Shown here: positions 1 through 64,000 of the stretch, piece after piece
How positions within the stretch are numbered: position 1 is the first letter of the stretch
Layout: each line of letters begins with the position of its first letter
Virus record (IMG/VR): IMGVR_UViG_3300003962_000013
Coordinates: 50,785-114,784 of that record
Length of the DNA stretch: 64,000 nt
Source of the DNA: a virus
Lineage: Duplodnaviria > Caudoviricetes
Reading direction: 5' to 3' (one strand)
Made by a program: the position numbers and the translations under genes
Notes under the pieces: model-generated
Told to the model about the DNA's origin: nothing
The model's input: the letters and a program-made list of their open reading frames with translations, nothing else
The model's database searches: none

Positions 1-1438
1 ATGTTATTCCATTTAATGAATTTACATCTGTTACGTCTACATATCCTATATTTTGAGTTGATCCTTGACGTACTGTTAATAATGTTTTTGTTCCTGGGGA
101 TGCTGATTTTATGGTTCCTACTCCTCCTTGTCTTGCCCCATAATGTCTTATATATCCTGTTACAATATATTCTTTTGAAGCTACTAATAATAAATCTATA
201 CTATTGGCTGCTGTTATTTGTCCTATCATAAGTCCATAAGTTTCAAAAACATCCCCCGATATTGTAGTATCTCCTTGAAACCAAAGTTCTCCAGAAACTG
301 TTAATTTATTAGTTAAGGTTAATGTAGTAAGACCTGTAGTTGTAGTTATATTATTCCAAATTATACCATCAGTAGCTAAAGTGCAATTAGATGATATACT
401 CATAGTAGATCCAGTAGTAATTACTGTTCCTGCGGTATATGTAAAAGTATTTAAATTAAATCTTAAAGTAGTTCCTATAGTTATTGTTCCTAATGTGTTT
501 ATTTCAATATTAATTCTAAAATTACCCGTTGAACTTGTATTTTGAATTGTTCCAGTTCCGTTTAAAATTATATTTGTTGTTCCCGAAACCATTGTGTTTA
601 CCTTTGTATTTAAACCGCCTCCAACATATAAATTAAACCCATTTATTGCAAATGTAACAGCACTTCCATCACCCAACAAAGTCCCTGACATTGTTATATC
701 ATTTGACAATGTTAAAACAGTATTGTTTAATGCAGTTATATTTCCGAAATTCAAACCCGTTCCCGTAAAAGTTACGTTTCCTGTTAATGCCGTAGTACTC
801 CCAATTGAAGCCATTGTTCCCGAAATCCAAGTTACTATATTTCCGTTTAGATAAAAATTGTTTGACAATGTAAATGTTCCTACTGTATTAATTGTAATCG
901 GGTTTGAAATATATGCCGCTCCAGCGGCCCATGAAGTTGTGCCTGTAATGTGTATCGCTGTTGTGCCGTTTACGGTACACCCATTTCCGTGACTTATTGA
1001 TGTTCCACTAACGTATAAAATAGAACCATTTAAAGTTACAGTTATAGCAGCGTTGACAAACGTTAAAATGCTTGAAACGTCCCAATTATCAGCAAGAGTT
1101 ACTGTAATCGTATTTGAAAATTGTAATCTCGGAATATCTTTTCCATTACTTGTTAGAGTTGAAGTTGCATTGACTACTAAACTTGTTGTAAATGTACCCC
1201 AAACAACACTTGCTCCAAGTGTAACATTTCCACTAACAGTCAATCCGGCCGTGTTTACAAATGTTCCCGAATAAGTCCCGAAATTAATTGTTTTACAAAC
1301 AGCTGCAGATGTAACACTACAATTCACATTGGTACTAAATATTACATCATCGGCATTTGTAGGTACAAAACCCTCAGACCAATTAGTAGCAGTAGTCCAA
1401 TTATTATTAGTTGCTCCTGTCCAAGTTCTTGTAGGCAT
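1..1438 (-). CDS. Fibre/adhesin-like virion protein, partial (runs off the window edge)
   Basis: Not in the ORF track because no stop is reached. ATG at 1438 gives MPTRTWTGATNNNWTTATNWSEGFVPTNADDVIF, a W-x-G...W...NW...VP...DDV motif typical of beta-helical adhesins. The same frame is open at the left edge (…DVTDVNSLNGIT); the middle was not checked codon by codon. Confidence 0.7.
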   Translation of the reverse strand, partial: MPTRTWTGATNNNWTTATNWSEGFVPTNADDVIFSTNVNCSVTSAAVCKTINFGTYSGTFVNTAGLTVSGNVTLGASVVWGTFTTSLVVNATSTLTSNGKDIPRLQFSNTITVTLADNWDVSSILTFVNAAITVTLNGSILYVSGTSISHGNGCTVNGTTAIHITGTTSWAAGAAYISNPITINTVGTFTLSNNFYLNGNIVTWISGTMASIGSTTALTGNVTFTGTGLNFGNITALNNTVLTLSNDITMSGTLLGDGSAVTFAINGFNLYVGGGLNTKVNTMVSGTTNIILNGTGTIQNTSSTGNFRINIEINTLGTITIGTTLRFNLNTFTYTAGTVITTGSTMSISSNCTLATDGIIWNNITTTTGLTTLTLTNKLTVSGELWFQGDTTISGDVFETYGLMIGQITAANSIDLLLVASKEYIVTGYIRHYGARQGGVGTIKSASPGTKTLLTVRQGSTQNIGYVDVTDVNSLNGIT

Positions 1439-1632
1439 TATTCTTTAGGAACTATATTTAAATTATTATTTTCAGTTATTTCTCTGTTTTGAATACCTCT
1501 AATTATATCTGCTTCATCTTTAGGCATAAAATGAGGTATATCAATTATTTTAGTTGAACCATCACTTAAAGTAAATTCTACAGTAGTGATAACTGTTATT
1601 TGATCTCTTCTATTTACTATTGTATATGACAT
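1438..1632 (-). CDS. Small hypothetical protein (possible fibre accessory)
   Basis: 64 aa ORF tightly coupled between two fibre-like genes. Confidence 0.55.
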   Translation of the reverse strand: MSYTIVNRRDQITVITTVEFTLSDGSTKIIDIPHFMPKDEADIIRGIQNREITENNNLNIVPKE

Positions 1633-1638
1633 AATTTA

Positions 1639-4059
1639 TTATATTTTTTTATGTGTTATTAATTCTAATCTAGCCCATGTACACAATGATGATGTAAGCA
1701 CATTAAATCCAATTATATATCCATTATCAAAAGATGATGTCCAATTAGTTAAATTAGTACTCGAAGTTATAAGACTAGCTGTTATAAAAGGTATTTGAGC
1801 ATCTGTTATTGTATTCGAACCTATAGGAAATTCAGTTTGGGATGAAGTAACCCACACATCTATTTTTAATGCTCCTGTTGGACTACACATTAAATTCCAT
1901 CCAACAAAGCTTCCTGAATATGATAATCTTGAATAATTTTTTTGTCCTGTAGTTATAACTCCCCCTTGACCATCTAAAATTAATACTACTGATCCTGTAT
2001 TATTACTAATTGCTACATTTCCACCACCTGTTCCTCCATTCAAAGCATATGAAGCTGTTAGAGCATAAGATGCAGTTCCCAACAAACTTCCAGTAAATGA
2101 ACCAGTGAATGAACCAGTTGTTGTTCCACCCGTTGAATTTAAAGCATATGAGGCTGTTAGAGCATAACTAGAACTTAATGCTTGAGATGAAGTTGCACTA
2201 TATGAAGAACTTATTACTGATCCACCATAATATGATGCTGTAGAGGCATATGAAGCACTCGCTACAGAACCTCCATAATAACTGGCTGTTTGAGCTGTTA
2301 TAACATAAGATGCAGTATTAGCATTAGATGCGGTTATAACATTAGTTGCCCAACTTGCAGTACCATTTAAATTTCCTATAAATGATCCAGTAAATGAACC
2401 GGTGTTATATGAGCCAGTAAATGCATTAAAACTTGAAGTGGTTACAAATGAACCAGTATCAATTGTAGTTCCGGCATTTAAGGAATAACTTGCTGTTATA
2501 GCATAACTTGAAGTACCCTGTAATGAACCTGTAAATGAAGTGGCTTCTAAACTTCCTGTTAATCCATAAGATCCAGTTAATTGTTTTGAATTAATCCATA
2601 CACTTCCACTTTTTACTAATAAATCTCCATATGAACTAGTAGTAGAAGAATTTATTACATCATGTAATTCTCCTATCTCATATCCATTCATTATATCAAC
2701 ATATATTACCCCATCAACTGCTTGAGTAATAGTTTTCCCTAATCTCACTTCATGCAGAGGAGATATTGGTAATGTTGATGTATAATCTCCACTTGATGAA
2801 AGATATAATTGAGTACCAGGAGAATAAGCAGTAGTATCTATTCCTCTTATTAATCCATTAGTAATTACATAACCTGTTTGATTGTTAGAAATATTTTGTG
2901 CTACCCATCCTACTGTGGTTGAAGATTGAGCTTCATTAGAATAACTTGCTGTTACAACGGTAGGTCTATTTCCACTTTCACCATTAACATATACTATTTT
3001 TCCTTTAGCTAATACATCCCCAGTTACATTTCTTACTCTAACAACATTTTGATGACCAACTTCAATCATAAAGTTGTTCACATCAGTATCTATTTGGATT
3101 GTTTTAACATCATCTTTCCAATGTATTCTTCCTTCTTGATGAGGATAACCATCTACTGTTACAAAATCTATGTAATCTACAGTTGATATATGAGATTGTG
3201 TTACGAGTAATGATCCAGTTAATATTACATTTTGATGTAATGGATTAACATATGAAGCAGTAGAAGCATTTGAAGCACTTAAAGCTTGTAAAGCATAAGA
3301 TGCTGTACCTAATAAACTTCCTGTGAATGAACCTGTAAATGAGCTTGTATTATATGAAGAACTAAAAGTTAAAAAACTACTTGATAATAAAACAATACTG
3401 GAGCTGTTGTTTAAAATGCGAGTATTGAAAGAAGCACTATCTACATAATACGATGCAGTAAAATTGTTAAATGAGCTGCTTAATAATAGAGATCCAGTGT
3501 TATTACTTGTTAATAAATCATATCCATTTAAGGTTCCTGATCCTGTTATATCTAAAGATCCTGTAAATTGAGCAGGACCTATGTTTTTAAATGTATTTGA
3601 ACCACTAACTATTAATGAACCAGTTACTACTGCATTACCTACAATTTGTAATCCATTACCATAAAAACTAGAAGCAGTAATTGGAAGTGTAGTTACATTT
3701 CCATTGTTTGTTATATCTTGTAAATTAGCTGAGAATGAACCAGTAAACGAACCACTAAAAACTCCACCCCCATTTCCGTAAAATGAACCAGTAAAGTAGG
3801 GGGAGGAGATGGTATTAGCATTTATACTTCCTGAAACATTGATTGAACCTGTAAAATTAAAAGAACCAGATGTTGGAAATTCACCTTTGGCTCCCATAGG
3901 TCCTGTCAGTATTTGTACTACAGAAGTTACTGGTTGAGTAACGGAAACTTCAGTACAACAATTATTATCAATTACAGTAATAGATTTATTATTATCTTGT
4001 AAAATGACTTGATTGTTGTTAGGAATAATATTTATTGGGCCTACACAATTATCTACCAT
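1639..4059 (-). CDS. Tail fibre-like protein with FTGS/TASYA repeats
   Basis: 806 aa; many FTGSFTGSL-GTASYA repeats; central capsid-cement-like segment (GLIRGIDT…PGTQLYLS). Confidence 0.65.
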   Translation of the reverse strand: MVDNCVGPINIIPNNNQVILQDNNKSITVIDNNCCTEVSVTQPVTSVVQILTGPMGAKGEFPTSGSFNFTGSINVSGSINANTISSPYFTGSFYGNGGGVFSGSFTGSFSANLQDITNNGNVTTLPITASSFYGNGLQIVGNAVVTGSLIVSGSNTFKNIGPAQFTGSLDITGSGTLNGYDLLTSNNTGSLLLSSSFNNFTASYYVDSASFNTRILNNSSSIVLLSSSFLTFSSSYNTSSFTGSFTGSLLGTASYALQALSASNASTASYVNPLHQNVILTGSLLVTQSHISTVDYIDFVTVDGYPHQEGRIHWKDDVKTIQIDTDVNNFMIEVGHQNVVRVRNVTGDVLAKGKIVYVNGESGNRPTVVTASYSNEAQSSTTVGWVAQNISNNQTGYVITNGLIRGIDTTAYSPGTQLYLSSSGDYTSTLPISPLHEVRLGKTITQAVDGVIYVDIMNGYEIGELHDVINSSTTSSYGDLLVKSGSVWINSKQLTGSYGLTGSLEATSFTGSLQGTSSYAITASYSLNAGTTIDTGSFVTTSSFNAFTGSYNTGSFTGSFIGNLNGTASWATNVITASNANTASYVITAQTASYYGGSVASASYASTASYYGGSVISSSYSATSSQALSSSYALTASYALNSTGGTTTGSFTGSFTGSLLGTASYALTASYALNGGTGGGNVAISNNTGSVVLILDGQGGVITTGQKNYSRLSYSGSFVGWNLMCSPTGALKIDVWVTSSQTEFPIGSNTITDAQIPFITASLITSSTNLTNWTSSFDNGYIIGFNVLTSSLCTWARLELITHKKI

Positions 4060-4439
4060 TATCTAGTTATTTCTTTAGATAGTTTTACTTGTCCTTCTAA
4101 AATTCTAGTTACTATACTCCCTGAGTGAATTTCTAAATCATATAATCCTGTGTCAAAATCTAATAATGAAGAAGAGATTGCAGAAATATATATACCTATA
4201 GAGCCGGAGGTTGGGGGTGTAGAATTGTTAGATCCACTAAAATTTAATCCTGTTCCATCCGCTTGAAGAGAACTACTTAAAGTAATATATACTGTAGATG
4301 AAGGTTGAGTAGGACGTATTTGCATTCTTCCTCCATAAGATGAAAGATCTATAGGATTCCCTGAGGAATCTTTGTATTGAAGTTCTAAATTTAAAGTTGA
4401 ACCTTGTTCTATTAAAAATGAATATCTCCCTGCGCTCAT
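4059..4439 (-). CDS. Ig-like virion structural protein (BppU-N-like)
   Basis: IEQGST…PIDLSSY…MQIR…YDLEI…VTRILEG pattern. Confidence 0.55.
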   Translation of the reverse strand: MSAGRYSFLIEQGSTLNLELQYKDSSGNPIDLSSYGGRMQIRPTQPSSTVYITLSSSLQADGTGLNFSGSNNSTPPTSGSIGIYISAISSSLLDFDTGLYDLEIHSGSIVTRILEGQVKLSKEITR

Positions 4440-4441
4440 AA

Positions 4442-5026
4442 TTATTTTAATTGATTTGATTTATTTCTATTTCCTATTTGATTAGAACCATATTGTTCTG
4501 CTATTTCTGTTGTTTTAAAACGAGGCATTAAATTAGTATAGTGAAAACACTTTTGTTGTTCTTCTAATTTAGTTAAATCAAATTTTGAACAAGGTTTAAT
4601 ATGATCTATTTCCCATATTTTTCCATAATTATTCCAATCCATTTTATTGATGAATTGTTGTTCTAAATATAATTTAAATTCAATTACTGAGCATCCTAAT
4701 AATGTTATAATAGATTTTGATTTTGAATTGGAATTAATTGCTTTAAAAAATCTAGATCTTAGATTATCAGAAATTCTAAATTGGATATTATTTTTTCTTT
4801 TATTGGATTTATAAATATTACTATATATAGTTTTTCTTTTTCTATTTATAATATTATATTTTTTAAAATATAATTTTTGTTGTTCTTTAATACTATTTTT
4901 ATATTGTTTAGTACATAATTTACATCTAGGTTCTTTCCCATCTGGAGAGTTTTTGTTATTTGAAAAATAATTATTCTCTTGTGGGATTTTACATTTATTA
5001 CAAATTTTTGTATATAAATATTGCAT
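4442..5026 (-). CDS. HNH homing endonuclease
   Basis: CxxC/CKxC N-terminus; WEIDHIKPC…CFHYTNL core; own ATATTTATAA motif upstream. Confidence 0.8.
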   Translation of the reverse strand: MQYLYTKICNKCKIPQENNYFSNNKNSPDGKEPRCKLCTKQYKNSIKEQQKLYFKKYNIINRKRKTIYSNIYKSNKRKNNIQFRISDNLRSRFFKAINSNSKSKSIITLLGCSVIEFKLYLEQQFINKMDWNNYGKIWEIDHIKPCSKFDLTKLEEQQKCFHYTNLMPRFKTTEIAEQYGSNQIGNRNKSNQLK

Positions 5027-5060
5027 TTTTTATTTTATTATAAATATTAAAAAGGTTAAA

Positions 5061-5086
5061 AAAGCTACCCATGTTAATGAGTAGCT
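5061..5086 (-). terminator. Intrinsic terminator after phoH
   Basis: AGCTAC(T)CAT-TAAC-ATG(G)GTAGCT hairpin followed by a T-run on the minus strand. Confidence 0.6.
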
Positions 5087-5134
5087 ATTATTATATTAAC
5101 TTTGCAGAATTAATATAATTAATTAAACCAATGT

Positions 5135-5818
5135 TTAATCTCGAAATTCATCATATACTTTTAAAATGTCTTCAACTATTTCATGTCGATGATTTTTCTT
5201 TAAAGTAACAATTCTAACACCTTTGATTCTTTCTTCTAAACGTGGAAAAAAACCAATACCTGATTCTTTTTTGCTTTTTAAATCTACTTGAGCTAAATCA
5301 CCACAAAATACTATTTTACCGCCTTTACCTAAACGACCTAACATCATTTCAGTTTGTGGTCCTGTAATATTTTGACATTCATCTACTATAACAAAACAAT
5401 TAGGAAATGTTCTACCTCTCATAAATGCAAATGGTACAATTTCAATCTGATTTTCTTGAACCATTTTATCTATTTTTTCTTTATCATATAATAAATATAA
5501 ATTAGAATATATTGGAGCTAGCCAAGGGTCCATTTTTTCTTTTAAATCACCTGGGAGGAAACCAATTTCTTCTTTTGATACAGTTGGACGCGTAATAACA
5601 ATTTTATCCATTTCTTTTTTGAAAACCATATCTAAAGCAATTTGACATGCCACCAATGTTTTTCCTGAGCCAGCCATCCCTTTAAGTAATGTAACAGGAT
5701 TTTCCAATATAATTTGTTTGGCTTCTTTTTGTTCTTCGTTAAGTGATAACTTGAACTTTATTTCTCCTTTTGGTTTTCGTTTTTCTTTGAAAACATCTTC
5801 ATTATTGTTTTGAGACAT
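5135..5818 (-). CDS. phoH: PhoH-family ATPase
   Basis: GMAGSGKT Walker A; IGFLPGDLKEKMDPW; FMRGRTF; VDECQN; GDLAQVD. Confidence 0.95.
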   Translation of the reverse strand: MSQNNNEDVFKEKRKPKGEIKFKLSLNEEQKEAKQIILENPVTLLKGMAGSGKTLVACQIALDMVFKKEMDKIVITRPTVSKEEIGFLPGDLKEKMDPWLAPIYSNLYLLYDKEKIDKMVQENQIEIVPFAFMRGRTFPNCFVIVDECQNITGPQTEMMLGRLGKGGKIVFCGDLAQVDLKSKKESGIGFFPRLEERIKGVRIVTLKKNHRHEIVEDILKVYDEFRD

Positions 5819-5836
5819 AATTTTTGTTTATAAATA

Positions 5837-6556
5837 TTAATTAAATTTTACTTTAACCAAAGGATCGATTCCTGCTTCGATATGCCATGTATTTTGTTGA
5901 CATAAAGTAAAATCATATCTTTCGTCAAACGGAAGTATTAATTCTGCTTGGCTACCCCATCTTACTAAAGCAAATCGTTGGTTTTGAGAAAATAATTCAT
6001 TTTGACCTAAAACAAAAGGACATATTACATTTACATCTTCATCTGCTATTAAAGTAATATAATAAGTGTAATCAAGTAGTGATGAATAAACTTCAACTAA
6101 CATTCTTTCATTATACTTCAGATAATCCATATTATCAGGATTAATAGCTTGATTCAATAAATCTTTTTCAACTGCGAGCATTGGTCTGTTTGTTGACTCA
6201 ATAGGTTCTAGTTGTTTATAACGTACTACTCCTCCATAAGGAATACGAATTATATGAGGGTCATAAAATGATAAAAATACACCCACAACAAGTGAAGGTT
6301 TATTATATGTTTTATCACCTATAACATCTTGTAAAGTGTAATTTATACCTTTTATCTCAACTACTTTATCTGATGGATTATTTATATGTTTTTGATACAT
6401 TATAGTTCCATCACAAGGTGAGTAGAAATGTTCGTTATCAATATAATTAGGCCTCTGCGGATCGCGGAAAAAAAACTGTGTGCTAAGTTTGGTGAGATTC
6501 ATTTTTTTACATTTGGAAATGTCTTCTTTAATCCACTGTTCTAACGATTTACTCAT
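5837..6556 (-). CDS. Phosphatidylserine decarboxylase-like pyruvoyl enzyme
   Basis: FFFRDPQR, YSPCDG, VFLSFYDPHIIRIPYGG and RWGSQ self-cleavage motif; no N-terminal membrane anchor. Confidence 0.8.
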   Translation of the reverse strand: MSKSLEQWIKEDISKCKKMNLTKLSTQFFFRDPQRPNYIDNEHFYSPCDGTIMYQKHINNPSDKVVEIKGINYTLQDVIGDKTYNKPSLVVGVFLSFYDPHIIRIPYGGVVRYKQLEPIESTNRPMLAVEKDLLNQAINPDNMDYLKYNERMLVEVYSSLLDYTYYITLIADEDVNVICPFVLGQNELFSQNQRFALVRWGSQAELILPFDERYDFTLCQQNTWHIEAGIDPLVKVKFN

Positions 6557-7194
6557 AATATTTTATTTGATTTATTTCTATTTCCTATTTTATCTTTATA
6601 ACCAAAAGATTGAGCAATTTTAGTAGTCTTAAATATAGGTCTAGTATTCTTATAATTAAAACATTCTTTTTGTTGTTCTATATCTTCTAAATCAAATCTA
6701 CTACAAGGTTTAATATGATCTATTTCCCAAACTATCCCATGATTTTCCCAAGTAAATTCAGGGAGAAATTGTTGTTCTAAATATAATTTATAAAATATTA
6801 TTGTACAACCTATAAATTCTAAAGTATTATTTTGTTTAGTAATATTATTAGTATGTAAAACTTCTCTAATTCTATTACTTATATTTAATCTTAATTTAAC
6901 TTGTTTATTAGAATGATATTGTTTTACTCTATATTTATTTATCTTTTTTCTACTAATTAAATTATATTCTTTTTGGTAATTGTATTTTTCATAGTGAATT
7001 TTGTGATAATCATGTCTTGCTTTTTTATTTTCAGAATGATAATTACTACTATACCCTCTTTTACATCCCTTACATTGATTTTCTAAACCATCTTTAGTTC
7101 TATTATGTTTATAAAAATTATTTAGTGTTTTAAATTCATTACAAACTCTACAATTCTTTTTTAGCTCTATCTCTTTGTCGTTGTTTTTCATCAC
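6553..7194 (-). CDS. HNH homing endonuclease
   Basis: CRVC…CKGC; WEIDHIKPC; C-terminus shared with 4442..5026 (FKTT…IGNRNKSN). Confidence 0.8.
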   Translation of the reverse strand: MMKNNDKEIELKKNCRVCNEFKTLNNFYKHNRTKDGLENQCKGCKRGYSSNYHSENKKARHDYHKIHYEKYNYQKEYNLISRKKINKYRVKQYHSNKQVKLRLNISNRIREVLHTNNITKQNNTLEFIGCTIIFYKLYLEQQFLPEFTWENHGIVWEIDHIKPCSRFDLEDIEQQKECFNYKNTRPIFKTTKIAQSFGYKDKIGNRNKSNKIL

Positions 7195-7288
7195 ATTTTT
7201 CTTTGTTTTTCCAATAATATTTCTTGGATGCCTTAGCTCTAGAAGCTTGCTTCTCTTCAGGAGTATTGTATTTTTTTAGGCGGCCCAT
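7148..7288 (-). CDS. Small basic protein (46 aa) overlapping the HNH start
   Basis: Read by hand: MGRLKKYNTPEEKQASRAKASKKYYWKNKEKCDEKQRQRDRAKKEL*; preceded by an ATATTTATAT motif. Confidence 0.55.
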   Translation of the reverse strand: MGRLKKYNTPEEKQASRAKASKKYYWKNKEKCDEKQRQRDRAKKEL

Positions 7289-7341
7289 TTATCGGATATA
7301 AATATGTTAAAAAGAATAAAGATCAAAAGAAAGATGACAAG

Positions 7342-8256
7342 TTATACAACTGATTTTTTATAATCTACATAATTCAAGTTTAAGATACAGCAACTGAGAA
7401 GTGCACCTGATTTCATATATTCACTTAAATTAAATATAATAGGTTCTAAACCTTCTTCTCCACATATCTTAGTTAAATTATCTATTTTAGTTTTTTCTAA
7501 TTGGTAATCTTCTGATTTTTTATCTAATTCAGAAATATTTGAAGCACATAAAATCATATTACCCAATCTAGCTGAATTAGTTATTCCACCAAATGCATCA
7601 TCCTCACTTACGTCTATAACCTTAGTATAGCATTTTAACTCACTTATCTCATCTGGAGTATATAAGGATGTACAAATCATAGTTTTCTCATTTGTTAACG
7701 GGAAAACTGAACAATCTAAATGGTATAAATAAGGTTCAACCATATGTAATCTAATAATTTTCATATCAAAATTTTGTTCCATCCAATCATAAGCTTCTAA
7801 GGTTGAACGTTGTCCATAACCTCCAACATATATGTTATCTTTTAGATATTTAAGATCTGCAACACCTTCCCATTTAAATGGACAAATAAATGTTTCATAC
7901 CCCATCATATCAAAAAATTCCTTACCAATCCATTCTTCACCACGTCTTGGTTCTGAAGTATAATTAGATAATAACATTACATTACGATCTTTGATATGAG
8001 GTAAATGTAAACCTAAATTAGCTACATATACTTGGTCTTGAAAATCACCTTTACTAGGTAATAAATAAACTAATCCTTGACCAGCCATAAAGCTATATAA
8101 ATCCATGAATTGTTTATAGGCTTTAGGTCTATTAATTTCTAATTCTTCAGGTTTAAGTTCTTCCATCCAAATATTATTTGGTTCTTTTGCGGATAAGGTG
8201 AATGGAAAATTCATTACATAACTAGGTATGTTTAATTGTGATGGAGTTTCTTTCAT
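7342..8256 (-). CDS. Amidinotransferase/DDAH-like (pentein) enzyme
   Basis: NNIWM, DQVYVAN, RRGE, WEG-AD, YHLDC and C-terminal KSGALLSCC catalytic Cys motif. Confidence 0.88.
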   Translation of the reverse strand: MKETPSQLNIPSYVMNFPFTLSAKEPNNIWMEELKPEELEINRPKAYKQFMDLYSFMAGQGLVYLLPSKGDFQDQVYVANLGLHLPHIKDRNVMLLSNYTSEPRRGEEWIGKEFFDMMGYETFICPFKWEGVADLKYLKDNIYVGGYGQRSTLEAYDWMEQNFDMKIIRLHMVEPYLYHLDCSVFPLTNEKTMICTSLYTPDEISELKCYTKVIDVSEDDAFGGITNSARLGNMILCASNISELDKKSEDYQLEKTKIDNLTKICGEEGLEPIIFNLSEYMKSGALLSCCILNLNYVDYKKSVV

Positions 8257-8282
8257 TTTTTAAATTTAATTTATTAATACTT

Positions 8283-8311
8283 AATATATAATAAGTATAT
8301 TGTATCTCCAA
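8283..8311 (-). promoter_or_regulatory. Sigma70-like promoter for the amidinotransferase gene
   Basis: TTGGAG-N17-TATATT. Confidence 0.6.
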
Positions 8312-8335
8312 GGAATTTTTAGAAAGAAGTAAAGA

Positions 8336-8362
8336 AAAAGAAAAGCCGAGCTGAGCTCGGCC
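8336..8362 (-). terminator. Intrinsic terminator after the major capsid gene
   Basis: GCCGAGC-TCA-GCTCGGC followed by TTTTCTTTT. Confidence 0.8.
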
Positions 8363-8391
8363 TTATCTTTTAACACTATTATGTTAATTTA

Positions 8392-10053
8392 TTATAGAGT
8401 TGTTAAACCACTAACATAAATCTTACCATAGAATTCTGGTCTTAACATTTTCTTAGCGTAACGAGTCATTAAACCTTTACGTGGAGTGAAAGTTGATGGA
8501 TCGTACACAAGTGGTGTCATGATCAATGGAATATATGGAGCGAAAACGGCACCTGATTCAAGGAATTGTTTACCTCTGAATCCCATCAATATTACGTTTT
8601 CAGTCATATAAGGGTTCTTATAAACTGTGTAACGGTTGTTGATAGCACCAACTTTTTGAACACCCATTGCAAATTCCATATTTGCAGCATCACCATTAGA
8701 GTTAGCAGCAAATCCTGGGATTGATTCTAAAACTGTTGCTACAGTTGGAGAACATACTAAGAAATTTGCACCACCTCTTAAAGTTAACTGGTGAATCTTG
8801 TTACTTACTTTTTGCATTTTAGTACCAAGTGTTTGGAACCACTGACCTTGAGAGTTGTAGTAACCTAAACTTGCTGTGAAATCTGTACTACCTGCATTTA
8901 AAGTAGTGTTGTTAACTACTGACCAATATTCAGTTGCTGCAGCAGCATCTTCAATTAACATATCTAAGATTTCCAAATCAATTTCCATTGAAATGTATTC
9001 ACTCATGATGTTAGTTAATTCAGCTTCAGCATCAATGTTTTGGTAAGCATTTAAATCTTGAGCAAATTCAGGAGTCCATACTGCTTTTAATTTTTTAGTT
9101 TTAGCAGTGATAGCTTGAGATTGCATCTTGATATTGATTTCTGGAATTACAATTGTACTTGCACTTTGAGCATTCGGTACTGAGAATGAAGGAGCAGAAG
9201 TATCTTCGAAATCACCACGGTTATTATCAACAGTAGCTTTATTGTAGTAAAGCGTACTTCCAGCAGAAGTACCAGAACCATTAGTTTCAGCTGTTGAAGC
9301 AGTGAAATAGAAAATAATACTTGCAGCACCATCAAATGAAGTAAATGCTGGTAAAGATTTAGCTACTGTAGCAGCAGAACCAGAAGTTAATACGAATGCA
9401 CGGATACCTTCGATATCAAAGTTTGGAATACTACCTGTTGAAACTGTGAATGATTTAATTTCACCTCTAGCTGCAGAAGCTGATAAAGCTGAATCATACA
9501 TTACACTAGCCCAAGAAGCTGTAGCTACTGTAGCACTAACTGTTGATGATGTTTGGTTTGTAGAATATGCGAAACGACCAGCTCCATAAAGACCACCTGT
9601 TGTATCAGTTGTTTGGAATGGGAAACGAGCGTTTGCGTTACGGTTACCATATAATGAGTTACCTGAAGAGAATGGGTTAACACTAGTTCCGTATTGGAAA
9701 TCTAAGAAGAACACAAGACCTGAAGGTAAGTTCATTGGTTGAACTGAAACGAATTCTTTAGCTGCAATTTGACCAAATACTTTACGTACTAATGGTAATG
9801 CGATTCCAGCCCAGTTTTCAGATTGACCTACAGTAAATGTACCTGCAGATGTTCCAGCACCAGTTTGACTAGTTTCTACGACTAATTGTTTTGCTTGGTT
9901 TTCAAGAATAAGAGCCATATTGTTACGCTCAACATCTGAACCAAATCCTTCCAAAAGACCTGTTTTAGACCATTTGGTAGCTAGTTTAGAAGCATCACTT
10001 TGAAGTGATTTCCATGGATTAGCTGATTCCAATAATGATTGAATTGAATTCAT
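8392..10053 (-). CDS. gp23: Major capsid protein (T4 gp23-like)
   Basis: ILENQ, PLVRKVF, VSVQPM-PSGLVF, TAKTKKLKAVWTPEFAQDL, FAPYIPL, FTPRKGLMTRYA. Confidence 0.97.
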   Translation of the reverse strand: MNSIQSLLESANPWKSLQSDASKLATKWSKTGLLEGFGSDVERNNMALILENQAKQLVVETSQTGAGTSAGTFTVGQSENWAGIALPLVRKVFGQIAAKEFVSVQPMNLPSGLVFFLDFQYGTSVNPFSSGNSLYGNRNANARFPFQTTDTTGGLYGAGRFAYSTNQTSSTVSATVATASWASVMYDSALSASAARGEIKSFTVSTGSIPNFDIEGIRAFVLTSGSAATVAKSLPAFTSFDGAASIIFYFTASTAETNGSGTSAGSTLYYNKATVDNNRGDFEDTSAPSFSVPNAQSASTIVIPEINIKMQSQAITAKTKKLKAVWTPEFAQDLNAYQNIDAEAELTNIMSEYISMEIDLEILDMLIEDAAAATEYWSVVNNTTLNAGSTDFTASLGYYNSQGQWFQTLGTKMQKVSNKIHQLTLRGGANFLVCSPTVATVLESIPGFAANSNGDAANMEFAMGVQKVGAINNRYTVYKNPYMTENVILMGFRGKQFLESGAVFAPYIPLIMTPLVYDPSTFTPRKGLMTRYAKKMLRPEFYGKIYVSGLTTL

Positions 10054-10092
10054 GTTTGTTTTTAATTGTTTTTTAGTTATTTTTTAGTTTAA

Positions 10093-11259
10093 TTATTTTT
10101 TACTACCGAATGCTAATTCTCTCATACGTGAAAATGCTGCATTATCTTCGATAATAGGTTTTGATTGAGTACTACTTGCTATAGATTTAGAAGCTGATCC
10201 TAATGATTCTTTAATTGGGGCTTTTTGTAAAGTAGATACTTTAAAGCTTTCTTGTAAAGTTTCATAAACCAATTCTACTTCTTTTTTAGTAGTTGCTTTA
10301 TCAAATGCTGTTAACACTTTAACTTTTTGAGTTTCTGTTAACGTTTTGTTACGGAAAATTTTGTTAGTATAAAGAAGTTTAGCGTTTAACAAATTAACTT
10401 CATTAAGTTCTGATGTAAGAGTTTTAACTAACTTACGTGATTCTTCTAATTCTTTTTCTTTTTCATTAGTTTCCTCAAGTCGAGATTGTTTTTCTCCTGA
10501 TCCACCACCACCAGTAAACGAACCAGCAGCACTAGAAACACCAGATACACTTTTTAAAAGTTTGTATTGAGCCATAAATTCTGCATCATCTTTAAGTTCA
10601 GGAGATTCTTTTAATTTTTTCTCCATTTCTTTAACAAATTCTGCTGGTTGTTTAAATGGATTGAACATATTTCCAATACCTTTTAAAATACCCATTCCTT
10701 TACCTTCTTCAATAGTTTCTTCTTCAGCTGTGATTTCTTCTGTTTCGGATAAAAGTTCTTCAATATTGATTTCTTCTTCATCTTCAACTTCGATTTCATC
10801 TTCTGTTTCTTCAGCTTCTTCTTCAACTTCCTCATTTTCCTCATCTTCATGGCTTGCTTCAAGTTCACCTGCTGCTACCATGTCTTGGATTACTCCTTCA
10901 ATAAAAGATTTAAGATCATCTTCAGACATATCTTCAACAGATATTTCTTCTTCTTCTTCTTTTTCTTCCTTTTCTTCCTTTTCAGCTTCGTTGATTTCGG
11001 TTTCACCTTCTTCAAGTTCAGCTAAAAGTTCATCTAAAGAAATTTCTTCCATTGATTCTGCTTCTTCATTTACAATTTCTTCCTTTACTTCTTCTTTTTC
11101 TTCAGCTTCTTCCATTTCTGCAAGTTTAGCGAATAATTTTTCTTTTAAGTAAGGGGTAAATTGTTCTTCCAAAGCAAGTTTTGCATTAGCTAAAGCTGTT
11201 TCTTTTACAGTTTGAGCATCTGCGATTGATTCGCTTAGCAAATCTCTGTTTGTTTTCAT
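10093..11259 (-). CDS. Prohead core scaffolding protein
   Basis: Very acidic coiled-coil protein directly upstream of the capsid gene; NLLNAKLLYTNK motif. Confidence 0.8.
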   Translation of the reverse strand: MKTNRDLLSESIADAQTVKETALANAKLALEEQFTPYLKEKLFAKLAEMEEAEEKEEVKEEIVNEEAESMEEISLDELLAELEEGETEINEAEKEEKEEKEEEEEISVEDMSEDDLKSFIEGVIQDMVAAGELEASHEDEENEEVEEEAEETEDEIEVEDEEEINIEELLSETEEITAEEETIEEGKGMGILKGIGNMFNPFKQPAEFVKEMEKKLKESPELKDDAEFMAQYKLLKSVSGVSSAAGSFTGGGGSGEKQSRLEETNEKEKELEESRKLVKTLTSELNEVNLLNAKLLYTNKIFRNKTLTETQKVKVLTAFDKATTKKEVELVYETLQESFKVSTLQKAPIKESLGSASKSIASSTQSKPIIEDNAAFSRMRELAFGSKK

Positions 11260-11401
11260 TTTTTCCTTAATTTTTTAATTGGAAATACACTTAATACGAA
11301 AAGAATTTTTCAAAGTGTAATAAATTTATTGCGGTAGGATGCCTCATATTTTGGGCACATTCCGATATACATATATAAAAAATATTCAAAAATTGAAAAA
11401 T

Positions 11402-11998
11402 TTAAAAAAACTTTTTTCCTTTTGATATATTATCCGAAGCCCACAATGGTTGTAAATTAGTATAATGACACAATTTAATTAATTCTTCTTTATTTTTGGC
11501 ACTTGATAATGGAATTATGTGATCAATATGCCATTTACCATAATTTTCCCAATTCATACCTTCAGTAAATAAATTTTCAATATGTTTAACCCCAAATTTA
11601 AAATTACATCCCAATAATTTCTCTGTTTTACCTTCTTTTTTCCATTTTGTTCTTCTAAAAGCATGATTAATTCTTACTCTAAGATTTGTTGAAAAATTAT
11701 ACAATGGATCTATTAATTTTTTGTTTTTTTGATAATTTTTAATATATTCTCGTTTTTGAGATTGTGTTTTAGGGATGAATTTAGGTTGGGTGTTTTTATA
11801 AATTAAATATTTTTCTTTGTAATAATTAGGATTTAACTTATACCAATTTTTATGGTATTCGGAATTAGATTTTACCCAAATATTATTATTACCATATAAA
11901 CATTCTTTACACCAATATGTATAACCATCTTTACTTTTTTTATCTTTATTAAAGTATTTTATATCTTTTTCTATTTTACATTTACTACAAATTTTCAT
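11402..11998 (-). CDS. HNH homing endonuclease
   Basis: KICSKC; WHIDHIIPLS…CHYTNLQPLWASDNISKG. Confidence 0.88.
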   Translation of the reverse strand: MKICSKCKIEKDIKYFNKDKKSKDGYTYWCKECLYGNNNIWVKSNSEYHKNWYKLNPNYYKEKYLIYKNTQPKFIPKTQSQKREYIKNYQKNKKLIDPLYNFSTNLRVRINHAFRRTKWKKEGKTEKLLGCNFKFGVKHIENLFTEGMNWENYGKWHIDHIIPLSSAKNKEELIKLCHYTNLQPLWASDNISKGKKFF

Positions 11999-12035
11999 TT
12001 TTTATTATAAATATTCAAAGTCGCAAAATGCGAAA

Positions 12036-12063
12036 AAGAAAAGCACTTCTTTTTGAAGTGCTT
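12036..12063 (-). terminator. Intrinsic terminator after the protease gene
   Basis: AAGCACTTC-AAAAA-GAAGTGCTT followed by a T-run. Confidence 0.65.
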
Positions 12064-12093
12064 CGATTTTAATATTCTATATTAAAAGGGGTA

Positions 12094-12696
12094 CTATACT
12101 ATTGGGCAAGATCCATTAGCACAAAGTATTTCTGTTACTAAACTATTTAATTTTAGATATGGATCTACATTATGGTTTAATCCTTCATGAATTGGAGACA
12201 TATATGAACCAGGATTTGAAGGAGTACTAACGAAATCCCAACATAATAATTCAAAATCATCCTGAACTTCTAATACTTCACCCACTTGCTTTAAACTACC
12301 CATCCCACGAGATGATACACCTACTCTAATATTATTTTCTATAAGTGATTTTAATATATTTCCTGATGGGGTTGGGAGGATTTCAATTGCCCCCATAACT
12401 TTATCTCCATCCCACCATAATTTTTTAATATTGTGAGATACATTTTTTAAGTTAATAATTTGAGAATCGGGGTGATCTAATTCGCCTAATGCTCTATTTT
12501 CGTTAACTAAGGTTAGATATTTATCGATTTCTCTTTCCCATAATTCTTTAGAATAATATCTACCATTTCCATTCTTAACTTCACAAGTAGCTAATATACC
12601 TTCAACTAATGGATTACCAGATATACTATCACGAGATTCAGTTAACATTTTTGGAGAAATGTTAAATGGAGTTGTTTCTATAAGTAGTGGTTTCAT
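12094..12696 (-). CDS. gp21: Prohead core protease (T4 gp21-like)
   Basis: NGNGRYY, ALGELDHP, GVSSRGMGS, DFVSTPS. Confidence 0.95.
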   Translation of the reverse strand: MKPLLIETTPFNISPKMLTESRDSISGNPLVEGILATCEVKNGNGRYYSKELWEREIDKYLTLVNENRALGELDHPDSQIINLKNVSHNIKKLWWDGDKVMGAIEILPTPSGNILKSLIENNIRVGVSSRGMGSLKQVGEVLEVQDDFELLCWDFVSTPSNPGSYMSPIHEGLNHNVDPYLKLNSLVTEILCANGSCPIV

Positions 12697-12697
12697 A

Positions 12698-13948
12698 TTA
12701 TTTTTTATCTAATTCTTCTTTTATAATTTCTCTTATTAAAATGCGAAGTTTTTCTTCTTGTAATCCTGATTGAAGTTCTTTAATTTTCAATTCAATTTCT
12801 GCTTTACGATCAGGATCAGTTGTACTCATTAATTCTTGTTCTAAATCTGCTATTTGTGCTGAAATAGGGTCCAAAGTTTTAATTTGGGCTTTTTTATATT
12901 CTATTTCTTCATCAGGATTACCTGCTACACCATGAATATCAGTTTCATCTACTTTATCAGATTTATATGAATACCAATTTTTTATATCAAATGGGTCTAT
13001 TCCTTTTTTAATTAAAGCATTTTTACTATAAATTATAAAGTCAGATGGTTTACTATCAGGGAATATATCTTTCAAATCCATCTTAGCATAATATTTTAAG
13101 CTTTCAACATCTGAAACTGTTTCCCAACCTTCTACTACTTTATTATCTGATTTACGAATAGCGAAATGGGTATATTTTTTATTGATATTTTCTTCTATTT
13201 GTTCAATATTTTCTTTTAATTTAATTTTTTTCTCAGCACCAGGCATTTTCATTTTTTTAACACCAGGAGAATTTTGAGGAGCTACTTCCATTTCTTTTAC
13301 TTTAGATGGATTAGAAGTTTTAGCTTCTTTATCACCTAATGAATCTTGAACATTAGCTTTTACTTTCTCAACTTTTTTATCAGTATCTAAATCACCATAT
13401 CCACTTGATTTATGTGGACCTTTAGCAGGTTTTGGTTCACCCAAACCAGGAGCATCAACTGTGTACCCTACACCCTTAGTTCCAAATTCACCATCTTTAG
13501 TATAATATAGAGGATCTTTAGCTAGATTTTTAACAACCATAGCTTTGATTTCTTCTGCTGTTTTATCATGATTTTTTTCATCTTTTAATTCAGCATAAAA
13601 ACCTTTCATTATTTCATTGAAATTAATGTTATCAACATTTTTAGTATCTGATGGTTGAAAAGCATTTTTATTAGCGTCTTTAACTTCTTTAGATGGTTCT
13701 TTTTCTTCAGCTTTAACTTCTTCAGCTAAAATTTTCTTCCAATCAAAAATATCAAATCCTTTAGAAACCACACCCCCAGCATTTGCTTCGCTGATGACTT
13801 GTTTAGATTTTAATACACGTGTTGCAGTATCAAAATCAGAGTATTGGTTAATATATTGAGGAAATAATTGACGAGCTTGTTTTAAAAATTGAATTTTATT
13901 TCCTTTACCATTTTGAATGGCATTATAGTGTTCCTGTAGGGTTTTCAT
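12698..13948 (-). CDS. Head-associated hypothetical protein
   Basis: 416 aa in the head module; KNLAKDPLYY; C-terminal LRILIREIIKEEL. Confidence 0.55.
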   Translation of the reverse strand: MKTLQEHYNAIQNGKGNKIQFLKQARQLFPQYINQYSDFDTATRVLKSKQVISEANAGGVVSKGFDIFDWKKILAEEVKAEEKEPSKEVKDANKNAFQPSDTKNVDNINFNEIMKGFYAELKDEKNHDKTAEEIKAMVVKNLAKDPLYYTKDGEFGTKGVGYTVDAPGLGEPKPAKGPHKSSGYGDLDTDKKVEKVKANVQDSLGDKEAKTSNPSKVKEMEVAPQNSPGVKKMKMPGAEKKIKLKENIEQIEENINKKYTHFAIRKSDNKVVEGWETVSDVESLKYYAKMDLKDIFPDSKPSDFIIYSKNALIKKGIDPFDIKNWYSYKSDKVDETDIHGVAGNPDEEIEYKKAQIKTLDPISAQIADLEQELMSTTDPDRKAEIELKIKELQSGLQEEKLRILIREIIKEELDKK

Positions 13949-14747
13949 TTATTGATTTGTCTTTAAATAATGTTATTAAATCGTCTAAGTAATCTGAAGC
14001 TAAATCAGTTCCGTACTTTACATCAAAGTTTGGATTATTTTTATAATATTCCATTGTTTCGGTTTTTGCTTTTTTCAACAATGGTAATAATGTATTTAAT
14101 TTATCTTCAATTTTGTCAAAATCTGTTATTCTAGTGCTAACAAATTGTTTTAAAGCAGGATCTTGTAAATTCAATGAATCTACATATGATTGAGAATCTT
14201 GGTTTTCAGTCCAAAGATTTTTTACTTCAATTCCTTTAGCTGCTTTTCTTAATTTATTTTTATTAACTGCTTTCCAGCCTAATTTATAGTAATAAATATC
14301 CTGCGCTCCATCAGCTTTTTTATCAGGATTAAAAGCGTTAGGAGTTGCGTATTGCTCTCCTTCACCTGGTTCAAAATGACCTGCTGAATCACCACCTCCA
14401 GTGGAGCTTTCTTCTTTTAAATAATTTTTAATGAATTCTTTGATTTCATTTTCATTCATTAATTGAAGTTGCTTATACTGTTTTGGATAATTTGCACGCA
14501 AATGGGATTTGAATTGATTCCATAAGTATTTAAATCCTTCATATATTTCTTTAAATTTTGGGTCTTTTTTTATTTCATCATCTAAAATAAAATCTTTAAA
14601 TATCTTGTTAAGATTTTTGAAATTTTTATATAATAATGAATAATTAGCTTTATATGAAACATCCCAAGTGATACCCCCAGTTTCAGGATTCACATCAGAT
14701 TGTTTAGTAACAAATCCTTCTGGATTAGAATCTTTATTTTCCATCAT
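13923..14747 (-). CDS. Head-associated hypothetical protein
   Basis: 274 aa; EESSTGG…YATPNAF; located between portal and protease. Confidence 0.55.
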   Translation of the reverse strand: MMENKDSNPEGFVTKQSDVNPETGGITWDVSYKANYSLLYKNFKNLNKIFKDFILDDEIKKDPKFKEIYEGFKYLWNQFKSHLRANYPKQYKQLQLMNENEIKEFIKNYLKEESSTGGGDSAGHFEPGEGEQYATPNAFNPDKKADGAQDIYYYKLGWKAVNKNKLRKAAKGIEVKNLWTENQDSQSYVDSLNLQDPALKQFVSTRITDFDKIEDKLNTLLPLLKKAKTETMEYYKNNPNFDVKYGTDLASDYLDDLITLFKDKSINENPTGTL

Positions 14748-15594
14748 TTGTTTTAGTTAATTCTTCTACTAAATCACAATATTGAAGTAAATTTATTATG
14801 TGTTCGTTTGTTATTTTTTCATTCTTATTTAATTCAACTAAGAAATTTAAAATTTCGTTTATTTTTATTTTGATAACTGGGTTTTTAGTTGATTCATTTA
14901 ATAATGAAATTTGAGATTTAAATTCTACAATTTTATTATTATAAAATTCTTTTAACTTCAATGTGTTATCTGAAATGTTTATATATTCTTTAAGAATTGA
15001 TTTTTTGTTAGAACTAAATTCAGCGTATTTTTTATTGAATTTTTCTAATAATATTTTATAGGCTAAGAAACGAGTATCTCTATCATGTTTAGCAAATTCA
15101 TCTACAGGTGTTATATTAGGAGTAGATTTGTTTGATGAAGAAGTTAAGTGTTCTAGAAGAACTAATTTATTATTTATGATTTGTTCATGAATAATATTTT
15201 TTTCATTATGAGAAGCTTCTATTAATGTATATATGGAAGCTTGTGCTTTATAATGAGGAAGTTTAGTTTTAAAAAATTCTTCTAAATTATAATGAGTTTT
15301 TATTTCATTAATTAAATTATATTTTTGTCTTTTAAGTAAAGATCTGTTTAGTTGTTTAGCACTTTCTAATACCGTATTGATTACAATTTCTGCTTTACCT
15401 TCAGTTAGATTAGTTCGTTTAAGTAAACTATCATATAGTTTATATTCTCTTCCCAATTCTGTTTTACTAAAATATTTTTTTAGTATATTAGTGGCTTCCG
15501 AATTTTTTCCTGATAGAGTATCTGTGGTGATTTGTCTAACTAAAAGTTCAAACAAAATACCTGTGTTTTTAAATTTTGAATGTTTAATCAACAT
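14734..15594 (-). CDS. Conserved head-module hypothetical protein
   Basis: IKHSKFKNTGILFELL N-terminus; directly after the portal gene. Confidence 0.6.
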   Translation of the reverse strand: MLIKHSKFKNTGILFELLVRQITTDTLSGKNSEATNILKKYFSKTELGREYKLYDSLLKRTNLTEGKAEIVINTVLESAKQLNRSLLKRQKYNLINEIKTHYNLEEFFKTKLPHYKAQASIYTLIEASHNEKNIIHEQIINNKLVLLEHLTSSSNKSTPNITPVDEFAKHDRDTRFLAYKILLEKFNKKYAEFSSNKKSILKEYINISDNTLKLKEFYNNKIVEFKSQISLLNESTKNPVIKIKINEILNFLVELNKNEKITNEHIINLLQYCDLVEELTKTNDGK

Positions 15595-15631
15595 CTAGGT
15601 TTAATTTTTATTATAAATATATAAGAAATTT

Positions 15632-17503
15632 TTAATCTCGCAATTTAGATTCATCAAGTAATGATTCTTTTGACTTATCGGTTTGAAAAACAAGTTTTTT
15701 ATCTAGTTCAGTAAGAAACTGTTTGTTTTTTAAATATGTTGTTTGAATATTTTCATTAAGTGATTTTGAATTATATCCAGGTTGATCATCTGTTTTCATA
15801 TCTTTTTTACCTAATCTATCTCTACCAAAAGCATTACCTTGGGTATTTATATCTGAGGCTTTTTCAGTTGGGCGTCCTAATTCTGTATTTCCATATCCTA
15901 CAGGTACATTATCAGGATCTGAAATAGTTCTTCCTTTACCATATAAAGCTGCTAAATCATGAGGTGTTCCATATGAACGTCCTGTTTCTAATGGATCGTT
16001 TCCTTCTTCAGTAACTTGAGCTAATCTAAATTTACGTTTAGCATCTTGTAAAATAAGATCTCTATATTCATCAAATTGATCTTCACTAAAGTGAAATATG
16101 TGGTGGTAAATCCAATCAGTAGGTAATAATTGAGCTTCCATAATAGTTTTAGCCAATTCTACTTTTTCCTTCATTAAATTGATTCTTTCTTGATCATATA
16201 TAATTGATGGAGTAGTTAATGATATTTCAAAATTAGTTAATGATTCACCTTTGTACCCTTGAGAATATAAGTGAACTAATGCTATTTTATATAATTCTGA
16301 TAGTATAATTCTTTGGATTCTATCTATTGTACGAGCAAATCTAATATCTTCTGCTGCTAATGTAGCTTTACCAGTTAAGTCTTTTTCATAACCCATAAAT
16401 GCTTTAGGTACTTTAAGAGCAGCAAACAATTTATCTCTTAAGTATTCAACGTCTTTAATTCCATCATATTCTAAACCTTTAGTAGTATCGATTTTAGTTG
16501 TTGTATCATTACCACGAACAGGAATATAAAAATCTTCTAACATGTTTTGCATGTTGTATTTTAAGTTATATTCACCTGTAGTTTGATCAATATATGGAGT
16601 TTTCTTCATAGTATTGATTGTTTTTTTCATGAAGTTTTCTACTTCATTTGGAGGAATAGCACCAACATTTATATAAAATACACGTTTTTCAGGAGCACGA
16701 GATATTCTATGAATTAACATAGCATCTTCCATCAATGTGTATTGTTTAAATAATTTACGAGCTGGTTCTATATATGAACGTCCATATGGTAAATAATTAA
16801 CATCAGTTAATAATCTAAAGTGGGCCATTTCATAATTTTCAAAAAATATCCCTGATCCATCTCCATTACCATATTGGTTTGGAACAACATATCCTGTTCC
16901 TCCACCTGTAAATCCATCTGGACTGAATTGAAATCTAACTGCTGTTGGGTTTTCTCGACTATAATTTTCTTGACGAGTTATATGATATGCAGTATAAGGA
17001 ATTACGTTATATACTCCAAATTTATCAGCTATTTCTAGTTTTAGGAAAAAATCTCCATATTTACACATTTGTCTAATCCATGACCAAAGATTAAATTCAA
17101 TATTTAAAACATCATAGAATAAATTGTATAATATTTTTTGTACATCTTCATCTGAACTTCTAATTTGAAGTACTTCCCCCATTTCATTTTTTAAAGTACA
17201 CTCATCTGAAACTATATCTAATACTGATGCAACTATAGCATCTGTATCCATTACATCATAGTCAGAGTATAATTGAGGTCTTAAATATTGATAGTTAGCA
17301 TTTAGTTGCTGACCATAAAGAGAGGTGGCATTAGTTGAATAGATTCTATTATATCTATCTATCAATGAATTAGTTTCGTATTTACCACTTCTTTGAATGG
17401 AATCGACATCCATTACTTTAATTTGATTTCCTCCTTGATTACGAATAATTACATCTGTAGAAAATAATCTTTGTAGTCTAGTAAATAAACTTTTATCTGC
17501 CAT
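15632..17503 (-). CDS. gp20: Portal protein (T4 gp20-like)
   Basis: MEDAMLIHRISRAPEKRVFYINVG; EDFYIPVRG; KLFAALKVPK. Confidence 0.95.
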   Translation of the reverse strand: MADKSLFTRLQRLFSTDVIIRNQGGNQIKVMDVDSIQRSGKYETNSLIDRYNRIYSTNATSLYGQQLNANYQYLRPQLYSDYDVMDTDAIVASVLDIVSDECTLKNEMGEVLQIRSSDEDVQKILYNLFYDVLNIEFNLWSWIRQMCKYGDFFLKLEIADKFGVYNVIPYTAYHITRQENYSRENPTAVRFQFSPDGFTGGGTGYVVPNQYGNGDGSGIFFENYEMAHFRLLTDVNYLPYGRSYIEPARKLFKQYTLMEDAMLIHRISRAPEKRVFYINVGAIPPNEVENFMKKTINTMKKTPYIDQTTGEYNLKYNMQNMLEDFYIPVRGNDTTTKIDTTKGLEYDGIKDVEYLRDKLFAALKVPKAFMGYEKDLTGKATLAAEDIRFARTIDRIQRIILSELYKIALVHLYSQGYKGESLTNFEISLTTPSIIYDQERINLMKEKVELAKTIMEAQLLPTDWIYHHIFHFSEDQFDEYRDLILQDAKRKFRLAQVTEEGNDPLETGRSYGTPHDLAALYGKGRTISDPDNVPVGYGNTELGRPTEKASDINTQGNAFGRDRLGKKDMKTDDQPGYNSKSLNENIQTTYLKNKQFLTELDKKLVFQTDKSKESLLDESKLRD

Positions 17504-17514
17504 TAGTTATTGTT

Positions 17515-19095
17515 TTATTTTTCAAATAACCATCTGAAATCCTCAGAATTGTTATTTGTAATGTTCATAGAATATGGGTTATCCATTCCCGAAGCAAAAT
17601 ATGCTCCTTGATATGGAGATGGTTTTGTTATATTATTAAGAGTTGCTCTAGTCATCTCTAATCCTTGTTGTTTGTTTTTTAAGGCTGTATCTCTTACGTA
17701 CATTGCTGTATTATAAGACATTACCAAGTCATCATTATATCCAGATTGGGCTTCTGCTCTACCATTTTTCCAAACAAATACTTTCATTTCTTCTACTAAA
17801 CGTTTTGAGCGTAATATTACACTATGATCTCCTAAGTATTCTCTTCCTTTATTTATTACTAAAGGGCGAGTTCTTAAAGACATAGTAAATCCTGGGGTCA
17901 TTTTAGATATATCTTCATATTGATTAAAGTACGAATCTGATGTTAAATTATCACCCTTAGATGAATAATATAAATTTCTATATCCTCTTTCTATAATTGA
18001 ATCAATTGCTGACCATCCTATAGTTGCATTCTCAACTACTAGTAGTGCTTCATTATATTCTGTGGCTATACCACATAATAAATAACCAAATTCTTTAGGG
18101 GGAATTTGACCTTTATATTCTGCTACTTGAGCATTAGTTTCTAAATCAAATACATGAAATGCAGAATAATCTTTTCCATCTCCTCTAGCAACGTCTGCTA
18201 CTACCATATAATTTTTTGAATAATCAGCAGATTCCCATATCCATAAATTTTTATCAACACCTCTTCTTTCAAAAGGATCTACAACATATGAGGTTAAATA
18301 ATATTCCAGATGTTCAGGATAATATACTACTTCCCCGGATGTTGTAAAATCACAATCACATTCTTGTGATGCTAGTCTAGGATCTCCTAATAATTCATCT
18401 TGTCGTTTTCTCCAAGCTTCATCTCGTTCAGGATGAACATACCAAGGTAATTTAATTGGTAAAAAGTCGTTTTCTTTGGCTTCAGCCTTAACCCATGTTT
18501 GATGAAACCAATTACCAGTACCAAATGGAGTTGATAATACAATTGCACCCCCACCAGTAGCTAAGGTTTGTTGAGCAGAAGCCCATATTTCACCTATATT
18601 TTCAATAAATGCAGCCTCATCGACTATTAACAAAGATACTGCTTCTGAACGACCTGCATCACCTGCTGCTGAAACTGCTTTGATTTGAGAACCATTAGTT
18701 AATCTAAGGGTTAATTTATTATTTTCTTCTGCTGGTACTTTTAACCATGAAGGTAAATTTTCATACATGAATTTTACCTTGGTTACCATATTTTTGGCAG
18801 TTTCTTGTTTAGTAGCTAAACAAAGAACATTTTTATCTTTATGAAAGATCATCAACCATAGGGAATATCCTGCAGCTAATGTTGATATACCTAACTGGCG
18901 AGATTTAAGTACAATAGAATATGGGTTTTCTTTCCATAGATTTAATACTGTACCTTGAAATGGGTATAGATTAAATATTACTCTACCTCTTTGTGGATGT
19001 TGGATATGACAGTATTTACGCATGAAATGACTGGGGTCCTTTGCACAGGCAATATATTCATCACGTATTATTTGTTTTAAATCCGGGTTATTCAT
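17515..19095 (-). CDS. gp17: Terminase large subunit
   Basis: KSRQLGIST Walker A; IVDEAAF Walker B; ADVARGDGKDYS and NDDLVM nuclease motifs. Confidence 0.97.
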   Translation of the reverse strand: MNNPDLKQIIRDEYIACAKDPSHFMRKYCHIQHPQRGRVIFNLYPFQGTVLNLWKENPYSIVLKSRQLGISTLAAGYSLWLMIFHKDKNVLCLATKQETAKNMVTKVKFMYENLPSWLKVPAEENNKLTLRLTNGSQIKAVSAAGDAGRSEAVSLLIVDEAAFIENIGEIWASAQQTLATGGGAIVLSTPFGTGNWFHQTWVKAEAKENDFLPIKLPWYVHPERDEAWRKRQDELLGDPRLASQECDCDFTTSGEVVYYPEHLEYYLTSYVVDPFERRGVDKNLWIWESADYSKNYMVVADVARGDGKDYSAFHVFDLETNAQVAEYKGQIPPKEFGYLLCGIATEYNEALLVVENATIGWSAIDSIIERGYRNLYYSSKGDNLTSDSYFNQYEDISKMTPGFTMSLRTRPLVINKGREYLGDHSVILRSKRLVEEMKVFVWKNGRAEAQSGYNDDLVMSYNTAMYVRDTALKNKQQGLEMTRATLNNITKPSPYQGAYFASGMDNPYSMNITNNNSEDFRWLFEK

Positions 19096-19708
19096 GATAT
19101 GAAAAATTCCACTTTGATGTTTTATATTTCTTTTGTAAAGAATTAGTAATCAATGAAGGAGAGATATTTATGGATTTACTAGCTTCACTACAACTATTAT
19201 ATACTTTACCAGTATTATTATCTATGATTTTTTTACACATTCTATTAATATATTCTTTAGAATGCTTTTTTTTATCTTTTTGTTTTAATCCAACATTTTT
19301 TCTCCAACTTTGAGATTTCGCTATTTTGGATTGTTTATTTTTGGTATCTTGAGTTCTTTTTTTACCTAAATTATATGTATTTCCAATTTTAGATTTTCTG
19401 ATTTTTTCTTTTACCTCTTCACTTCTAGGCCCAATTCCATTATCGTTTAATTCACAATTTAATCCTTCATTTATTGAATTAAAATATATTTTATAATATT
19501 TTTCTCTTTCGTTTAGTTGATCTAAAGAACATTCTTCAATTATTTCAAATATATGATTTTCAGGACCATATTTTTTAAGTGAGTTATATATTTTAGGTTG
19601 TTGAGAACAATTCATCCTTTTATATTCTTTAAATCTTCTAATTATGTCAATACTTTGACCTATATAAATTTTATTCTTTGGATTAATTATTTTATAAATT
19701 CCTACCAT
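19088..19708 (-). CDS. GIY-YIG homing endonuclease
   Basis: GIYKI…IYIGQS; NUMOD3-like and NUMOD1-like C-terminal repeats. Confidence 0.9.
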   Translation of the reverse strand: MVGIYKIINPKNKIYIGQSIDIIRRFKEYKRMNCSQQPKIYNSLKKYGPENHIFEIIEECSLDQLNEREKYYKIYFNSINEGLNCELNDNGIGPRSEEVKEKIRKSKIGNTYNLGKKRTQDTKNKQSKIAKSQSWRKNVGLKQKDKKKHSKEYINRMCKKIIDNNTGKVYNSCSEASKSINISPSLITNSLQKKYKTSKWNFSYHE

Positions 19709-19709
19709 A

Positions 19710-20294
19710 TTATTTTTTACCTATTTTCCAATAGGTTCTTAAGCTTAGATTTGGTTGAAGGTTTCCATCTATTCCTATTCCTAATCCATAAGCTTGTTTC
19801 TTTTTAGTTCTCAACAATAATTCAGGTCCGAAATAATTAATTCCACTTTTACCCCCTACTAATCCTAATCCTACATAAAGTTCTACTTTATCTTTTACCA
19901 CAGTATGTGTTACATTCAATGTTGGGAGAATAAATTGATATTTTACTGAGCGAGATTTAATTTTATTTTCAGATACTGAATCATTAATATATAGTTTTAA
20001 TGAGTCTCCTTTTATAGAATCTTCATAATAATATGTTGAGTAATAATCTCCAACAACATATGCTGTATCTATAATTGTAGTAGTATCATGAATATATTCT
20101 TTTTTGGTTTTCCATTTAGGAATATATTCAGGAACTATTTGAGTAAATGTATCATGAGTTATTGTAGTGGTTGTAACAGTATCAGTAGAAGAAGATATTG
20201 AAGGTCCTCCTCCACATCTTTGTAAAAGAATTACAATTATCAAGACTATGATAATTATAAAATAAAATTTGGTTTTATTTTCGTTCCAATTCAT
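19710..20294 (-). CDS. Membrane-anchored protein (possible spanin)
   Basis: N-terminal hydrophobic helix followed by Cys; beta-rich C-terminus. Confidence 0.4.
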   Translation of the reverse strand: MNWNENKTKFYFIIIIVLIIVILLQRCGGGPSISSSTDTVTTTTITHDTFTQIVPEYIPKWKTKKEYIHDTTTIIDTAYVVGDYYSTYYYEDSIKGDSLKLYINDSVSENKIKSRSVKYQFILPTLNVTHTVVKDKVELYVGLGLVGGKSGINYFGPELLLRTKKKQAYGLGIGIDGNLQPNLSLRTYWKIGKK

Positions 20295-20298
20295 ATTA

Positions 20299-21165
20299 TT
20301 ACCCCATTACATCTGAAACCATATCTGCTAAATCAACACCTTTGGCTTTAAATAATTTTTTAACATCATCTCTATTGATTAATGTTTTTAAAATTTTAAA
20401 ATCATCAGATTCTAATCGTTTTGCTTTACTGATATCTTGTAATTTATTTACTTTAGATTCAATTCCTTTTTTTAATTTAGAATATTTTTCTTCATCTTCT
20501 GGGGATAATTTTTGAGCATATTCTTTTCCTCCAGTTGATTTTTCAACAGCTTTAATATCGGCAGCTTTTGGTTCATCTGGTATTGTTTCTTCTTCTTCTT
20601 CCTTTTCCCAATCATCTTTTACTTCAATATCTTCTTCATCATCATCTTTAGTAGCAGCTACTGTTGGTTCTTCAATATCGGTTTCTGGTTCTTCAATTGG
20701 AGTTTCTTCTTTATCAACTGCTTTAGGAGTTGTAGTTTTAGTTAGTGCAAATGCTCCTATTTTTAAGAATTCATTAACGGATGGATTTATTGCAGGTTGA
20801 CTAGATTTTCCTACTGCTTTAGCTAATTCTAATTGAGATATACCTTCTTCACCAGCTTTTTCTACTACATCTAAAAGGTCTCCTTTCCATGTTCCACCAT
20901 ATAATTTTTTAGCAATAGCCATTTTTGCTGGGTCTCCAACTTTGACATTATTTGGAGTACGAGCCATTTCATTAACTTTATCTTCTTCTAATGAAGGAGA
21001 GGTTTTAGATACTTCGGTTTTTTTCTTTTGTAGGGCTACAATTTCTTTATCTATAGCTACTTTTTTAGCATCTTGGGCTGCTTTATCTGCAGCAGCATCT
21101 TCGGATAAAGTTAGTGTATTAACAATTTCTTCTTTAATAAAATTATAAAATTCTTTACGTTTCAT
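20299..21165 (-). CDS. Putative internal head protein with HTH-like domain
   Basis: GISQLELAKAVGKSSQPAINP; paralogue of 21793..22458. Confidence 0.45.
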   Translation of the reverse strand: MKRKEFYNFIKEEIVNTLTLSEDAAADKAAQDAKKVAIDKEIVALQKKKTEVSKTSPSLEEDKVNEMARTPNNVKVGDPAKMAIAKKLYGGTWKGDLLDVVEKAGEEGISQLELAKAVGKSSQPAINPSVNEFLKIGAFALTKTTTPKAVDKEETPIEEPETDIEEPTVAATKDDDEEDIEVKDDWEKEEEEETIPDEPKAADIKAVEKSTGGKEYAQKLSPEDEEKYSKLKKGIESKVNKLQDISKAKRLESDDFKILKTLINRDDVKKLFKAKGVDLADMVSDVMG

Positions 21166-21186
21166 TGGGAGATTTTATTATAAATA

Positions 21187-21717
21187 TTAATAATTTAAAT
21201 AAGATTTTATTTGTTTTATTCTATCCTCATTATTTCCTGATAATATTCCAAAGTTTCTTATTTTATCTAAATGAGAACTACATAAATGTTTAATAGTTTG
21301 ATCTATTTGATATCTATATATTGAATCAGTAGTTCTAACGGAATTATCTTCTATCGGAACACCCGAAGGAGTAACATAAAATATCCAATCATATTCTTCA
21401 ATAAATCTAGAAGCAAAATGTTCAAAAGCTATTTTATCTGGTTTTTCAATTGATTCAGCATTTAAAGTGAATGCTATAACATCTATAACAGTTCTATCAG
21501 TTATAACGTTTGTTTGAATTAATTCTGAGCATCTTTCTGCTAAGAATATGGCTTGACCTTTTAATGTACTATCTGTATTTAGAGGAATACCTAAATCACG
21601 TAAGTATTTACTTCTTTCAGTAGCAAAATTGTAATGTGAGAATTCAGGGAGTTCTTTTAGTGAATTTACTAATGTAGTTTTCCCAACACTCATAGTACCA
21701 CAAAAACCTATTTTCAT
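21187..21717 (-). CDS. P-loop ATPase/kinase (NadR/AAA_28-like)
   Basis: GTMSVGKTT; ITDRTVID; YDWIFY; EDNSVR. Confidence 0.8.
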   Translation of the reverse strand: MKIGFCGTMSVGKTTLVNSLKELPEFSHYNFATERSKYLRDLGIPLNTDSTLKGQAIFLAERCSELIQTNVITDRTVIDVIAFTLNAESIEKPDKIAFEHFASRFIEEYDWIFYVTPSGVPIEDNSVRTTDSIYRYQIDQTIKHLCSSHLDKIRNFGILSGNNEDRIKQIKSYLNY

Positions 21718-21792
21718 ATTATATTGTTTGTTTATTTATAAAATAAAAAGAAAGCCTGACTATGTCAAGCTTTCCTTGTAAATTTGTTATAA

Positions 21793-22458
21793 TTAAAGTC
21801 CTGCAAGTTTTTTCATGCGGGTAAATGATTCACTCAATTGAATTGATTCAGCTACTTTTTTATCTAAATCTTCATCATCAACATCTCCATCTCCGTCTTC
21901 ATCTTCAATATCTAATGATGCAGTCATTGCTGCTTTCATTCCATCTTTTGCTTGTGATGGAGCTGCTTTACGACCACGTTTTAATAATCCTTTAACTCTA
22001 AGTCTTAATTTTTCAATAAAATCTGGACCTAACATTTCTAATTCATCTTCTGTTGGTTCATAGTTAGCATCTGCTTCTAATTTACTGTTAACAGCTTTCG
22101 CCATTATTGTTTTTTCAGAAGTAGGACGACCTTTAACACCACTAGTTTCTGGTTTTTCTTTTTTAGGTACTGATAATTCACCTTTAGAGAATATATTAGC
22201 TTCTAAAAAATCTCTAACTTTTGGATTAATAGCTTGCTGACCAGATTTACCTAATAGTCTAGCTAGTTCAGGTTGAGGAATACCACCAGAATCTGCTTTT
22301 AATACATAATCAATCATATCTGCTATCCATGTACCAGCATATAATTCTTTAGCTGCTTCAGCTTTTTCTTGGTCTCCTATTTTGATATTAGTTGAAATAC
22401 GAGCTAGTTCATCAAGTTCTTGATTAACCATTTCGCGAATAATGTTTTTTAATTTCAT
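21793..22458 (-). CDS. Putative internal head protein with HTH-like domain
   Basis: GIPQPELARLLGKSGQQAINP; C-terminal ESFTRMKKLAGL. Confidence 0.45.
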   Translation of the reverse strand: MKLKNIIREMVNQELDELARISTNIKIGDQEKAEAAKELYAGTWIADMIDYVLKADSGGIPQPELARLLGKSGQQAINPKVRDFLEANIFSKGELSVPKKEKPETSGVKGRPTSEKTIMAKAVNSKLEADANYEPTEDELEMLGPDFIEKLRLRVKGLLKRGRKAAPSQAKDGMKAAMTASLDIEDEDGDGDVDDEDLDKKVAESIQLSESFTRMKKLAGL

Positions 22459-22567
22459 TATAGTATAAGTTTATGTTTTATTATACATATTGTAACTTTC
22501 GTAAAATTAAAAATTTTCGATAAATTCAGGGAATTCTTCATGTTCCATAACATAATAAATGATTTGA

Positions 22568-23890
22568 TTATGATAATAAATATTCAGCAGAATAAATCCC
22601 TTGTGCTCCTGAAACAGTAATTCCACGAGCTGATAAAGCATCTCCTACGAAATGGATATTTGGGTAATCAACCAATGCTAAATTTTTATAATCTACTAAT
22701 GGTTCAGGACTTAAATATTTTACTTCAGGAATATACATTCCCCAATCATCACCAAATTCAAATATTTTATTCATTTGATCAATAAAGTTAAGAATATAAT
22801 CCGCATATTCACCAAAAGCACCTTTAAAGATATCTAAATTTGTAATTGAAATGCTTTTAACCATATTTCCTTCTGAGGTATGTGATGGTTCACGTGATGG
22901 TGAATAATATACTCCTGATTTCCATTCTTTATTTATTGCTATTGTTTCAAATTGACAATTTTGTACTACATTTCTACACCATTCAAATGGATTATCAATA
23001 CCCTTAATTTCCATCAAAATACCAAAATTAGTCATATCATTACGATATTGTTCTCCTTTTTTAGCATGGCCATTGTAACTAATATCTCCATAAGTTTCTT
23101 CAACTGCTACATAAGCAGCATTATTATTAGTACAGAATGAACGTAATGAAACATTATCAAATTTTTGATATAGTTTAAAATCATAACTAACATCAATTAG
23201 TTTTTGAAAGTATTTTTGTGGTGCTTCGAAGCGAACACCTATTTGAACTGATTTAGGTTCTGTTGGTAATTTATAATCGTTTGATAGTTTTTGAGCAAAG
23301 TCAATACCTGATTTACCTACTGCAAAGATGAGTTTATCATAATTTGAAGTAAGATTATGTAATTTATTTCCTATATGATAGGATAAATAATTTCCTTCAA
23401 AAGCAATATCATGTACCTCAGTTTCCCATAAAAATTCTACTCCTTTATCAACTAAATAATCATACCATCTTTTTCCTATTTCATGTAAATATTCTGTTCC
23501 AATATGGTAAACAGGAAATAAACGAAGACCAAAATAAGGCTTTATAAAATCTGGTTCTTCTTGAGGGTCTGATTTCATAATTACTGATGGATTAGGGTGG
23601 AATCTAGTTACCATTTGAATAACTTGATCCATTAAATCATAAGCTTTTTCTTCACCACAATATTTTGAGAGTTGACCACCAATGGAGGTGTGGAAGGTTA
23701 ATTTGCCATCTGAGAAGAGTCCCGCTCCAAATCCTCCACACATTACTTCTTCTGGGAGTCTAGTGTGAGGGTCTTTTCCTTTATCTATAACTGTAATTAA
23801 TTCTCCAGGATAACCATTATCTACTAGTTTAGTAACAAAGCACATTCCTGCAACTCCACCACCAACTATAACTATTTTTTCTTTTTTCAT
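22568..23890 (-). CDS. FAD-dependent oxidoreductase (COG2509-like)
   Basis: VIVGGGVAG; GGFGAGLFSDGKL; RSFCTN; VGDA…RGI. Start moved to MKKEK at 23890 to avoid overlap. Confidence 0.85.
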   Translation of the reverse strand: MKKEKIVIVGGGVAGMCFVTKLVDNGYPGELITVIDKGKDPHTRLPEEVMCGGFGAGLFSDGKLTFHTSIGGQLSKYCGEEKAYDLMDQVIQMVTRFHPNPSVIMKSDPQEEPDFIKPYFGLRLFPVYHIGTEYLHEIGKRWYDYLVDKGVEFLWETEVHDIAFEGNYLSYHIGNKLHNLTSNYDKLIFAVGKSGIDFAQKLSNDYKLPTEPKSVQIGVRFEAPQKYFQKLIDVSYDFKLYQKFDNVSLRSFCTNNNAAYVAVEETYGDISYNGHAKKGEQYRNDMTNFGILMEIKGIDNPFEWCRNVVQNCQFETIAINKEWKSGVYYSPSREPSHTSEGNMVKSISITNLDIFKGAFGEYADYILNFIDQMNKIFEFGDDWGMYIPEVKYLSPEPLVDYKNLALVDYPNIHFVGDALSARGITVSGAQGIYSAEYLLS

Positions 23891-23891
23891 A

Positions 23892-24605
23892 CTATTTTTT
23901 ATATTTAAATTTGTACCCATGACAGGTTTTTTGTCTACCATTACAACAATCTTTTATTTGCTTATCAACATTTTTAGAAATTAGTGAATTTTTTTCTAAA
24001 AGCCAATTTTTAGCTTCTCTTAAACAAGGAAAATCTTTAATAAATTTATTATTTAAATCATAACATTCAACAATTTTTCCTTTAGATTCTAAATTTGCTT
24101 TAGATATATTCTCGATATGTTCTTTAGTAAAAGGTTTAGCTTTACCCTTATTTCCTTTACTTATTTTATCTTTAACTTCATTAGTATAATATTTTGAATG
24201 GTTATTTTTATTTAAAGCTTTTTTTATTTTCATTTTCCATTCATCATTAAAACAACTATGTCCTTTTTTAGATTTAGATATTTTCTTTCTTGTTTCTTCA
24301 CTTAAAGGACCTCCACCTTCATCTAAGATATTACAAAATAAAGCCATTTCCCAACCAAATTCATTTATAAATTGTTGTTTATAAAATATTTCCCTTTCGA
24401 TAAGTAACTCTTTAGAACACTCTTCAATTATTTCTAATTTATGAGCTTCCCAACCATATTTTAATAAAGATCTATAAATTTTAGGTTGTTCTTCACAAAA
24501 TAAATTTCTATAGTGACTTTTTCTTCTAACTATATTAAAAGTTTTTCCCATGTAAACTCTACCTTTTGGATTAGTTATTTTATAAATACAAATTTTTACC
24601 ATCAA
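23892..24605 (-). CDS. GIY-YIG homing endonuclease
   Basis: CIYKITNPKGRVYMGKT; NUMOD3 (SEETRKKISKSKKG) and NUMOD1-like end. Confidence 0.88.
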   Translation of the reverse strand: MMVKICIYKITNPKGRVYMGKTFNIVRRKSHYRNLFCEEQPKIYRSLLKYGWEAHKLEIIEECSKELLIEREIFYKQQFINEFGWEMALFCNILDEGGGPLSEETRKKISKSKKGHSCFNDEWKMKIKKALNKNNHSKYYTNEVKDKISKGNKGKAKPFTKEHIENISKANLESKGKIVECYDLNNKFIKDFPCLREAKNWLLEKNSLISKNVDKQIKDCCNGRQKTCHGYKFKYKK

Positions 24606-24643
24606 TTATACATATGGTGAAATTCCGTCAGACCAACATCCTA

Positions 24644-24796
24644 TTAACAATTCCAATATCTTGATTTACTAATATCTTTAGCAATAATTATACTCTCACC
24701 ATTATATTTTTGATGAAAAGCTCTTCTAGCTTCACCTTCAGTATTACAATGAATTATTGAACCATGAAAGGTTCCTGTTATAGCGTAGACTTTCAT
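24644..24796 (-). CDS. Small hypothetical protein (50 aa)
   Basis: Read by hand: MKVYAITGTFHGSIIHCNTEGEARRAF…; coupled to the upstream ORF. Confidence 0.5.
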   Translation of the reverse strand: MKVYAITGTFHGSIIHCNTEGEARRAFHQKYNGESIIIAKDISKSRYWNC

Positions 24797-24797
24797 T

Positions 24798-24944
24798 TCA
24801 ATATTTTTTAAACCAAATTTCAAAGAAAATTAAACCAATAATTAATGCTTTAAAATCTCCATCCTCATCTCCACCTTCTAAAGTATATATTCCTAATGAA
24901 AATTCACCTTCTAAAAAATTATTTAATTGACCTTCTATTTGCAT
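24798..24944 (-). CDS. Small hypothetical protein (48 aa)
   Basis: Read by hand: MQIEGQLNNFLEGEFSLGIY…LIIGLIFFEIWFKKY*. Confidence 0.5.
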   Translation of the reverse strand: MQIEGQLNNFLEGEFSLGIYTLEGGDEDGDFKALIIGLIFFEIWFKKY

Positions 24945-25299
24945 TTTCTAATTTCTCTTTAATTCGTTGTCTAATTATTTCTTCATCTCTTTTGGTAGGA
25001 ATATAATCATTCATAAGTTCTTTAGGAAGATTATCCCACGCGTTTCCATAATAAGATACATTAAAATTTCTAGATTTACACTCTTTATATAAATCTTCAT
25101 ATCTTTTTCTTAAATATTCTAATTTATCATAAAAAAATGATACGTGTCCTTTACCTAAAGTAAATTCTTTAGGAATATTTTTTAAATTATATCTACCACG
25201 AGATATACAATTCGGAATACGTTTGATTTCGCGATGTTCTGCTATTAAATGGCGAGTAGTTAATTCAGCGGGGGGGATTACAACATTAATTCTTGTCAT
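24919..25299 (-). CDS. denV: Pyrimidine dimer DNA glycosylase / endonuclease V
   Basis: MTRINV…HLIAEHREIKRI…FTLGKGHVSFFYDKLEYL, matching T4 DenV. Confidence 0.95.
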   Translation of the reverse strand: MTRINVVIPPAELTTRHLIAEHREIKRIPNCISRGRYNLKNIPKEFTLGKGHVSFFYDKLEYLRKRYEDLYKECKSRNFNVSYYGNAWDNLPKELMNDYIPTKRDEEIIRQRIKEKLENANRRSIK

Positions 25300-25337
25300 A
25301 ACTTTATTTTTAATATATGTTAAAAGATTTTGTAAAC

Positions 25338-26333
25338 CTAATTTTTAGGATGATATTTGAAATCACCTCTTTTTAATCTTTGTAATAAATCATATTGTCT
25401 AGGAGTAGCTAGATTGTTTTGTTTTATAACAGAATTGATTATATCTTGAAAATATTTTCTACTTGAAATAGATATTCCATTACTGTTATTTAATATTTGT
25501 TGGAAATATTTAGGATTTACAGATTTATTTTCTTCATTTATAGCTTCTACCCCAAAATATGTTTTAGCATATATATTGGGGATTTTTCTTGTTTTTTGAA
25601 GTTTTCCTCCTGATAGGAATGGTTTACCAAAATCTACTTCTATCCAATCTAACATTCCTCTTTGATCTGATTTACCTGTATTCCCTGATGAAGTAGCAAC
25701 AATTGTTCCTTTACCATAAACATCGTGTTCAAAAGGAGTATTAATTCTATAATCAGTTCTAACTTTATATGGAAGATCCTTTTCAGATATTTTTTCTTCT
25801 TTTGATTCTACTCCCATTAATTTGTTCAAATTTATAGGAGATGGAGCTGACTGGATAATTTTGATTGGAGTATCAATTTGTTTTCTATCTAAATGACTAG
25901 ATATTTTTTTATTTAAATCTTCAGCATCTGTTAATACTAATGTAAGTATTTTTTCTTTATAAATTGTAAGATAATAATATGTTCCTTTAAGATCAGAAGA
26001 CTGGATATTAATAGGGTATTGTTTTCCGTTTGTTTCTATTACTGGAGTGTAAAATTTGTATCCAACATAATAATTTTGGGATGATGGAATATCTTGGGAT
26101 TCTATAGATTTTAATTTAGTTAATATAGAATCTTGAATATATTTTATTAATGGTTGTTGGATTTGGTTTAATGTAAAGTTACCTAGGGCTTCTTTAGGAA
26201 CAGTTATATTTTTTATATCAATAACTCTATCTTGCTTTCTATCAATATAGTGAGCCGTTTGGATTAGTTCTTGAAGAATTTCTAGTAATTTTATCATCAT
26301 ATATAAATATGTAAAAAAGCCGTGATTTACCAC
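25338..26333 (-). CDS. Hypothetical protein
   Basis: Long ORF; likely true start at MIKLLEILQE just after an ATATTTATAT motif. Confidence 0.6.
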   Translation of the reverse strand: MVNHGFFTYLYMMIKLLEILQELIQTAHYIDRKQDRVIDIKNITVPKEALGNFTLNQIQQPLIKYIQDSILTKLKSIESQDIPSSQNYYVGYKFYTPVIETNGKQYPINIQSSDLKGTYYYLTIYKEKILTLVLTDAEDLNKKISSHLDRKQIDTPIKIIQSAPSPINLNKLMGVESKEEKISEKDLPYKVRTDYRINTPFEHDVYGKGTIVATSSGNTGKSDQRGMLDWIEVDFGKPFLSGGKLQKTRKIPNIYAKTYFGVEAINEENKSVNPKYFQQILNNSNGISISSRKYFQDIINSVIKQNNLATPRQYDLLQRLKRGDFKYHPKN

Positions 26334-26363
26334 AGCTTTTTCTACAATAATTGGAAAAAATAT

Positions 26364-26795
26364 TTATTTAATAATTCCTGCTAGTTTTTGCATTTTTATA
26401 AATGATTCGTTTAATGGTTCAGATTCTTCCTCAGACATATCCAATTTAGCATCCATATCCATTTCATCAACAGGTTCTTCAGTAACTACTTCTTTCTTTT
26501 CTTCTTTTGGTTGGTTTTTACCATCCATTTTATCTAGTTGTTTCTTGTATTTGTTTAAACTTTTTTCTAAAACTTTAATTTCAGCTCTTAAAGATTTAAT
26601 TTTTACAGGATCAACCATGTCTTTCATTTCTTCTAATGATTCAGACATTTCAATCTTTTTATTTCTTGAAGCAATAGCTTCTTCACATTTATTCATTTTA
26701 GCTTCTAAAGCAGCTCTATCACCAGCATCATCTATTTCACGAATATAATCTTGAATAGATTCTCTGATAAGTTGTCTAAGTTCTGTTGGTTTCAT
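26364..26795 (-). CDS. Putative internal head protein (coiled coil)
   Basis: MKPTELRQLIRESI start; ESFIKMQKLAGII end. Confidence 0.5.
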   Translation of the reverse strand: MKPTELRQLIRESIQDYIREIDDAGDRAALEAKMNKCEEAIASRNKKIEMSESLEEMKDMVDPVKIKSLRAEIKVLEKSLNKYKKQLDKMDGKNQPKEEKKEVVTEEPVDEMDMDAKLDMSEEESEPLNESFIKMQKLAGIIK

Positions 26796-26831
26796 TGTTT
26801 TTTTTATTTATTATAAATATTGTACTATTTA

Positions 26832-27089
26832 TTAAGATTGATTGTTTTGTTGATTATCGTTAGGAGCTTTAAAGAAATTGGTTAGAAATTTACCCACAAT
26901 AGCAAAGGCAATTGAACCCCCTATCATAAGTTTAATTTCTGCAACTGTAAATATTTCTTTTAATGTGTCAAATTGCCACATACCCCCAACAGCAACTACT
27001 GCTGCTATTGCTAAAAGTGAATCTCCAACTTTTCTCCAAAATGCTGGTGTTGGTGATTTGTAATACGAATGTTTAAGTTTAAATCCCAT
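26832..27089 (-). CDS. Putative holin
   Basis: 85 aa with two hydrophobic helices, next to the lysin candidate. Confidence 0.55.
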   Translation of the reverse strand: MGFKLKHSYYKSPTPAFWRKVGDSLLAIAAVVAVGGMWQFDTLKEIFTVAEIKLMIGGSIAFAIVGKFLTNFFKAPNDNQQNNQS

Positions 27090-27090
27090 G

Positions 27091-27636
27091 TTAAAATTCT
27101 TTTAAAAGTGTGTAAGTAAATTGTTTTTTTCCAGATAACTTGGCCTGGTGAAGCAATTCTTTAAAATCATCAGGGTTATTTAATACTTGACATCCGGCTG
27201 ACCATTTGTCTATTAATTTAGAAACTAATTTATCATTAGCTCTATGTATGTTAATTCCAAAATATCCAGTTTCTGTTATTTTGGTTTCTTCAGCTATATC
27301 ATCTTTATCACCATCTCTATATACAGTAATAGGTTTGGCTTGAACAAATGCTTCATATTTATTTTGGTGTAAACCTAATTTATATGAATCTATATATTGT
27401 CCAGGTTTTAGAAGGGCTGTTCCTTTAGGGTTTAGTAAATTTTTTAACCAATGTGTTCCAGGATTAGTTGTTCCTGTAAACCAGGTAATTTTATCATTAT
27501 TTACTACTCCTATCAAATCATCAAATTGATTAGGTTTATTTTCTTTAGATCTAATTCCAACTATGTGGAAATTAAACCAACTATATGAATTTTTTGTAAA
27601 TTCTGATTTTAATTCATTTATTGAGTAAAATTTCAT
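27091..27636 (-). CDS. Putative cell-wall enzyme, YkuD/L,D-transpeptidase-like fold
   Basis: GINIHRA…WSAGCQV fits the H…SxGC catalytic motif. Confidence 0.6.
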   Translation of the reverse strand: MKFYSINELKSEFTKNSYSWFNFHIVGIRSKENKPNQFDDLIGVVNNDKITWFTGTTNPGTHWLKNLLNPKGTALLKPGQYIDSYKLGLHQNKYEAFVQAKPITVYRDGDKDDIAEETKITETGYFGINIHRANDKLVSKLIDKWSAGCQVLNNPDDFKELLHQAKLSGKKQFTYTLLKEF

Positions 27637-27638
27637 AA

Positions 27639-28634
27639 TTATATCCCTATGTTTATTAATTGAGGTTCGGATTTAAATTTCACTATACCCCTTATATTAT
27701 TTATATTATTAATTATTTGTTTTATTGTTTCAATATCAAATTTTCCATTTTTTATATATGGATATGGATCTATTTTAACTGTTAATTTATCATATGAATG
27801 GCCTTTTTTAGATAATCTAGGATTATATTCTTCAGTATCAACAGTAGTAATTCCTGTAATAGATCTAATATCTGAAAGTATTTGGGTTTGAGTTTTTATT
27901 TTGTTATTGGTAACTAATAATCCTTCAATTTTATATAATTTGGAAGCTGAATCTTCATTTATTAATGGGATTCTTTTAGTTAAACGATTAAAAGAATCAT
28001 ATTTGTAAATATATTTATTTTCATTAAGATTTAATAAAGATAAATATTGTTTATCTACTTCATAATTTTTTAATATTTTGGTTAATTCTTTAAAATTACC
28101 ATCAAATATAGCTTGTTCTACTTCATAATATAAATCACTTTTTCCATAATCAGTTTCTATTTGATTTAAGAGTTCTTCATATGGTAACATAAATACTCCA
28201 CTAGTAAAATCAGAATCTAATTTGGTACCAAGATTGTTTTCAACTAAACTAGTATTATTTAAATAAATTAGATCTAATGGAACTTTTATTCCCTCAAATA
28301 AACCGTATTCTCCTAAATTTGTTTTAGCTATGATTTTTTTATCTATTTCATTAACATGTATTATATTACGAGAATAAAGATATCTAGCTTCAGCCCATAA
28401 ATCTAAATATTCAGTTAATGATTTAACTTTAGTTTTATATAATGGTAACTTATTATCAATATGGTATTTCATATTCTCAGTCACCTTAATTTTTGCTTTA
28501 ATATCTTTATTTAATACAGGACCATAATTTCCCACATTCTCACAAGAATGGCAACCGCAATTACACGTATCTTTCTTTTTGGGAGGAGACGCTAATACTT
28601 CTTTGATTAACTGTTTTATTTTTGAATGTTCCAT
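27639..28634 (-). CDS. Hypothetical multi-domain protein
   Basis: KIKQLIKEVL N-terminus; CNCGCHSC. Confidence 0.6.
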   Translation of the reverse strand: MEHSKIKQLIKEVLASPPKKKDTCNCGCHSCENVGNYGPVLNKDIKAKIKVTENMKYHIDNKLPLYKTKVKSLTEYLDLWAEARYLYSRNIIHVNEIDKKIIAKTNLGEYGLFEGIKVPLDLIYLNNTSLVENNLGTKLDSDFTSGVFMLPYEELLNQIETDYGKSDLYYEVEQAIFDGNFKELTKILKNYEVDKQYLSLLNLNENKYIYKYDSFNRLTKRIPLINEDSASKLYKIEGLLVTNNKIKTQTQILSDIRSITGITTVDTEEYNPRLSKKGHSYDKLTVKIDPYPYIKNGKFDIETIKQIINNINNIRGIVKFKSEPQLINIGI

Positions 28635-28647
28635 GATTATAAATATA

Positions 28648-29475
28648 TCAAGATATCAATTCACATCTGGGGATTAAATCAGAAGCTAGATTAAATTTAA
28701 TTTTAGCATTTAAAAGAGATTTAAATTCATCATAATTTTCCACACAAATATATTTATTGTTTTTATCAATAATTAATAGTATTTTATCATCTAAATATGT
28801 TTTAGCTAAAGCTAATCCTATTGAATTATTCAAATCATTTAATGAAGTAAAATTATATTCTATATCTAATCCCGGATATAATGTTTGAAGTAAAGAGATG
28901 AAATCTTCTTTGGTTGGGTTACAATTAAAAATAGATTTTATCCAAGTGGTTTTTTGAGATAAATTAGGATTATATTTAGTTATAAAAGGTTTTAATTTTT
29001 CATTATCAAATATATCCAATTTAGATGTTCTTTTTGAATATTTAGATTCTGAGATTTGGGATTTGCTGTGTTTAATTTCAAAAACAATATTATTTATTAA
29101 TAAATCTCCTTTCTTATTAGGTTTAACAGCATCAGATAATAACACTGATAATGCCATTTCTCCTTTTCCAAATGTAATAGTTTTAGATGTACCAGAAATG
29201 TTTATTAATGAATGAATAAATGATGGTTTTAAATTTGATTTGCTAAATAATTTAATTAAATCTGTTTCATTAAGTAAGTCTTGATGTGTTATAGTGGGAT
29301 TATTTAAATATAAATTTAATTCATATAAATTATTATATTTAATTGCTTTATATATGATAAAATCTATAATATTTAATGGAATATTTTTGTGAAATAAATT
29401 TTCCCTAATATTAGTTTCTATAGAATTAAAAACAATATTAAAACATTTATTAAGAATATTTATTATAAATTTCAT
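28648..29475 (-). CDS. Putative PD-(D/E)xK nuclease
   Basis: GKGEMAL…GDLLIN…FEIK. Confidence 0.5.
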   Translation of the reverse strand: MKFIINILNKCFNIVFNSIETNIRENLFHKNIPLNIIDFIIYKAIKYNNLYELNLYLNNPTITHQDLLNETDLIKLFSKSNLKPSFIHSLINISGTSKTITFGKGEMALSVLLSDAVKPNKKGDLLINNIVFEIKHSKSQISESKYSKRTSKLDIFDNEKLKPFITKYNPNLSQKTTWIKSIFNCNPTKEDFISLLQTLYPGLDIEYNFTSLNDLNNSIGLALAKTYLDDKILLIIDKNNKYICVENYDEFKSLLNAKIKFNLASDLIPRCELIS

Positions 29476-30032
29476 TAAGGAGTAACTTCTGGTGTTTCTT
29501 CTGGAGGTTCAGTAGTTGGTTCTTCTGGTTCTTCAATAGGGGTTTCAGGAGCTATAGAAGTATCATCAGTTGATGGAGGAGTTGGTTCTTTATATATAGG
29601 TTCTGGGGTTGTAGGTTGTTGAGGAGTTATTTTAGCTCCATATGATAATATTCTAGCTATTGATTCAACACAATTTTGTTCTTCACTAATATTTAATAGA
29701 TAATATTTTTTACCTTCAACTTTCCCAATCCATGTTCTTTCAGTGTAAATCAAATAAAATACTTGATCATTTGCTAATACAACACGAAAAGTAGTAGGAC
29801 GGGGTGCTACCCATTCTATATCACTTAAAAATAAATCGTATTGATTAGTAAGTAATTTAACTATAGTAGATTTAAGTGTAGGAAATTTACTCAGTACTGG
29901 AAAACGAGTGTCGTCTAAAGATACTAAGGAAGCATCATCTAAATCTATTTGTTTAGAAGAATCTTCTTGTGATTTAGAGTATTTTTGTTTAACTAAGAAT
30001 CTAATTTTATCTTTTAATTGAGCTTTATTCAT
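29475..30032 (-). CDS. Hypothetical protein with Pro/Glu-rich tail
   Basis: IEWVAPRPTTFRV core. Confidence 0.6.
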   Translation of the reverse strand: MNKAQLKDKIRFLVKQKYSKSQEDSSKQIDLDDASLVSLDDTRFPVLSKFPTLKSTIVKLLTNQYDLFLSDIEWVAPRPTTFRVVLANDQVFYLIYTERTWIGKVEGKKYYLLNISEEQNCVESIARILSYGAKITPQQPTTPEPIYKEPTPPSTDDTSIAPETPIEEPEEPTTEPPEETPEVTP

Positions 30033-30044
30033 TGAAGATTAAAT

Positions 30045-30539
30045 TTATTTAGAATCAATTTTTGAATAAGGAGAAACTATACTTTCATAATCTTCCATAG
30101 TTAATACTCTTTCTGCTTTTGATAATTCAATCATATTTTCAGCTACAAAATGTAAATCCATATCTGTTTTAGCATCTTCTCTAGCATATTCCAACATACG
30201 AATTAAAAGGGGAATATCAAGTTTAATTACATCCTCAGGATTTTTTTCTTTTGGAATAAGAGGTGTAATAGGTGATTTATCTGGTACTGGTTTTCTATTT
30301 TTTACAAATATATTAGAATCAATTTCATCAACCGGTCCTTTAAGGACCTGGGTGATGATTTCTTTGATTTTTAATTTATTTTCTTTTTCAGCCATACGTT
30401 TAGCTAAGGTAATAGCTCTACCAGTCATAACTTTTTCGGCATTTTCTCCATAATCTTTAACAAATTTAGATTTGTTTTGTTTATATTGATTATAGAGTTG
30501 GTTTTTCAATTCTAATTCTCTTGGAGATAATGCGGGCAT
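30045..30539 (-). CDS. Hypothetical protein
   Basis: DIPLLIRMLEYAREDAKTDMDLH C-terminal module. Confidence 0.6.
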   Translation of the reverse strand: MPALSPRELELKNQLYNQYKQNKSKFVKDYGENAEKVMTGRAITLAKRMAEKENKLKIKEIITQVLKGPVDEIDSNIFVKNRKPVPDKSPITPLIPKEKNPEDVIKLDIPLLIRMLEYAREDAKTDMDLHFVAENMIELSKAERVLTMEDYESIVSPYSKIDSK

Positions 30540-30541
30540 AG

Positions 30542-30715
30542 TTATTTAGTTTTAACTTCAGCAACAGATGCCTTGTTATAGGCTTGAATTACTTTTTTCA
30601 ATTCTGAAAGAGCTTTTCTTGCTGCTTGTTTTGATTTTTTAGTTGTTCCTTCGTGATTAGTTTTTGCTGTTTCATACAACCCACTAATTTGTTCAAATAG
30701 TTTTTGAGTGTTCAT
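30542..30715 (-). CDS. Hc1-like (histone H1-like) small DNA-binding protein, 57 aa
   Basis: Read by hand: MNTQKLFEQISGLYETAKTNHEGTTKKSKQAARKALSELKKVIQAYNKASVAEVKTK*; ARKA…E..K…KAS pattern. Confidence 0.6.
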   Translation of the reverse strand: MNTQKLFEQISGLYETAKTNHEGTTKKSKQAARKALSELKKVIQAYNKASVAEVKTK

Positions 30716-30810
30716 AGTTTTTATTTTTATTTTTATTAATTACAATTTTTTAATAATTACCAGTTCCTGGAAATTCATCTTCGCTTTCATCTCCCATCCC
30801 CCACATTTCA

Positions 30811-31365
30811 TCATTTTTCCTCATCTTTAGGATCATTGTTTATATTAATTTCACTTAATTTTTTATCATCTTTCATATCTTTTTCTAAAGCTTCGATATG
30901 CTCAGCATCATCGGCTTCAGCATCTTTATAATATTTTTTATCTGATTCAGCTACGTTTTGTGTACCTAATACTTGTGTTCTAACAAGCATAGTAATAGTA
31001 TTACCTATCTGAGCTACTAATTTTTCATCACCTAATGCTTTAGCATTTGCTAATGCTTTTTGTAATGAATCTTGGATTGATTTTACTTTTGGATCAATAT
31101 CAACAGCTGCTGTAGTATCTGGTGTAATAGTATCAGTAGGAGTTTCTTCTGTATTTATATCAATATCTACATCTTCTTGTGGGGCTACATCTTCTGCTTT
31201 TTTCTTTTTTCTTTTTGCTTCATCTAATGAATTTATTACTAATTCACGGATTTTATCTTTAATAGAAGAGCTTTCAGATATTATGTCTTTCTTAGTAGTA
31301 TCATTAACTACTTTACCGAAAGCCAATTTCTGCATTTTATTAAACTGTTCGTTATTATTTATCAT
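30811..31365 (-). CDS. Putative internal head protein
   Basis: EQFNKMQKLAF motif; the C-terminus may extend to about 30751 if an A-run frameshift is an error. Confidence 0.5.
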   Translation of the reverse strand: MINNNEQFNKMQKLAFGKVVNDTTKKDIISESSSIKDKIRELVINSLDEAKRKKKKAEDVAPQEDVDIDINTEETPTDTITPDTTAAVDIDPKVKSIQDSLQKALANAKALGDEKLVAQIGNTITMLVRTQVLGTQNVAESDKKYYKDAEADDAEHIEALEKDMKDDKKLSEININNDPKDEEK

Positions 31366-31403
31366 TGTATTTTTTATTATAAATATTGAAAAATTTAGTA
31401 AAT

Positions 31404-32024
31404 TTATTTTTTATCATGTAGGTAATCAGTAAGTATTGTACCTATTGCACCTACCTTTTGTCTCAACATTATCCATTCATCTAAAGAAAATTTATGTTCA
31501 TTTTCATAAAATGAAATAATTAATGTACCTATAAAATTATTGTTTAAATCTTTTATTGCTATAACATAAAATGATTTAGTTTTATATTTTTTTCCCACAA
31601 CTTGAAATAAACCACAGTCTACAGCATTGTTGGAACATTTAGGAATAGCAATTTCACCTTCTTTATATAAAATAGAAAACATTTTTGGAAACAGGGATAC
31701 TGGGATATTTTGGAAGGTAGATTTTATTGATTGAGTATGTTCGGTTGTTTTTTCATAAAATATACTAAATTTTTTAATAGATTTTCCTGTTGGGTAAAAA
31801 TTACCACCATTATGGAATTGGACTATACTAATTCTATCACATTTTAATTCTTCCATTATTAATTCTAATTGGTGATCTACTTTTTCATCTGAAAAAATTG
31901 ATTCTCCTAATACATCTTTATTTTTCTTGATAAATTTATTCTTAGCCCATTCAACTGCTAATGGGCCAAGTAGTGCAGTTATTAATGCAACAAAGATAGT
32001 GATAAATCCTTGTATCAATTCCAT
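31404..32024 (-). CDS. Membrane protein with GAF-like domain (T4 holin T-like architecture)
   Basis: One N-terminal TM helix; CDRISIVQFHNG…KSFYVIAI…IGTLIISF. Confidence 0.5.
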   Translation of the reverse strand: MELIQGFITIFVALITALLGPLAVEWAKNKFIKKNKDVLGESIFSDEKVDHQLELIMEELKCDRISIVQFHNGGNFYPTGKSIKKFSIFYEKTTEHTQSIKSTFQNIPVSLFPKMFSILYKEGEIAIPKCSNNAVDCGLFQVVGKKYKTKSFYVIAIKDLNNNFIGTLIISFYENEHKFSLDEWIMLRQKVGAIGTILTDYLHDKK

Positions 32025-32026
32025 AA

Positions 32027-32596
32027 TTATTTTTTTAAGCTTTGTAAATATTTAATTGTTTCCTCTTTATTCTCTAATAATCTATTTTTTCCTGATCCTA
32101 ACCATGTTTCTATGTCTCCAGCTTCTGTGATGAAACTTTCATTTGAATCTAATGATAATTCATCCATCCAAGTACTGTAATCTTTTATTAGTGAATCTAT
32201 ATCTGAGTTAATTATATGTTTTTCATATTCTTCCCAAAGTCCTAATTTACGAATATCGGTTTCAAAATCTATCTGACAATTAAAACATCTATTGTATTGA
32301 ATGTAAAATAATTTATCATGTTTATTTTTCATTAAATTGGAGCAACAAGGGCAAAATAAAGGCATCAAAACAGAGTCTTTGGCTTTATCTAGTTTAGTAA
32401 TATTTTGTTTTATACCATTTTCAATAGTCCATGTACGATCGTTTTCTTCCCAAACATCTCCTTCCTCATGAAATTCTTGTTTTTTACTATACCCAATACC
32501 TGTCGTAGTTTTTTCTTGGGTATTACCCTTAACTAAATTACGAAGACGTTGAATATCTTTTTGTTTAAAGTCTTTTTTTAATACGTTTTCAGACAT
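32027..32596 (-). CDS. Hypothetical Zn-finger protein
   Basis: GDVWEE…WTI..GIKQ; CPCC…CFNC. Confidence 0.6.
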   Translation of the reverse strand: MSENVLKKDFKQKDIQRLRNLVKGNTQEKTTTGIGYSKKQEFHEEGDVWEENDRTWTIENGIKQNITKLDKAKDSVLMPLFCPCCSNLMKNKHDKLFYIQYNRCFNCQIDFETDIRKLGLWEEYEKHIINSDIDSLIKDYSTWMDELSLDSNESFITEAGDIETWLGSGKNRLLENKEETIKYLQSLKK

Positions 32597-32599
32597 ATA

Positions 32600-33358
32600 T
32601 TATTTTAATTTATCATTTATGAAATGAAAGAATGATGATTTAGTATGATCATTTCCTATTTGTGGGTATTCAGTTTTTAGAATATCATATATTTTAAAAG
32701 CTAAATCAGGTTTTAAAGTAAATAATGAATTTTCATTAAGTAATTCTTTAACTATATTACGTAATTCATTTTCATCAACCAACTTTTTTCCTAAAGAATA
32801 ATCTTTTCCTGATGTTAATCCTGCATTTGATAAAATAGATTCTAATTTAGATGTGGTAATAGATATATTGTCTGTAAAAAATTTTATGGCTTCTCTATCT
32901 TCTAATTTTTCCCATTTTAAATCTAATTTGGTTAGTGGTTTATCTATTGTTGAAGAAGCGTATTTTTTTACTATTTCATCATTTGATTTACTTTTTGGTG
33001 GAAAACCACTACTTTGAATTCCGGTGAATTTATCTCCAGTTTCTTTTTCTAATTGTTTATAAAATGGTTCACCGTATTTTTCTTTTTGAGCATCCAAAAG
33101 AGCTCTATTTTTCTTATTATTTGCAGGTATATTTTTATATCCGTATATATCTAATTCAATGTTTTCTAATTCAGATGATTTTTTAGTAAATACTTTAGTA
33201 TAGTTTTTAGGATCATTTAATATATCTATAATATCATTAATAGAATATTCACCTTTAGCTATTAAAACTAAATCTTTTTTTTCTCTAACATTACCTACAC
33301 CTGTTTCATCTTCAGATGAAGATTCTTGTTCTTTTAATTTATATTTAAATTTTGTCAT
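32600..33358 (-). CDS. Hypothetical protein
   Basis: 252 aa ORF coupled to its neighbours. Confidence 0.55.
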   Translation of the reverse strand: MTKFKYKLKEQESSSEDETGVGNVREKKDLVLIAKGEYSINDIIDILNDPKNYTKVFTKKSSELENIELDIYGYKNIPANNKKNRALLDAQKEKYGEPFYKQLEKETGDKFTGIQSSGFPPKSKSNDEIVKKYASSTIDKPLTKLDLKWEKLEDREAIKFFTDNISITTSKLESILSNAGLTSGKDYSLGKKLVDENELRNIVKELLNENSLFTLKPDLAFKIYDILKTEYPQIGNDHTKSSFFHFINDKLK

Positions 33359-33885
33359 AATCCAAGTTTTTTTAATTCATTTATTGTTTGTGTTGTGGAT
33401 GTAAATAAAATTCCTATTCCTCCTCTTCTATTCCATTCTTCAATAGTATCAATTCTATCGTCAATTAATATTTTATTTTTCCCAGCATAGTTTTGTTTTT
33501 TTTCTCTATTAGCTAAGTGGAGAATTGTTCCTGGTATATTTTCTGAAACCCATAATCTTTTTCCATATCTAGAAGATGCTTGTTTAGATGGAGCAGAAAG
33601 TAAAGATGGTTTGTATTTACTTATATATGACCAAAGTTGTTTACCTTCAGGCATCCATGGAATTTCAGACCAAAATTTATATCCTGCTTTATCTATTAAT
33701 TCCCAAAATTTATCCACTCCATATTTTATTTCATATGCTCGAGGACTCATTCCACCAAATTGTTCAAATCTTTTATCAAAATCACAAATTACACCATCCA
33801 TATCACAAAATATTATATATTTAGATAGTTGGGAAGCTTTTTCTTCTTCTTTAATTTGTTTGTATATAGTAGTTAATTTATACAT
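33355..33885 (-). CDS. HAD-family 5'(3')-deoxyribonucleotidase-like protein
   Basis: DMDGVICDF motif I; ILIDDR motif IV; W..RGGIGI. Confidence 0.85.
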   Translation of the reverse strand: MYKLTTIYKQIKEEEKASQLSKYIIFCDMDGVICDFDKRFEQFGGMSPRAYEIKYGVDKFWELIDKAGYKFWSEIPWMPEGKQLWSYISKYKPSLLSAPSKQASSRYGKRLWVSENIPGTILHLANREKKQNYAGKNKILIDDRIDTIEEWNRRGGIGILFTSTTQTINELKKLGL

Positions 33886-34994
33886 TATTTAGAAAACTGG
33901 GCTGATGGGTAATTTTTCTTAGTATAATCAGTCCATACAGCTATTATTTTATCAAATTGTTTTTGGGTTATCACTTCTGATTCTAAAAAATATTGAAGAT
34001 ATTCTTTAAATACTAAATCTAATGGTCTTTTTTCTGTTTTAGCCTGTCTATATAAACCACCAACCATTGCTGGGATTTCATCTTTTAAAGTAAAATATCT
34101 ATGAACTTTACTTGGGTCATGTTGAATTTCTCCTCTATAATGTGGAGATGTTGGTTTAGCTTTACCAGGAGTATAATTTGTACTAGTAGGATCTTGTAGT
34201 GTATGTTCTAATTCATGTCTAATAACATCCTGCAATTTGGAATTTAATTTAGTATACGATTCAGGTTCGTATAATGGGTTTAAATTTATTAAAACTTGAA
34301 TTTCATTAGATTTCTGATTAGCATCTACAGCCAATTGAAAATTATATTTAGGGTTTCTTTTTATAAATGTAGTTAGATAGAAAGTATATTTATCTAAATT
34401 AATTGTAGTTTTATATACATTTGATGGAGATTTTAGATCTTTAGATTTTTTAATATATTGCCAAATTTTATCTACAATTAATCCAGTAATTCTATCATAT
34501 TTACCTTCATTTATAGGTTGGGTTGAAGTGTTTTTAATTGAATCTTCCCAATTTCTAAAAATTATATTTCCTTTTAAATATGCTTCTTCTTCTAATTGTT
34601 GTAAATTACCATCCTCATTAGTATTATTGGTATTTATATTAGTTAATCTTCCTTCATTATCTTGAATTCTATGAATCATTTCATGAGAAAATGAACGTAA
34701 TATATCTTTAGGGTGTCTATTTAATGTATATAAAGTTATAGAACAATTATTTGGATCATAATGAGCAGTTTTACCTAAAATTTTATTAGCGTTTTCTAAA
34801 TCGTTGTTTTTAATTATTAATTTAGGTAAAGGAAATACATTAAGATTTTCATTAGCCATATATTGAACTAATGAAGCTAATGCTTTTTTGAAATCCATAG
34901 ATTTACCATCATCATTTGATAAATTTTCGTATAAAGAAATTACATCTTGATCAGAAAGAAGGCTTTCAGTCAATGAATTAATTAGGTGTTCCAT
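33885..34994 (-). CDS. Protein with two HExxH metallopeptidase-like domains
   Basis: RSFSHEMIH…EEEA and VIRHELEH…DEIPA. Confidence 0.6.
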   Translation of the reverse strand: MEHLINSLTESLLSDQDVISLYENLSNDDGKSMDFKKALASLVQYMANENLNVFPLPKLIIKNNDLENANKILGKTAHYDPNNCSITLYTLNRHPKDILRSFSHEMIHRIQDNEGRLTNINTNNTNEDGNLQQLEEEAYLKGNIIFRNWEDSIKNTSTQPINEGKYDRITGLIVDKIWQYIKKSKDLKSPSNVYKTTINLDKYTFYLTTFIKRNPKYNFQLAVDANQKSNEIQVLINLNPLYEPESYTKLNSKLQDVIRHELEHTLQDPTSTNYTPGKAKPTSPHYRGEIQHDPSKVHRYFTLKDEIPAMVGGLYRQAKTEKRPLDLVFKEYLQYFLESEVITQKQFDKIIAVWTDYTKKNYPSAQFSK

Positions 34995-35045
34995 GGAATT
35001 ATATATAATCTTAATCCTTTATAAATATTAGAAAATAATAAAAAA

Positions 35046-35837
35046 TTAATGAGATTTTAATTTAACAGATACAGGGAATTTATTAAATAATGGTTCATCA
35101 ACAGTATGTTCTAATTTATATAAATCATATATTTTATTAAATAAATCCCAATTTTCTTCAATACTACGAGGAGAAACATATATCTCCCAACCTTTTCCCT
35201 GAATACAAGATGGATCATTTGATGGTTTTTTCTTGTGAGATTTTAACCAAATTATCCCAGTATTGGTAATTTTTTCATCAAATGTCTCATTCCAACATAT
35301 AGCATATGCTGCTAATTGTAAATCATAAGATGTATGTAAATTGTTAGAAGTTTTAATATCTAATAACCATAATTTGCCTCTTAATCTAACCACCAAGTCA
35401 CAAGTTCCTGCTATCTTATGTTGATCTGAGAATAAATGAATTTCACTTTCTATTAATTCGGGTTTTTCTGTTTCCCAAAATTCAACAAATTTAAGAAACA
35501 TCTGCCAAACATTTAAAGAACAAGTAGCATTCCCGTATTCATCTAACCAATCAATTTGGTCACCTGTTAAGTATTTTTCGATTAAACTATGGGTTTGGGT
35601 ACCTTCATCTGCTGATTTTTTTGCTATATATTCGGCATTGTGACCTACATCTTTTAACCAATCTTCAAAAAATTTTCCTTTAGGGAAATATTGAAGGATA
35701 CTTGTTACTGATGGGTAATAAGATTCATTTCTTTTATAAAATCTATTATCTAAAAAATTAATTTGTTTCCCATCAGGATCTAATGCTAATATTCTAGTAA
35801 TATTTTTTTTGTGGATTGAGTGTCCTTTTTCTATCAT
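35046..35837 (-). CDS. PD-(D/E)xK exonuclease
   Basis: YPSVTSIL; GTQTH; AGTCDL; LDIKTS; LQLAAY. Confidence 0.85.
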   Translation of the reverse strand: MIEKGHSIHKKNITRILALDPDGKQINFLDNRFYKRNESYYPSVTSILQYFPKGKFFEDWLKDVGHNAEYIAKKSADEGTQTHSLIEKYLTGDQIDWLDEYGNATCSLNVWQMFLKFVEFWETEKPELIESEIHLFSDQHKIAGTCDLVVRLRGKLWLLDIKTSNNLHTSYDLQLAAYAICWNETFDEKITNTGIIWLKSHKKKPSNDPSCIQGKGWEIYVSPRSIEENWDLFNKIYDLYKLEHTVDEPLFNKFPVSVKLKSH

Positions 35838-36775
35838 GTTGTTTGAAATTTTTTCTCAAGTAATTTTGAGAATGTTAATGGTAAAGTATTTTGAATTAAA
35901 TTAGTAAAATTAACAAATCCCATATCACTAGGATCTTTTTCATTTAAATCAACTAAATAAACTTCTTTACCTTCGTTCATTAGTTGTTCACAAAAATTTA
36001 ATGCTTGTTTAATTGCATCTTTATCTAATGCTATATATATTTTTTTAACTGATGATGCTATGAGTTTTTTCATTAAACTAGGTTGAATCAATTTACCCAA
36101 AAGTGGAATAACATTGCGTTTAATTGCTATTGCGTCAAACATACCTTCACAAAGTGTAATAGGAGTATTCCAATTTATTAATAATTCTAATCCTATAATA
36201 TCTTTAGATATTGGAGGGTTTTTATATTTTAAAGAAGAATTTTTATTAAAATTTCTTGAAATAAAATAATTAAGATTTCCTTCACTATTATATGAAGGAA
36301 TTATAATCATATTAGAATATTCTCCAAATTCACAATATCCTATATTATATTTAATAATATCTTCCTTAGTAATATTTCTGGTTTTTAAATAATATAAAGC
36401 ATGTTTAGCTGTAAGATTATTTGTAGGAGGGTTTATTAATGAAGTAAATTCTTTTGGTAAAGATACTACTGAATTAATATATGATAATTCTGGGGAATCA
36501 GTTATTGAATTGGATTTTAATAATAATTTTAACTGATTTAATTTATCTGAGGATACTTCTAATTTTTTAAATAAAGGGAGTAATTTTTTACCTTTAAATC
36601 CACACACCCAACATTGATAAGGATTTTCTCCTTTATTATTAGTTGTTAATTGAATTTCTAGTTTTAATTTATGATGTTTACATTTAGGACAATGATAAGC
36701 TCTATTACCTCTAGAGGTAGACTTACCTGTTCCCAAAACTGAATCCATCAAATATATTAAGGCATTGTTATCCAT
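35834..36775 (-). CDS. DNA primase
   Basis: CPKC…CWVC Zn finger; LCEGMFDA and ALDKDA TOPRIM motifs; KDP. Confidence 0.9.
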   Translation of the reverse strand: MDNNALIYLMDSVLGTGKSTSRGNRAYHCPKCKHHKLKLEIQLTTNNKGENPYQCWVCGFKGKKLLPLFKKLEVSSDKLNQLKLLLKSNSITDSPELSYINSVVSLPKEFTSLINPPTNNLTAKHALYYLKTRNITKEDIIKYNIGYCEFGEYSNMIIIPSYNSEGNLNYFISRNFNKNSSLKYKNPPISKDIIGLELLINWNTPITLCEGMFDAIAIKRNVIPLLGKLIQPSLMKKLIASSVKKIYIALDKDAIKQALNFCEQLMNEGKEVYLVDLNEKDPSDMGFVNFTNLIQNTLPLTFSKLLEKKFQTT

Positions 36776-36810
36776 ATATTATGGATGATAATAAAAAAAT
36801 TAATAATCTC

Positions 36811-37707
36811 CTAATTTATATAACAAAAAGTATATCCTTTGTATGTTATATTATTTTTTAAAGATTTATTTATTAAAGTTTTAGATATTTTTAATAATTC
36901 ATATGCTTCTTGAACTCCTCTTTCAAAAACTTGATTTGTTTCTTTTAGAATTATTGGTTTGGAAGTTAAACCTTTTGATCTTTGTGTTCTTAAATCCCTA
37001 TGAGAGGTATCTATTTTTAATTTCTTATTCAAAATATATTTTACAGTAGCATGATCTAATCCTACTTGCTCTCCTATTTTTTGATGTGAAATATTTTCTT
37101 CAAAAAGTTTTTTTATAATATCTAAGGTTTCTCCATTCCATTTTTTACCTCTTAATTTATTAGAACCTCTTAATTTTTTAGGAATGATTTCATTTAGGAT
37201 TTCATAACCTATTTTATATTTTGAACATAATTGATCTAAATTAAGTCCACTATTATAATCTTCTAGAATAATTTTATCATCTATTTCTCTAATTTTTATC
37301 TTTTCATCAATTAAAACTTTTTCATTTAAAATATTTTTAGCATAAACATGCCCTATATGTTTGTTGTAACATAAAGGATTCAATAAATTGTGATTTTCAT
37401 ATATAAAATAATTTTCGTAATATGTTTGTTCAGATTTAGTTTTACATAATTGAATTATTGTCCTTTTAAAATTTTCTTTTCCATATTTTTTTATATCATC
37501 TAATAATATTTTAGAACTTCCCCAATATTCTTCCCAATCAGATTTTACTATTTTAATTTTGGAATTTTTTCTTGATTTTAATTTATGTCTTTTTTTAAAA
37601 GAAAATTGCTTTTTTCCAAAATAAAACATCCCATTAATTAAATTTTCAATTTTATATACAAAACCAAAATATTGGCTCTCATCAAATTCTTCTTTATATT
37701 CCCACAT
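36811..37707 (-). CDS. Seg-like GIY-YIG homing endonuclease
   Basis: FGFVYKIENLINGMFYFGKK…YWGSS…FKRTII; C-terminal HTH. Confidence 0.82.
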   Translation of the reverse strand: MWEYKEEFDESQYFGFVYKIENLINGMFYFGKKQFSFKKRHKLKSRKNSKIKIVKSDWEEYWGSSKILLDDIKKYGKENFKRTIIQLCKTKSEQTYYENYFIYENHNLLNPLCYNKHIGHVYAKNILNEKVLIDEKIKIREIDDKIILEDYNSGLNLDQLCSKYKIGYEILNEIIPKKLRGSNKLRGKKWNGETLDIIKKLFEENISHQKIGEQVGLDHATVKYILNKKLKIDTSHRDLRTQRSKGLTSKPIILKETNQVFERGVQEAYELLKISKTLINKSLKNNITYKGYTFCYIN

Positions 37708-37789
37708 AATTATTATTTTATTATAAATATTGGAAGAGGGAATTTTCTATAAAAAGACTTCTATAACTTTATTTTCGTATAACCACATT

Positions 37790-38791
37790 TTATCTATCTA
37801 TATTGATTAATATTGTTGTATCTGTTGTTGGAGAACAAGGTAATGGTTGTGCTAATTTACCTACAGCTAACAAATTTTGATTTTCATCGTATAAACCAAT
37901 TGTAGTGATATAAGGAGAAAAATATGATTCGGTTACGAAACCATATGGAATCCCATTTTTTTCTCCCGTACTTGTGCTTCCAGATATAGCTGTTGGATTT
38001 AATGTTAAATTAAATTCGTTTTCTCTTATAGTACATTTATATTGAGTTTCATAAATGGTATATGAACTAGAAAATGAACATGTAACATTAGATGAAGTGA
38101 TAAAATTTAATAATTCATCTGCGAATGTTGCACCCCCACCATATACTGCGTCTCCATATAATGCGGTTCCATAAATAGAACCACTAATACTATATGATTG
38201 AGAATTACCTGTTATAACAACTAATCCATGGGGGTAAAATATATTTCCTACTATAGTACTATTATACAAAATATTTCCTTCACCATCATCAGTTAAGCTT
38301 CCACTTTCTGTGGTTAGTTGAAATGAAGTAGGTTGAATATAATCACCAAATAATCTAACAGGTATTGATATTACACCTATTGTATTATTAGAACCAGTTG
38401 GAAAAAATTTTGGGTATGATAATGTAGTTTGAGGGTAATTATAATATGCTTGATTTGAAGCAGATCCTACTAATGTATTTCCTTCACTATTTGCTCCAGG
38501 AATAAGAATTGGTCTGCTGACTGGATCACCATAACTAGAGCTAAGATAATTAGAATAATATAATTCTTTAATTGAATTATAAACTAGTCTTTGATATTGG
38601 GTTCCTAATTGTCCTGTAGTTGGATCTGAGTTAGGGTCAAATAATGACGTAGTTACATTCTTACCTAATAATCTATCAATTCCTACATTAGAGCTAGTTA
38701 AAGCGCTTTCCCCATAAAAGGTAAATCCTTTATTTACCTCAAATGGAGTAACTATTATATCTGATGTGAGAAGTTGCTTGTAAGCGCTCAT
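37790..38791 (-). CDS. Baseplate/tail structural protein
   Basis: DDGEGN…VGNIFY; C-terminal YITTIGLYDENQNLLAVGKLAQP. Confidence 0.6.
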   Translation of the reverse strand: MSAYKQLLTSDIIVTPFEVNKGFTFYGESALTSSNVGIDRLLGKNVTTSLFDPNSDPTTGQLGTQYQRLVYNSIKELYYSNYLSSSYGDPVSRPILIPGANSEGNTLVGSASNQAYYNYPQTTLSYPKFFPTGSNNTIGVISIPVRLFGDYIQPTSFQLTTESGSLTDDGEGNILYNSTIVGNIFYPHGLVVITGNSQSYSISGSIYGTALYGDAVYGGGATFADELLNFITSSNVTCSFSSSYTIYETQYKCTIRENEFNLTLNPTAISGSTSTGEKNGIPYGFVTESYFSPYITTIGLYDENQNLLAVGKLAQPLPCSPTTDTTILINIDR

Positions 38792-38796
38792 CCATT

Positions 38797-39804
38797 TTAG
38801 AAATCTAATTTAACTCTTACTAAAGCTTCTTTTGTAAAATCTTTTAATAATGGTCTTGAAAGTTTAGCTACTGCTAATAATTCATTTGTATCGTTATATA
38901 AACCAATAGTTGTTATATATGTTTGTGGAGAGTTAATAAATGAATTATATAATACTTCTCCAGTACTTCCCGAGATGAAACTTGGGTTTTCAGAATAATT
39001 AAATTCAGCATTTCTAGCTCTTACAAATATGTAATCTGAAGATATAGTTTCTTGGCTATTTAAATAAAATGATTTGGCAGAAGCTCCATTTAATGCATCA
39101 TACAATTTTCTATAATTTAAACCATCTGAATTTGATGATTGACTTGGAGTTAAAGCAATTGAAGCACTTAATGCTTTTGGATTTAAAATAATAGTTCCTA
39201 TATCTGGAAGTAACCAACCATATGAACCTGATGGGCTATATCCTGTTGAATATAATCCAGTATATACTGTTCCTTGAGAACCACTAACTAATTGATATAC
39301 TCTACCAGCATCATTAAATATTACTGAAGAAGCTACTTGGCTATCATCAGTTAAAGTAAGGGTTCCTGTACTTCCTGATATCCTTAATGCTAATGAACCT
39401 GGAAATAAACTTTCTTTGTAACGAGTTCTATCAACTGAAATAACCCAGAAATCTGATGAGGTGTATTCTCCAAAAACAAAATCTGTATTTTCATCTCCTA
39501 TTACTAGGTTTTGATATTGACCATATGTTGTTTTAGTTGGAGAAGCTCCATTAACTGAACTATTATAAAGAGAACTTCCACTACCATATTTGTTACCATA
39601 TGCTATTGCAAATTGAATAGCTGCTGCTGGTAAAGTAGAAGCTGTTTGGTAAATATTTAAGTAAAAATCTCCAGAAGAACCTGCTTCTTGAGTTGATGAA
39701 GTATATATAGTATTTAATGCTACTGCTCCTCCTGACCATAGAGTTGAGGTGATTGAGTCAGAGCTTACTACGAAATCTTCGGGTGAAAAACGGTTAAAAG
39801 ACAT
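38797..39804 (-). CDS. Baseplate/tail structural protein (paralogue of the previous gene)
   Basis: C-terminal YITTIGLYNDTNELLAVAKLSRP. Confidence 0.6.
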   Translation of the reverse strand: MSFNRFSPEDFVVSSDSITSTLWSGGAVALNTIYTSSTQEAGSSGDFYLNIYQTASTLPAAAIQFAIAYGNKYGSGSSLYNSSVNGASPTKTTYGQYQNLVIGDENTDFVFGEYTSSDFWVISVDRTRYKESLFPGSLALRISGSTGTLTLTDDSQVASSVIFNDAGRVYQLVSGSQGTVYTGLYSTGYSPSGSYGWLLPDIGTIILNPKALSASIALTPSQSSNSDGLNYRKLYDALNGASAKSFYLNSQETISSDYIFVRARNAEFNYSENPSFISGSTGEVLYNSFINSPQTYITTIGLYNDTNELLAVAKLSRPLLKDFTKEALVRVKLDF

Positions 39805-39813
39805 GTTCTATAT

Positions 39814-40467
39814 TTAAGATATTTTTGTTACTGTTACTGGGATTGTTAAACGAGCACCACTGTCTCTACCTTCTACAGTTAATGTAGCTTGTAATTGAGT
39901 ATTTGCACCAAATAAAGTATTTATTGTAGTTGCTCTTATGTTGATTGTAGTTCCAACAACTGTTTTAGAAACATTTGTTCCTAATGTAGTTGTAGTATTT
40001 AATGCTTGAGCAGCAGGTGTATTTACACCTACCCCTTCAAATGTACTAAATAATCTAACATCTGAAATAGTTGCTGTGTATCCACTAGATTCGAAAGTAT
40101 TTCCTCCAAAATAATTTAATGTTTGAGGAGTAATAGCTAATGAAGCACCTTGTTTAATTACTATTGCTGAGTAACCTAAATCTAAAATTGGTAATTTAGC
40201 TGTACCTCTAGGGAGAGTAACTAATTTAGATTTCATGATTTGGGTTTCTTGAGGAAAAGCTTCTAACAATGGCATATTTTGAATAGCTTCACCATAATAA
40301 GCAGAACCAGATGGGTGATTTGGATTATATAATGTATAATTTATTTCATCATCTGATAAGGCAAATTGAGTGATTTTGAATGAACCATCATTTTTTGCTA
40401 ATAATTGTCTTCCTTTTGTAGTTAGAATTGCATCTACTGTTACGACAGTATTATTTAAATATCCCAT
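39814..40467 (-). CDS. Baseplate/tail structural protein
   Basis: DAILTTKGRQLLA…ITQFALSDDEINY. Confidence 0.6.
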   Translation of the reverse strand: MGYLNNTVVTVDAILTTKGRQLLAKNDGSFKITQFALSDDEINYTLYNPNHPSGSAYYGEAIQNMPLLEAFPQETQIMKSKLVTLPRGTAKLPILDLGYSAIVIKQGASLAITPQTLNYFGGNTFESSGYTATISDVRLFSTFEGVGVNTPAAQALNTTTTLGTNVSKTVVGTTINIRATTINTLFGANTQLQATLTVEGRDSGARLTIPVTVTKIS

Positions 40468-40511
40468 TATTTTATTTTATTTATTTATAAATATTATTAA
40501 ATTATATTTTT

Positions 40512-42830
40512 TTAAACTGGAATTAGACCTCTTTCTTTCAAATCCTGTATTATGGTATTGAAATTTCGTTGAACATCCAAAGTAACGTGTTCAGGAAAAA
40601 TAAAACCTGTTCCTCCACCTTGAGATGGAATATCTAATAATATATATCCAGGATCTGGAGTATATCTTCTTATTAAAAATGAATCTAAATCTGTTCCATC
40701 AGCTATATCTCTATTTAGAGTTAAATATAAAGATCCACTTACTTCAGTTCCTTCTACAGAAGTAATGGTATAAGTTTGTGTTTCATCTCCTTCGAATCTA
40801 ATTTCATCATTTGTTTGTAATGTAAATGGCAAAACAGATTCATATGTAGAAGATGTAGGAAATGTTTGATATAATGGAGATGCTGGAGTGTATGATCCTG
40901 TAAAGGCAGAACCAGTAAGAATATTTTTTGATAAAGATCCAGTAGTCCAATATGGAGGATTTATTTGTATATTTGATGGAGATGGAGTTTGTGATAAAGT
41001 AAATGTTCCCGGACCCACAATTATACTTCCATTTGCGTTTTCAGAATTAAGTAGTGTAACTCTATATTTATCTCCATCTACTAATATCTGGGGATCAGAA
41101 GATAAAGTTACATTATATAAAGGAGCCCCGTTTGTTGGTACATTAAAATATCCATATTTTATTTCTTGCCATGAAGATCCTCCTGATGGTAGTTTTAGAA
41201 TTCTTAATAATATAGGAGTAGTTCCAAATGGAGGTAAAGATGCATTATTTTTAGAATAACCAACATATGATAAGTTTATTGAAATAATACCTTGAGCTTT
41301 ATTGGTAGTAACATCTACTTCTATATTTCTATCAGCATAAGCTCCTATATTAGTTGTTGTGTTTGATGAATTTATTATTTCTGTTACTGATTGACCTTGA
41401 TTATCTATTATATTAAAATATTCAGTTGAAGTAGTATAAGTTGAAAATGCTACTGATGTTATATAATTAGGTACATTAGATAATTCATATATATTATCAA
41501 ATACCATATTTGAGGAAGAGTTTGCATTACTTCCAGTTTGGGAATACATAACTGGCTTTGGGTAAACTCCTGATCTTACAATAGGTTTAATACCTTGAAT
41601 ATTAGCAGCATTACCTGTAGAAGTTTCAAATGATATATTTGCATTTTCTCCTGAAAGGAAACTTTGTAATAGATTAGGGTAGTAAGGACTGTTAAGAGAT
41701 GGTGTTTGTACTTTTCCATCCTTATCTATTAAATATAACACATGGGCTGCTTTTTTATTGGTTAAAACATAATTAGTACCATCCATGTAATCAAAATATA
41801 CAAAATATGTTCCTAAATTTTGAACAGATGGTTCTTTTCCAAAACTAGTATCTCCTTCAGTCCATATATTTTTATTTTGTTGGATTAATTTAACACCGTT
41901 ATATCTTGGTAATGTTTGAGCTTTTAAAGCATAGTTATATGGTTTTACAGGAGCTCTTTCTGCTGTATTAGATAATATTTCTGCTTGATTTGATGGAATT
42001 GTAGAACCATTATCATATAATATTTTCATATAATCTACATCATATTCTAATCCATCGGCATTACCATATAATGCATTACAATCACTATAAAAGAAATTTT
42101 TAGTTAAATATGGTTCTAAAACTGTTAAATTAGAAGAAGATTGAGCGGGGACGGATTGTGATATAGACCATCTAATGTTAGAAGCAGAAATTGGTGCTCC
42201 AGATATATTAACAAAGGCAGCAATATATTTACTGTTTTCCATTGAAGTAAACAATGTATTCATTTGGAAGGTTTGATTTGAACCTGTCACCACAAACGAA
42301 CTACCTGTGATAGCTGTACCAGTAGAAGGATCATTATCTCCTAAAAGAAAAAATATTGTTTGGCTTCCAGAAGTATTACTTAAAGTAAATGAGGAAGAAA
42401 AAGTCAACAATATATTTGAAGTATTACTATTATTATATAAACCAGAAGATGTATCAAAATTACCCAACGAGTCTGAGAATATATTATATGAAGATGTTAC
42501 TAGTGCTAGACTTGTTCCCGGAACTATTAGTGCTGATGATGTATATGCAGAAGCACTAAATTCGGTAAGGATTATGTTATTATCAACTGAAGAAGAAATC
42601 TCATTATTAAATGTTCTATATAAATAATATGTGGGAAATTCTGTTATTGAATAAATTGGGAGATCAACTATACCATGATCACTAAGTTGGATTCTTAGAT
42701 TAGTTAATTCTTGTAACGATAAAGTATTATCATTACCCTGTTCATCAAATCTATTAATTTTAATATATTTGATCCCATTAGTAATAATGGTTGGGGAATA
42801 TCTATTTATATTTATTGATGGTGATGACAT
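40512..42830 (-). CDS. Large virion structural protein
   Basis: 772 aa, S/T/N-rich, in the baseplate module. Confidence 0.55.
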   Translation of the reverse strand: MSSPSININRYSPTIITNGIKYIKINRFDEQGNDNTLSLQELTNLRIQLSDHGIVDLPIYSITEFPTYYLYRTFNNEISSSVDNNIILTEFSASAYTSSALIVPGTSLALVTSSYNIFSDSLGNFDTSSGLYNNSNTSNILLTFSSSFTLSNTSGSQTIFFLLGDNDPSTGTAITGSSFVVTGSNQTFQMNTLFTSMENSKYIAAFVNISGAPISASNIRWSISQSVPAQSSSNLTVLEPYLTKNFFYSDCNALYGNADGLEYDVDYMKILYDNGSTIPSNQAEILSNTAERAPVKPYNYALKAQTLPRYNGVKLIQQNKNIWTEGDTSFGKEPSVQNLGTYFVYFDYMDGTNYVLTNKKAAHVLYLIDKDGKVQTPSLNSPYYPNLLQSFLSGENANISFETSTGNAANIQGIKPIVRSGVYPKPVMYSQTGSNANSSSNMVFDNIYELSNVPNYITSVAFSTYTTSTEYFNIIDNQGQSVTEIINSSNTTTNIGAYADRNIEVDVTTNKAQGIISINLSYVGYSKNNASLPPFGTTPILLRILKLPSGGSSWQEIKYGYFNVPTNGAPLYNVTLSSDPQILVDGDKYRVTLLNSENANGSIIVGPGTFTLSQTPSPSNIQINPPYWTTGSLSKNILTGSAFTGSYTPASPLYQTFPTSSTYESVLPFTLQTNDEIRFEGDETQTYTITSVEGTEVSGSLYLTLNRDIADGTDLDSFLIRRYTPDPGYILLDIPSQGGGTGFIFPEHVTLDVQRNFNTIIQDLKERGLIPV

Positions 42831-42836
42831 ATTATT

Positions 42837-43316
42837 TTAGAGTGAAGATGAATCATATAATAAATATATTTCTCCTGAATTTGGTGAAGTAGAACTGTTT
42901 AAAAAATAACTTGATGGAGTTACACTAGAACTATAAAAATATATTTTATAATTTACCAATGTTGGATTTAAGTTTAATAAATTTATACAATCCTCATCAA
43001 CTAATCTTTGGTCTTGTACTTGTAAAGTAGAACCACTAAATTCTCCATTTATAAATTCATCTTGAGTATTATGGGTAGATGTAACTAAACCTACTGGAGT
43101 ATTTAAAGTAACATCCCATGATTGGGTAATATTAACAAATAAATTAGATGAAGAAATATTTCCATTTAATTCAGGCATTGAACCCCCATTACTTCCAGTA
43201 ATGTGTTCTATAGGAATAGATTGATTATCATTAGAAGATATATAGGTTTTTTGTCCATATGATTGAGATGGAGTACTACCTATAGATCCTGTTATGAGAA
43301 TATTTTTTAATGACAT
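42837..43316 (-). CDS. Virion structural protein
   Basis: S/T-rich; EFINGEFSGS. Confidence 0.5.
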   Translation of the reverse strand: MSLKNILITGSIGSTPSQSYGQKTYISSNDNQSIPIEHITGSNGGSMPELNGNISSSNLFVNITQSWDVTLNTPVGLVTSTHNTQDEFINGEFSGSTLQVQDQRLVDEDCINLLNLNPTLVNYKIYFYSSSVTPSSYFLNSSTSPNSGEIYLLYDSSSL

Positions 43317-46300
43317 TAGTAAGGTATATTAAATGTTCTTGATGTTGGGCTTCCTACAAAAGTTATTTCACTATTTGTTGTTGCTTGTGGTAATGGATAT
43401 TTATTTCTTTCTAAAAAGGTTTGTTTTATCACTATACCCGTAGCTAATCCTGATTTTGCAGGAGTAAAATCTTTAATCATTTTAAATAATGAATTATCAT
43501 AAAATTTAATTAATCTTATGTAATCCCACAAATTATAGTTATTAATATATTTAGAAAAATATTCATCTCTCAATTTGTTAAAATCAGGATAATATGTTAA
43601 TGATGAAGATACTTGTCTAGGATCTCCAATATATTCACCAATATTAAATGAACCTAATTGAGCTATAATATCATCATTAATTTCATCTTGGGGAGAAAAA
43701 GCTACTTCAACGTAATTAATATCTCTAGTAAATCTTTCATTTATTAATGGTTGTTGTTGAATAGAAATATATTGAGATAATGTGCTTCCTGAAGGTAAAT
43801 TTTCGTTTATGATTCTAATTTTATTAGTTATTTGGTTTTTAACTCCAACATTAAATTGATTTTGATAATTTGTTTCATAGTTAGGTTCAAAAGTAAATAA
43901 CCCTGATAAATAATATAAACTATCTCCTGTAATAAAAGATTGAGTTACAGGATATAAAGATATTGCTGGGTGGATTGAGGTTCTAGTTGTTTGAGTTATA
44001 TCATTATCTAACACAGTACCTAAAGGGGCTCTAAACATCAAAGTTTGTGTTGATGATTGAGAACCAGTAATTAGATTTCCTTCAATTGAATATGGATTCA
44101 TCACATAATCATTGAATTTACTTTCACTAAGAGTAGTGGTATATATTCTCAATTCTTGGAATGAACCTGAAAATGGGTAATATGTAGTACCAAACATATT
44201 AATACTACTAGAATAAGATAAATATAAAGATCCACTTGCTGTTAATGGGGTAAAAGTAGCTGAGAATGATGATGAAGCTTGAAATCCTATAGTATTCCCA
44301 TCATATCCTGAATATATGGAATTTTTTGCATATAAATTATTGGTAGAAGCATTTCTTCTACTATATAATATAGACCACCATTCTTGATTATAAAAAGGAA
44401 GATATAAACTAGAAGAGGTTCCATCTACTAGATTTATAAATTTTAAGGTACCATATTCGTTATATTCATTAACTGTTGAACCTGAAAATGAACTACTAGT
44501 ATTTCCAGATCCAGTATATGATAATGTTATAGAAAAAATAGGATCTACATATGATAATATCTGATTATTAGAAGATGAAGGGATACCTTTAGTTTTAAAT
44601 CTAAATTCATATGAAAGAGGGTTTCCTAAAATCGAACTGGTTAAAGATGTTTTTAAATGTCCTGTTCCTTCAGAATGAAATTCATAATTAAATTGATCCT
44701 GGAAGTTATCATAATTTACTAAATTTGATGATTGGCCTCCAAATTCATTTATTCTAACAATTGTATCAGGGATACCATAAATATTTATAAGAGTTCTTAA
44801 TCCTTCAGGAGTACCTTTCTTTTTAAGTAAATAAGGTAAATTATGATAAATTCTTTTATATATTTCTTTATTAATATCATCTAATGGTTGTAAATTATTT
44901 AGATTTGAAGATGTTATATATGAATTTATATATTCATACCCATATGGAGAAGGTAATGATCCTGTAGAATAAGGTATATTAAGATTACTTCCTGATGGAG
45001 TAACCCCTAATAATACTGAGTAAATATCTGCTGAGGAGAAATTATTCTGATAGATTTTAACTCCCAAATCTCTAATAGCTTGTGCGACTAAATCTTTAGA
45101 TATACCATAATTTAATCTATTATCTGCATCAAATTTATTAGTAATATCTTTTAAATATACCCAAACATTGTCAAAATTTTGTCCAATCATTTGAACAAAA
45201 AGAAAATATTCATTGTTTGTTGAATCTTCTCTTAAATATGATGGAATAGTATTCAATAATGAATTAACATTATTTGAATCAAAATTAGAAGCTGAATATG
45301 ATTGAGTGGCTAACCAAGCTATTGCTACTGGATTATTTACAGAATAATTAGTATAAGGGGATATAGCATTTGTTTTAGGCCAAGCATGGCTTTCAGATGA
45401 ATAATACAAATAATATTCATATCCATCAAAATTAGTTATGATATTATTTATCTTATCATTCCAGATTTGTTGACTACCAGATTGATAATAACTTGAAGAA
45501 TCAGTGGTATAACTACTACTTACAGTGTATTCTTCTATTAAAGCCAATTTATAATAAAAATTTTCTAAACGAGTTTCAGCTGATGAGAAATGAATAAATT
45601 CAGAATAATCAGAATAATCAATATTAATAGTAATTCCTTTTTCGGCTAAAATACTATTAATTTGAAATAATAAACTTCCTGAACCTACAATAGAAGTATT
45701 TTGTTGAAGTAAAGATTGATTTAAATATGGGGTTGAATTATTAATTTGATCCTCTATATTTAAATTATAATTTGGTCCTCCAATGTAATTAAGGGTTTCT
45801 TTGATTTCAAAAACTGGGGTTAACTCAATTTGGTATGCTTGAGATTCAGCTATTTGTTCTACAACCCAACATTGTGAATTAAGACTAAATTCTTCAGGTA
45901 AAGGTTCATATAATTTAATTAATACTGTTGGATCATTTGGATTAGTATTATCTAATGCTATGTTATTAGCAATAATTAATTTATTATTTCCAAAATTTAA
46001 ATAAAAATCTAAATAAGAACCAGCAGAATTAGCTATATCTATAGCAAATTGAGTTGTAAGTTCTACTACATCTATATTAGAAATAGTAGTAGTGTTTAAT
46101 CTTAATTCAGTTCTATCTGTACTTATATCTTGAATATAAAATGTACTGTTAACTGAAGAAGAAAGTTTTCTTTTTAAAAAATTATATATTGTATAATATT
46201 GTCCTTCAGTAAATCCTTGTAATTCTAAATCAGATTGGGGATCAAGAATTAAACTATTATCTAAAATTTTAAAATTAGGATAACCTGTGAGATTATTGAA

Positions 46301-46468
46301 TAAAACATTTTGGTTTAAATCTAAAATAAAATATTCTAAATAATCTTGAGAAGGATCAAAAGTTATATCTTGGATAAAATTAGATATAAGAGATTCATCT
46401 GTAGGGGAATAATTCTGCAGTTGAAGAGTATTTGGGTCTATGTTTTGTATATTAACTATTTTATCCAT
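43316..46468 (-). CDS. Large baseplate wedge protein
   Basis: 1050 aa; IYHNLPYLLKKKGTPEGLRTLINIYG (P2 gpI / gp7-like motif). Confidence 0.65.
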   Translation of the reverse strand: MDKIVNIQNIDPNTLQLQNYSPTDESLISNFIQDITFDPSQDYLEYFILDLNQNVLFNNLTGYPNFKILDNSLILDPQSDLELQGFTEGQYYTIYNFLKRKLSSSVNSTFYIQDISTDRTELRLNTTTISNIDVVELTTQFAIDIANSAGSYLDFYLNFGNNKLIIANNIALDNTNPNDPTVLIKLYEPLPEEFSLNSQCWVVEQIAESQAYQIELTPVFEIKETLNYIGGPNYNLNIEDQINNSTPYLNQSLLQQNTSIVGSGSLLFQINSILAEKGITINIDYSDYSEFIHFSSAETRLENFYYKLALIEEYTVSSSYTTDSSSYYQSGSQQIWNDKINNIITNFDGYEYYLYYSSESHAWPKTNAISPYTNYSVNNPVAIAWLATQSYSASNFDSNNVNSLLNTIPSYLREDSTNNEYFLFVQMIGQNFDNVWVYLKDITNKFDADNRLNYGISKDLVAQAIRDLGVKIYQNNFSSADIYSVLLGVTPSGSNLNIPYSTGSLPSPYGYEYINSYITSSNLNNLQPLDDINKEIYKRIYHNLPYLLKKKGTPEGLRTLINIYGIPDTIVRINEFGGQSSNLVNYDNFQDQFNYEFHSEGTGHLKTSLTSSILGNPLSYEFRFKTKGIPSSSNNQILSYVDPIFSITLSYTGSGNTSSSFSGSTVNEYNEYGTLKFINLVDGTSSSLYLPFYNQEWWSILYSRRNASTNNLYAKNSIYSGYDGNTIGFQASSSFSATFTPLTASGSLYLSYSSSINMFGTTYYPFSGSFQELRIYTTTLSESKFNDYVMNPYSIEGNLITGSQSSTQTLMFRAPLGTVLDNDITQTTRTSIHPAISLYPVTQSFITGDSLYYLSGLFTFEPNYETNYQNQFNVGVKNQITNKIRIINENLPSGSTLSQYISIQQQPLINERFTRDINYVEVAFSPQDEINDDIIAQLGSFNIGEYIGDPRQVSSSLTYYPDFNKLRDEYFSKYINNYNLWDYIRLIKFYDNSLFKMIKDFTPAKSGLATGIVIKQTFLERNKYPLPQATTNSEITFVGSPTSRTFNIPY

Positions 46469-46835
46469 TTAGTAAAGTGCTGCTACCTGATATTTGTAAT
46501 TGAATAAGTTTTTGGTTAAGGTCTAAATTTTGTTGTTGAAGAGAATTAATTTCATCAATTAATGCTTGTTCAGTATTACTCAAAGATATTGAACCAATAT
46601 ATTCTGTACTTGTTTTTATAAGATATTCATGAGAATTAGTGGCTCCAAATTTAGGGATTTGGAAAAACAATTCATTATAATACTGGAAAAATTCATCAAT
46701 AGATATAGTTTGAGGAGTTATATTTCCATCATTAGGTACTGATGTAGCTAATTGGGAAAATTTAGTATCAATAACTTTCTCATATTGATTTTTTGCGAAT
46801 GATTTTTTATTTAGATTTATTTTTTCCACTTTCAA
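46461..46835 (-). CDS. Hypothetical virion protein
   Basis: FFQYYNELFFQIPKFG..SHEYL. Confidence 0.55.
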   Translation of the reverse strand: MKVEKINLNKKSFAKNQYEKVIDTKFSQLATSVPNDGNITPQTISIDEFFQYYNELFFQIPKFGATNSHEYLIKTSTEYIGSISLSNTEQALIDEINSLQQQNLDLNQKLIQLQISGSSTLLNG

Positions 46836-47350
46836 TAGAATATTTCTAATAATTTAATATTTCCTTTACCATCATAACCAACATTGTTAATATTAGGATA
46901 ATCTAATTTAGAAAAAGGTATGGTTTCTTTTTTTATAAGAATGTTTTTCACAAAATCATCCAATTTAGCAATTTTACTCTTTAATTGAGAATTAGTATTG
47001 AATTCGGGATGATTTATTATAAATTCGAATTCATCGTCAGAATTACTTTCATCAAATAAATCTATCCCCTCTTCAGATAAAGCTAATTTTATATCTATAC
47101 CTAATTTTTTAACATTAAGTTTTTCTTGGGTTAAAGAATCATTTTTTAAATCATATATTTTAGCAATAAAATTAGGATATTTATCTCCTAGTTCTTTTTC
47201 TTTAATTAAATTATCTTTATTGATATTTGAAGAAAATTTTTTAATTACTTTATTTGAATCATCAGATAAATATACATCTTTAGATCCTCCTCTCCCTATC
47301 ATCTTTTCTATTTCTTCTTTTATAATTAATCTAACTTGTGATTTTTTCAT
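46832..47350 (-). CDS. Protein kinase-like fold protein (degenerate)
   Basis: IGRGGSKDVY, KVIK, NNVGYD..GNIKLLE. Confidence 0.45.
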   Translation of the reverse strand: MKKSQVRLIIKEEIEKMIGRGGSKDVYLSDDSNKVIKKFSSNINKDNLIKEKELGDKYPNFIAKIYDLKNDSLTQEKLNVKKLGIDIKLALSEEGIDLFDESNSDDEFEFIINHPEFNTNSQLKSKIAKLDDFVKNILIKKETIPFSKLDYPNINNVGYDGKGNIKLLEIFY

Positions 47351-48462
47351 TACCCGTTAATTATTTTAAAATTATAATTATTATCAATTATAACAGTATT
47401 TCCATTCAACACAGTTTGTATAAGTATTTTATAATATCTTTCAGGTTGAAGTCCATTCATATAAAGAGTAAAGAAACTACCTTCACTATCTTGACTTAAT
47501 TTAGTATAAGTTGAATCAAAATCAATAACAAATTCATTAGTATACATATCTTTTACAGCATAGTATGAAGATGTAGGTAAATAATAATTTTGTGCATAAT
47601 ATGAAGAAGTAGAAAATGTTCTATTAGGATATTCAGGGCGTGAATTAATTCTAAATATATTTATACTTCCAGAATAAAAATACCCAGGATTATTACCTAT
47701 TGATATATTAAATGATTGAGATGATAATGTAGATAGCGTTGAAGAACCAGTAGAAAATGAAGCGTCATTCCATTTAAATTCTAAACATGGAGGATATATA
47801 GTATGAGTATCAATAGAAAAATACTTCATTTTTGGTTGTGTATTTTCATTATCTATAAATTCATCTTTTTGCTTAACTATAAATCCATCATTAGGTATAG
47901 ACCCACTAAACCAACTTGACACTATGTTAGTTACATTTAAATTTATATCTTTATCTGTGTAATACCCAAATGTTTGAGAACTACTTAAAGATTGAGTTAC
48001 ATACCAAGTACATCCTCCTGGGTCAACAGATGCTGAATAAGAACCAGTCGAACCTGGGGCAAAAGAACTAGTAGTCCATATTGTACCACCTTGATAGTCT
48101 CTCCAAATCCAACTAGCTCCATTTTGAATTTCAGGGGAGTTTAAGTATCTTCCAGTTCCCATATTCCAACTTTGAGAAACTGGGAATACCTGAATTGTTG
48201 TATCTGAGTTTAAAGATGTAACATTTGCTACAAAAAGTCTTAAATTCGATGCCCATTGGGAACCAGATATTTTACTAGTAATTACATTTGATATTTCTGT
48301 AGAATCAAATTGGATAAGAAAACGACTTGATTGTGGGGATGGTTCATATAATGCTCCAACTTCAAGAGATGATTCAAGAATTTCGTCTAATCCAGTATTC
48401 ATTTCTGGATACATTGAATATAATGTAGTGTCTTTAGTTGGGAAAATTTTATATATTGCCAT
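47350..48462 (-). CDS. Virion structural protein (DNRLRE-like)
   Basis: KDTTLYS…NTGLDEIL…SRFLIQFD…W..GTG. Confidence 0.55.
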   Translation of the reverse strand: MAIYKIFPTKDTTLYSMYPEMNTGLDEILESSLEVGALYEPSPQSSRFLIQFDSTEISNVITSKISGSQWASNLRLFVANVTSLNSDTTIQVFPVSQSWNMGTGRYLNSPEIQNGASWIWRDYQGGTIWTTSSFAPGSTGSYSASVDPGGCTWYVTQSLSSSQTFGYYTDKDINLNVTNIVSSWFSGSIPNDGFIVKQKDEFIDNENTQPKMKYFSIDTHTIYPPCLEFKWNDASFSTGSSTLSTLSSQSFNISIGNNPGYFYSGSINIFRINSRPEYPNRTFSTSSYYAQNYYLPTSSYYAVKDMYTNEFVIDFDSTYTKLSQDSEGSFFTLYMNGLQPERYYKILIQTVLNGNTVIIDNNYNFKIING

Positions 48463-48523
48463 GTGTTAATTTCTTTTTTAAAATAAATCCATAAATTTTA
48501 TATTGTATTCCTTTTTATATATT

Positions 48524-48865
48524 TTAATCATATATTTTCTCAATAGTATTATCTTCTACTTTATATTTACCATTAGTTAATTTAAAAATTTCGTTATTTG
48601 CTTCTTCACTATTTCTAGTTCCTCTCCAAATTAAATTTTTAATATCCATAGAATCACCAAATCCTTTAAATTTATTTACTAAATCTCCTCCTAAAAATCC
48701 AGAAGAAGGACCAACCATTACCCAACCATCATCTCTAATCCATAGCATACTTGGTTTATATTGATTCAATAAATCTGCTAACTTTTGATAATTAGGAGAA
48801 CCTCCTTCTTTCAAAATAGAATTTATTTCTTCTTTAATTAATTGTTTTAATTCTGATTTTTTTAT
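48524..48865 (-). CDS. Putative internal head protein with non-ATG start
   Basis: The frame extends upstream of the annotated start to ATA at 48865: (I)KKSELKQLIKEEINSILKEGG. Confidence 0.5.
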   Translation of the reverse strand: MKKSELKQLIKEEINSILKEGGSPNYQKLADLLNQYKPSMLWIRDDGWVMVGPSSGFLGGDLVNKFKGFGDSMDIKNLIWRGTRNSEEANNEIFKLTNGKYKVEDNTIEKIYD

Positions 48866-49527
48866 TTTGTATAATTTTTTCTAAATTTATATATTCCTTT
48901 GTTTTTTAAATAATTTAACATAGTAGGAACAGATATATTATATAGTTTTGATAATTGGTTTGTTGATAAAGTTTTATATTGTTCTTTAATTAATTCAAAA
49001 TCTAAAGAGTTTTGTTTATAATTACTTTTTTTACCTGTTATATTTTGAGACATTTTATCCTTAACTTCTTGAGATCTAGTGGTCCCTCTATTTAACATAT
49101 TTGGTTTTCCTTTTTTTAATAAACTAATTTTTTTACCAAATCCTTTTGGTTTTGGCTTTTTATTTTTAGCTCCAATTCTATCTTTAGTTTCTTGAGAAAC
49201 TAAACCTCTACCTTTACCTAATCTTAAATTTAAACCAAATTTAGGTTCTAGTGTTTTAAAATGCATCCCCCAATATATTTCTCGTTCATTTAATTGATCT
49301 AAACTACATTCCTCAATTATTTCAAATTCATGATTTTCAGGACCATACTTTTTAAGTGAATTATATATCTTAATCTGAGATTTCAATGTTATATGAATAT
49401 TTTTATATTCTTTAAATCTTTTTTCTATATTAACAGTTTGTCCTATATATATTTTTCCGTTTGGGTTTGTTATTTTATATATTCCTATACTCATAATGTT
49501 TTTATTATAAATATTATAAAGAAACAA
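48862..49527 (-). CDS. GIY-YIG homing endonuclease
   Basis: GIYKITNPNGKIYIGQT; catalytic domain very close to 19088..19708; likely start at MSIGIY. Confidence 0.9.
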   Translation of the reverse strand: MFLYNIYNKNIMSIGIYKITNPNGKIYIGQTVNIEKRFKEYKNIHITLKSQIKIYNSLKKYGPENHEFEIIEECSLDQLNEREIYWGMHFKTLEPKFGLNLRLGKGRGLVSQETKDRIGAKNKKPKPKGFGKKISLLKKGKPNMLNRGTTRSQEVKDKMSQNITGKKSNYKQNSLDFELIKEQYKTLSTNQLSKLYNISVPTMLNYLKNKGIYKFRKNYTK

Positions 49528-51364
49528 CCCTACCGGAGATATCTGTTTGTGGATACTTCACTTCAAAAATCATAGGATCTATTGATGGATAAATCACATT
49601 ATTTTTAGTTGCTCCAGATATATCATAAGTATATTGAGAATATCCTAATGAAGTTCCTGTTTTGTTTGTTATAGTAATATTTTTAACTGTTTGAACTCCT
49701 TCTACTTTATCTAATAAAATATATAATTCTCTCAATATTATTGGCTGGTTGATTTGCCATTTATCTACTGAAAAATATGATTGAAGTGTAGTTATACAAC
49801 GAGTTAAAACATCATTATTATTATAATTAGGTAAAACAATTATATCAAAATCAACTCCTATATTGATTATAAATCCATCCTTAATATTAATAGCATCATT
49901 AATCATTCTATATTGAGAAAGATATGTAGATAAATTTTGTTTTAAAGCTTGAGATGCTGTATTAAGTTTGTTATTAATATCTTTTGTTAAAACATATAAA
50001 TCTAAGATTCCATTTGATTCACCTGGTGATATAGATTGAATCTTGGTAGGTTCAATATAAGCTTTAGCTATATTCCCGTATTTAGCAGGCATACTTAATG
50101 CTCTTACTAAATAATCATCTTGAGTTACGTTTCTAAGTTGGGATGAAAAGTTTGAAGAAGCATTTTGTCTAATTTCTTCGATTGTGTCTCCATCTCCTCC
50201 TCCACTAGCAGCTTCAGGATTTGTAACTGCTAAAGAAGTATAAATACTGTTTGCTGTAACTGTTACCAAATTAGTGTTTAAAAAAGTTGGAGTTGCGTTT
50301 AATCTAGTTAATGTATTAGCTGCTACATTAGATGAAATACCACCTCCTGTTAAATATCTAAATGTTAATGTAGTATTAGAAGGAGCAACTCCATATGTTT
50401 TAGTAAATAAAAAATTAGAAGGTGTAAATGCTGTTGTTAATTTGGTTTGTTTAAATGGTAATCCTATTCCTACATTATCAGGATTTGGAATTATAACTTC
50501 ATCAGAATCTGAGGTTGTACCAGCTCCAAATTGAATTTGTAATGTAGTAGAATTTCTTAATCTAGTAGCAAATCTATATTGAACTTTTTTTAATTTTAAT
50601 AAATACGGAGTATCACTATTATATTGGGATAGATTTGGGTCATTAATGTTGGTATTTTTGATTGAATCATAAACCATTTCTTGACCCAAATAATCCACTT
50701 CATACCAGTTATTTCCTTCACTATCTGTACAATCTAAAATTCCTATTAAATTTGAAGCATTTATTTCAACTGTACTAAATTTAGTAGGAGAACCAAATGA
50801 AAATGTTGTTGTATTTATAGTTGCTGATATAGCACTACGAGATTTTTTTAGTAAAAAATATGTTGGATTTCCTCCTGATACTTCATATATTGTGACTTCC
50901 GTAGGATCAATTGAACTTGATACAGAAAAATCTACAGGATCTGAAATTAAGAAAGATACTCCATTAGTTGTAGTAACTGTTGAATTTCCATTTATAAATA
51001 AAGTATAATCAAAATCTGGTATATATGTTGAACCAGATAATTTTGCAGGAAGTTTCTGATAAAAATCTATATTAGTTGTTGCTACTCCAGTTACATTTGG
51101 TTTATAACCAAACATATATGCTAATTCAAATAAATTATTCGATTGACGAGCAAATTGTAAATAATTCTCTTGTACTTGATTATCTAAATAAAAAGATAAA
51201 ACATCACCCACATACGCTGCCATTTCCATAAACATCATACCAGGAGATGCAGGACTAAAGTCATTATATGTAGTTGGGAAATAAGTTTTAGCATAATCAA
51301 CTAGATTAGCTTTAAACTCATTAAAATCTTTATTTATGTATTTTATATTTTTATTAGCAGCCAT
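49514..51364 (-). CDS. Baseplate wedge subunit (T4 gp6 / gpJ-like)
   Basis: DFSPASPGMMFMEMAAYVGDVLSFYLD; GGGDGDTIEEIR; RNVTQDDY. Confidence 0.9.
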   Translation of the reverse strand: MAANKNIKYINKDFNEFKANLVDYAKTYFPTTYNDFSPASPGMMFMEMAAYVGDVLSFYLDNQVQENYLQFARQSNNLFELAYMFGYKPNVTGVATTNIDFYQKLPAKLSGSTYIPDFDYTLFINGNSTVTTTNGVSFLISDPVDFSVSSSIDPTEVTIYEVSGGNPTYFLLKKSRSAISATINTTTFSFGSPTKFSTVEINASNLIGILDCTDSEGNNWYEVDYLGQEMVYDSIKNTNINDPNLSQYNSDTPYLLKLKKVQYRFATRLRNSTTLQIQFGAGTTSDSDEVIIPNPDNVGIGLPFKQTKLTTAFTPSNFLFTKTYGVAPSNTTLTFRYLTGGGISSNVAANTLTRLNATPTFLNTNLVTVTANSIYTSLAVTNPEAASGGGDGDTIEEIRQNASSNFSSQLRNVTQDDYLVRALSMPAKYGNIAKAYIEPTKIQSISPGESNGILDLYVLTKDINNKLNTASQALKQNLSTYLSQYRMINDAINIKDGFIINIGVDFDIIVLPNYNNNDVLTRCITTLQSYFSVDKWQINQPIILRELYILLDKVEGVQTVKNITITNKTGTSLGYSQYTYDISGATKNNVIYPSIDPMIFEVKYPQTDISGRVVSL

Positions 51365-51771
51365 TATGCAAAAGATATTTGGACTTGATCAGTAATTCCA
51401 GTATTAATTATACTATAATATAATTGAACTTCTATTTCGTTATTATCAGGATTTTGTAAAATATTTAATTTATCTATTTTTATATTTGTAAAATATTGAC
51501 CTAATAATGCTTGGATATTTTCTTTTAAACCATCTAAATTGTCTGAGGATATCTGTTCAAAAATAAAGGATCTTAAATCAGCTCCAAATTGATTATTTAA
51601 ATATCTTTCTGTTTTATTAGTTAAAAAGAAATTTAATAAATTATTTCGTATAGCATTTTGAGTAGTATAAGTAGAAAAGAAAACAGAAGGAGCATTAAAA
51701 GGAATAGAAATACCTACAGCTGTACCTGGTTTCTGGTCAATGGGAAATATTTTTTTAGCTCCGAATGCCAT
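51364..51771 (-). CDS. Baseplate gp25-like protein
   Basis: NLLNFFLTNKTERY….FGADLRSFIFE. Confidence 0.85.
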   Translation of the reverse strand: MAFGAKKIFPIDQKPGTAVGISIPFNAPSVFFSTYTTQNAIRNNLLNFFLTNKTERYLNNQFGADLRSFIFEQISSDNLDGLKENIQALLGQYFTNIKIDKLNILQNPDNNEIEVQLYYSIINTGITDQVQISFA

Positions 51772-52139
51772 TATTTATTTATTAAACTCATTATTTGATC
51801 TAAACCAACTTGCCCTCCAGGTAATGAGCTTCCTTCAGACATAGTATTTACAGGTCCATTAACTTTAAATTCACCATCAAATCCAGATTTAGGACCTTGA
51901 GCCATATCATCTAAAATATCCATGTAAGCTTTTTTAGCATCGACTGGAGATTTTGGTTGTTGGTGAGGTATAGAATTTGAATTAAAACTAATTGTTCTAG
52001 TATCTTCACTTCCTCTATACGATTCTGTAATAGGTTGTTTGTTAGCACGGACTGCTTCTAAAAGAATATCTTTGAATTCTTCGCGGAATGCTTCTTTTAC
52101 TGCTTCTTTTAATAGGTTTTTAAGTTCTGATGGTTTCAT
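51771..52139 (-). CDS. Hypothetical protein
   Basis: MKPSELKNLLKEAV N-terminus. Confidence 0.6.
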   Translation of the reverse strand: MKPSELKNLLKEAVKEAFREEFKDILLEAVRANKQPITESYRGSEDTRTISFNSNSIPHQQPKSPVDAKKAYMDILDDMAQGPKSGFDGEFKVNGPVNTMSEGSSLPGGQVGLDQIMSLINK

Positions 52140-52157
52140 TTGTTATAAATATTATAA

Positions 52158-52967
52158 TTATAAAGCTTTTAAATTATTTGAATCAATAATTAGTTTAAGT
52201 TCTTCAATTAATACTTCAGGAGTAGTGGTAAAAGATAATGGAGTTTTAAGTAAAACAATACCATTAGGATTTAAAGCTACTGCCTGTCTTCTACTAACTG
52301 TTGGAGAGAACTGTTCTTCTCTTATTTCCAAAGTAAATCCTTCATATATTTGTTCAACTGAATTATTTTGGATTTGGTTTTGCTGTTGATCTAATTGTTG
52401 TAAATATGGATTAATTTCTGTTGTTGGGGTAGCACCACATTGTTTTAAATATTGATCAATTGATTTAAAAATATTAATTAATTTAACTAAAATTGAGTTA
52501 ACATAATCTAATGCTGATTTTAAAGATGTTATTATATTTTTAGTATTAGTTATTTTAGGATTTACAAAATCAATTAAATCTTTCAAAGTATTTACAGCTG
52601 CTGGAAGTGTACCTGGTACACCAGGATATACTAAAGGAATCATAGATGTATTTGCAACTATACGAGCTACATTTGTTACTTGTAATGAAGTAGATAAAAC
52701 ATCAACAGTCGGAATTAAAACATCTAAAGGTTTAGATAATTTTTCTATTAAATTAGAAGTAGTGTTTAGTTTATCTATTAATAAGTTTCTTAATTCTAGT
52801 ATTTTATTTAACTCGTCAGAAGGTAAACAAGAGTTAGGAAATTTAACATTTGGAGTACCTATATTTTCTATTCCTGTTTGAGTAGCAATCTGAATAATTT
52901 GGGGAATTAATTGATTTATTAATTCTTGTCCTTTATTAACCATTAAAAGAGGTATCTTACTTTCCAT
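52158..52967 (-). CDS. Hypothetical helical virion protein
   Basis: 269 aa in the baseplate module. Confidence 0.55.
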   Translation of the reverse strand: MESKIPLLMVNKGQELINQLIPQIIQIATQTGIENIGTPNVKFPNSCLPSDELNKILELRNLLIDKLNTTSNLIEKLSKPLDVLIPTVDVLSTSLQVTNVARIVANTSMIPLVYPGVPGTLPAAVNTLKDLIDFVNPKITNTKNIITSLKSALDYVNSILVKLINIFKSIDQYLKQCGATPTTEINPYLQQLDQQQNQIQNNSVEQIYEGFTLEIREEQFSPTVSRRQAVALNPNGIVLLKTPLSFTTTPEVLIEELKLIIDSNNLKAL

Positions 52968-53611
52968 TATAATGAGGTTTTAGTTAAGTTAACACCACTT
53001 TGTTGTTGTTGATTTTTTTTCTGTTGAGCTAATGTTTGATTATTAACTTGAACAGCATTAGGAACAACTGTTGGGGCTTCATATGGGATAAATAAATTAG
53101 CATTTCTTCTACCAAATACTAAAGGATCATTATATTCTTGTTTTCCTGGAGTAGATCTTTGAGGCCATTTAGGAGTAATAGCTCTATAATCTTGATATGC
53201 TTGCCAATATTCAACATATGAATTGTATCCCTCAATTGTTAAGCTTTTTTTCATTTCAGAAATACTCAAATATTCATCTTTAATTCTAGTATCTTCAGTA
53301 GATACATTAGTAATTGGGGGAGATAAATTTGGGTATTTTTTAGATAAAGATTCTCTTAATATTCTAACATAATCTCTAATAACTGGTCCTACATCAATAA
53401 ATAAAGTATTTTCAAAATTTTTAATTAAATCTGGTTTTGATGGTTGTCCATAAGCATTTTTACTATCAGAAGAATATGATGGTTTAGCTGCGTTTACAGT
53501 AGGATCAATAGCTCCATATGTTGACTTAATTTCATTAAGTAATTTATAATAATCTTCAAATGAAAAATTATTTCTAGATTTAACATCTGTTATAGTAAAT
53601 GGAGCTGCCAT
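52967..53611 (-). CDS. Hypothetical protein
   Basis: 214 aa ORF coupled to its neighbours. Confidence 0.55.
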   Translation of the reverse strand: MAAPFTITDVKSRNNFSFEDYYKLLNEIKSTYGAIDPTVNAAKPSYSSDSKNAYGQPSKPDLIKNFENTLFIDVGPVIRDYVRILRESLSKKYPNLSPPITNVSTEDTRIKDEYLSISEMKKSLTIEGYNSYVEYWQAYQDYRAITPKWPQRSTPGKQEYNDPLVFGRRNANLFIPYEAPTVVPNAVQVNNQTLAQQKKNQQQQSGVNLTKTSL

Positions 53612-54858
53612 TATAATGTAAAATTACGTTTTGAAGTTAATGCACCTGAATTTATTTGATCTTCTAAAGTTTTAATAGAGGTTTGTACCTTACTCATGGC
53701 AACAGGTAAACTAGGAAAAGATGCTGCTGAATATGGGGCAACAGGAGCTGATTGTAAATTTTTTAATACATCAGAAATATCTTTTATAGCTGCTAATATA
53801 TTTTTCATTAAATCGACTGTTGTGTTCCCTAACATTAAAGGTTGATTTGCGAGTTCTTCTTTTCCTAAAAATATTTTATCTGCTTGAGTTATGAATTTTT
53901 TAGTATCTATATTTACTGACTCTACAGAATTAAGATTTATTGATTTAGCTGCACTTAGTAATAAATGATCATCTACAGAATTAAAAACTAACCTACCCGA
54001 ATTTAATATTATTTGTTTACCACTATATTTACTAGGTGAAATTGGTGGTGTAGCATAACTCACATAACTATCACTAGATATTTTTATAGGGATTTGTTGA
54101 GTACTAGTTAAATATATGGATGAATCATTATTATTTATATTTTCAACAATTGGAATCCAACCTTCTTCAGATTGAATACCTTGACCATTTCTTAATATAA
54201 AAATAGGATCTCCATCTTCACCAGTACTTGACCAATTATTTGGGGTATTTTTAACTGTACTTCCTAAACGTATTGAATTTCCCCATCTACCTTCATATAT
54301 AATATCTCCTTCAAAAGGTAATAATGGGTGTATATTTGATCTTTCTTTAAATGTTTTACCTAAAAATATTTCAGTTGATTCATCCGTAACTCTTCTAACG
54401 CTTCCTGCTTGGGTTTGTTCATAATCTTTCTTTTGAGTAGGAGGAAGAGAAGTAGAATCAAGTGGATATCCATTATGATGAGGATGGTTCCACAAACTAA
54501 CAATGTTTAGATAATAGTTTTTTACTTTAACATTTGAAACTCCTATAGAAGTACTAGGAAGAGATAATATATATACTATTTCATTTACTAATGGGAATGC
54601 TTTAGAATTAGTATTAAGAGGATATGCTATCGCAGAACCATCTGGTTGAGTTGGAGATTTTACTAATTCATATTCTATAACTCCTATAGCATTCCATTCT
54701 CCCAATTCTTTAAATCTAGGATGAGTTTCATCTAAAACTATACTAATTACTCTAACCGCTGTTAAAGTTTGATTTGAATCTAAATTATTAAGTAGAGCAA
54801 CATTATTTGATGATCTTGAATTTAGATTTTTATTTAAAGCATTAAACCCATAGTCCAT
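53611..54858 (-). CDS. Putative baseplate hub/spike (gp5-like)
   Basis: FPLVNEIVYI OB-like region; EGRWGNSIRLGS; QIILNSGRLVFNS beta-strand repeats. Confidence 0.55.
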   Translation of the reverse strand: MDYGFNALNKNLNSRSSNNVALLNNLDSNQTLTAVRVISIVLDETHPRFKELGEWNAIGVIEYELVKSPTQPDGSAIAYPLNTNSKAFPLVNEIVYILSLPSTSIGVSNVKVKNYYLNIVSLWNHPHHNGYPLDSTSLPPTQKKDYEQTQAGSVRRVTDESTEIFLGKTFKERSNIHPLLPFEGDIIYEGRWGNSIRLGSTVKNTPNNWSSTGEDGDPIFILRNGQGIQSEEGWIPIVENINNNDSSIYLTSTQQIPIKISSDSYVSYATPPISPSKYSGKQIILNSGRLVFNSVDDHLLLSAAKSINLNSVESVNIDTKKFITQADKIFLGKEELANQPLMLGNTTVDLMKNILAAIKDISDVLKNLQSAPVAPYSAASFPSLPVAMSKVQTSIKTLEDQINSGALTSKRNFTL

Positions 54859-54860
54859 TA

Positions 54861-55205
54861 TTAAGGTTTTTTATTCAATTTGTTTATATCATTTAATAAT
54901 TGGGCTTTTTCTTCCTCAGATATATTAAATCCATTATCTGAGTTGGAAGAATTTCCAGTTGCAATGCAACGTTGAATGATGGTAGCCATTTTAATCAATT
55001 GTTCATCATTTTTAACTCCAATTTCTAGATATTCTTTTAAAAGAGGAACAATCAATGTTGCATCACCTATATCATTTATCATAGGTTTTAATTCATCAAT
55101 TAAAGATGAAATTTGTTTTTCTTTTTTCTTTTGATTATTATATATTTCTTGGAATAAATCTTTTAATTTTTTATCACCAAATATGTTAGATTCTAAATTA
55201 TCCAT
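54861..55205 (-). CDS. Conserved helical hypothetical protein
   Basis: KEYLEIGVKNDEQLIKMA. Confidence 0.6.
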   Translation of the reverse strand: MDNLESNIFGDKKLKDLFQEIYNNQKKKEKQISSLIDELKPMINDIGDATLIVPLLKEYLEIGVKNDEQLIKMATIIQRCIATGNSSNSDNGFNISEEEKAQLLNDINKLNKKP

Positions 55206-55243
55206 GTTATATAAATATTTATTTATTATAAATACTAAACGTT

Positions 55244-56119
55244 TTAAAACTTTATATATCCATTTTCTAAATAAAAAATATAACCAGTTCTATATATGTC
55301 GTAAAGTTCTTCAGCTATTTTGGTTATCTTAGGTGTTTTAACTTCTATCATCTCTCGTATATAGATGTATAATGCTTTTTTATTAAATATAACTAAATTT
55401 TCTCTCTTTCTAAATAATTCCAATATAGCATCTGCTATTTTAGCATCTATTTCTTTTGGGAATAATTTTTCGATATTATTAGTGCAATGATCTATATATA
55501 AGTCCATAAATAATGACATTTTATCATTATTATTTAATTTATCACTGGGTGAATTGTTTTCTTCTATTGAATATGAGAATGAATTGTCTTCCTCAATACT
55601 TGATACTGGAGTTGAATTAATGCGTTTTTTATAATTTGTTTCATTATATAAGATTAACCAACGTTTAACTATAGTACCAAAATATGAATATGCTTTTGGA
55701 GGGGTTAGTTTTTTTAACTTTTCCATACATTTATCTGATACATTTAACATCAAAAGAAATTGATCTATTTGAGATTGAGTTACCGAATGAGCATCATTTG
55801 TGTAATTAATGAAATTTAATTCATATGATTCTTTAAATTCTGTTACTATAATTTTGTTTAATCTATCATGAATATTTCTACTATGATGGTATAGATGAAC
55901 TTTAGATAACAAAAATATTATAATTTCATGTTGTAAATCTTCTATATTTTCAACTTCTGTATAATAAAATTTAAAAGTATGAATTATATTCTGAGTAAGT
56001 TTAAAGAAAGCATGATGGATTTTTTCATCATATATTTTACTTTTTTCTGCAGGATCATTACTTAGATTATACTGTATTATAGCTTGTTCAGTATCATTAG
56101 TGAAATAATTTTTAGACAT
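55244..56119 (-). CDS. Putative phage sigma factor (gp55-like)
   Basis: NYFTNDTEQAI…KLTQNII…EDLQHE…KAYSYFGTIVKRWLI resembles sigma region 2. Confidence 0.6.
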   Translation of the reverse strand: MSKNYFTNDTEQAIIQYNLSNDPAEKSKIYDEKIHHAFFKLTQNIIHTFKFYYTEVENIEDLQHEIIIFLLSKVHLYHHSRNIHDRLNKIIVTEFKESYELNFINYTNDAHSVTQSQIDQFLLMLNVSDKCMEKLKKLTPPKAYSYFGTIVKRWLILYNETNYKKRINSTPVSSIEEDNSFSYSIEENNSPSDKLNNNDKMSLFMDLYIDHCTNNIEKLFPKEIDAKIADAILELFRKRENLVIFNKKALYIYIREMIEVKTPKITKIAEELYDIYRTGYIFYLENGYIKF

Positions 56120-56130
56120 ATTCGGTGTAA

Positions 56131-56403
56131 TTATTGTTGTATTTTAAAATCATTTAATAATTCTTGAAGAATTTTTATTTGTTTAAAGAAAAATCCTACT
56201 TCATCATCTCCTTCAAATGATCCTTTAGCATCTATTTCTTTTAATTTAGTATCTGAATATGAAAGGGTTTTTGATATATTAGATATGTAAGTTTCATATT
56301 CTAAAATAATATCTTCACATTTTTCATTTTTTTTAAGAAGATTACGTATAATCCAAGCTAATACGATGATTATACATGATAAAATAATTAAAGCTATTTC
56401 CAT
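56131..56403 (-). CDS. Small membrane-anchored protein
   Basis: N-terminal TM helix; FEGDDEVGFFF. Confidence 0.6.
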   Translation of the reverse strand: MEIALIILSCIIIVLAWIIRNLLKKNEKCEDIILEYETYISNISKTLSYSDTKLKEIDAKGSFEGDDEVGFFFKQIKILQELLNDFKIQQ

Positions 56404-56429
56404 TTGTTATATAATTTAAATTTTAAGGT

Positions 56430-56459
56430 TAAAAAAGGGTGTGAATTTTTTCACACCCT
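56430..56459 (-). terminator. Intrinsic terminator
   Basis: AGGGTGTGAA-AAAA-TTCACACCCT followed by a T-run. Confidence 0.8.
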
Positions 56460-56479
56460 GTACTATAAATTTATTAAAA

Positions 56480-57277
56480 TTATTTAGTATCTGCGAAAAA
56501 ATCTCCTATTACATTTTTCAATCCTTCACTTTTTATACTTCCAAGAGCTGCTGTTTTTATTGCTGGCTTTTTAGTTTTAGGTGAATTATTATTCAATGTA
56601 GTGAGGTTTTTTTCATCATCCAAACTAGATTTAAATTTATGAAACCATTCTCTTTCAAATTCGATTCTGGAAGCTAAAAAATCTGCTTGATGAACAATTA
56701 ATGGTAAAGAACAACGTAATTTTTGACCTGGTAGCCACCCCATTAAATATGGTTTGTTAGATTCATCATATATACCATCATGTAACTTAATTGCTAACAT
56801 TTCATTTTTAGTATATTCTATTCCATGAGTCTGAAGTAAATATAAACTTCGATCAGGAACAGTCATAAATTCTAATTCTGTATTGAATAAATAATCTTCT
56901 CCAAGTTTTTCTTTACGCCATTGATCTGTTTGTGGTAAATAGGCTTCATGTTCTTCACTACCCATTTTACCTAAATCGTGATTTAAAGCTGAAAAGACTA
57001 ATTCTTCTTCTGTATAATTTAATTCAACACCCATACTAACCCAAACATTGTTAAGATTAATGGCTGCTTTTACAACACGATTGACATGTTCAACATATCC
57101 TCCTGGAAAAGCATTATGGTATTCTTTTTTGTGGGATGCAGGCATCAAAATAATTCTTTCCTGATATTTGGAATAGAAATCTTTTAATTTAGTTTTACGA
57201 GGTTCTGAGATGTATTTATCTATGTATCCGATAAATGTATCCCAATTTTCTTGGATTTGTTCTGCTGATAATTTCAT
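56480..57277 (-). CDS. HD-domain phosphohydrolase
   Basis: PAS…YHNAFPGGYVEH; HDLGKMG; HDG; HQAD. Confidence 0.88.
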   Translation of the reverse strand: MKLSAEQIQENWDTFIGYIDKYISEPRKTKLKDFYSKYQERIILMPASHKKEYHNAFPGGYVEHVNRVVKAAINLNNVWVSMGVELNYTEEELVFSALNHDLGKMGSEEHEAYLPQTDQWRKEKLGEDYLFNTELEFMTVPDRSLYLLQTHGIEYTKNEMLAIKLHDGIYDESNKPYLMGWLPGQKLRCSLPLIVHQADFLASRIEFEREWFHKFKSSLDDEKNLTTLNNNSPKTKKPAIKTAALGSIKSEGLKNVIGDFFADTK

Positions 57278-57297
57278 AACTGATTGAGGTTAAATTA

Positions 57298-57492
57298 TTA
57301 ATAAGAGTTTAATTCATTTCCCATAATAGGTTCATTTTCTATATAGGTTTTAATTTGAGCTAGTTGTTCATTAATTGATTCGATTGTTTGAAAACAACCA
57401 TCTCTATCTCCTCTATTAAGAAACATGTTTAGTTTGTTTAAATTAGAATCTATGTTATCTAATTTTTTAAGTGTTGCATCTCTGTGCTTCAT
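57298..57492 (-). CDS. Small hypothetical protein
   Basis: 64 aa, downstream of a sigma70-like promoter. Confidence 0.55.
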   Translation of the reverse strand: MKHRDATLKKLDNIDSNLNKLNMFLNRGDRDGCFQTIESINEQLAQIKTYIENEPIMGNELNSY

Positions 57493-57595
57493 TGTCTATA
57501 ATTGTTTTTTTGATTTATACTATTGAATGTTATTTACCCCCGGTATCATCTCACCCCTTTCCCTTATCCCTTTATTCTTCAAAACCCGTATTTCC

Positions 57596-57624
57596 AATAT
57601 ACATTTGGGAGAGAAAAAATCCAA
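57596..57624 (-). promoter_or_regulatory. Sigma70-like promoter
   Basis: TTGGAT-N17-TATATT. Confidence 0.6.
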
Positions 57625-57625
57625 G

Positions 57626-58051
57626 TTAAGATTGAAAACTTTTTAATCTTTCTAAAATGTTAAATAATAGTCCACATTTTTCATATTCTTCTTTAGATTC
57701 AAAAAAAGTTATTGCTACTTTTAAATTATTCATGAATTCATCTGAGTATTTTTCTTTGATGCATTCAGTATGGAAGGAATTATTTACATCTATGTTTTTT
57801 ATATATCCCCATGCTTTTTCAAACATTAAATATTCTCCAGCTTTTTCAATATCCTCTAAATTTAGTTCAGATTTTAAATTATCAAATATATGTTTAGTAT
57901 ATTCTTTAAAAAACTTTTTATTATTCAATATTTTATTGAATCCTCCAATCCAATATAATGGGTGTGAGGAAAAATCTATCAATAATGAAGTTTCTTCATC
58001 TTCAGGTTCTATATTATTAGAAAATATGTTAAATATTTTATTTAAATCCAT
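57626..58051 (-). CDS. Hypothetical protein with UVR-like C-terminus
   Basis: FFESKEEYEKC. Confidence 0.6.
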   Translation of the reverse strand: MDLNKIFNIFSNNIEPEDEETSLLIDFSSHPLYWIGGFNKILNNKKFFKEYTKHIFDNLKSELNLEDIEKAGEYLMFEKAWGYIKNIDVNNSFHTECIKEKYSDEFMNNLKVAITFFESKEEYEKCGLLFNILERLKSFQS

Positions 58052-58163
58052 TTTAAAAATATGAAAAAATGTTTTTAAAAAATTATCTATTTAAGTAATT
58101 AAATTTTATTATATAATAAATTAAAATTGATTAAAAATATTAAATTTTTTATTAATTATGGGT

Positions 58164-58192
58164 AATATAATATAAATATATAATGATTCCAA
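58164..58192 (-). promoter_or_regulatory. Sigma70-like promoter
   Basis: TTGGAA-N17-TATATT. Confidence 0.55.
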
Positions 58193-58252
58193 ATTATGTG
58201 GGGGAAACCCTCACATAAAATGGAATCAAAAATAAAATTAATTAATTAAAAT

Positions 58253-58465
58253 TTATTCGAAAAGTAAACTAAACATAGTTTCTAATGGATGGGAAAGAAG
58301 AGTTAAAATATTATATACTCCCATAGTAATAAAAGGAGTTATAAATAACCCAAATATGTTTAAGTAACCAAAATTAGTAATACCAAATACGTTAGTCACT
58401 AATAAGATTGTAGAAATTACAAATACTATAATTGTAAATATCTTTGGAAGAGTTAAATTTTTCAT
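58253..58465 (-). CDS. Small membrane protein
   Basis: 70 aa, two hydrophobic helices; TTGGAT-N17-TATGTT upstream at 58490..58518. Confidence 0.55.
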   Translation of the reverse strand: MKNLTLPKIFTIIVFVISTILLVTNVFGITNFGYLNIFGLFITPFITMGVYNILTLLSHPLETMFSLLFE

Positions 58466-58546
58466 ATCTTTTATTTTTTAATTTGCTTAAACATATGTTA
58501 AAAAATCTTGTAATCCAAATAAATTATCAGAAATTTAGTTAATTTC

Positions 58547-59056
58547 TTAAAACATTAAATATGGTTGCCAACTTTCAACATCCTTATGTGATTTATAAAT
58601 AAAATATATAGGATGTGGTTTTGATGGTCTAAATAACAATTTCATTCCTGCTTGTTCTGGAGTTCTATCTCCTTTTTTAGCATTACATGAAAAACAACAT
58701 GTTATTAAATTTTCCCAGGTATTAGATCCTCCTTTAGATTTAGGAATAATATGGTCAACAGTTAAATTTTTAGTAGATGGACAATAAGCACATTTGTGTT
58801 CATCTCTTTTAAATATATTTTCTCTTGATAAAACTACTTTTCTATAAGGAATATTTACATATTTAATTAAACGAATAACTGATGGTTTAACATATTTATT
58901 ATTTACTTTATATAAACCATCTTGTTCAACTATTTCTGCTTTTCCTTTATAAATTAATTTATATGCTTTTTTGAATGTAGTTACATTTACAGGTAAATAG
59001 TCTGAATTCAATACTAATATCTTAGTTAAATCCTTATTTATTCTATGTATCCGCAT
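58547..59056 (-). CDS. HNH endonuclease (McrA-like)
   Basis: LVLNSDY; IFKRDEHKCAYC; TVDHIIPKSKGG; CNAKKGDRTP. Confidence 0.9.
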   Translation of the reverse strand: MRIHRINKDLTKILVLNSDYLPVNVTTFKKAYKLIYKGKAEIVEQDGLYKVNNKYVKPSVIRLIKYVNIPYRKVVLSRENIFKRDEHKCAYCPSTKNLTVDHIIPKSKGGSNTWENLITCCFSCNAKKGDRTPEQAGMKLLFRPSKPHPIYFIYKSHKDVESWQPYLMF

Positions 59057-59072
59057 ATTATTTGTTTTTTAG

Positions 59073-59153
59073 TACTCCCTGCGAGAGTCGAACTCGCACG
59101 CCGTGGCAATGAGTCTTAAGCTCATCGTGTACTACCAGTTTCACCAAGGGAGC
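59073..59153 (-). tRNA. tRNA-Leu(TAA)
   Basis: Anticodon arm ATGAG-CTTAAGA-CTCAT; long variable arm. Confidence 0.9.
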
Positions 59154-59171
59154 ATTTATTATAAATATTTG

Positions 59172-59247
59172 TACCCAACGTGGGACTCGAACCCACAAAA
59201 AATTAGTTCCTAAGACTAACGCGTACTACCAGTTTCGCCAGTTGGGC
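59172..59247 (-). tRNA. tRNA-Leu(TAG)
   Basis: TTAGT-CTTAGGA-ACTAA; variable region is only T6. Confidence 0.85.
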
Positions 59248-59367
59248 ATTTTACACCCCACGCAAGGGGTGAGTGGGTTATTGCTCCTAGTTGTTACTTT
59301 TCACTCTTTTACATTTGCGCATGTATCGTTATTTTTCACTCAAAGCCGCATACCACTATAGCTATAG

Positions 59368-59440
59368 TACACCATATAGGATTTGAACCTATACCAAGAA
59401 GTTCGTAGCCTCCCATTCTATCCAGTTAAACTAACGGTGT
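59368..59440 (-). tRNA. tRNA-Arg(ACG)
   Basis: GGAGG-CTACGAA-CTTCT. Confidence 0.9.
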
Positions 59441-59446
59441 ATGTTG

Positions 59447-59521
59447 GGTGATAAGTGAGGATCGAACTCACAACCTCTTGTCTCACAAACAAGCGCTCTT
59501 ACCAATTGAGCTATTAACACC
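59447..59521 (-). tRNA. tRNA-His(GTG)
   Basis: CTTGT-TTGTGAG-ACAAG; encoded G-1:C73. Confidence 0.9.
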
Positions 59522-59526
59522 ATATG

Positions 59527-59600
59527 TTTTCCCCGGTGGATTCGAACCAAACCATCGTAATGTTCAAAGCATTACATCCTGCCAATTAGACGAGGGGAAA
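59527..59600 (-). tRNA. tRNA-Gln(TTG)
   Basis: TAATG-CTTTGAA-CATTA; bulged T stem. Confidence 0.85.
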
Positions 59601-59605
59601 ATATG

Positions 59606-59678
59606 AGGAGATAATTGGAATTGAACCAATCTAAACGGTTTTTGCAGACCGCCACTTTAGCCTCTCAGACATATCTCC
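59606..59678 (-). tRNA. tRNA-Cys(GCA)
   Basis: GCGGT-CTGCAAAA-ACCGT (8-nt loop as read); U73. Confidence 0.8.
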
Positions 59679-59683
59679 TTATG

Positions 59684-59756
59684 TACACTCTACCGGAATC
59701 GAACCGGTGACCTTGATGATATAAGCATCCTGCTCCCCCAATTGAGCTAAGAGTGT
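59684..59756 (-). tRNA. tRNA-Ile(TAT)
   Basis: GATG-CTTATAT-CATC. Confidence 0.88.
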
Positions 59757-59759
59757 ATT

Positions 59760-59835
59760 TGGAGCTTCCTACCGGATTCGAACCGATCGTATCTTGATTA
59801 CAAGTCAAGCGCAGCGCCATCTCTGCTTAAGAAGC
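59760..59835 (-). tRNA. tRNA-Thr(TGT)
   Basis: CTTGA-CTTGTAA-TCAAG; encoded CCA. Confidence 0.9.
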
Positions 59836-59840
59836 TTATG

Positions 59841-59914
59841 CGATCCATACCAGATTTGAACTGGTGATCTCCTACGTGACAGGCAGGCAGGGACGACCTC
59901 TCCCCTAATGGACC
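59841..59914 (-). tRNA. tRNA-Asp(GTC)
   Basis: CCTGC-CTGTCAC-GTAGG. Confidence 0.9.
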
Positions 59915-59923
59915 AATTTTATG

Positions 59924-60004
59924 AGCGGGTGAAAGGAATCGAACCTTCATCCCTAGTTTGGAAGACTAGTATAATATACTTTCGTGCCACTATACGACAC
60001 CCGC
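59924..60004 (-). tRNA. tRNA-Gly(TCC)
   Basis: CTAGT-CTTCCAA-ACTAG; enlarged D loop. Confidence 0.85.
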
Positions 60005-60007
60005 TTA

Positions 60008-60081
60008 TGGTACCTCTAGATAGAGTCGAACTATCTCGAATTGGATGTAAACCAATCATACTACCCTTATATGTTAGAGGC
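60008..60081 (-). tRNA. tRNA-Val(TAC)
   Basis: ATTGG-TTTACAT-CCAAT; encoded CCA. Confidence 0.88.
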
Positions 60082-60666
60082 TTATTTTTTATTATTTTTT
60101 CCTTTAAATGTCAAAGTTTGAGAATGGCAATTTGGACATAATAATCTTAAATTAGTTAAAATGTTATTATTTCTATTTCCATCTATGTGATCTAAATCTA
60201 ATATTATTTTTTCTCCCATCCACTCATTTATCCCACAAATTAAACATTTATATTCAAATATTTTTTCTTTTAATAAATAGGTTTTAATATTATTATTAAT
60301 ACTCCCATAATAAGGATTAGTATATATTATTTTTCCTTCTATTAATTGTTTAATATTTAATTTTCTATTCTTTAATTTATATACTTTATTCTCTATTAAA
60401 AAATTTTTAATAAAAATATTACTAACATTATATTTAGAAGAAATACATTTAATAGATTTACCTTCATTATATAAATTTAAAATATCTCCCCCATTTTTTA
60501 ATAATAAATCTTTATATTTACTATTAATTCTCTTACTTTTAAATTTCCCTGTGTATTTTTTTAAGTAATACCCCACTGTTCCTTTAGAAATATTTAATAT
60601 TTCACATATTTGACTTATCGAATATCCTTCTTCTCTTAATTGATAAGTTTTAAATCTTTTATTCAT
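60082..60666 (-). CDS. HNH homing endonuclease with N-terminal HTH
   Basis: CLICG…LDLDHIDGNRNNN…LLCPNCHSQT. Confidence 0.88.
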   Translation of the reverse strand: MNKRFKTYQLREEGYSISQICEILNISKGTVGYYLKKYTGKFKSKRINSKYKDLLLKNGGDILNLYNEGKSIKCISSKYNVSNIFIKNFLIENKVYKLKNRKLNIKQLIEGKIIYTNPYYGSINNNIKTYLLKEKIFEYKCLICGINEWMGEKIILDLDHIDGNRNNNILTNLRLLCPNCHSQTLTFKGKNNKK

Positions 60667-60720
60667 ATTATTTTTTTATCATAAATATCGAACTAATATG
60701 TAAAATTCGAATTGATTACG

Positions 60721-60791
60721 TCTAGATAGCTGGGATCGAACCAGCCACAAAATGATCCCAAATCATTCCCGACACCATGTGCGTTATCTAG
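60721..60791 (-). tRNA. tRNA-Pro(TGG)
   Basis: AATGA-TTTGGGA-TCATT; short atypical D arm. Confidence 0.8.
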
Positions 60792-60795
60792 TTAT

Positions 60796-60871
60796 TGGTG
60801 GATCCTATCGGAATCGAACCGATATCACTTGTTCTTCAGACAAGCGCATTGACCAACTTTGCTAAAGATCC
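60796..60871 (-). tRNA. tRNA-Phe(GAA)
   Basis: CTTGT-CTGAAGA-ACAAG; encoded CCA. Confidence 0.92.
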
Positions 60872-60877
60872 ATTTTG

Positions 60878-60961
60878 TGGGAGCAGAAGGATTCGAACCT
60901 ACTACCTCTGCGGGTTACCTGATTTACAGTCAAGCGCCTAACCAATTCGAGCGTTACTCCC
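60878..60961 (-). tRNA. tRNA-Tyr(GTA)
   Basis: CTTGA-CTGTAAA-TCAGG; long variable arm. Confidence 0.9.
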
Positions 60962-61394
60962 TTTTTAATCCATATTCTTTTATCAATTGATATACTCTAT
61001 TATAATTATCTCCTCCACTCCTTAATTTAACCCTACTTAAAATTTCAGATATATTACCTCCTAGTTTTATACTTTCAATCAATTCTTTATCTTTTATCGA
61101 TGGATTTTTCTTTTTTCTATTATTTTTATTTTTCCAAGTTATAGTTTGAGAATGACAATTTGGACAAAGCCATCTTAAATTTTCTCTTGTATTATTTAAT
61201 TTATCCCCATTTATATGATCTAAATCTAATTCTATTTTTATTCCATTATATTCATCTTTTATACCACAAATACACTTATATTCTATTAAATTGGAATTTT
61301 TTAATTTATGTCTAAAAGCAGGAACAAATTTAATAATTAATTCTCCATTTAATATTTTTTCCAAATTATCTTTAATATTTTGTCTTTCTTTCAT
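60954..61394 (-). CDS. HNH homing endonuclease
   Basis: LDLDHINGDKLNN…WLCPNCHSQT; the stop codon lies inside tRNA-Tyr. Confidence 0.88.
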   Translation of the reverse strand: MKERQNIKDNLEKILNGELIIKFVPAFRHKLKNSNLIEYKCICGIKDEYNGIKIELDLDHINGDKLNNTRENLRWLCPNCHSQTITWKNKNNRKKKNPSIKDKELIESIKLGGNISEILSRVKLRSGGDNYNRVYQLIKEYGLKRE

Positions 61395-61446
61395 TTTATT
61401 ATAAATATTTTAAAATGTCTGAAAAACAATGAAACAAATATTTTTG

Positions 61447-61519
61447 CGCTTCGTGTGGGAGTCGAACCCACATCCATCTGATTAACAGTCAGCCGCTCTA
61501 CCTTCTGAGCTTCCGAAGC
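61447..61519 (-). tRNA. tRNA-Asn(GTT)
   Basis: CTGA-CTGTTAA-TCAG. Confidence 0.9.
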
Positions 61520-61529
61520 TTATATTTTG

Positions 61530-61601
61530 TGTCCCCGAGGGGAATCGAACCCCTACCCGTATATTAAAAGTATACTGCGCGTGCCTTCTCGCCACGAGGA
61601 C
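61530..61601 (-). tRNA. tRNA-Lys(TTT)
   Basis: GTATA-CTTTTAA-TATAC. Confidence 0.88.
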
Positions 61602-61655
61602 ATAATCTTATCGTCCTCGATTTTTTTACTTGTTTCCATTTTTCATATTTTTTAG

Positions 61656-61728
61656 TCATCATAGTTGGAATTGAACCAACGGCCTTTTGCTTATCAGACA
61701 AATGCTCTACCAACTGAGCTATATGATG
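61656..61728 (-). tRNA. tRNA-Ile(GAT)
   Basis: TTTGT-CTGATAA-GCAAA. Confidence 0.92.
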
Positions 61729-61779
61729 TGGTGGAATTCATTTTTTAAGGAAAATAGATATCTCTAAACTAAACCTTTG

Positions 61780-61849
61780 TGGACTGCGTGGGAATCGAAC
61801 CCAAATAAAAACTTTGCAAAAGTTTCCGCCTGCCTTCGGCATCGCGCCC
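61780..61849 (-). tRNA. tRNA-Ala(TGC)
   Basis: AAACT-TTTGCAA-AGTTT; G3:U70; bulged acceptor stem. Confidence 0.8.
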
Positions 61850-61863
61850 ATATTATTTTATTG

Positions 61864-61950
61864 CGGAAGTCAAGAGAATCGAACTCTCACCAGTATTACC
61901 TGGAATAACTTAGCAGGTTATCGTAACAAACCAATATTTACCTAACTTCC
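61864..61950 (-). tRNA. tRNA-Ser(GCT)
   Basis: ATAAC-CTGCTAA-GTTAT; long variable arm. Confidence 0.9.
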
Positions 61951-61958
61951 AATCTTTG

Positions 61959-62041
61959 CGGAAGACCAGAGACTCGAACTCTGACGCCTTTTACAGCTAC
62001 TAGTTTTCAAGACTAGCTCCTCATCCAGCCGGATGCCTTCC
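61959..62041 (-). tRNA. tRNA-Ser(TGA)
   Basis: CTAGT-CTTGAAA-ACTAG; long variable arm. Confidence 0.9.
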
Positions 62042-62046
62042 TTTTG

Positions 62047-62120
62047 CACGCCCTGTAGGGATCGAACCTACGACCTATGGTTTTGGAGACCAGTGCTCTA
62101 CCAAACTGAGCTAAAGACGC
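62047..62120 (-). tRNA. tRNA-Trp(CCA)
   Basis: TGGT-CTCCAAA-ACCA. Confidence 0.92.
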
Positions 62121-62130
62121 GTATGTAAAT

Positions 62131-62169
62131 AAAACAAAAAATCCGAACCTCTTTTATCTGGTTCGGATT
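62131..62169 (-). terminator. Intrinsic terminator (attenuator) directly upstream of the tRNA array
   Basis: AATCCGAACC-AGATAAAAGA-GGTTCGGATT followed by a T-rich tract, ending about 10 nt before tRNA-Trp. Confidence 0.85.
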
Positions 62170-62216
62170 AATCATTTAATTATATCTTAAATTAAACTAC
62201 ATTTAATACCGAACCA
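62159..62216 (-). promoter_or_regulatory. Predicted antiterminator
   Basis: TGGTTCGG (62216-62209, inside the leader ORF) pairs with CCGAACCA (62166-62159, terminator 5' arm); inner ATTAA/TTAAT and TTTAATT/AATTAAA helices. Confidence 0.7.
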
Positions 62217-62311
62217 CAATTTATACCCCATCCCTTATTATCGACAATCGATAAACGATACGTCGCCTGAAGGCAAGGACTAAATTGATTATGTATTAAA
62301 TTTGTTTTCAT
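62192..62311 (-). CDS. Putative attenuator leader peptide (39 aa)
   Basis: Read by hand: MKTNLIHNQFSPCLQATYRLSIVDNKGWGINCGSVLNVV*; A-rich start context like the other genes. Confidence 0.72.
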   Translation of the reverse strand: MKTNLIHNQFSPCLQATYRLSIVDNKGWGINCGSVLNVV

Positions 62312-62449
62312 TTTTATTTTTTAATTATTAAGATGATATGAATGGTCCTTGTACTATATCCATTCTTTTATAAGGAATATCAATTCTTATTATACATATT
62401 GTAAATTTCTGAAAAACTACAATTTTATTATCTTTTTTTCTTATACTTT

Positions 62450-62478
62450 AATATACGATGGAAATTTTGAATTTCCAA
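62450..62478 (-). promoter_or_regulatory. Sigma70-like promoter for the leader and tRNA array
   Basis: TTGGAA-N17-TATATT; an ATATGTATAA motif also lies at 62390..62399. Confidence 0.65.
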
Positions 62479-62630
62479 ATTTTCTTTAAAAAAAGTTTAG
62501 GAGATATTAAAAACGTCTTTTTAACAGAGCTCCAAAGTCATATCTTGTTCTGCTCAACTTGATTCACTAAAAAAGATCTCATTCATTTGGGCTTCATTTT
62601 TAGCAGTCGAGAGGCCTGATAAGATATTTG

Positions 62631-62704
62631 TAGCGCTGAGTTGGATTCGAACCAACGATCTCAAGCTTATGAGGCTTGCGAGATGACCACTTCTCTACCC
62701 CGCT
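62631..62704 (-). tRNA. tRNA-Met(CAT)
   Basis: CAAGC-CTCATAA-GCTTG; initiator-like 5' half; imperfect acceptor stem. Confidence 0.75.
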
Positions 62705-63108
62705 ATTTTTAAATGAAAAGGTTTATAATGTTCTTTTTTGTGACAATTAGAACATAATACTATACATTTTTCAATTTCTTTTAAAACAATTTCTTTATCT
62801 ATTCTTCTTTTCAACATTTCAGATATTCCGCCTTCTTTTTCATTAGGATCTAAATGGTGAAATTCTAAACATGATGGATGATTTTCTTCACATCTTAAAC
62901 ATTTTAAAGAATTTTTGTATTCATCATACCAAACTCTATGTTTTTGATAATTTTCCTTATATATTTCAATATTGTTTATATAATGAATTTTTGAAGAATT
63001 TCTAACACATTTTTTACAATAAGAAGACAACCCAGTTTTTTTATTTTTAGAATTTTTATTAAACTCTTTTTCTTCTTTTTCTATTTTACACTTCGAACAT
63101 ATTTTCAT
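62695..63108 (-). CDS. HNH homing endonuclease
   Basis: KICSKC; CLRC…LEFHHLDP…CIVLCSNCHKKEH; the stop codon lies inside tRNA-Met. Confidence 0.88.
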   Translation of the reverse strand: MKICSKCKIEKEEKEFNKNSKNKKTGLSSYCKKCVRNSSKIHYINNIEIYKENYQKHRVWYDEYKNSLKCLRCEENHPSCLEFHHLDPNEKEGGISEMLKRRIDKEIVLKEIEKCIVLCSNCHKKEHYKPFHLKIAG

Positions 63109-63148
63109 ACTTATATTTTATTATAAATATATAAAGAGTTCGAAAAAG

Positions 63149-63532
63149 TGGAGCCGGAGGGAATCGAACCCTCGTTTGGATAAGTGTTGAATGAAATTCA
63201 TTTACATGCTTAGTTAATTTTTCTAAATTAACAAAATAAAAGATTTGATATATGTGAGAAACCCATCTTTAAACAACTTGGTCTTGGAATCATTTTAACC
63301 GAGCTCCAACCTGCGACCCGAAATTTTGTATCCTTCTGTTTCTAGGTTGGATATAACCCAAATTGATTAAGCAGCTACTGCTAAATCAGCACCAACGAAA
63401 GACATTGCGTCTTCGAAAGTAAAAGTAGACTTTTCGTCATTTAATTTGTATATAGGTTATTTACGTGTTTCCAATACTAACACGACATGCATCTCAAAGA
63501 ACTTAAGTATCCAGCAAAAGCCTGGCGACCCC
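63149..63532 (-). ncRNA. ssrA: tmRNA
   Basis: 5' GGGGTCG pairs with 3' CGGCTCC-A (G3:U); T arm GAGGG-TTCGATT-CCCTC; tag ORF 63438-63367 (A)DEKSTFTFEDAMSFVGADLAVAA*. Confidence 0.93.
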
Positions 63533-63843
63533 ATTAAATTGTGTCTATGGACTCCCTCTGTCGTAGGTGATGGGCGCCCATACTCAATAATCCATCTAAT
63601 TCTTCCTTTGAAACAGTCAATGGATTGACGTAAGACTTACTAAGTTATCCTCGCTTACAGGTACCTCGATGTGAAGTATTTCATCCCTGTCAATTGAAGA
63701 CTAAGAGGAAGTAAGTTAACTTTATCTGTATAGTTTAGCACTTTATTTGGACTTAATTCTAGGGAAAATTGACCTAAAATTTTATGGAGTTTCTCCTAAC
63801 CAATATAAAGGTTCTTACACCCTTAGCTTTACCTTAGTAATTG

Positions 63844-63916
63844 TACTCCCGACGAGAATCGAACTCGTGTTTACTGTGCGAAAGACAGTCGTCCTTAACC
63901 CCTAGACGACGGGAGC
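63844..63916 (-). tRNA. tRNA-Glu(TTC)
   Basis: ACTGT-CTTTCGC-ACAGT. Confidence 0.92.
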
Positions 63917-63922
63917 ATTAAT

Positions 63923-64000
63923 TTATTGAGTATGGGCGCCCATCACCTACGACAGAGGGAGTCCATAGACACAATTTAATGGGGTCGCCAGGCTTTTGCT
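63923..64000. repeat. Perfect inverted copy of 63513..63590 (at least 78 bp, runs off the window)
   Basis: The reverse complement matches base for base and includes the first 20 nt of tmRNA. Confidence 0.95.

Follow-up and report, generated by a model that had tools for sequence, protein, structure and literature searches.

Organisation of the Locus

The window, a 64,000-nucleotide stretch of a Caudoviricetes phage genome (IMG/VR record IMGVR_UViG_3300003962_000013), carries a large tRNA array on its minus strand. ARAGORN identifies 18 tRNAs from 62120 to 59072, and Rfam adds three more: Tyr (60878-60961, 36 bits), Gly (59930-59999, 32.7 bits, partial), and Pro (60721-60791, 29.7 bits). The total is 21 tRNAs for 18 amino acids (W, S, A, I, K, N, Y, F, P, V, G, D, T, C, Q, H, R, and L), arranged as Trp, Ser(UGA), Ser(GCU), Ala, Ile(GAU), Lys, Asn, Tyr, Phe, Pro, and Val, followed by Gly, Asp, Thr, Ile(UAU), Cys, Gln, His, Arg(ACG), Leu(UAG), and Leu(UAA). 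The tRNA-Ala scores under the Rfam cut-off, and the tRNA-Gly has a 9-nt insertion compared with its relatives. Ahead of the array lies a short leader ORF and a predicted terminator. Apart from the array, tRNA-Met, and tRNA-Glu, no further credible tRNA was found in the whole 114,784-bp genome.

63916-63843, minus strand: tRNA-Glu, upstream of the leader
63532-63146, minus strand: tmRNA, upstream of the leader (Rfam, 77.3 bits)
63108-62695, minus strand: HNH ORF among the upstream RNA genes
62704-62633, minus strand: tRNA-Met, upstream of the leader
62633..63916, minus strand: span of the RNA genes outside the putative attenuator control (tRNA-Glu, tmRNA, tRNA-Met)
62450..62478, minus strand: candidate promoter P1, TTGGAA-17-TATATT, from a consensus scan; function inferred
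62389..62398, minus strand: candidate promoter P2, TATGTATAAT, invariant in all type A leaders
62192..62311, minus strand (62311-62192): leader ORF, 39 codons plus TAA, translation MKTNLIHNQFSPCLQATYRLSIVDNKGWGINCGSVLNVV
62228..62308, minus strand: proposed sensing zone, codons 2-28 (KTNLIHNQFSPCLQATYRLSIVDNKGW), with at least one codon per downstream anticodon box (21/21)
62286..62313, minus strand: segment 1, 5' end of the ORF, inverted repeat I2 (28 nt, 75% complementary)
62203..62216, minus strand: segment 2, antiterminator strand TGGTTCGGTATTAA, core GGTTCGG, codons 33-35
62159..62171, minus strand: segment 3, terminator 5' arm ATCCGAACC (62168-62160) plus extension TTAATCCGAACCA
62131..62149, minus strand: segment 4, terminator 3' arm GGTTCGGAT (62149-62141) plus T tract TTTTTGTTTT (62140-62131)
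59072..62120, minus strand: putatively regulated array, 21 tRNAs (ARAGORN and Rfam)
61394-60954 and 60666-60082: two HNH endonuclease genes interrupting the array, each with a promoter-like motif

The initial annotation had placed 21 tRNAs for 18 amino acids behind the terminator, and only tRNA-Glu and tRNA-Met upstream of it. The first claim held, as did the second with regard to tRNAs, although the tmRNA had been omitted.

In three related phages (L039, L082, and L042) the order of the array tRNAs is identical and the HNH genes are absent from the arrays. Since each HNH gene has a promoter-like motif, the distal tRNAs of the window phage are possibly transcribed without the attenuator, and it cannot be excluded that attenuator control reaches only the first seven. 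Many relatives have tRNA-Glu and the tmRNA while both the array and the leader are missing; thus, array and leader behave as an accessory module.

Both candidate promoters have counterparts elsewhere. P1 contains a palindrome (GGAAATT..AATTTCC), the element is kept in type A relatives, and a P1-like element, TTTGG..CATATATTTATAA, lies about 25 nt ahead of the type B leader ATG. P2 represents the gene-start motif of the phage itself (ATATTTATAAT / TATGTATAAT), which is also found 10-20 nt before many long phage ORFs; in L042 it is spaced 16 nt from the leader ATG. The leader has no Shine-Dalgarno sequence, and only 2/109 long phage ORFs have one. It starts, as phage genes do, with ATG-AAA in an A-rich upstream context. 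Translation of the leader is inferred from this phage-gene-like promoter and start context, from the MK starts, and from the pN/pS of type B leaders.

Codon Content of the Leader

The amino acids of the leader are exactly the 18 served by the 21 downstream tRNAs, plus the start Met. There is no Glu and no internal Met, and GAR, AGR, and internal ATG codons are all absent. The initial annotation had claimed this, and it holds in the window; as a rule, it is not absolute, since the L039 leader has a GAA and an internal ATG, both among its last codons, and a ribosome stalled there would sit on the antiterminator. Two further claims were confirmed: each duplicated isoacceptor is sampled separately (TTA and CTT, ATA and ATT, AGT and TCG), and the sole Arg codon is CGT, which accounts for 0.52% of codons phage-wide, compared with 2.12% for AGA. 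The proposed need for four-way U34 reading held for CTT and CCT.

The sensing zone, from which codons for Glu, Met, and Arg-AGR are absent, was delimited retrospectively by the rule that the A-site codon must start at least 13 nt before the antiterminator strand. Likewise, the hypothesis and the chance test were both framed post hoc, after inspection of the data. Chance was modelled by 2 million draws from phage codon usage. Amino acid diversity alone is only moderately unusual: at least 19 kinds in 38 codons are reached with P = 0.026 in the model, in 2.0% of real 38-codon gene windows, and in 17/2050 small ORFs, six of the 17 being such leaders. The presence of all 18 amino acids with Glu and Met both absent has P = 2.0e-4. 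Coverage of 21/21 boxes without GAR, AGR, and ATG has P = 4.5e-6, and is thus not common under the null model, while none of the 2 million 27-codon draws covered all 21 boxes. No leader codon after the start falls outside these boxes.

The leader is also rich in rare codons, with a CAI of 0.47 versus 0.76 for gene windows, and uses several that are very rare in the phage (TCG twice, GCG, ACG, CAG, GTC, and TGC). A single leader in the window serves a near-complete set, 21 tRNAs for 18 amino acids, sampled within 27 codons.

Leaders and Arrays Across Phages

The comparative sample comprised about 39 distinct leaders in 19 sequence-unrelated groups, taken from related and unrelated Bacteroidota-type phage contigs. 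A common architecture was found in all of them: a promoter, a short ORF (starting MK in 14/19 groups), an in-ORF antiterminator, a terminator, and tRNAs.

Co-variation of leaders with their tRNA sets is shown by these data. The recall, that is, the proportion of a unit's tRNA amino acids present in its own leader, is 0.973 versus 0.753 +/- 0.038 in shuffled pairings; the fraction of leader codons with a tRNA in the unit is 0.657 versus 0.506 +/- 0.022, and the leader/array phi is 0.456 versus 0.032 +/- 0.064. Across the 19 independent groups, 0/200,000 shuffles reached the observed recall, share, or phi. In split codon boxes, a codon of the box is present in 94/100 cases with the tRNA in the unit, and in 95/186 without it. 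Phages with two leaders (L152, L176, and L135) divide the amino acids between the leaders as the tRNAs are divided. In L152, coverage by leader 1 is 9/9 for its own unit and 3/7 for the other, and that by leader 2 is 7/7 and 4/9, respectively. In L176, the leader MSNIINIQPQPQHHPQGC, which precedes Pro, His, Gln, and Gln, covers 3/3 of its own unit and 0/6 of the other, and the second leader covers 6/6 and 0/3.

The type A homologues (L082/L083, L039, and L042) retain the 39-codon frame in all four variants despite indels, and keep 19-20 amino acid kinds and the full inventory though residues move. In L042, C, P, R, and W are relocated, yet none is lost (P = 0.009 if residues are replaced at random with phage amino acid frequencies, P = 0.19 with uniform frequencies). 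Two tRNAs, Ile(UAU) and Leu(UAA), are missing from L042, as checked with Rfam, and ATA and TTR codons are missing from its leader. The window and L083 leaders differ by six non-synonymous and two synonymous changes, with pN about equal to pS, so residue identity is not under purifying selection. In type B leaders, pN/pS is 0.07-0.25. Leaders of relatives reach 20 amino acid kinds in 31 codons (P = 1.4e-4 each).

The mirror has exceptions. In types B and C, some tRNAs lie upstream of the leader and their amino acids (Gly and Thr) are still in it, and the type C leader omits Cys and Arg although both tRNAs are downstream. The fraction of matched codons is 0.83 in the zone in which stalling would free the antiterminator, versus 0.57 in the masked tail. 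The mirror is one-directional: leaders also hold filler codons, which lie mainly at positions where the antiterminator would be masked by a ribosome. The initial annotation had proposed a co-evolved inventory, in which gain or loss of a tRNA tracks that of its codon. It does so, as the joint loss in L042 and the shuffled pairings indicate, and the proposal is supported in a refined form, one-directional, without an absolute exclusion of Glu and Met, and with the type B and C exceptions.

Alternative RNA Structures

The anatomy of the switch and its alternative pairings with covariation are shown; termination by the hairpin is inferred. The terminator has a 9-bp stem and a 10-nt loop, and its T tract ends 10 nt before tRNA-Trp. 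A consensus scan allowing loops of 8 nt or less missed it because of this loop length. It is kept in relatives with compensatory changes.

Segment 3 is common to the antiterminator and terminator helices, since segment 2 is complementary to 62171-62159. The antiterminator helix folds in the nascent RNA ending at the 5' arm (z = -4.5), and is also favoured in a local 99-nt fold. In the minimum-energy fold of the full leader, segment 1 pairs with the antiterminator strand and the terminator is formed. The pairing of segment 2 with the 5' arm covaries, being G:C in the window and L082, and A:T in L039 and L042.

Of the 37 leaders tested, 29 have a strand within the ORF that can pair with the terminator 5' arm, situated in about the last 10 codons, or just 3' of the stop codon in two. 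The complementarity exceeds that of shuffles in the 17 group representatives tested (Fisher combined p = 2e-12); the perfect 7-nt core of the window alone does not stand out (P = 0.115 versus shuffles).

Equilibrium folding with a masked ribosome footprint gave mixed results. The window flips as expected only for stalls at codons 2-13 and 26-27, and several relatives do not flip at all. With the footprint over the last codons, the terminator is predicted in every leader modelled. The stop codon lies 18-50 nt before the terminator 5' arm across leaders (24 nt in the window), so that a terminating ribosome cannot reach the terminator yet covers the antiterminator strand.

Interpretation and Alternatives

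It is likely that the leader ORF belongs to a trp-type, ribosome-mediated attenuator of transcription acting on the phage tRNA array and that, as part of the same joint reading, its codons form a one-per-tRNA inventory of that array. This function is inferred and has not been shown. There is no experimental or transcript support: the sole RNA run with related sequence consists of contigs only, and the leader is not covered.

A general translation-status sensor, a real attenuator that reports overall ribosome speed or any starvation rather than mirroring the array, is the strongest rival, although unlikely. In its favour, the array covers 18/20 amino acids, so that "all" amino acids and the array's own nearly coincide in the window; the leaders of L039, L059, L075, and L122 contain all 20; and codons with no tRNA behind them also occur in leaders (the 95/186 above). 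However, partial arrays have matching partial leaders (L176, L152, L135, L124, and L191), and split boxes follow the isoacceptors. Furthermore, type A sensing zones lack GAR, ATG, and AGR, while GAA makes up 6.3% of phage codons, and tRNAs and codons were lost together in L042. Sensing of the array's own tRNAs thus remains the best reading, its function being inferred.

It is very improbable that the ORF is a chance frame in a structured spacer, with a promoter, RNA structure, and terminator, and a frame that is merely a by-product of GC-richer sequence. Several of the leader codons are very rare in phage genes, as expected of non-coding sequence, 19 amino acid kinds are reached by about 0.5-2% of small ORFs or gene windows, and protein or RNA evidence is lacking. 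Against this, the frame survives indels in relatives, sequence-unrelated leaders in other phages have the same position and property (the 20 kinds in 31 codons), and the pairing test, type B pN/pS, and start context all speak for a real ORF.

A functional small protein, that is, a 39-residue peptide with its own activity whose gene the terminator merely ends, has very little to support it. Type A leaders do share a conserved N-terminus, MKTN..H, and a conserved core, QATYRLSIVD. However, no sequence is common to the different leader groups, yet all track their arrays; R/L and C/P exchange places between the window and L042 with the set kept; and the comparison of the window with L083 gives nearly equal pN and pS. 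Within the core, synonymous sites are conserved as well, which points to a constraint on RNA or codons and not on the protein.

Opposite polarity, a pyrBI-type coupling in which efficient leader translation would give read-through and tRNAs would be made when translation is healthy, can be all but dismissed: nothing specific favours it, even though the response direction is itself inferred, and it conflicts with the position of the stop codon and with the terminator predicted when the last codons are masked.

Relation to Known Systems

Leader-peptide attenuators such as trpL, hisL, leuL, pheL, and the multivalent thrL and ilvL are known from amino acid biosynthetic operons in Proteobacteria. 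Similar to these, the phage element has a short ORF, of inferred translation, immediately before an intrinsic terminator. Formation of the terminator helix precludes that of the antiterminator, and vice versa; a stall at regulatory codons would free the antiterminator, and a finishing ribosome would mask it. As in trpL-type systems, pairing of segments 1 and 2 in the window favours termination without translation. Rare codons are reported to provide sensitivity in leuL, and the phage leader also uses rare codons.

The differences are considerable. The phage element would regulate tRNAs and not enzymes, and would thus sense the product class it controls rather than an amino acid as such. In place of repeats of a few amino acids, its leader has codons for as many as 21 different tRNA species, most of them represented once or twice, and so any single shortage should trigger read-through. 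It is also found in phages of Bacteroidota-type hosts, which do not rely on Shine-Dalgarno sequences.

Attenuators of pheST (the pheM leader) and other aminoacyl-tRNA synthetase genes, as well as T-box riboswitches, likewise tie genes of the translation apparatus to the state of tRNA. The pheM leader serves one amino acid and a protein gene, in contrast to the many tRNAs sampled and the tRNA genes controlled here. T-boxes recognise uncharged tRNA by direct binding, using a specifier codon together with the T-box motif, and translation plays no part; neither a T-box nor any other cis-regulatory family was detected in 58500-64000 (Rfam, E up to 1).

Large tRNA clusters comparable to that of the window are known from phages and mycobacterial arrays, and have been proposed to compensate for codon usage or to stand in for host tRNAs that defence nucleases have destroyed (PMC5966550, PMC6409571, PMC10264068); no report of a leader or attenuator for these was found in the literature searched. 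More broadly, a full-text literature search for phage tRNAs or tRNA arrays together with leader peptides, attenuation, or antiterminators found no such control of tRNA genes. The regulation of such arrays appears to be undescribed, with the reservation that this rests on full-text search hits and that the papers themselves were not opened.

Proposed Mechanism and Significance

In the preferred trp-type model, in which both translation of the ORF and the direction of the response are inferred, transcription would start at a phage promoter 80-165 nt upstream, and a ribosome would load on the A-rich ATG-AAA without a Shine-Dalgarno sequence. When codons 2-28 are decoded fast, it would reach the last codons or the stop and cover TGGTTCGGTATTAA; the hairpin ATCCGAACC/GGTTCGGAT with its T tract would then form, and transcription would end 10 nt before tRNA-Trp. 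When a charged tRNA is scarce, the ribosome would stall at any matching codon and leave TGGTTCGGTATTAA free to pair with the terminator 5' arm, allowing RNA polymerase to enter the array. With no ribosome on the leader, the 5' end of the ORF would sequester the antiterminator strand and the terminator would form. Glu, Met, and Arg-AGR would not be sensed, and their tRNAs are not behind the terminator.

Given that the leader lists every array tRNA and adjoins a terminator switch, tRNA production by the phage is probably raised only when ribosomes slow at a listed codon. If true, this would constitute negative feedback on the supply of the 21 phage-provided tRNAs.

The RNA gene cluster of the window

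The window covers the second half of a phage contig of 114,784 bp, which has 28% G+C, and all of its RNA genes are located on the minus strand, close to the contig end. The 21-tRNA array is preceded by a short open reading frame, referred to here as the leader, and by a predicted terminator.

Features of the RNA gene cluster
63916-63843 (-), tRNA-Glu, the first RNA gene in transcription order
63532-63146 (-), tmRNA (Rfam, 77.3 bits), between tRNA-Glu and tRNA-Met
63108-62695 (-), HNH ORF, listed between the tmRNA and tRNA-Met
62704-62633 (-), tRNA-Met
between tRNA-Met and tRNA-Trp, spacer of 512 nt
62478-62450 (-), conserved promoter-like element 1 (P1)
62398-62389 (-), conserved promoter-like element 2 (P2), TATGTATAAT
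62311-62192 (-), leader ORF of 39 codons
62168-62160 with 62149-62141 (-), predicted terminator hairpin of 9 bp
after the hairpin (-), T tract, with its end 10 nt ahead of tRNA-Trp
62120-59072 (-), array of 21 tRNAs, from Trp (62120) to Leu(UAA) (59072)
61394-60954, 60666-60082, 63108-62695 (listed above) and 59056-58547 (-), HNH endonuclease ORFs within the RNA cluster or next to it, four in all

Eighteen of the 21 array tRNAs were called by ARAGORN, while Tyr, Pro and an atypical Gly were supplied by Rfam; no further credible tRNA was found in the remaining phage genome. The tmRNA (63146-63532, minus strand) is of the permuted form according to ARAGORN, with the tag peptide DEKSTFTFEDAMSFVGADLAVAA. 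Two of the HNH genes (61394-60954 and 60666-60082) interrupt the array. They are absent from the related viral contigs L039, L042 and L082, each has a ATATTTAT[AG]AT-like promoter motif just upstream (at about 61398-61425 and about 60670-60700), and they have the appearance of recent homing insertions. Given these promoter-like motifs, the distal two thirds of the array might be partly uncoupled in the window phage.

Several further features of the cluster were recorded. A perfect 78-nt inverted repeat surrounds tRNA-Glu (63513-63590 and 63923-64000), its outer arm reaching the very contig end and its inner arm overlapping the 5' end of the tmRNA; either the assembly folded back on itself at the contig end, which would make the repeat an artefact, or the segment could be real and invertible or duplicated. 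Compared with L039, L082 and L042, the tRNA-Gly(UCC) gene (59920-60006, minus strand) has 9 nt inserted in its D-arm region; it was missed by ARAGORN at default settings and matched only part of the Rfam model. The tRNA may be impaired or non-canonical. The 119-nt gap between tRNA-Arg(ACG) and tRNA-Leu(UAG) (59248-59366, minus strand) holds a GC-rich hairpin, CCCACTCACCCCTTGCGTGGGGTG, without a tRNA call, conceivably a decayed tRNA or a small RNA. Finally, spacer positions 62516-62535 are a 20-nt near-copy (90%) of 63290-63309, around the 5' strand of the tmRNA acceptor (TTGGAGCTC[TG]GTTAAAA). The near-copy lies within a small palindrome upstream of the leader promoters, is kept in L039, and is possibly a duplication remnant.

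The leader as an inventory of the array

Apart from the start Met, the amino acids of the leader, MKTNLIHNQFSPCLQATYRLSIVDNKGWGINCGSVLNVV, are exactly the 18 that the 21 downstream tRNAs serve. It has codons from each of the two Leu boxes, the two Ser boxes and the two Ile classes, and the sole Arg codon is CGT, though AGA is four times commoner in the phage genes. All 21 of the 21 anticodon boxes of the array are represented among the leader codons. The initial annotation had reported this correspondence, and all of its statements on the sequence held (tRNA calls, Rfam, conceptual translation of the leader). The correspondence is real.

The permutation test proposed there was run with codon frequencies taken from 98 long phage ORFs. 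Coverage of all 21 boxes without GAR, AGR or ATG in 38 codons is rare under the null model (P = 4.5e-6). Less tailored statements give weaker values: P = 2.0e-4 for all 18 amino acids with no Glu and no Met, and P = 0.026 for at least 19 kinds of amino acid, the least tailored of the three (all at phage codon usage). Empirically, 19 or more kinds are found in 2.0% of real 38-codon gene windows and in about 0.5% of other small ORFs. Since the hypothesis was framed after the sequence had been read, the window leader alone is unusual but not conclusive. The observation is strengthened by the position of the codons: codons 2-28, upstream of the zone in which a ribosome would cover the predicted antiterminator, already hold all 21 boxes, and in 2 million random draws of 27 codons this never occurred. 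At the level of the leader family, as described below, chance is excluded.

Homologous leaders

More than 600 related viral contigs were recovered via the neighbouring phosphohydrolase-like gene. Because the majority of these have only tRNA-Glu and tmRNA and no array, the array and leader appear to be an accessory module. Three more versions of the window's leader (type A) were found, one in L082 and L083, one in L039, L081 and L208, and one in L042. Despite indels, all type A leaders have 39 codons, and in all of them the promoter motif and the terminator are retained, together with a strand inside the ORF that can pair with the 5' arm of the terminator. The three further peptides have 19, 20 and 19 kinds of amino acid.

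More than half of the positions differ between the leaders of the window and L042, with R/L and C/P exchanged, and all 18 amino acids are retained; under random replacement the probability of this is 0.009 with phage amino-acid frequencies and 0.19 with uniform ones. In L042, tRNA-Ile(UAU) and tRNA-Leu(UAA) are missing, as confirmed with Rfam, and ATA and TTR are absent from its leader, where three ATT/ATC codons encode Ile and two CTN codons encode Leu. The expectation that loss of a tRNA would track loss of its codon therefore held in this case. The absence of Glu and internal Met held for the window and failed as a literal rule in L039, which has a GAA and an internal ATG; both lie within or adjoin the antiterminator strand.

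The tRNA that reads ATA has the anticodon UAU in the window (59683-59756, minus strand) and L039, and CAU in L082/L083 (L082 7448-7521), at the same array position. ARAGORN labels the L082 tRNA as Met; we take it to be a lysidine-dependent Ile2. This suggests that the strategy for decoding ATA has switched among close relatives while the leader keeps its ATA codons. A GOLLD RNA is present in L042 (1-321; Rfam RF02032, 199.7 bits, truncated by the contig end), directly upstream of tRNA-Met and the leader, at the position of the tmRNA in the window phage.

A blastn search of the leader region against 50,697 GenBank phages gave no match. The nearest named phage by protein is Flavobacterium phage immuto (53% identity on the phosphohydrolase), which has no tRNAs annotated beside its homologous phosphohydrolase gene. 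A scan of metagenome contigs with the type A core pattern gave no new relative, its only match besides the known contig being an unrelated GC-rich one.

A wider family of unrelated leaders

Distant relatives with reordered arrays have leaders of unrelated sequence at the equivalent site. With only 31 codons, type B leaders such as MKHCQSYQFSLKASWMNRPEVKDIRLKGLTM include all 20 amino acids (P = 1.4e-4 at phage usage, 2e-3 with uniform amino acids), and the type C leader has 17-18 kinds in 28 codons. Common to both types is a 13-nt motif, GTTCTTTGACATA, just 3' of the terminator. When viral contigs were scanned for this motif without use of any leader sequence, 129 matches were found, 38 of them with a tRNA within 80 nt downstream, and all 38 have a promoter, a short ORF and a terminator upstream. 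Extra leaders came from a generic search for a hairpin, T tract, tRNA and upstream ORF. In total, about 39 distinct leaders were collected, forming 24 sequence clusters that were merged to 19 independent groups. The counts of leaders and motif matches are lower bounds.

The motif occurs at L059 4667-4685, at L056 5364-5383 and at about 35 other viral loci, thus in many phage contigs that are unrelated to one another, with the first tRNA 15-30 nt further on; a degenerate form (GTTTTATTTACATAC) is present in the window at 62121-62134. It resembles TTGACATA at the leaders' own upstream promoters. Its interpretation as a second promoter was rejected, there being no -7 or -10 box at a suitable distance, and it may instead be a site of pausing or processing, or a joint left by recombination. 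In cellular genome contigs, TTTT(0-3)GTTCTTTGACATA gave at least 120 matches, none of those examined within 120 nt upstream of a tRNA; several are a palindromic repeat of one Saprospiraceae MAG. Within this partial sample there is thus no sign of hosts using the same cassette. A candidate second leader in the gap from His/Ile to Arg(ACG) of types B and C was rejected, since the gap contains a protein-coding gene.

A predicted terminator-antiterminator switch

Between the leader ORF and the tRNAs, an intrinsic terminator is predicted from a 9-bp GC-rich stem followed by TTTTTGTTTT; its termination activity is inferred. An equivalent hairpin with a T tract is present in 34 of the 37 leaders examined. 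In the window, an alternative antiterminator helix can form between 62216-62203 and 62171-62159, with one strand in the ORF and the other shared with the terminator. Among type A leaders one pair of this helix differs in a compensatory way, G:C to A:T: the window and L082 have GGTTCGG:CCGAACC, L039 and L042 have GATTCGG:CCGAATC. Another compensatory pair is found in their terminator stem.

A strand of 6-11 nt that pairs with the 5' arm of the terminator is found in 29 of 37 leaders, in roughly the last ten codons or, in two cases, just past the stop. Compared with shuffled ORFs, this complementarity is highly significant over 17 group representatives (combined p = 2e-12); the 7-nt core of the window by itself gives p = 0.115. 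At its full length the window helix has 13 bp, interrupted by one bulge. RNA transcribed only as far as the 5' arm adopts this helix (z = -4.5), which is also favoured in the local 99-nt fold. In the minimum-energy fold of the full leader, the terminator is formed and the 5' end of the ORF is paired with the antiterminator strand, a layout of four segments resembling that of trp.

The stop codon lies 18-50 nt ahead of the 5' arm of the terminator in all leaders. This spacing means that a finishing ribosome can mask the antiterminator and cannot reach the terminator, from which we infer the likely polarity, namely that a stall would give read-through. When the ribosome footprint is masked in an equilibrium fold, the expected pattern is clean in about half of the leaders and appears only partly in the window. 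As the switch is probably kinetic, this result was counted neither for nor against it.

Pairing of leaders with their own arrays

For each leader, the unit was defined as the tRNAs from its terminator to the next leader or to a gap of more than 1.5 kb. Over the 19 groups, the fraction of served amino acids present in the unit's own leader is 0.973, against 0.753 +/- 0.038 when pairings are shuffled. The fraction of leader codons served by the unit's tRNAs is 0.657 (0.506 +/- 0.022 shuffled), and the phi coefficient is 0.456 (0.032 +/- 0.064 shuffled). None of 200,000 shuffled pairings matched any observed value. In 12 partial arrays, recall is 1.0 versus 0.70.

Phages with two leaders serve as a control for phage composition. 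In the viral contig L152, leader 1 is without A, E, L and N and stands ahead of Ser, Gln, Val, His, Arg, Ser, Pro, Ile, Trp and Tyr (9/9), while leader 2, MKNLNNILNARTEGDNPTVTEMV, stands ahead of Thr, Asn, Leu, Glu, Asp, Leu, Gly and Ala (7/7); scored against each other's units, they reach only 3/7 and 4/9. In another contig, L176, the leader MSNIINIQPQPQHHPQGC is ahead of Pro, His, Gln and Gln, and a leader rich in D, E, V, L, A and W is ahead of Asp, Asp, Glu, Val, Leu, Leu, Ala and Trp, with cross-matches of 0/6 and 0/3. A homologue of L152 leader 1 in contig L195 has Asn codons and a tRNA-Asn behind it, and L152 leader 1 has neither; this tRNA-Asn follows a 1.5-kb gap and is outside the scored unit. 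For the split boxes (Leu, Arg, Ser and Ile), the box codon is present in 94 of 100 cases with the tRNA in the unit and in 95 of 186 without it, these rows not being phylogenetically independent.

Over the part of the leader in which a stalled ribosome would not block the antiterminator, the matched fraction of codons is 0.83; it is 0.66 at codons 2-3 and 0.57 in the masked tail. This concentration accounts for most exceptions (E and M in L039, G and T in type B, E, P and D in the contig L135). Outside this positional explanation are type C, which has no Cys or Arg codons despite downstream tRNAs, and the contig L102. That the leader has co-evolved with the regulated array as its inventory is an inference that these results support, with two qualifications: the mirror is one-way, from tRNA to codon, and it is limited to the sensing part of the ORF.

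Translation and expression of the leader

The evidence that the leader is translated is indirect, and translation is inferred. The ORF has its own phage promoter motif, TATGTATAAT, and an A-rich start context without a Shine-Dalgarno sequence, as in phage genes, only 2 of 109 long phage ORFs having a Shine-Dalgarno sequence. Phage genes typically lie 10-20 nt behind a ATATTTATAAT-like motif, with A-rich sequence around the start, and the leader is arranged in the same way. Genes of this kind, with this motif, fit a Bacteroidota host, and the nearest named phage infects Flavobacterium. An ATG-AAA start is found in 14 of the 19 leader groups.

Differences among type B leaders are mostly synonymous (pN/pS 0.07-0.25). 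For the window against L083, pN and pS are about equal, and the changes fall on amino acids that occur more than once in the leader, as would be expected if selection acted on the set and not on the sequence; the comparison with L081 was left out as invalid, its register being shifted by indels. The leader is rich in codons that are rare in phage genes (CAI 0.47 versus 0.76, with only 0.5% of gene windows as low). This fits either a sensitive sensor or a non-coding sequence. Parts of the stretch occur in 20 public runs from wastewater and aquatic metagenomes, six of them RNA, all available as contigs only. RNA run X15 has no contig over 62148-62411; being contig-level data, this has no bearing on transcription or termination.

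Relation to known regulatory systems

A T-box riboswitch, with a stem I specifier loop and a T-box sequence, was rejected by cmscan of 58500-64000 against all Rfam families (E up to 1), which returned only tRNA, tmRNA and chance matches. The mechanism proposed here is shared with leader-peptide attenuation of the trp, his, leu, thr and ilv operons. Unlike those leaders, which have one to three repeated amino acids, the phage leader lists up to 21 inputs; in addition, the regulated genes are tRNAs and the element is phage-borne. All of the defining features of a ribosome-mediated transcription attenuator that can be assessed at the sequence level are met, and this is the likely mechanism of the window leader, with translation, termination and stalling-dependent read-through all inferred. 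A leader peptide, attenuator or antiterminator of phage tRNA arrays is undescribed in the full-text literature searched, which left most subscription journals outside its scope.

Implications for phage tRNA arrays

The purpose and expression of phage tRNA arrays have been debated for decades, and the roles proposed for them include compensating for codon usage, replacing host tRNAs that have been degraded, and escaping anticodon nucleases. In the lineage of the window phage, the extreme case, the leader is nearly a pangram, with 18-20 amino acids in only 27-31 codons, and one switch would detect a shortage of any of about 21 tRNA species, a shortage that may arise from host anticodon nucleases or host shut-off. 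Taken as a whole, it is likely that phages with hosts of the Bacteroidota type run a homeostatic circuit of tRNA supply, in which each array is gated by a codon-by-codon list in its leader.

If this is true, it would be the first attenuator known to act on tRNA genes, and no leader peptide known so far would be as multivalent. Classical attenuation would be extended to RNA genes, with as many as 21 inputs per switch. Selection would act on the codon set of the leader and not on the peptide. A promoter, an ORF beginning MK, an in-ORF copy of the terminator 3' arm, a terminator and tRNAs together provide a search signature for regulated tRNA units, and the leaders would provide natural, ready-made reporters of whether the tRNA supply is sufficient. 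For the phages themselves, the arrays would be induced on demand, and the relevant signal would be the speed of decoding at exactly the listed codons.

Follow-up and report, generated by a model that had tools for sequence, protein, structure and literature searches.

A candidate translation-coupled attenuator whose leader codons match the tRNA genes downstream of it in a phage tRNA array

Results

Organization of the locus

The DNA analyzed here, referred to as the window, is the final 64 kb of a 114.8-kb viral contig with a G+C content of about 28%, and its genes lie on the minus strand. Read along that strand, promoter-like sites are followed by a 39-codon open reading frame (ORF), a hairpin with a U tract, and tRNA-Trp. 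The features are listed below from 5' to 3' on the minus strand, in window coordinates, with the basis of the assignment in brackets.

62632-63916, minus strand: genes 5' of the putative switch and outside its control (tRNA-Met, an HNH ORF, tmRNA and tRNA-Glu)
63843-63916, minus strand: tRNA-Glu, upstream of the putative switch
63146-63532, minus strand: tmRNA (77 bits), upstream of the putative switch
62632-62704, minus strand: tRNA-Met, upstream of the putative switch
62450-62478, minus strand: promoter-like site P1, TTGGAA, 17 nt, TATATT, with TTTG just 5'; Bacteroidota-like (motif search)
62387-62404, minus strand: promoter-like site P2, with TATAAT at 62394-62389 (motif-family count)
62340-62365, minus strand: conserved hairpin in the 5' untranslated region, 6-bp stem and 14-nt loop (comparison with L006)
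62192-62311, minus strand: leader ORF, 39 codons and stop (ORF list, homologue comparison)
62239-62269, minus strand: 31-nt block within the ORF, codons 15-25 (identical in all DNA homologues)
62203-62216, minus strand: predicted antiterminator strand A, core TGGTTCGG at 62216-62209 (codons 32-35), with pairing extending to 62203 (duplex calculation)
62140-62169, minus strand: predicted terminator hairpin, 10-bp stem and 10-nt loop (folding, comparison with L006)
62127-62141, minus strand: U-rich tract of the terminator (sequence)
59072-62120, minus strand: tRNA block under putative control, 21 genes from Trp to Leu-taa with two HNH ORFs interspersed (ARAGORN and Rfam)

The promoter-like site, the ORF, the terminator and the complement of the terminator 5' arm described in an earlier note on this DNA were all found where it placed them. 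The U tract stops 6 nt short of tRNA-Trp, which starts at 62120, and the gap between terminator and tRNA is too small to hold a promoter. ARAGORN identified 18 of the 21 distal tRNA genes, while Rfam and inspection supplied Tyr, Pro and Gly. The gene order of this block is the same in two related contigs, L004 and L006.

The earlier note took tRNA-Trp to be the first tRNA of the array and the array to be gated as a whole. tRNA-Trp does head a distal set of 21, but tRNA-Glu, tmRNA and tRNA-Met lie upstream of the putative switch. Therefore, only the last 21 tRNAs would be gated, not the whole array. A caveat raised at the same time, that promoters inside the array might circumvent the switch, is borne out to the extent that promoter-like motifs are present at 61413-61396 and 59170-59154; these could act as a bypass.

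Promoter-like sites and RNA-library contigs

The promoter postulated at 62478-62450 is present as a promoter-like site, whose exact form occurs once in the window against 0.05 matches expected. Motifs of the P1 type recur beside tRNAs in the relatives, and one lies 5' of the leader in the analogous module of L040, described below. The family to which P2 belongs is represented by 11 sites in the window, against 1.3 expected; 10 lie on the coding strand. The P2 motif is kept in L004 and L006. P2 is probably the proximal start, with RNA beginning near 62383-62374.

The terminator is bridged by RNA-library contigs from two studies. The first covers 62064-62295. The second covers 62042-62374, and the same run has zero cover over 62414-63120 and deep cover of the tmRNA. 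Contig ends fall at 62374 (X16) and 62383 (X5), although such ends are not RNA ends, the contigs carry no information on RNA levels, and an uncovered part does not mean that RNA is absent. The contigs are compatible with transcripts that run from near the TATAAT into tRNA-Trp.

Upstream of both sites, a 46-nt element (62545-62500) that includes a hairpin is identical in L006. It contains what we take to be a boxA-like run (62533-62500), and a run that presumably also resembles boxA stands 3' of the terminator in relatives. The 62533-62500 stretch was considered as a terminator and rejected, as its U run is 5 nt off the stem and its fold has z = -1.0 against shuffles.

Homologous and analogous modules

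Three further viral contigs were found by pattern scans to contain the module, in each case flanked by tRNA-Met and tRNA-Trp. The modules of L004 and L005 are ~92% identical to that of the window, while that of L006 is ~79% identical, with neighbouring proteins at 68-72%. A profile search of 1.84 billion proteins yielded one new homologue of 40 residues, P0002, on a contig with the same layout; it is known at the protein level and lies outside the codon, terminator and covariation tests. The leader ORF has also been predicted by gene callers in public data (P0001, P0002).

At least 391 related contigs were recovered with a neighbouring protein as query. In most of these relatives tRNA-Trp, which was used as an anchor, directly follows tRNA-Cys. 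Since this holds for the distant relatives, the homologous leader is confined to a small clade. A metagenome scan with the invariant 31-nt block returned the L006 contig again and nothing else, and peptide-pattern scans of viral contigs gave no further leaders. Among cultured phages, the nearest relative by protein is Flavobacterium phage immuto (53% identity), which has no tRNA array at the syntenic place; a DNA search of the phage record collection gave matches at the tRNA level only and no close cultured relative. The kinship with Flavobacterium phages fits promoters of the TTTG/TAnnTT type and A-rich starts that lack a Shine-Dalgarno sequence.

Analogous modules were sought in all fetched relative loci as a hairpin and T tract just 5' of a tRNA. 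In L040, a promoter of the P1 type is followed by a 31-codon ORF, a terminator and tRNA-Phe. A second group (L039, L041, L067, L094 and L096) has a 28-codon ORF and a different terminator, followed by tRNA-Lys or tRNA-Phe. The leaders of these analogues cannot be aligned with that of the window, and their terminators lie 30-36 nt before a tRNA. The combination of a short ORF and a terminator before tRNAs that the earlier note envisaged is thus found in related phages, both in the three homologous contigs and in the analogues that cannot be aligned. Many relatives with tRNA arrays have no such module. These arrays often contain small ORFs and homing-nuclease genes.

Coding features of the leader ORF

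The start context of the leader ORF is A-rich, as in other genes of the phage, and has no Shine-Dalgarno sequence. The ORF is open at 39-40 codons in four lineages; in L006 it again has 39 codons despite in-frame length changes, and codons 3 and 5 differ synonymously. The earlier observation that 19 different residues occur within the first 28 codons is correct, and such diversity is unusual: it is matched by 0.04% of 28-residue windows in the phage's own proteins and by 0.1% of open shuffles of the ORF. All 20 amino acids are present in the leaders of L006, P0002 and L040.

The leaders abound in rare codons. Codon adaptation is 0.35-0.47 in the leaders versus 0.70-0.77 in the genes (0.47 versus 0.76 for the window), and at most 0.7% of gene windows have values as low as the leaders. 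Leader peptides are not conserved between clades, but the layout is. Within the second group of analogues, L039 and L067 differ in codons 4-20 by five synonymous and no non-synonymous changes (16% synonymous expected by chance), whereas in codons 21-28, which form the pairing strand, there are no synonymous and five non-synonymous changes. The 5' part therefore appears to evolve as translated sequence and the 3' part as an RNA strand. Taken together with the open frame, this pattern suggests that the leader ORF is probably translated.

Predicted terminator and antiterminator

The 10-bp hairpin and T tract of the proposed terminator are present. The stem is formed by a 5' arm at 62169-62160 and a 3' arm at 62149-62140, and the hairpin alone has a folding energy of -15.1 kcal/mol (z = -4.0). 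The complementarity of codons 32-35 to the terminator 5' arm was likewise confirmed. The best duplex between the ORF and the 5' arm in the window has an energy of -13.5 kcal/mol (P = 0.04 versus shuffles). In seven modules from three clades, the best such duplex is always located in the last codons of the ORF; P is <=0.001 for four modules, 0.04 for both the window and L004, and 0.66, which is not significant, for L006. Within the window clade alone, the significance of the helix is marginal.

Comparison within the window clade shows that both helices are retained. In the predicted antiterminator helix, 7/8 pairs are kept in all three sequences, one of them through a change from G-C to A-U on both strands: the L006 strand in the ORF has G changed to A precisely where its 5' arm has C changed to T. 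The terminator is kept in L006 with one compensatory change (U-A to C-G) and two wobble changes. This amounts to one compensatory pair per helix among three sequences and is no better than shuffling gives: 157/500 and 145/500 shuffles equalled it. RNAalifold picks the helix between strand A and the 5' arm.

In folds of the nascent RNA before the 3' arm is made, the antiterminator has a probability of 0.63-1.0 in every module, with an upstream ribosome or with none. This probability falls to 0 when the A site of a ribosome is placed in the last ~nine sense codons. The earlier note had the ribosome mask strand A from the stop codon. The last ~nine sense codons do mask it, but in the window clade a ribosome whose A site has come to the stop codon reaches only the edge of the helix, covering about half of it and leaving the antiterminator at ~0.5. 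In the minimum-energy fold of the full-length leader, strand A pairs with codons 8-12; nascent folds without a ribosome still form the antiterminator. A leader left untranslated is predicted to give read-through.

At equilibrium, with the 3' arm out, the results vary. The advantage lies with the terminator in the window (3.9 kcal/mol), L006 (7.5 kcal/mol) and L067, whereas in L004, L040 and L039 the antiterminator is level or ahead, and a thermodynamic switch is seen only there. In the window, the terminator wins at equilibrium for any ribosome position beyond codon 4, and equilibrium folds with a ribosome mask show no consistent switch across the homologues. Folding with and without the mask thus supports the proposed switch for nascent RNA, but not for the window at equilibrium, where the terminator is the favoured state. 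A switch in the window would therefore have to be kinetic.

Leader codons and the downstream tRNA roster

Codons 2-28 of the window leader engage all 21 of the tRNA species encoded downstream, with the two species each for Leu, Ser and Ile counted separately. With strict wobble, 18/21 are engaged; the three matches that depend on four-way U34 wobble are those of CCT, CTT and GTC. Gene windows of the same length engage a mean of 12.8 species and at most 19, and none of 16,428 matches the window leader. Under a uniform-codon null, the roster has P = 1e-5. The relatives behave similarly (20/20 in L006, 20/21 in L004 and 17/19 in L040), again with no gene window that matches them; a few downstream tRNAs in relatives are unsampled. 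A repeated run of one regulatory codon is absent, and instead each of the 21 downstream species is represented by one or two codons.

The tRNAs that lie upstream of the putative switch differ between the clades:

window clade: Glu and Arg-tct
L040: Leu-taa, Thr and Gly
L039 group: Leu-taa, Thr, Gly, Ser-tga and Arg-tct

Codons read only by upstream tRNAs are missing from the putative sensing zone and occur only in the 3' zone that would be masked. Codons 2-28 of the window leader contain no Glu codons, no internal Met codons and neither AGA nor AGG. Arginine is encoded by CGT or CGC where Arg-acg alone is downstream; AGA is confined to L040, which has Arg-tct in its downstream set. Leaders with Leu-taa upstream use CTT or CTG for leucine, and those with Ile-tat downstream use ATA, which is missing from L040 along with that tRNA. 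The absence of upstream-only codons is modest in significance for each case (individual P 0.006-0.08), but it goes in the same direction in three clades with different splits of the array. Exceptions are an ACA at codon 2 in L039 and L067, and an AGT for which the arrays of those two contigs have no phage tRNA.

The earlier note described the leader as a sensor of all tRNAs. It does sample nearly all of them; however, its codons appear to list the downstream tRNAs and do not resemble a general sensor of all amino acids. The codon match suggests that the leader is a roster of the tRNAs encoded downstream of it, and hence that it may serve feedback.

Discussion

Proposed mechanism

Starting from the observed anatomy of the module, its conservation, the complementarity of ORF and terminator arm, and the match between codons and tRNAs, we consider it probable that this region is a translation-coupled attenuator of the distal 21-tRNA block, with a leader that lists the tRNAs under its control. 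RNA synthesis would start at the promoter-like sites (62478-62387), and the 39-codon leader would be translated as RNA polymerase advances. A ribosome that keeps pace would sit on the last ~nine codons and cover strand A (62216-62203) while the terminator emerges. With strand A covered, the hairpin at 62169-62140 would form and transcription would end 6 nt before tRNA-Trp. Were the ribosome to fall behind at any earlier codon, strand A would instead pair with the 5' arm once this is made, the terminator hairpin would not form, and the tRNA genes would be transcribed. Translation of the leader, the efficiency of termination, the coupling of ribosome and polymerase, and the regulatory response are the parts of this scheme that we infer from sequence.

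Because the leader has one or two, mostly rare, codons for each downstream tRNA and none for the upstream ones, it would work as a roster. A shortage of any controlled tRNA would then raise transcription of the block and its accumulation would shut transcription off, which constitutes negative feedback. The ribosome-dependent choice between terminator and antiterminator at the core of the earlier note thus draws comparative support from the layout and the codon match, but not from the equilibrium fold of the window.

We offer a broader reading more tentatively: these phages may place their tRNA arrays under codon-by-codon feedback through a minimal roster, with one rare codon per species, that is rewritten when the array is reshuffled. 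The phage would gauge how well the infected cell can decode with just those tRNAs that the phage is able to supply, and top these up on demand, and the same device would also answer cleavage or depletion of tRNAs by host defences.

Alternative explanations

Several features of the leader RNA would also suit a cis-acting leader that senses a ligand, a protein or another RNA through the same terminator and antiterminator pair, with the ORF incidental or secondary. The untranslated stretch of ~70 nt before the ORF in the window is as conserved as the ORF, and its hairpin covaries: in L006 the inner G-C pair is replaced by A-U, and changes on both strands remove one A-U pair. The 31-nt block in the ORF is unchanged at every third codon position too; it folds as a hairpin or, alternatively, as a 6-bp palindrome, and could be a pause or anti-antiterminator element. 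RNAalifold also suggests that the untranslated part pairs at long range with codons 25-28, and the fold of the leader in full is more stable than those of its shuffles (z = -3.9). However, no Rfam family was found in this region at E up to 1, and the analogues in L040 and L039 have a 5' part of only ~20 nt that is unstructured, yet keep the ORF. Furthermore, the reading frame survives in-frame length changes, and a sensing leader leaves the synonymous-only changes, the roster and its agreement with the array splits unexplained. We consider this alternative unlikely.

Quite unlikely as well is that the ORF is an ordinary gene for a small protein, with a promoter of its own and a leaky terminator that falls within the array by chance, the tRNAs being expressed by passive read-through or from other promoters. 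Such a gene would account for the conservation of the ORF and its prediction by gene callers (P0001, P0002), small ORFs and homing-nuclease genes are frequent in these arrays, and the promoter-like motifs inside the array could supply transcripts. It would not account for a peptide that differs between clades while the layout stays constant, for the extreme codon usage, or for 3' codons that evolve to preserve pairing with the arm rather than residues. The coverage of downstream tRNAs is never attained by real genes, and no gap of promoter size separates the terminator from tRNA-Trp.

It is very improbable that the terminator is fixed and the ORF has no role, with read-through left to polymerases that were modified further upstream, as in processive antitermination through boxA/nut or put elements. 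In favour are the identity of 62545-62500 in L006, its hairpin and its presumed boxA-like run, and the similar run presumed after the terminator in relatives. Against it, that element lies 5' of both the promoter-like sites and the RNA contig ends, and neither the complementarity of ORF and arm nor the roster is explained.

Each of these alternatives covers part of the anatomy, but none accounts for the roster or for the way it tracks the array split.

Significance

Many large phages carry tRNA genes but, to our knowledge, next to nothing has been established about the control of their expression. If the proposed mechanism is true, this would be the first attenuator in which tRNA genes answer to their own products. 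It would widen the scope of multivalent attenuation, from three to about twenty amino acids, and would represent a compact natural sensor of decoding capacity. A long-standing question, whether phage tRNAs compensate for a mismatch in codon usage, for loss of host tRNAs, or for both, would become testable through what turns the attenuator on. The agreement between leader codons and array split is a pattern rich in predictions, which can be checked in any phage with a tRNA array.

Comparison with known systems

The operons of amino-acid biosynthesis have well-known attenuators, among them trpL, hisL, leuL, thrL and pheL, as well as the multivalent leader of ilvGMEDA. Like these, the module has a promoter, a short leader ORF and an intrinsic terminator directly before the genes that would be regulated. 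It also shares an alternative helix, in which the 3' part of the leader pairs with the terminator 5' arm, and ribosome position is predicted to decide between the two structures. Unlike these, its targets are tRNA genes rather than enzymes, there is no run of one to three repeated amino acids but about one codon for each of 21 tRNA species, and the system is encoded by a phage of a Bacteroidota host. A further difference, from the trp operon, is that an untranslated leader is predicted here to read through. Since the product, tRNA, is also the molecule sensed, the feedback would be direct, in contrast to that of amino-acid operon attenuators.

The pheST-type attenuator places an operon for an aminoacyl-tRNA synthetase under the control of a leader peptide. 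The likeness is that leader-peptide attenuation acts on the translation apparatus and not on biosynthesis; the difference is that pheST senses one amino acid and controls a protein gene. T-boxes likewise sense tRNA supply and choose between terminator and antiterminator before translation-related genes, but in a T-box the uncharged tRNA is itself bound, by direct contact with a specifier codon and the T-box bulge; no ribosome takes part, and each element is specific for a single tRNA. A search of 58500-64000 against Rfam, at E up to 1, identified no leader family (Trp_leader, His_leader, Leu_leader, Thr_leader, Phe_leader) and no T-box. In L040, Phe_leader scored 18.8 bits, below the threshold of 55. 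We would class the proposed mechanism as leader-peptide attenuation that differs from the known cases in its tRNA target, in a pan-codon leader without repeats, and in sensing its own product.

A literature search of incomplete coverage gave no account of leader-peptide control of tRNA genes. General translation-stress uORFs offer a further comparison, such as the toiL uORF upstream of topAI-yjhQ in Escherichia coli, where ribosome stalling at various positions raises downstream expression (PMC12121999). The likeness lies in a short ORF on which stalling at multiple positions gives more downstream expression, as proposed here for the phage leader. The two differ in that toiL is Rho-dependent and responds to antibiotics, and its codons are not matched to the genes it regulates (PMC12121999).

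Conserved elements and genes beside the leader

The 46-nt element downstream of tRNA-Met in the window is identical in the divergent relative L006, and it includes a GCTCTGTTAAAAA run, which we take to resemble boxA, and an A/U-rich hairpin. A conserved GTTCTTTGACAT run, presumably also boxA-like, lies immediately 3′ of the leader terminator and ahead of the first tRNA in the distant relatives L039 and L040. In the close relatives L004 and L005, an additional ORF of 56 codons separates the conserved element from the leader promoter; this ORF has no counterpart in the window or L006.

Upstream of the leader, the window encodes a phage tmRNA (Rfam, 77 bits), with tRNA-Glu on one side and an HNH ORF on the other. 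It is also present in L006 and L004, and a tag peptide was read by ARAGORN in the L006 copy. Four minus-strand ORFs flank or break up the tRNA array of the window, three of which match HNH endonuclease families in Pfam. The fourth, which has Cys/His motifs only, shares 10 nt with the 5′ end of tRNA-Met.

Elements and ORFs near the leader and in the array
Window 62500–62545, minus: conserved 46-nt element
L039 ~5360–5385, plus: GTTCTTTGACAT run
L040 ~4665–4690, plus: GTTCTTTGACAT run
L004 ~5000–5170, plus: 56-codon ORF
Window 63146–63532, minus: tmRNA
Window 62695–63108, minus: ORF without Pfam match
Window 60954–61394, minus: HNH ORF
Window 60082–60666, minus: HNH ORF
Window 58547–59056, minus: HNH ORF

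A recurrent promoter-like motif

A motif family around ATATTTATAATAA occurs at 11 sites in the window, compared to 1.3 expected, and all but one are on the coding strand (the sites are 59154–59170, 61396–61413 and 52140–52157, all minus, and 8 others). Some sites stop 1–2 nt short of a start codon, and one wholly occupies the 17-nt spacer between two tRNA-Leu genes. The family may represent a phage promoter class.

GOLLD RNA and unusual tRNAs

GOLLD RNA was detected within the tRNA arrays of five distant relatives (Rfam, 270–279 bits). The leader ORF lies immediately downstream of it in L039, L067, L094 and L096; in L040, tRNA-Thr and tRNA-Gly separate the two.

GOLLD RNAs (Rfam)
L039 4690–5114, plus
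L040 3856–4270, plus
L067 4661–5075, plus
L094 4151–4565, plus
L096 2693–3108, plus

Two tRNA genes of the window are atypical.

Window 59605–59678, minus: tRNA-Cys, four-base anticodon gcaa (ARAGORN)
Window 59930–59999, minus: tRNA-Gly(tcc), detected by Rfam only (32.7 bits)

The gcaa reading arises because the anticodon loop contains an extra A compared to L004 and L006, which could form an 8-nt loop or shift the stem. In the tRNA-Gly, the D-arm region appears to be interrupted by an insertion. Separately, ARAGORN assigns the anticodon tta to one tRNA in the plus-strand array of L041, another distant relative; such a tRNA would decode the stop codon TAA.
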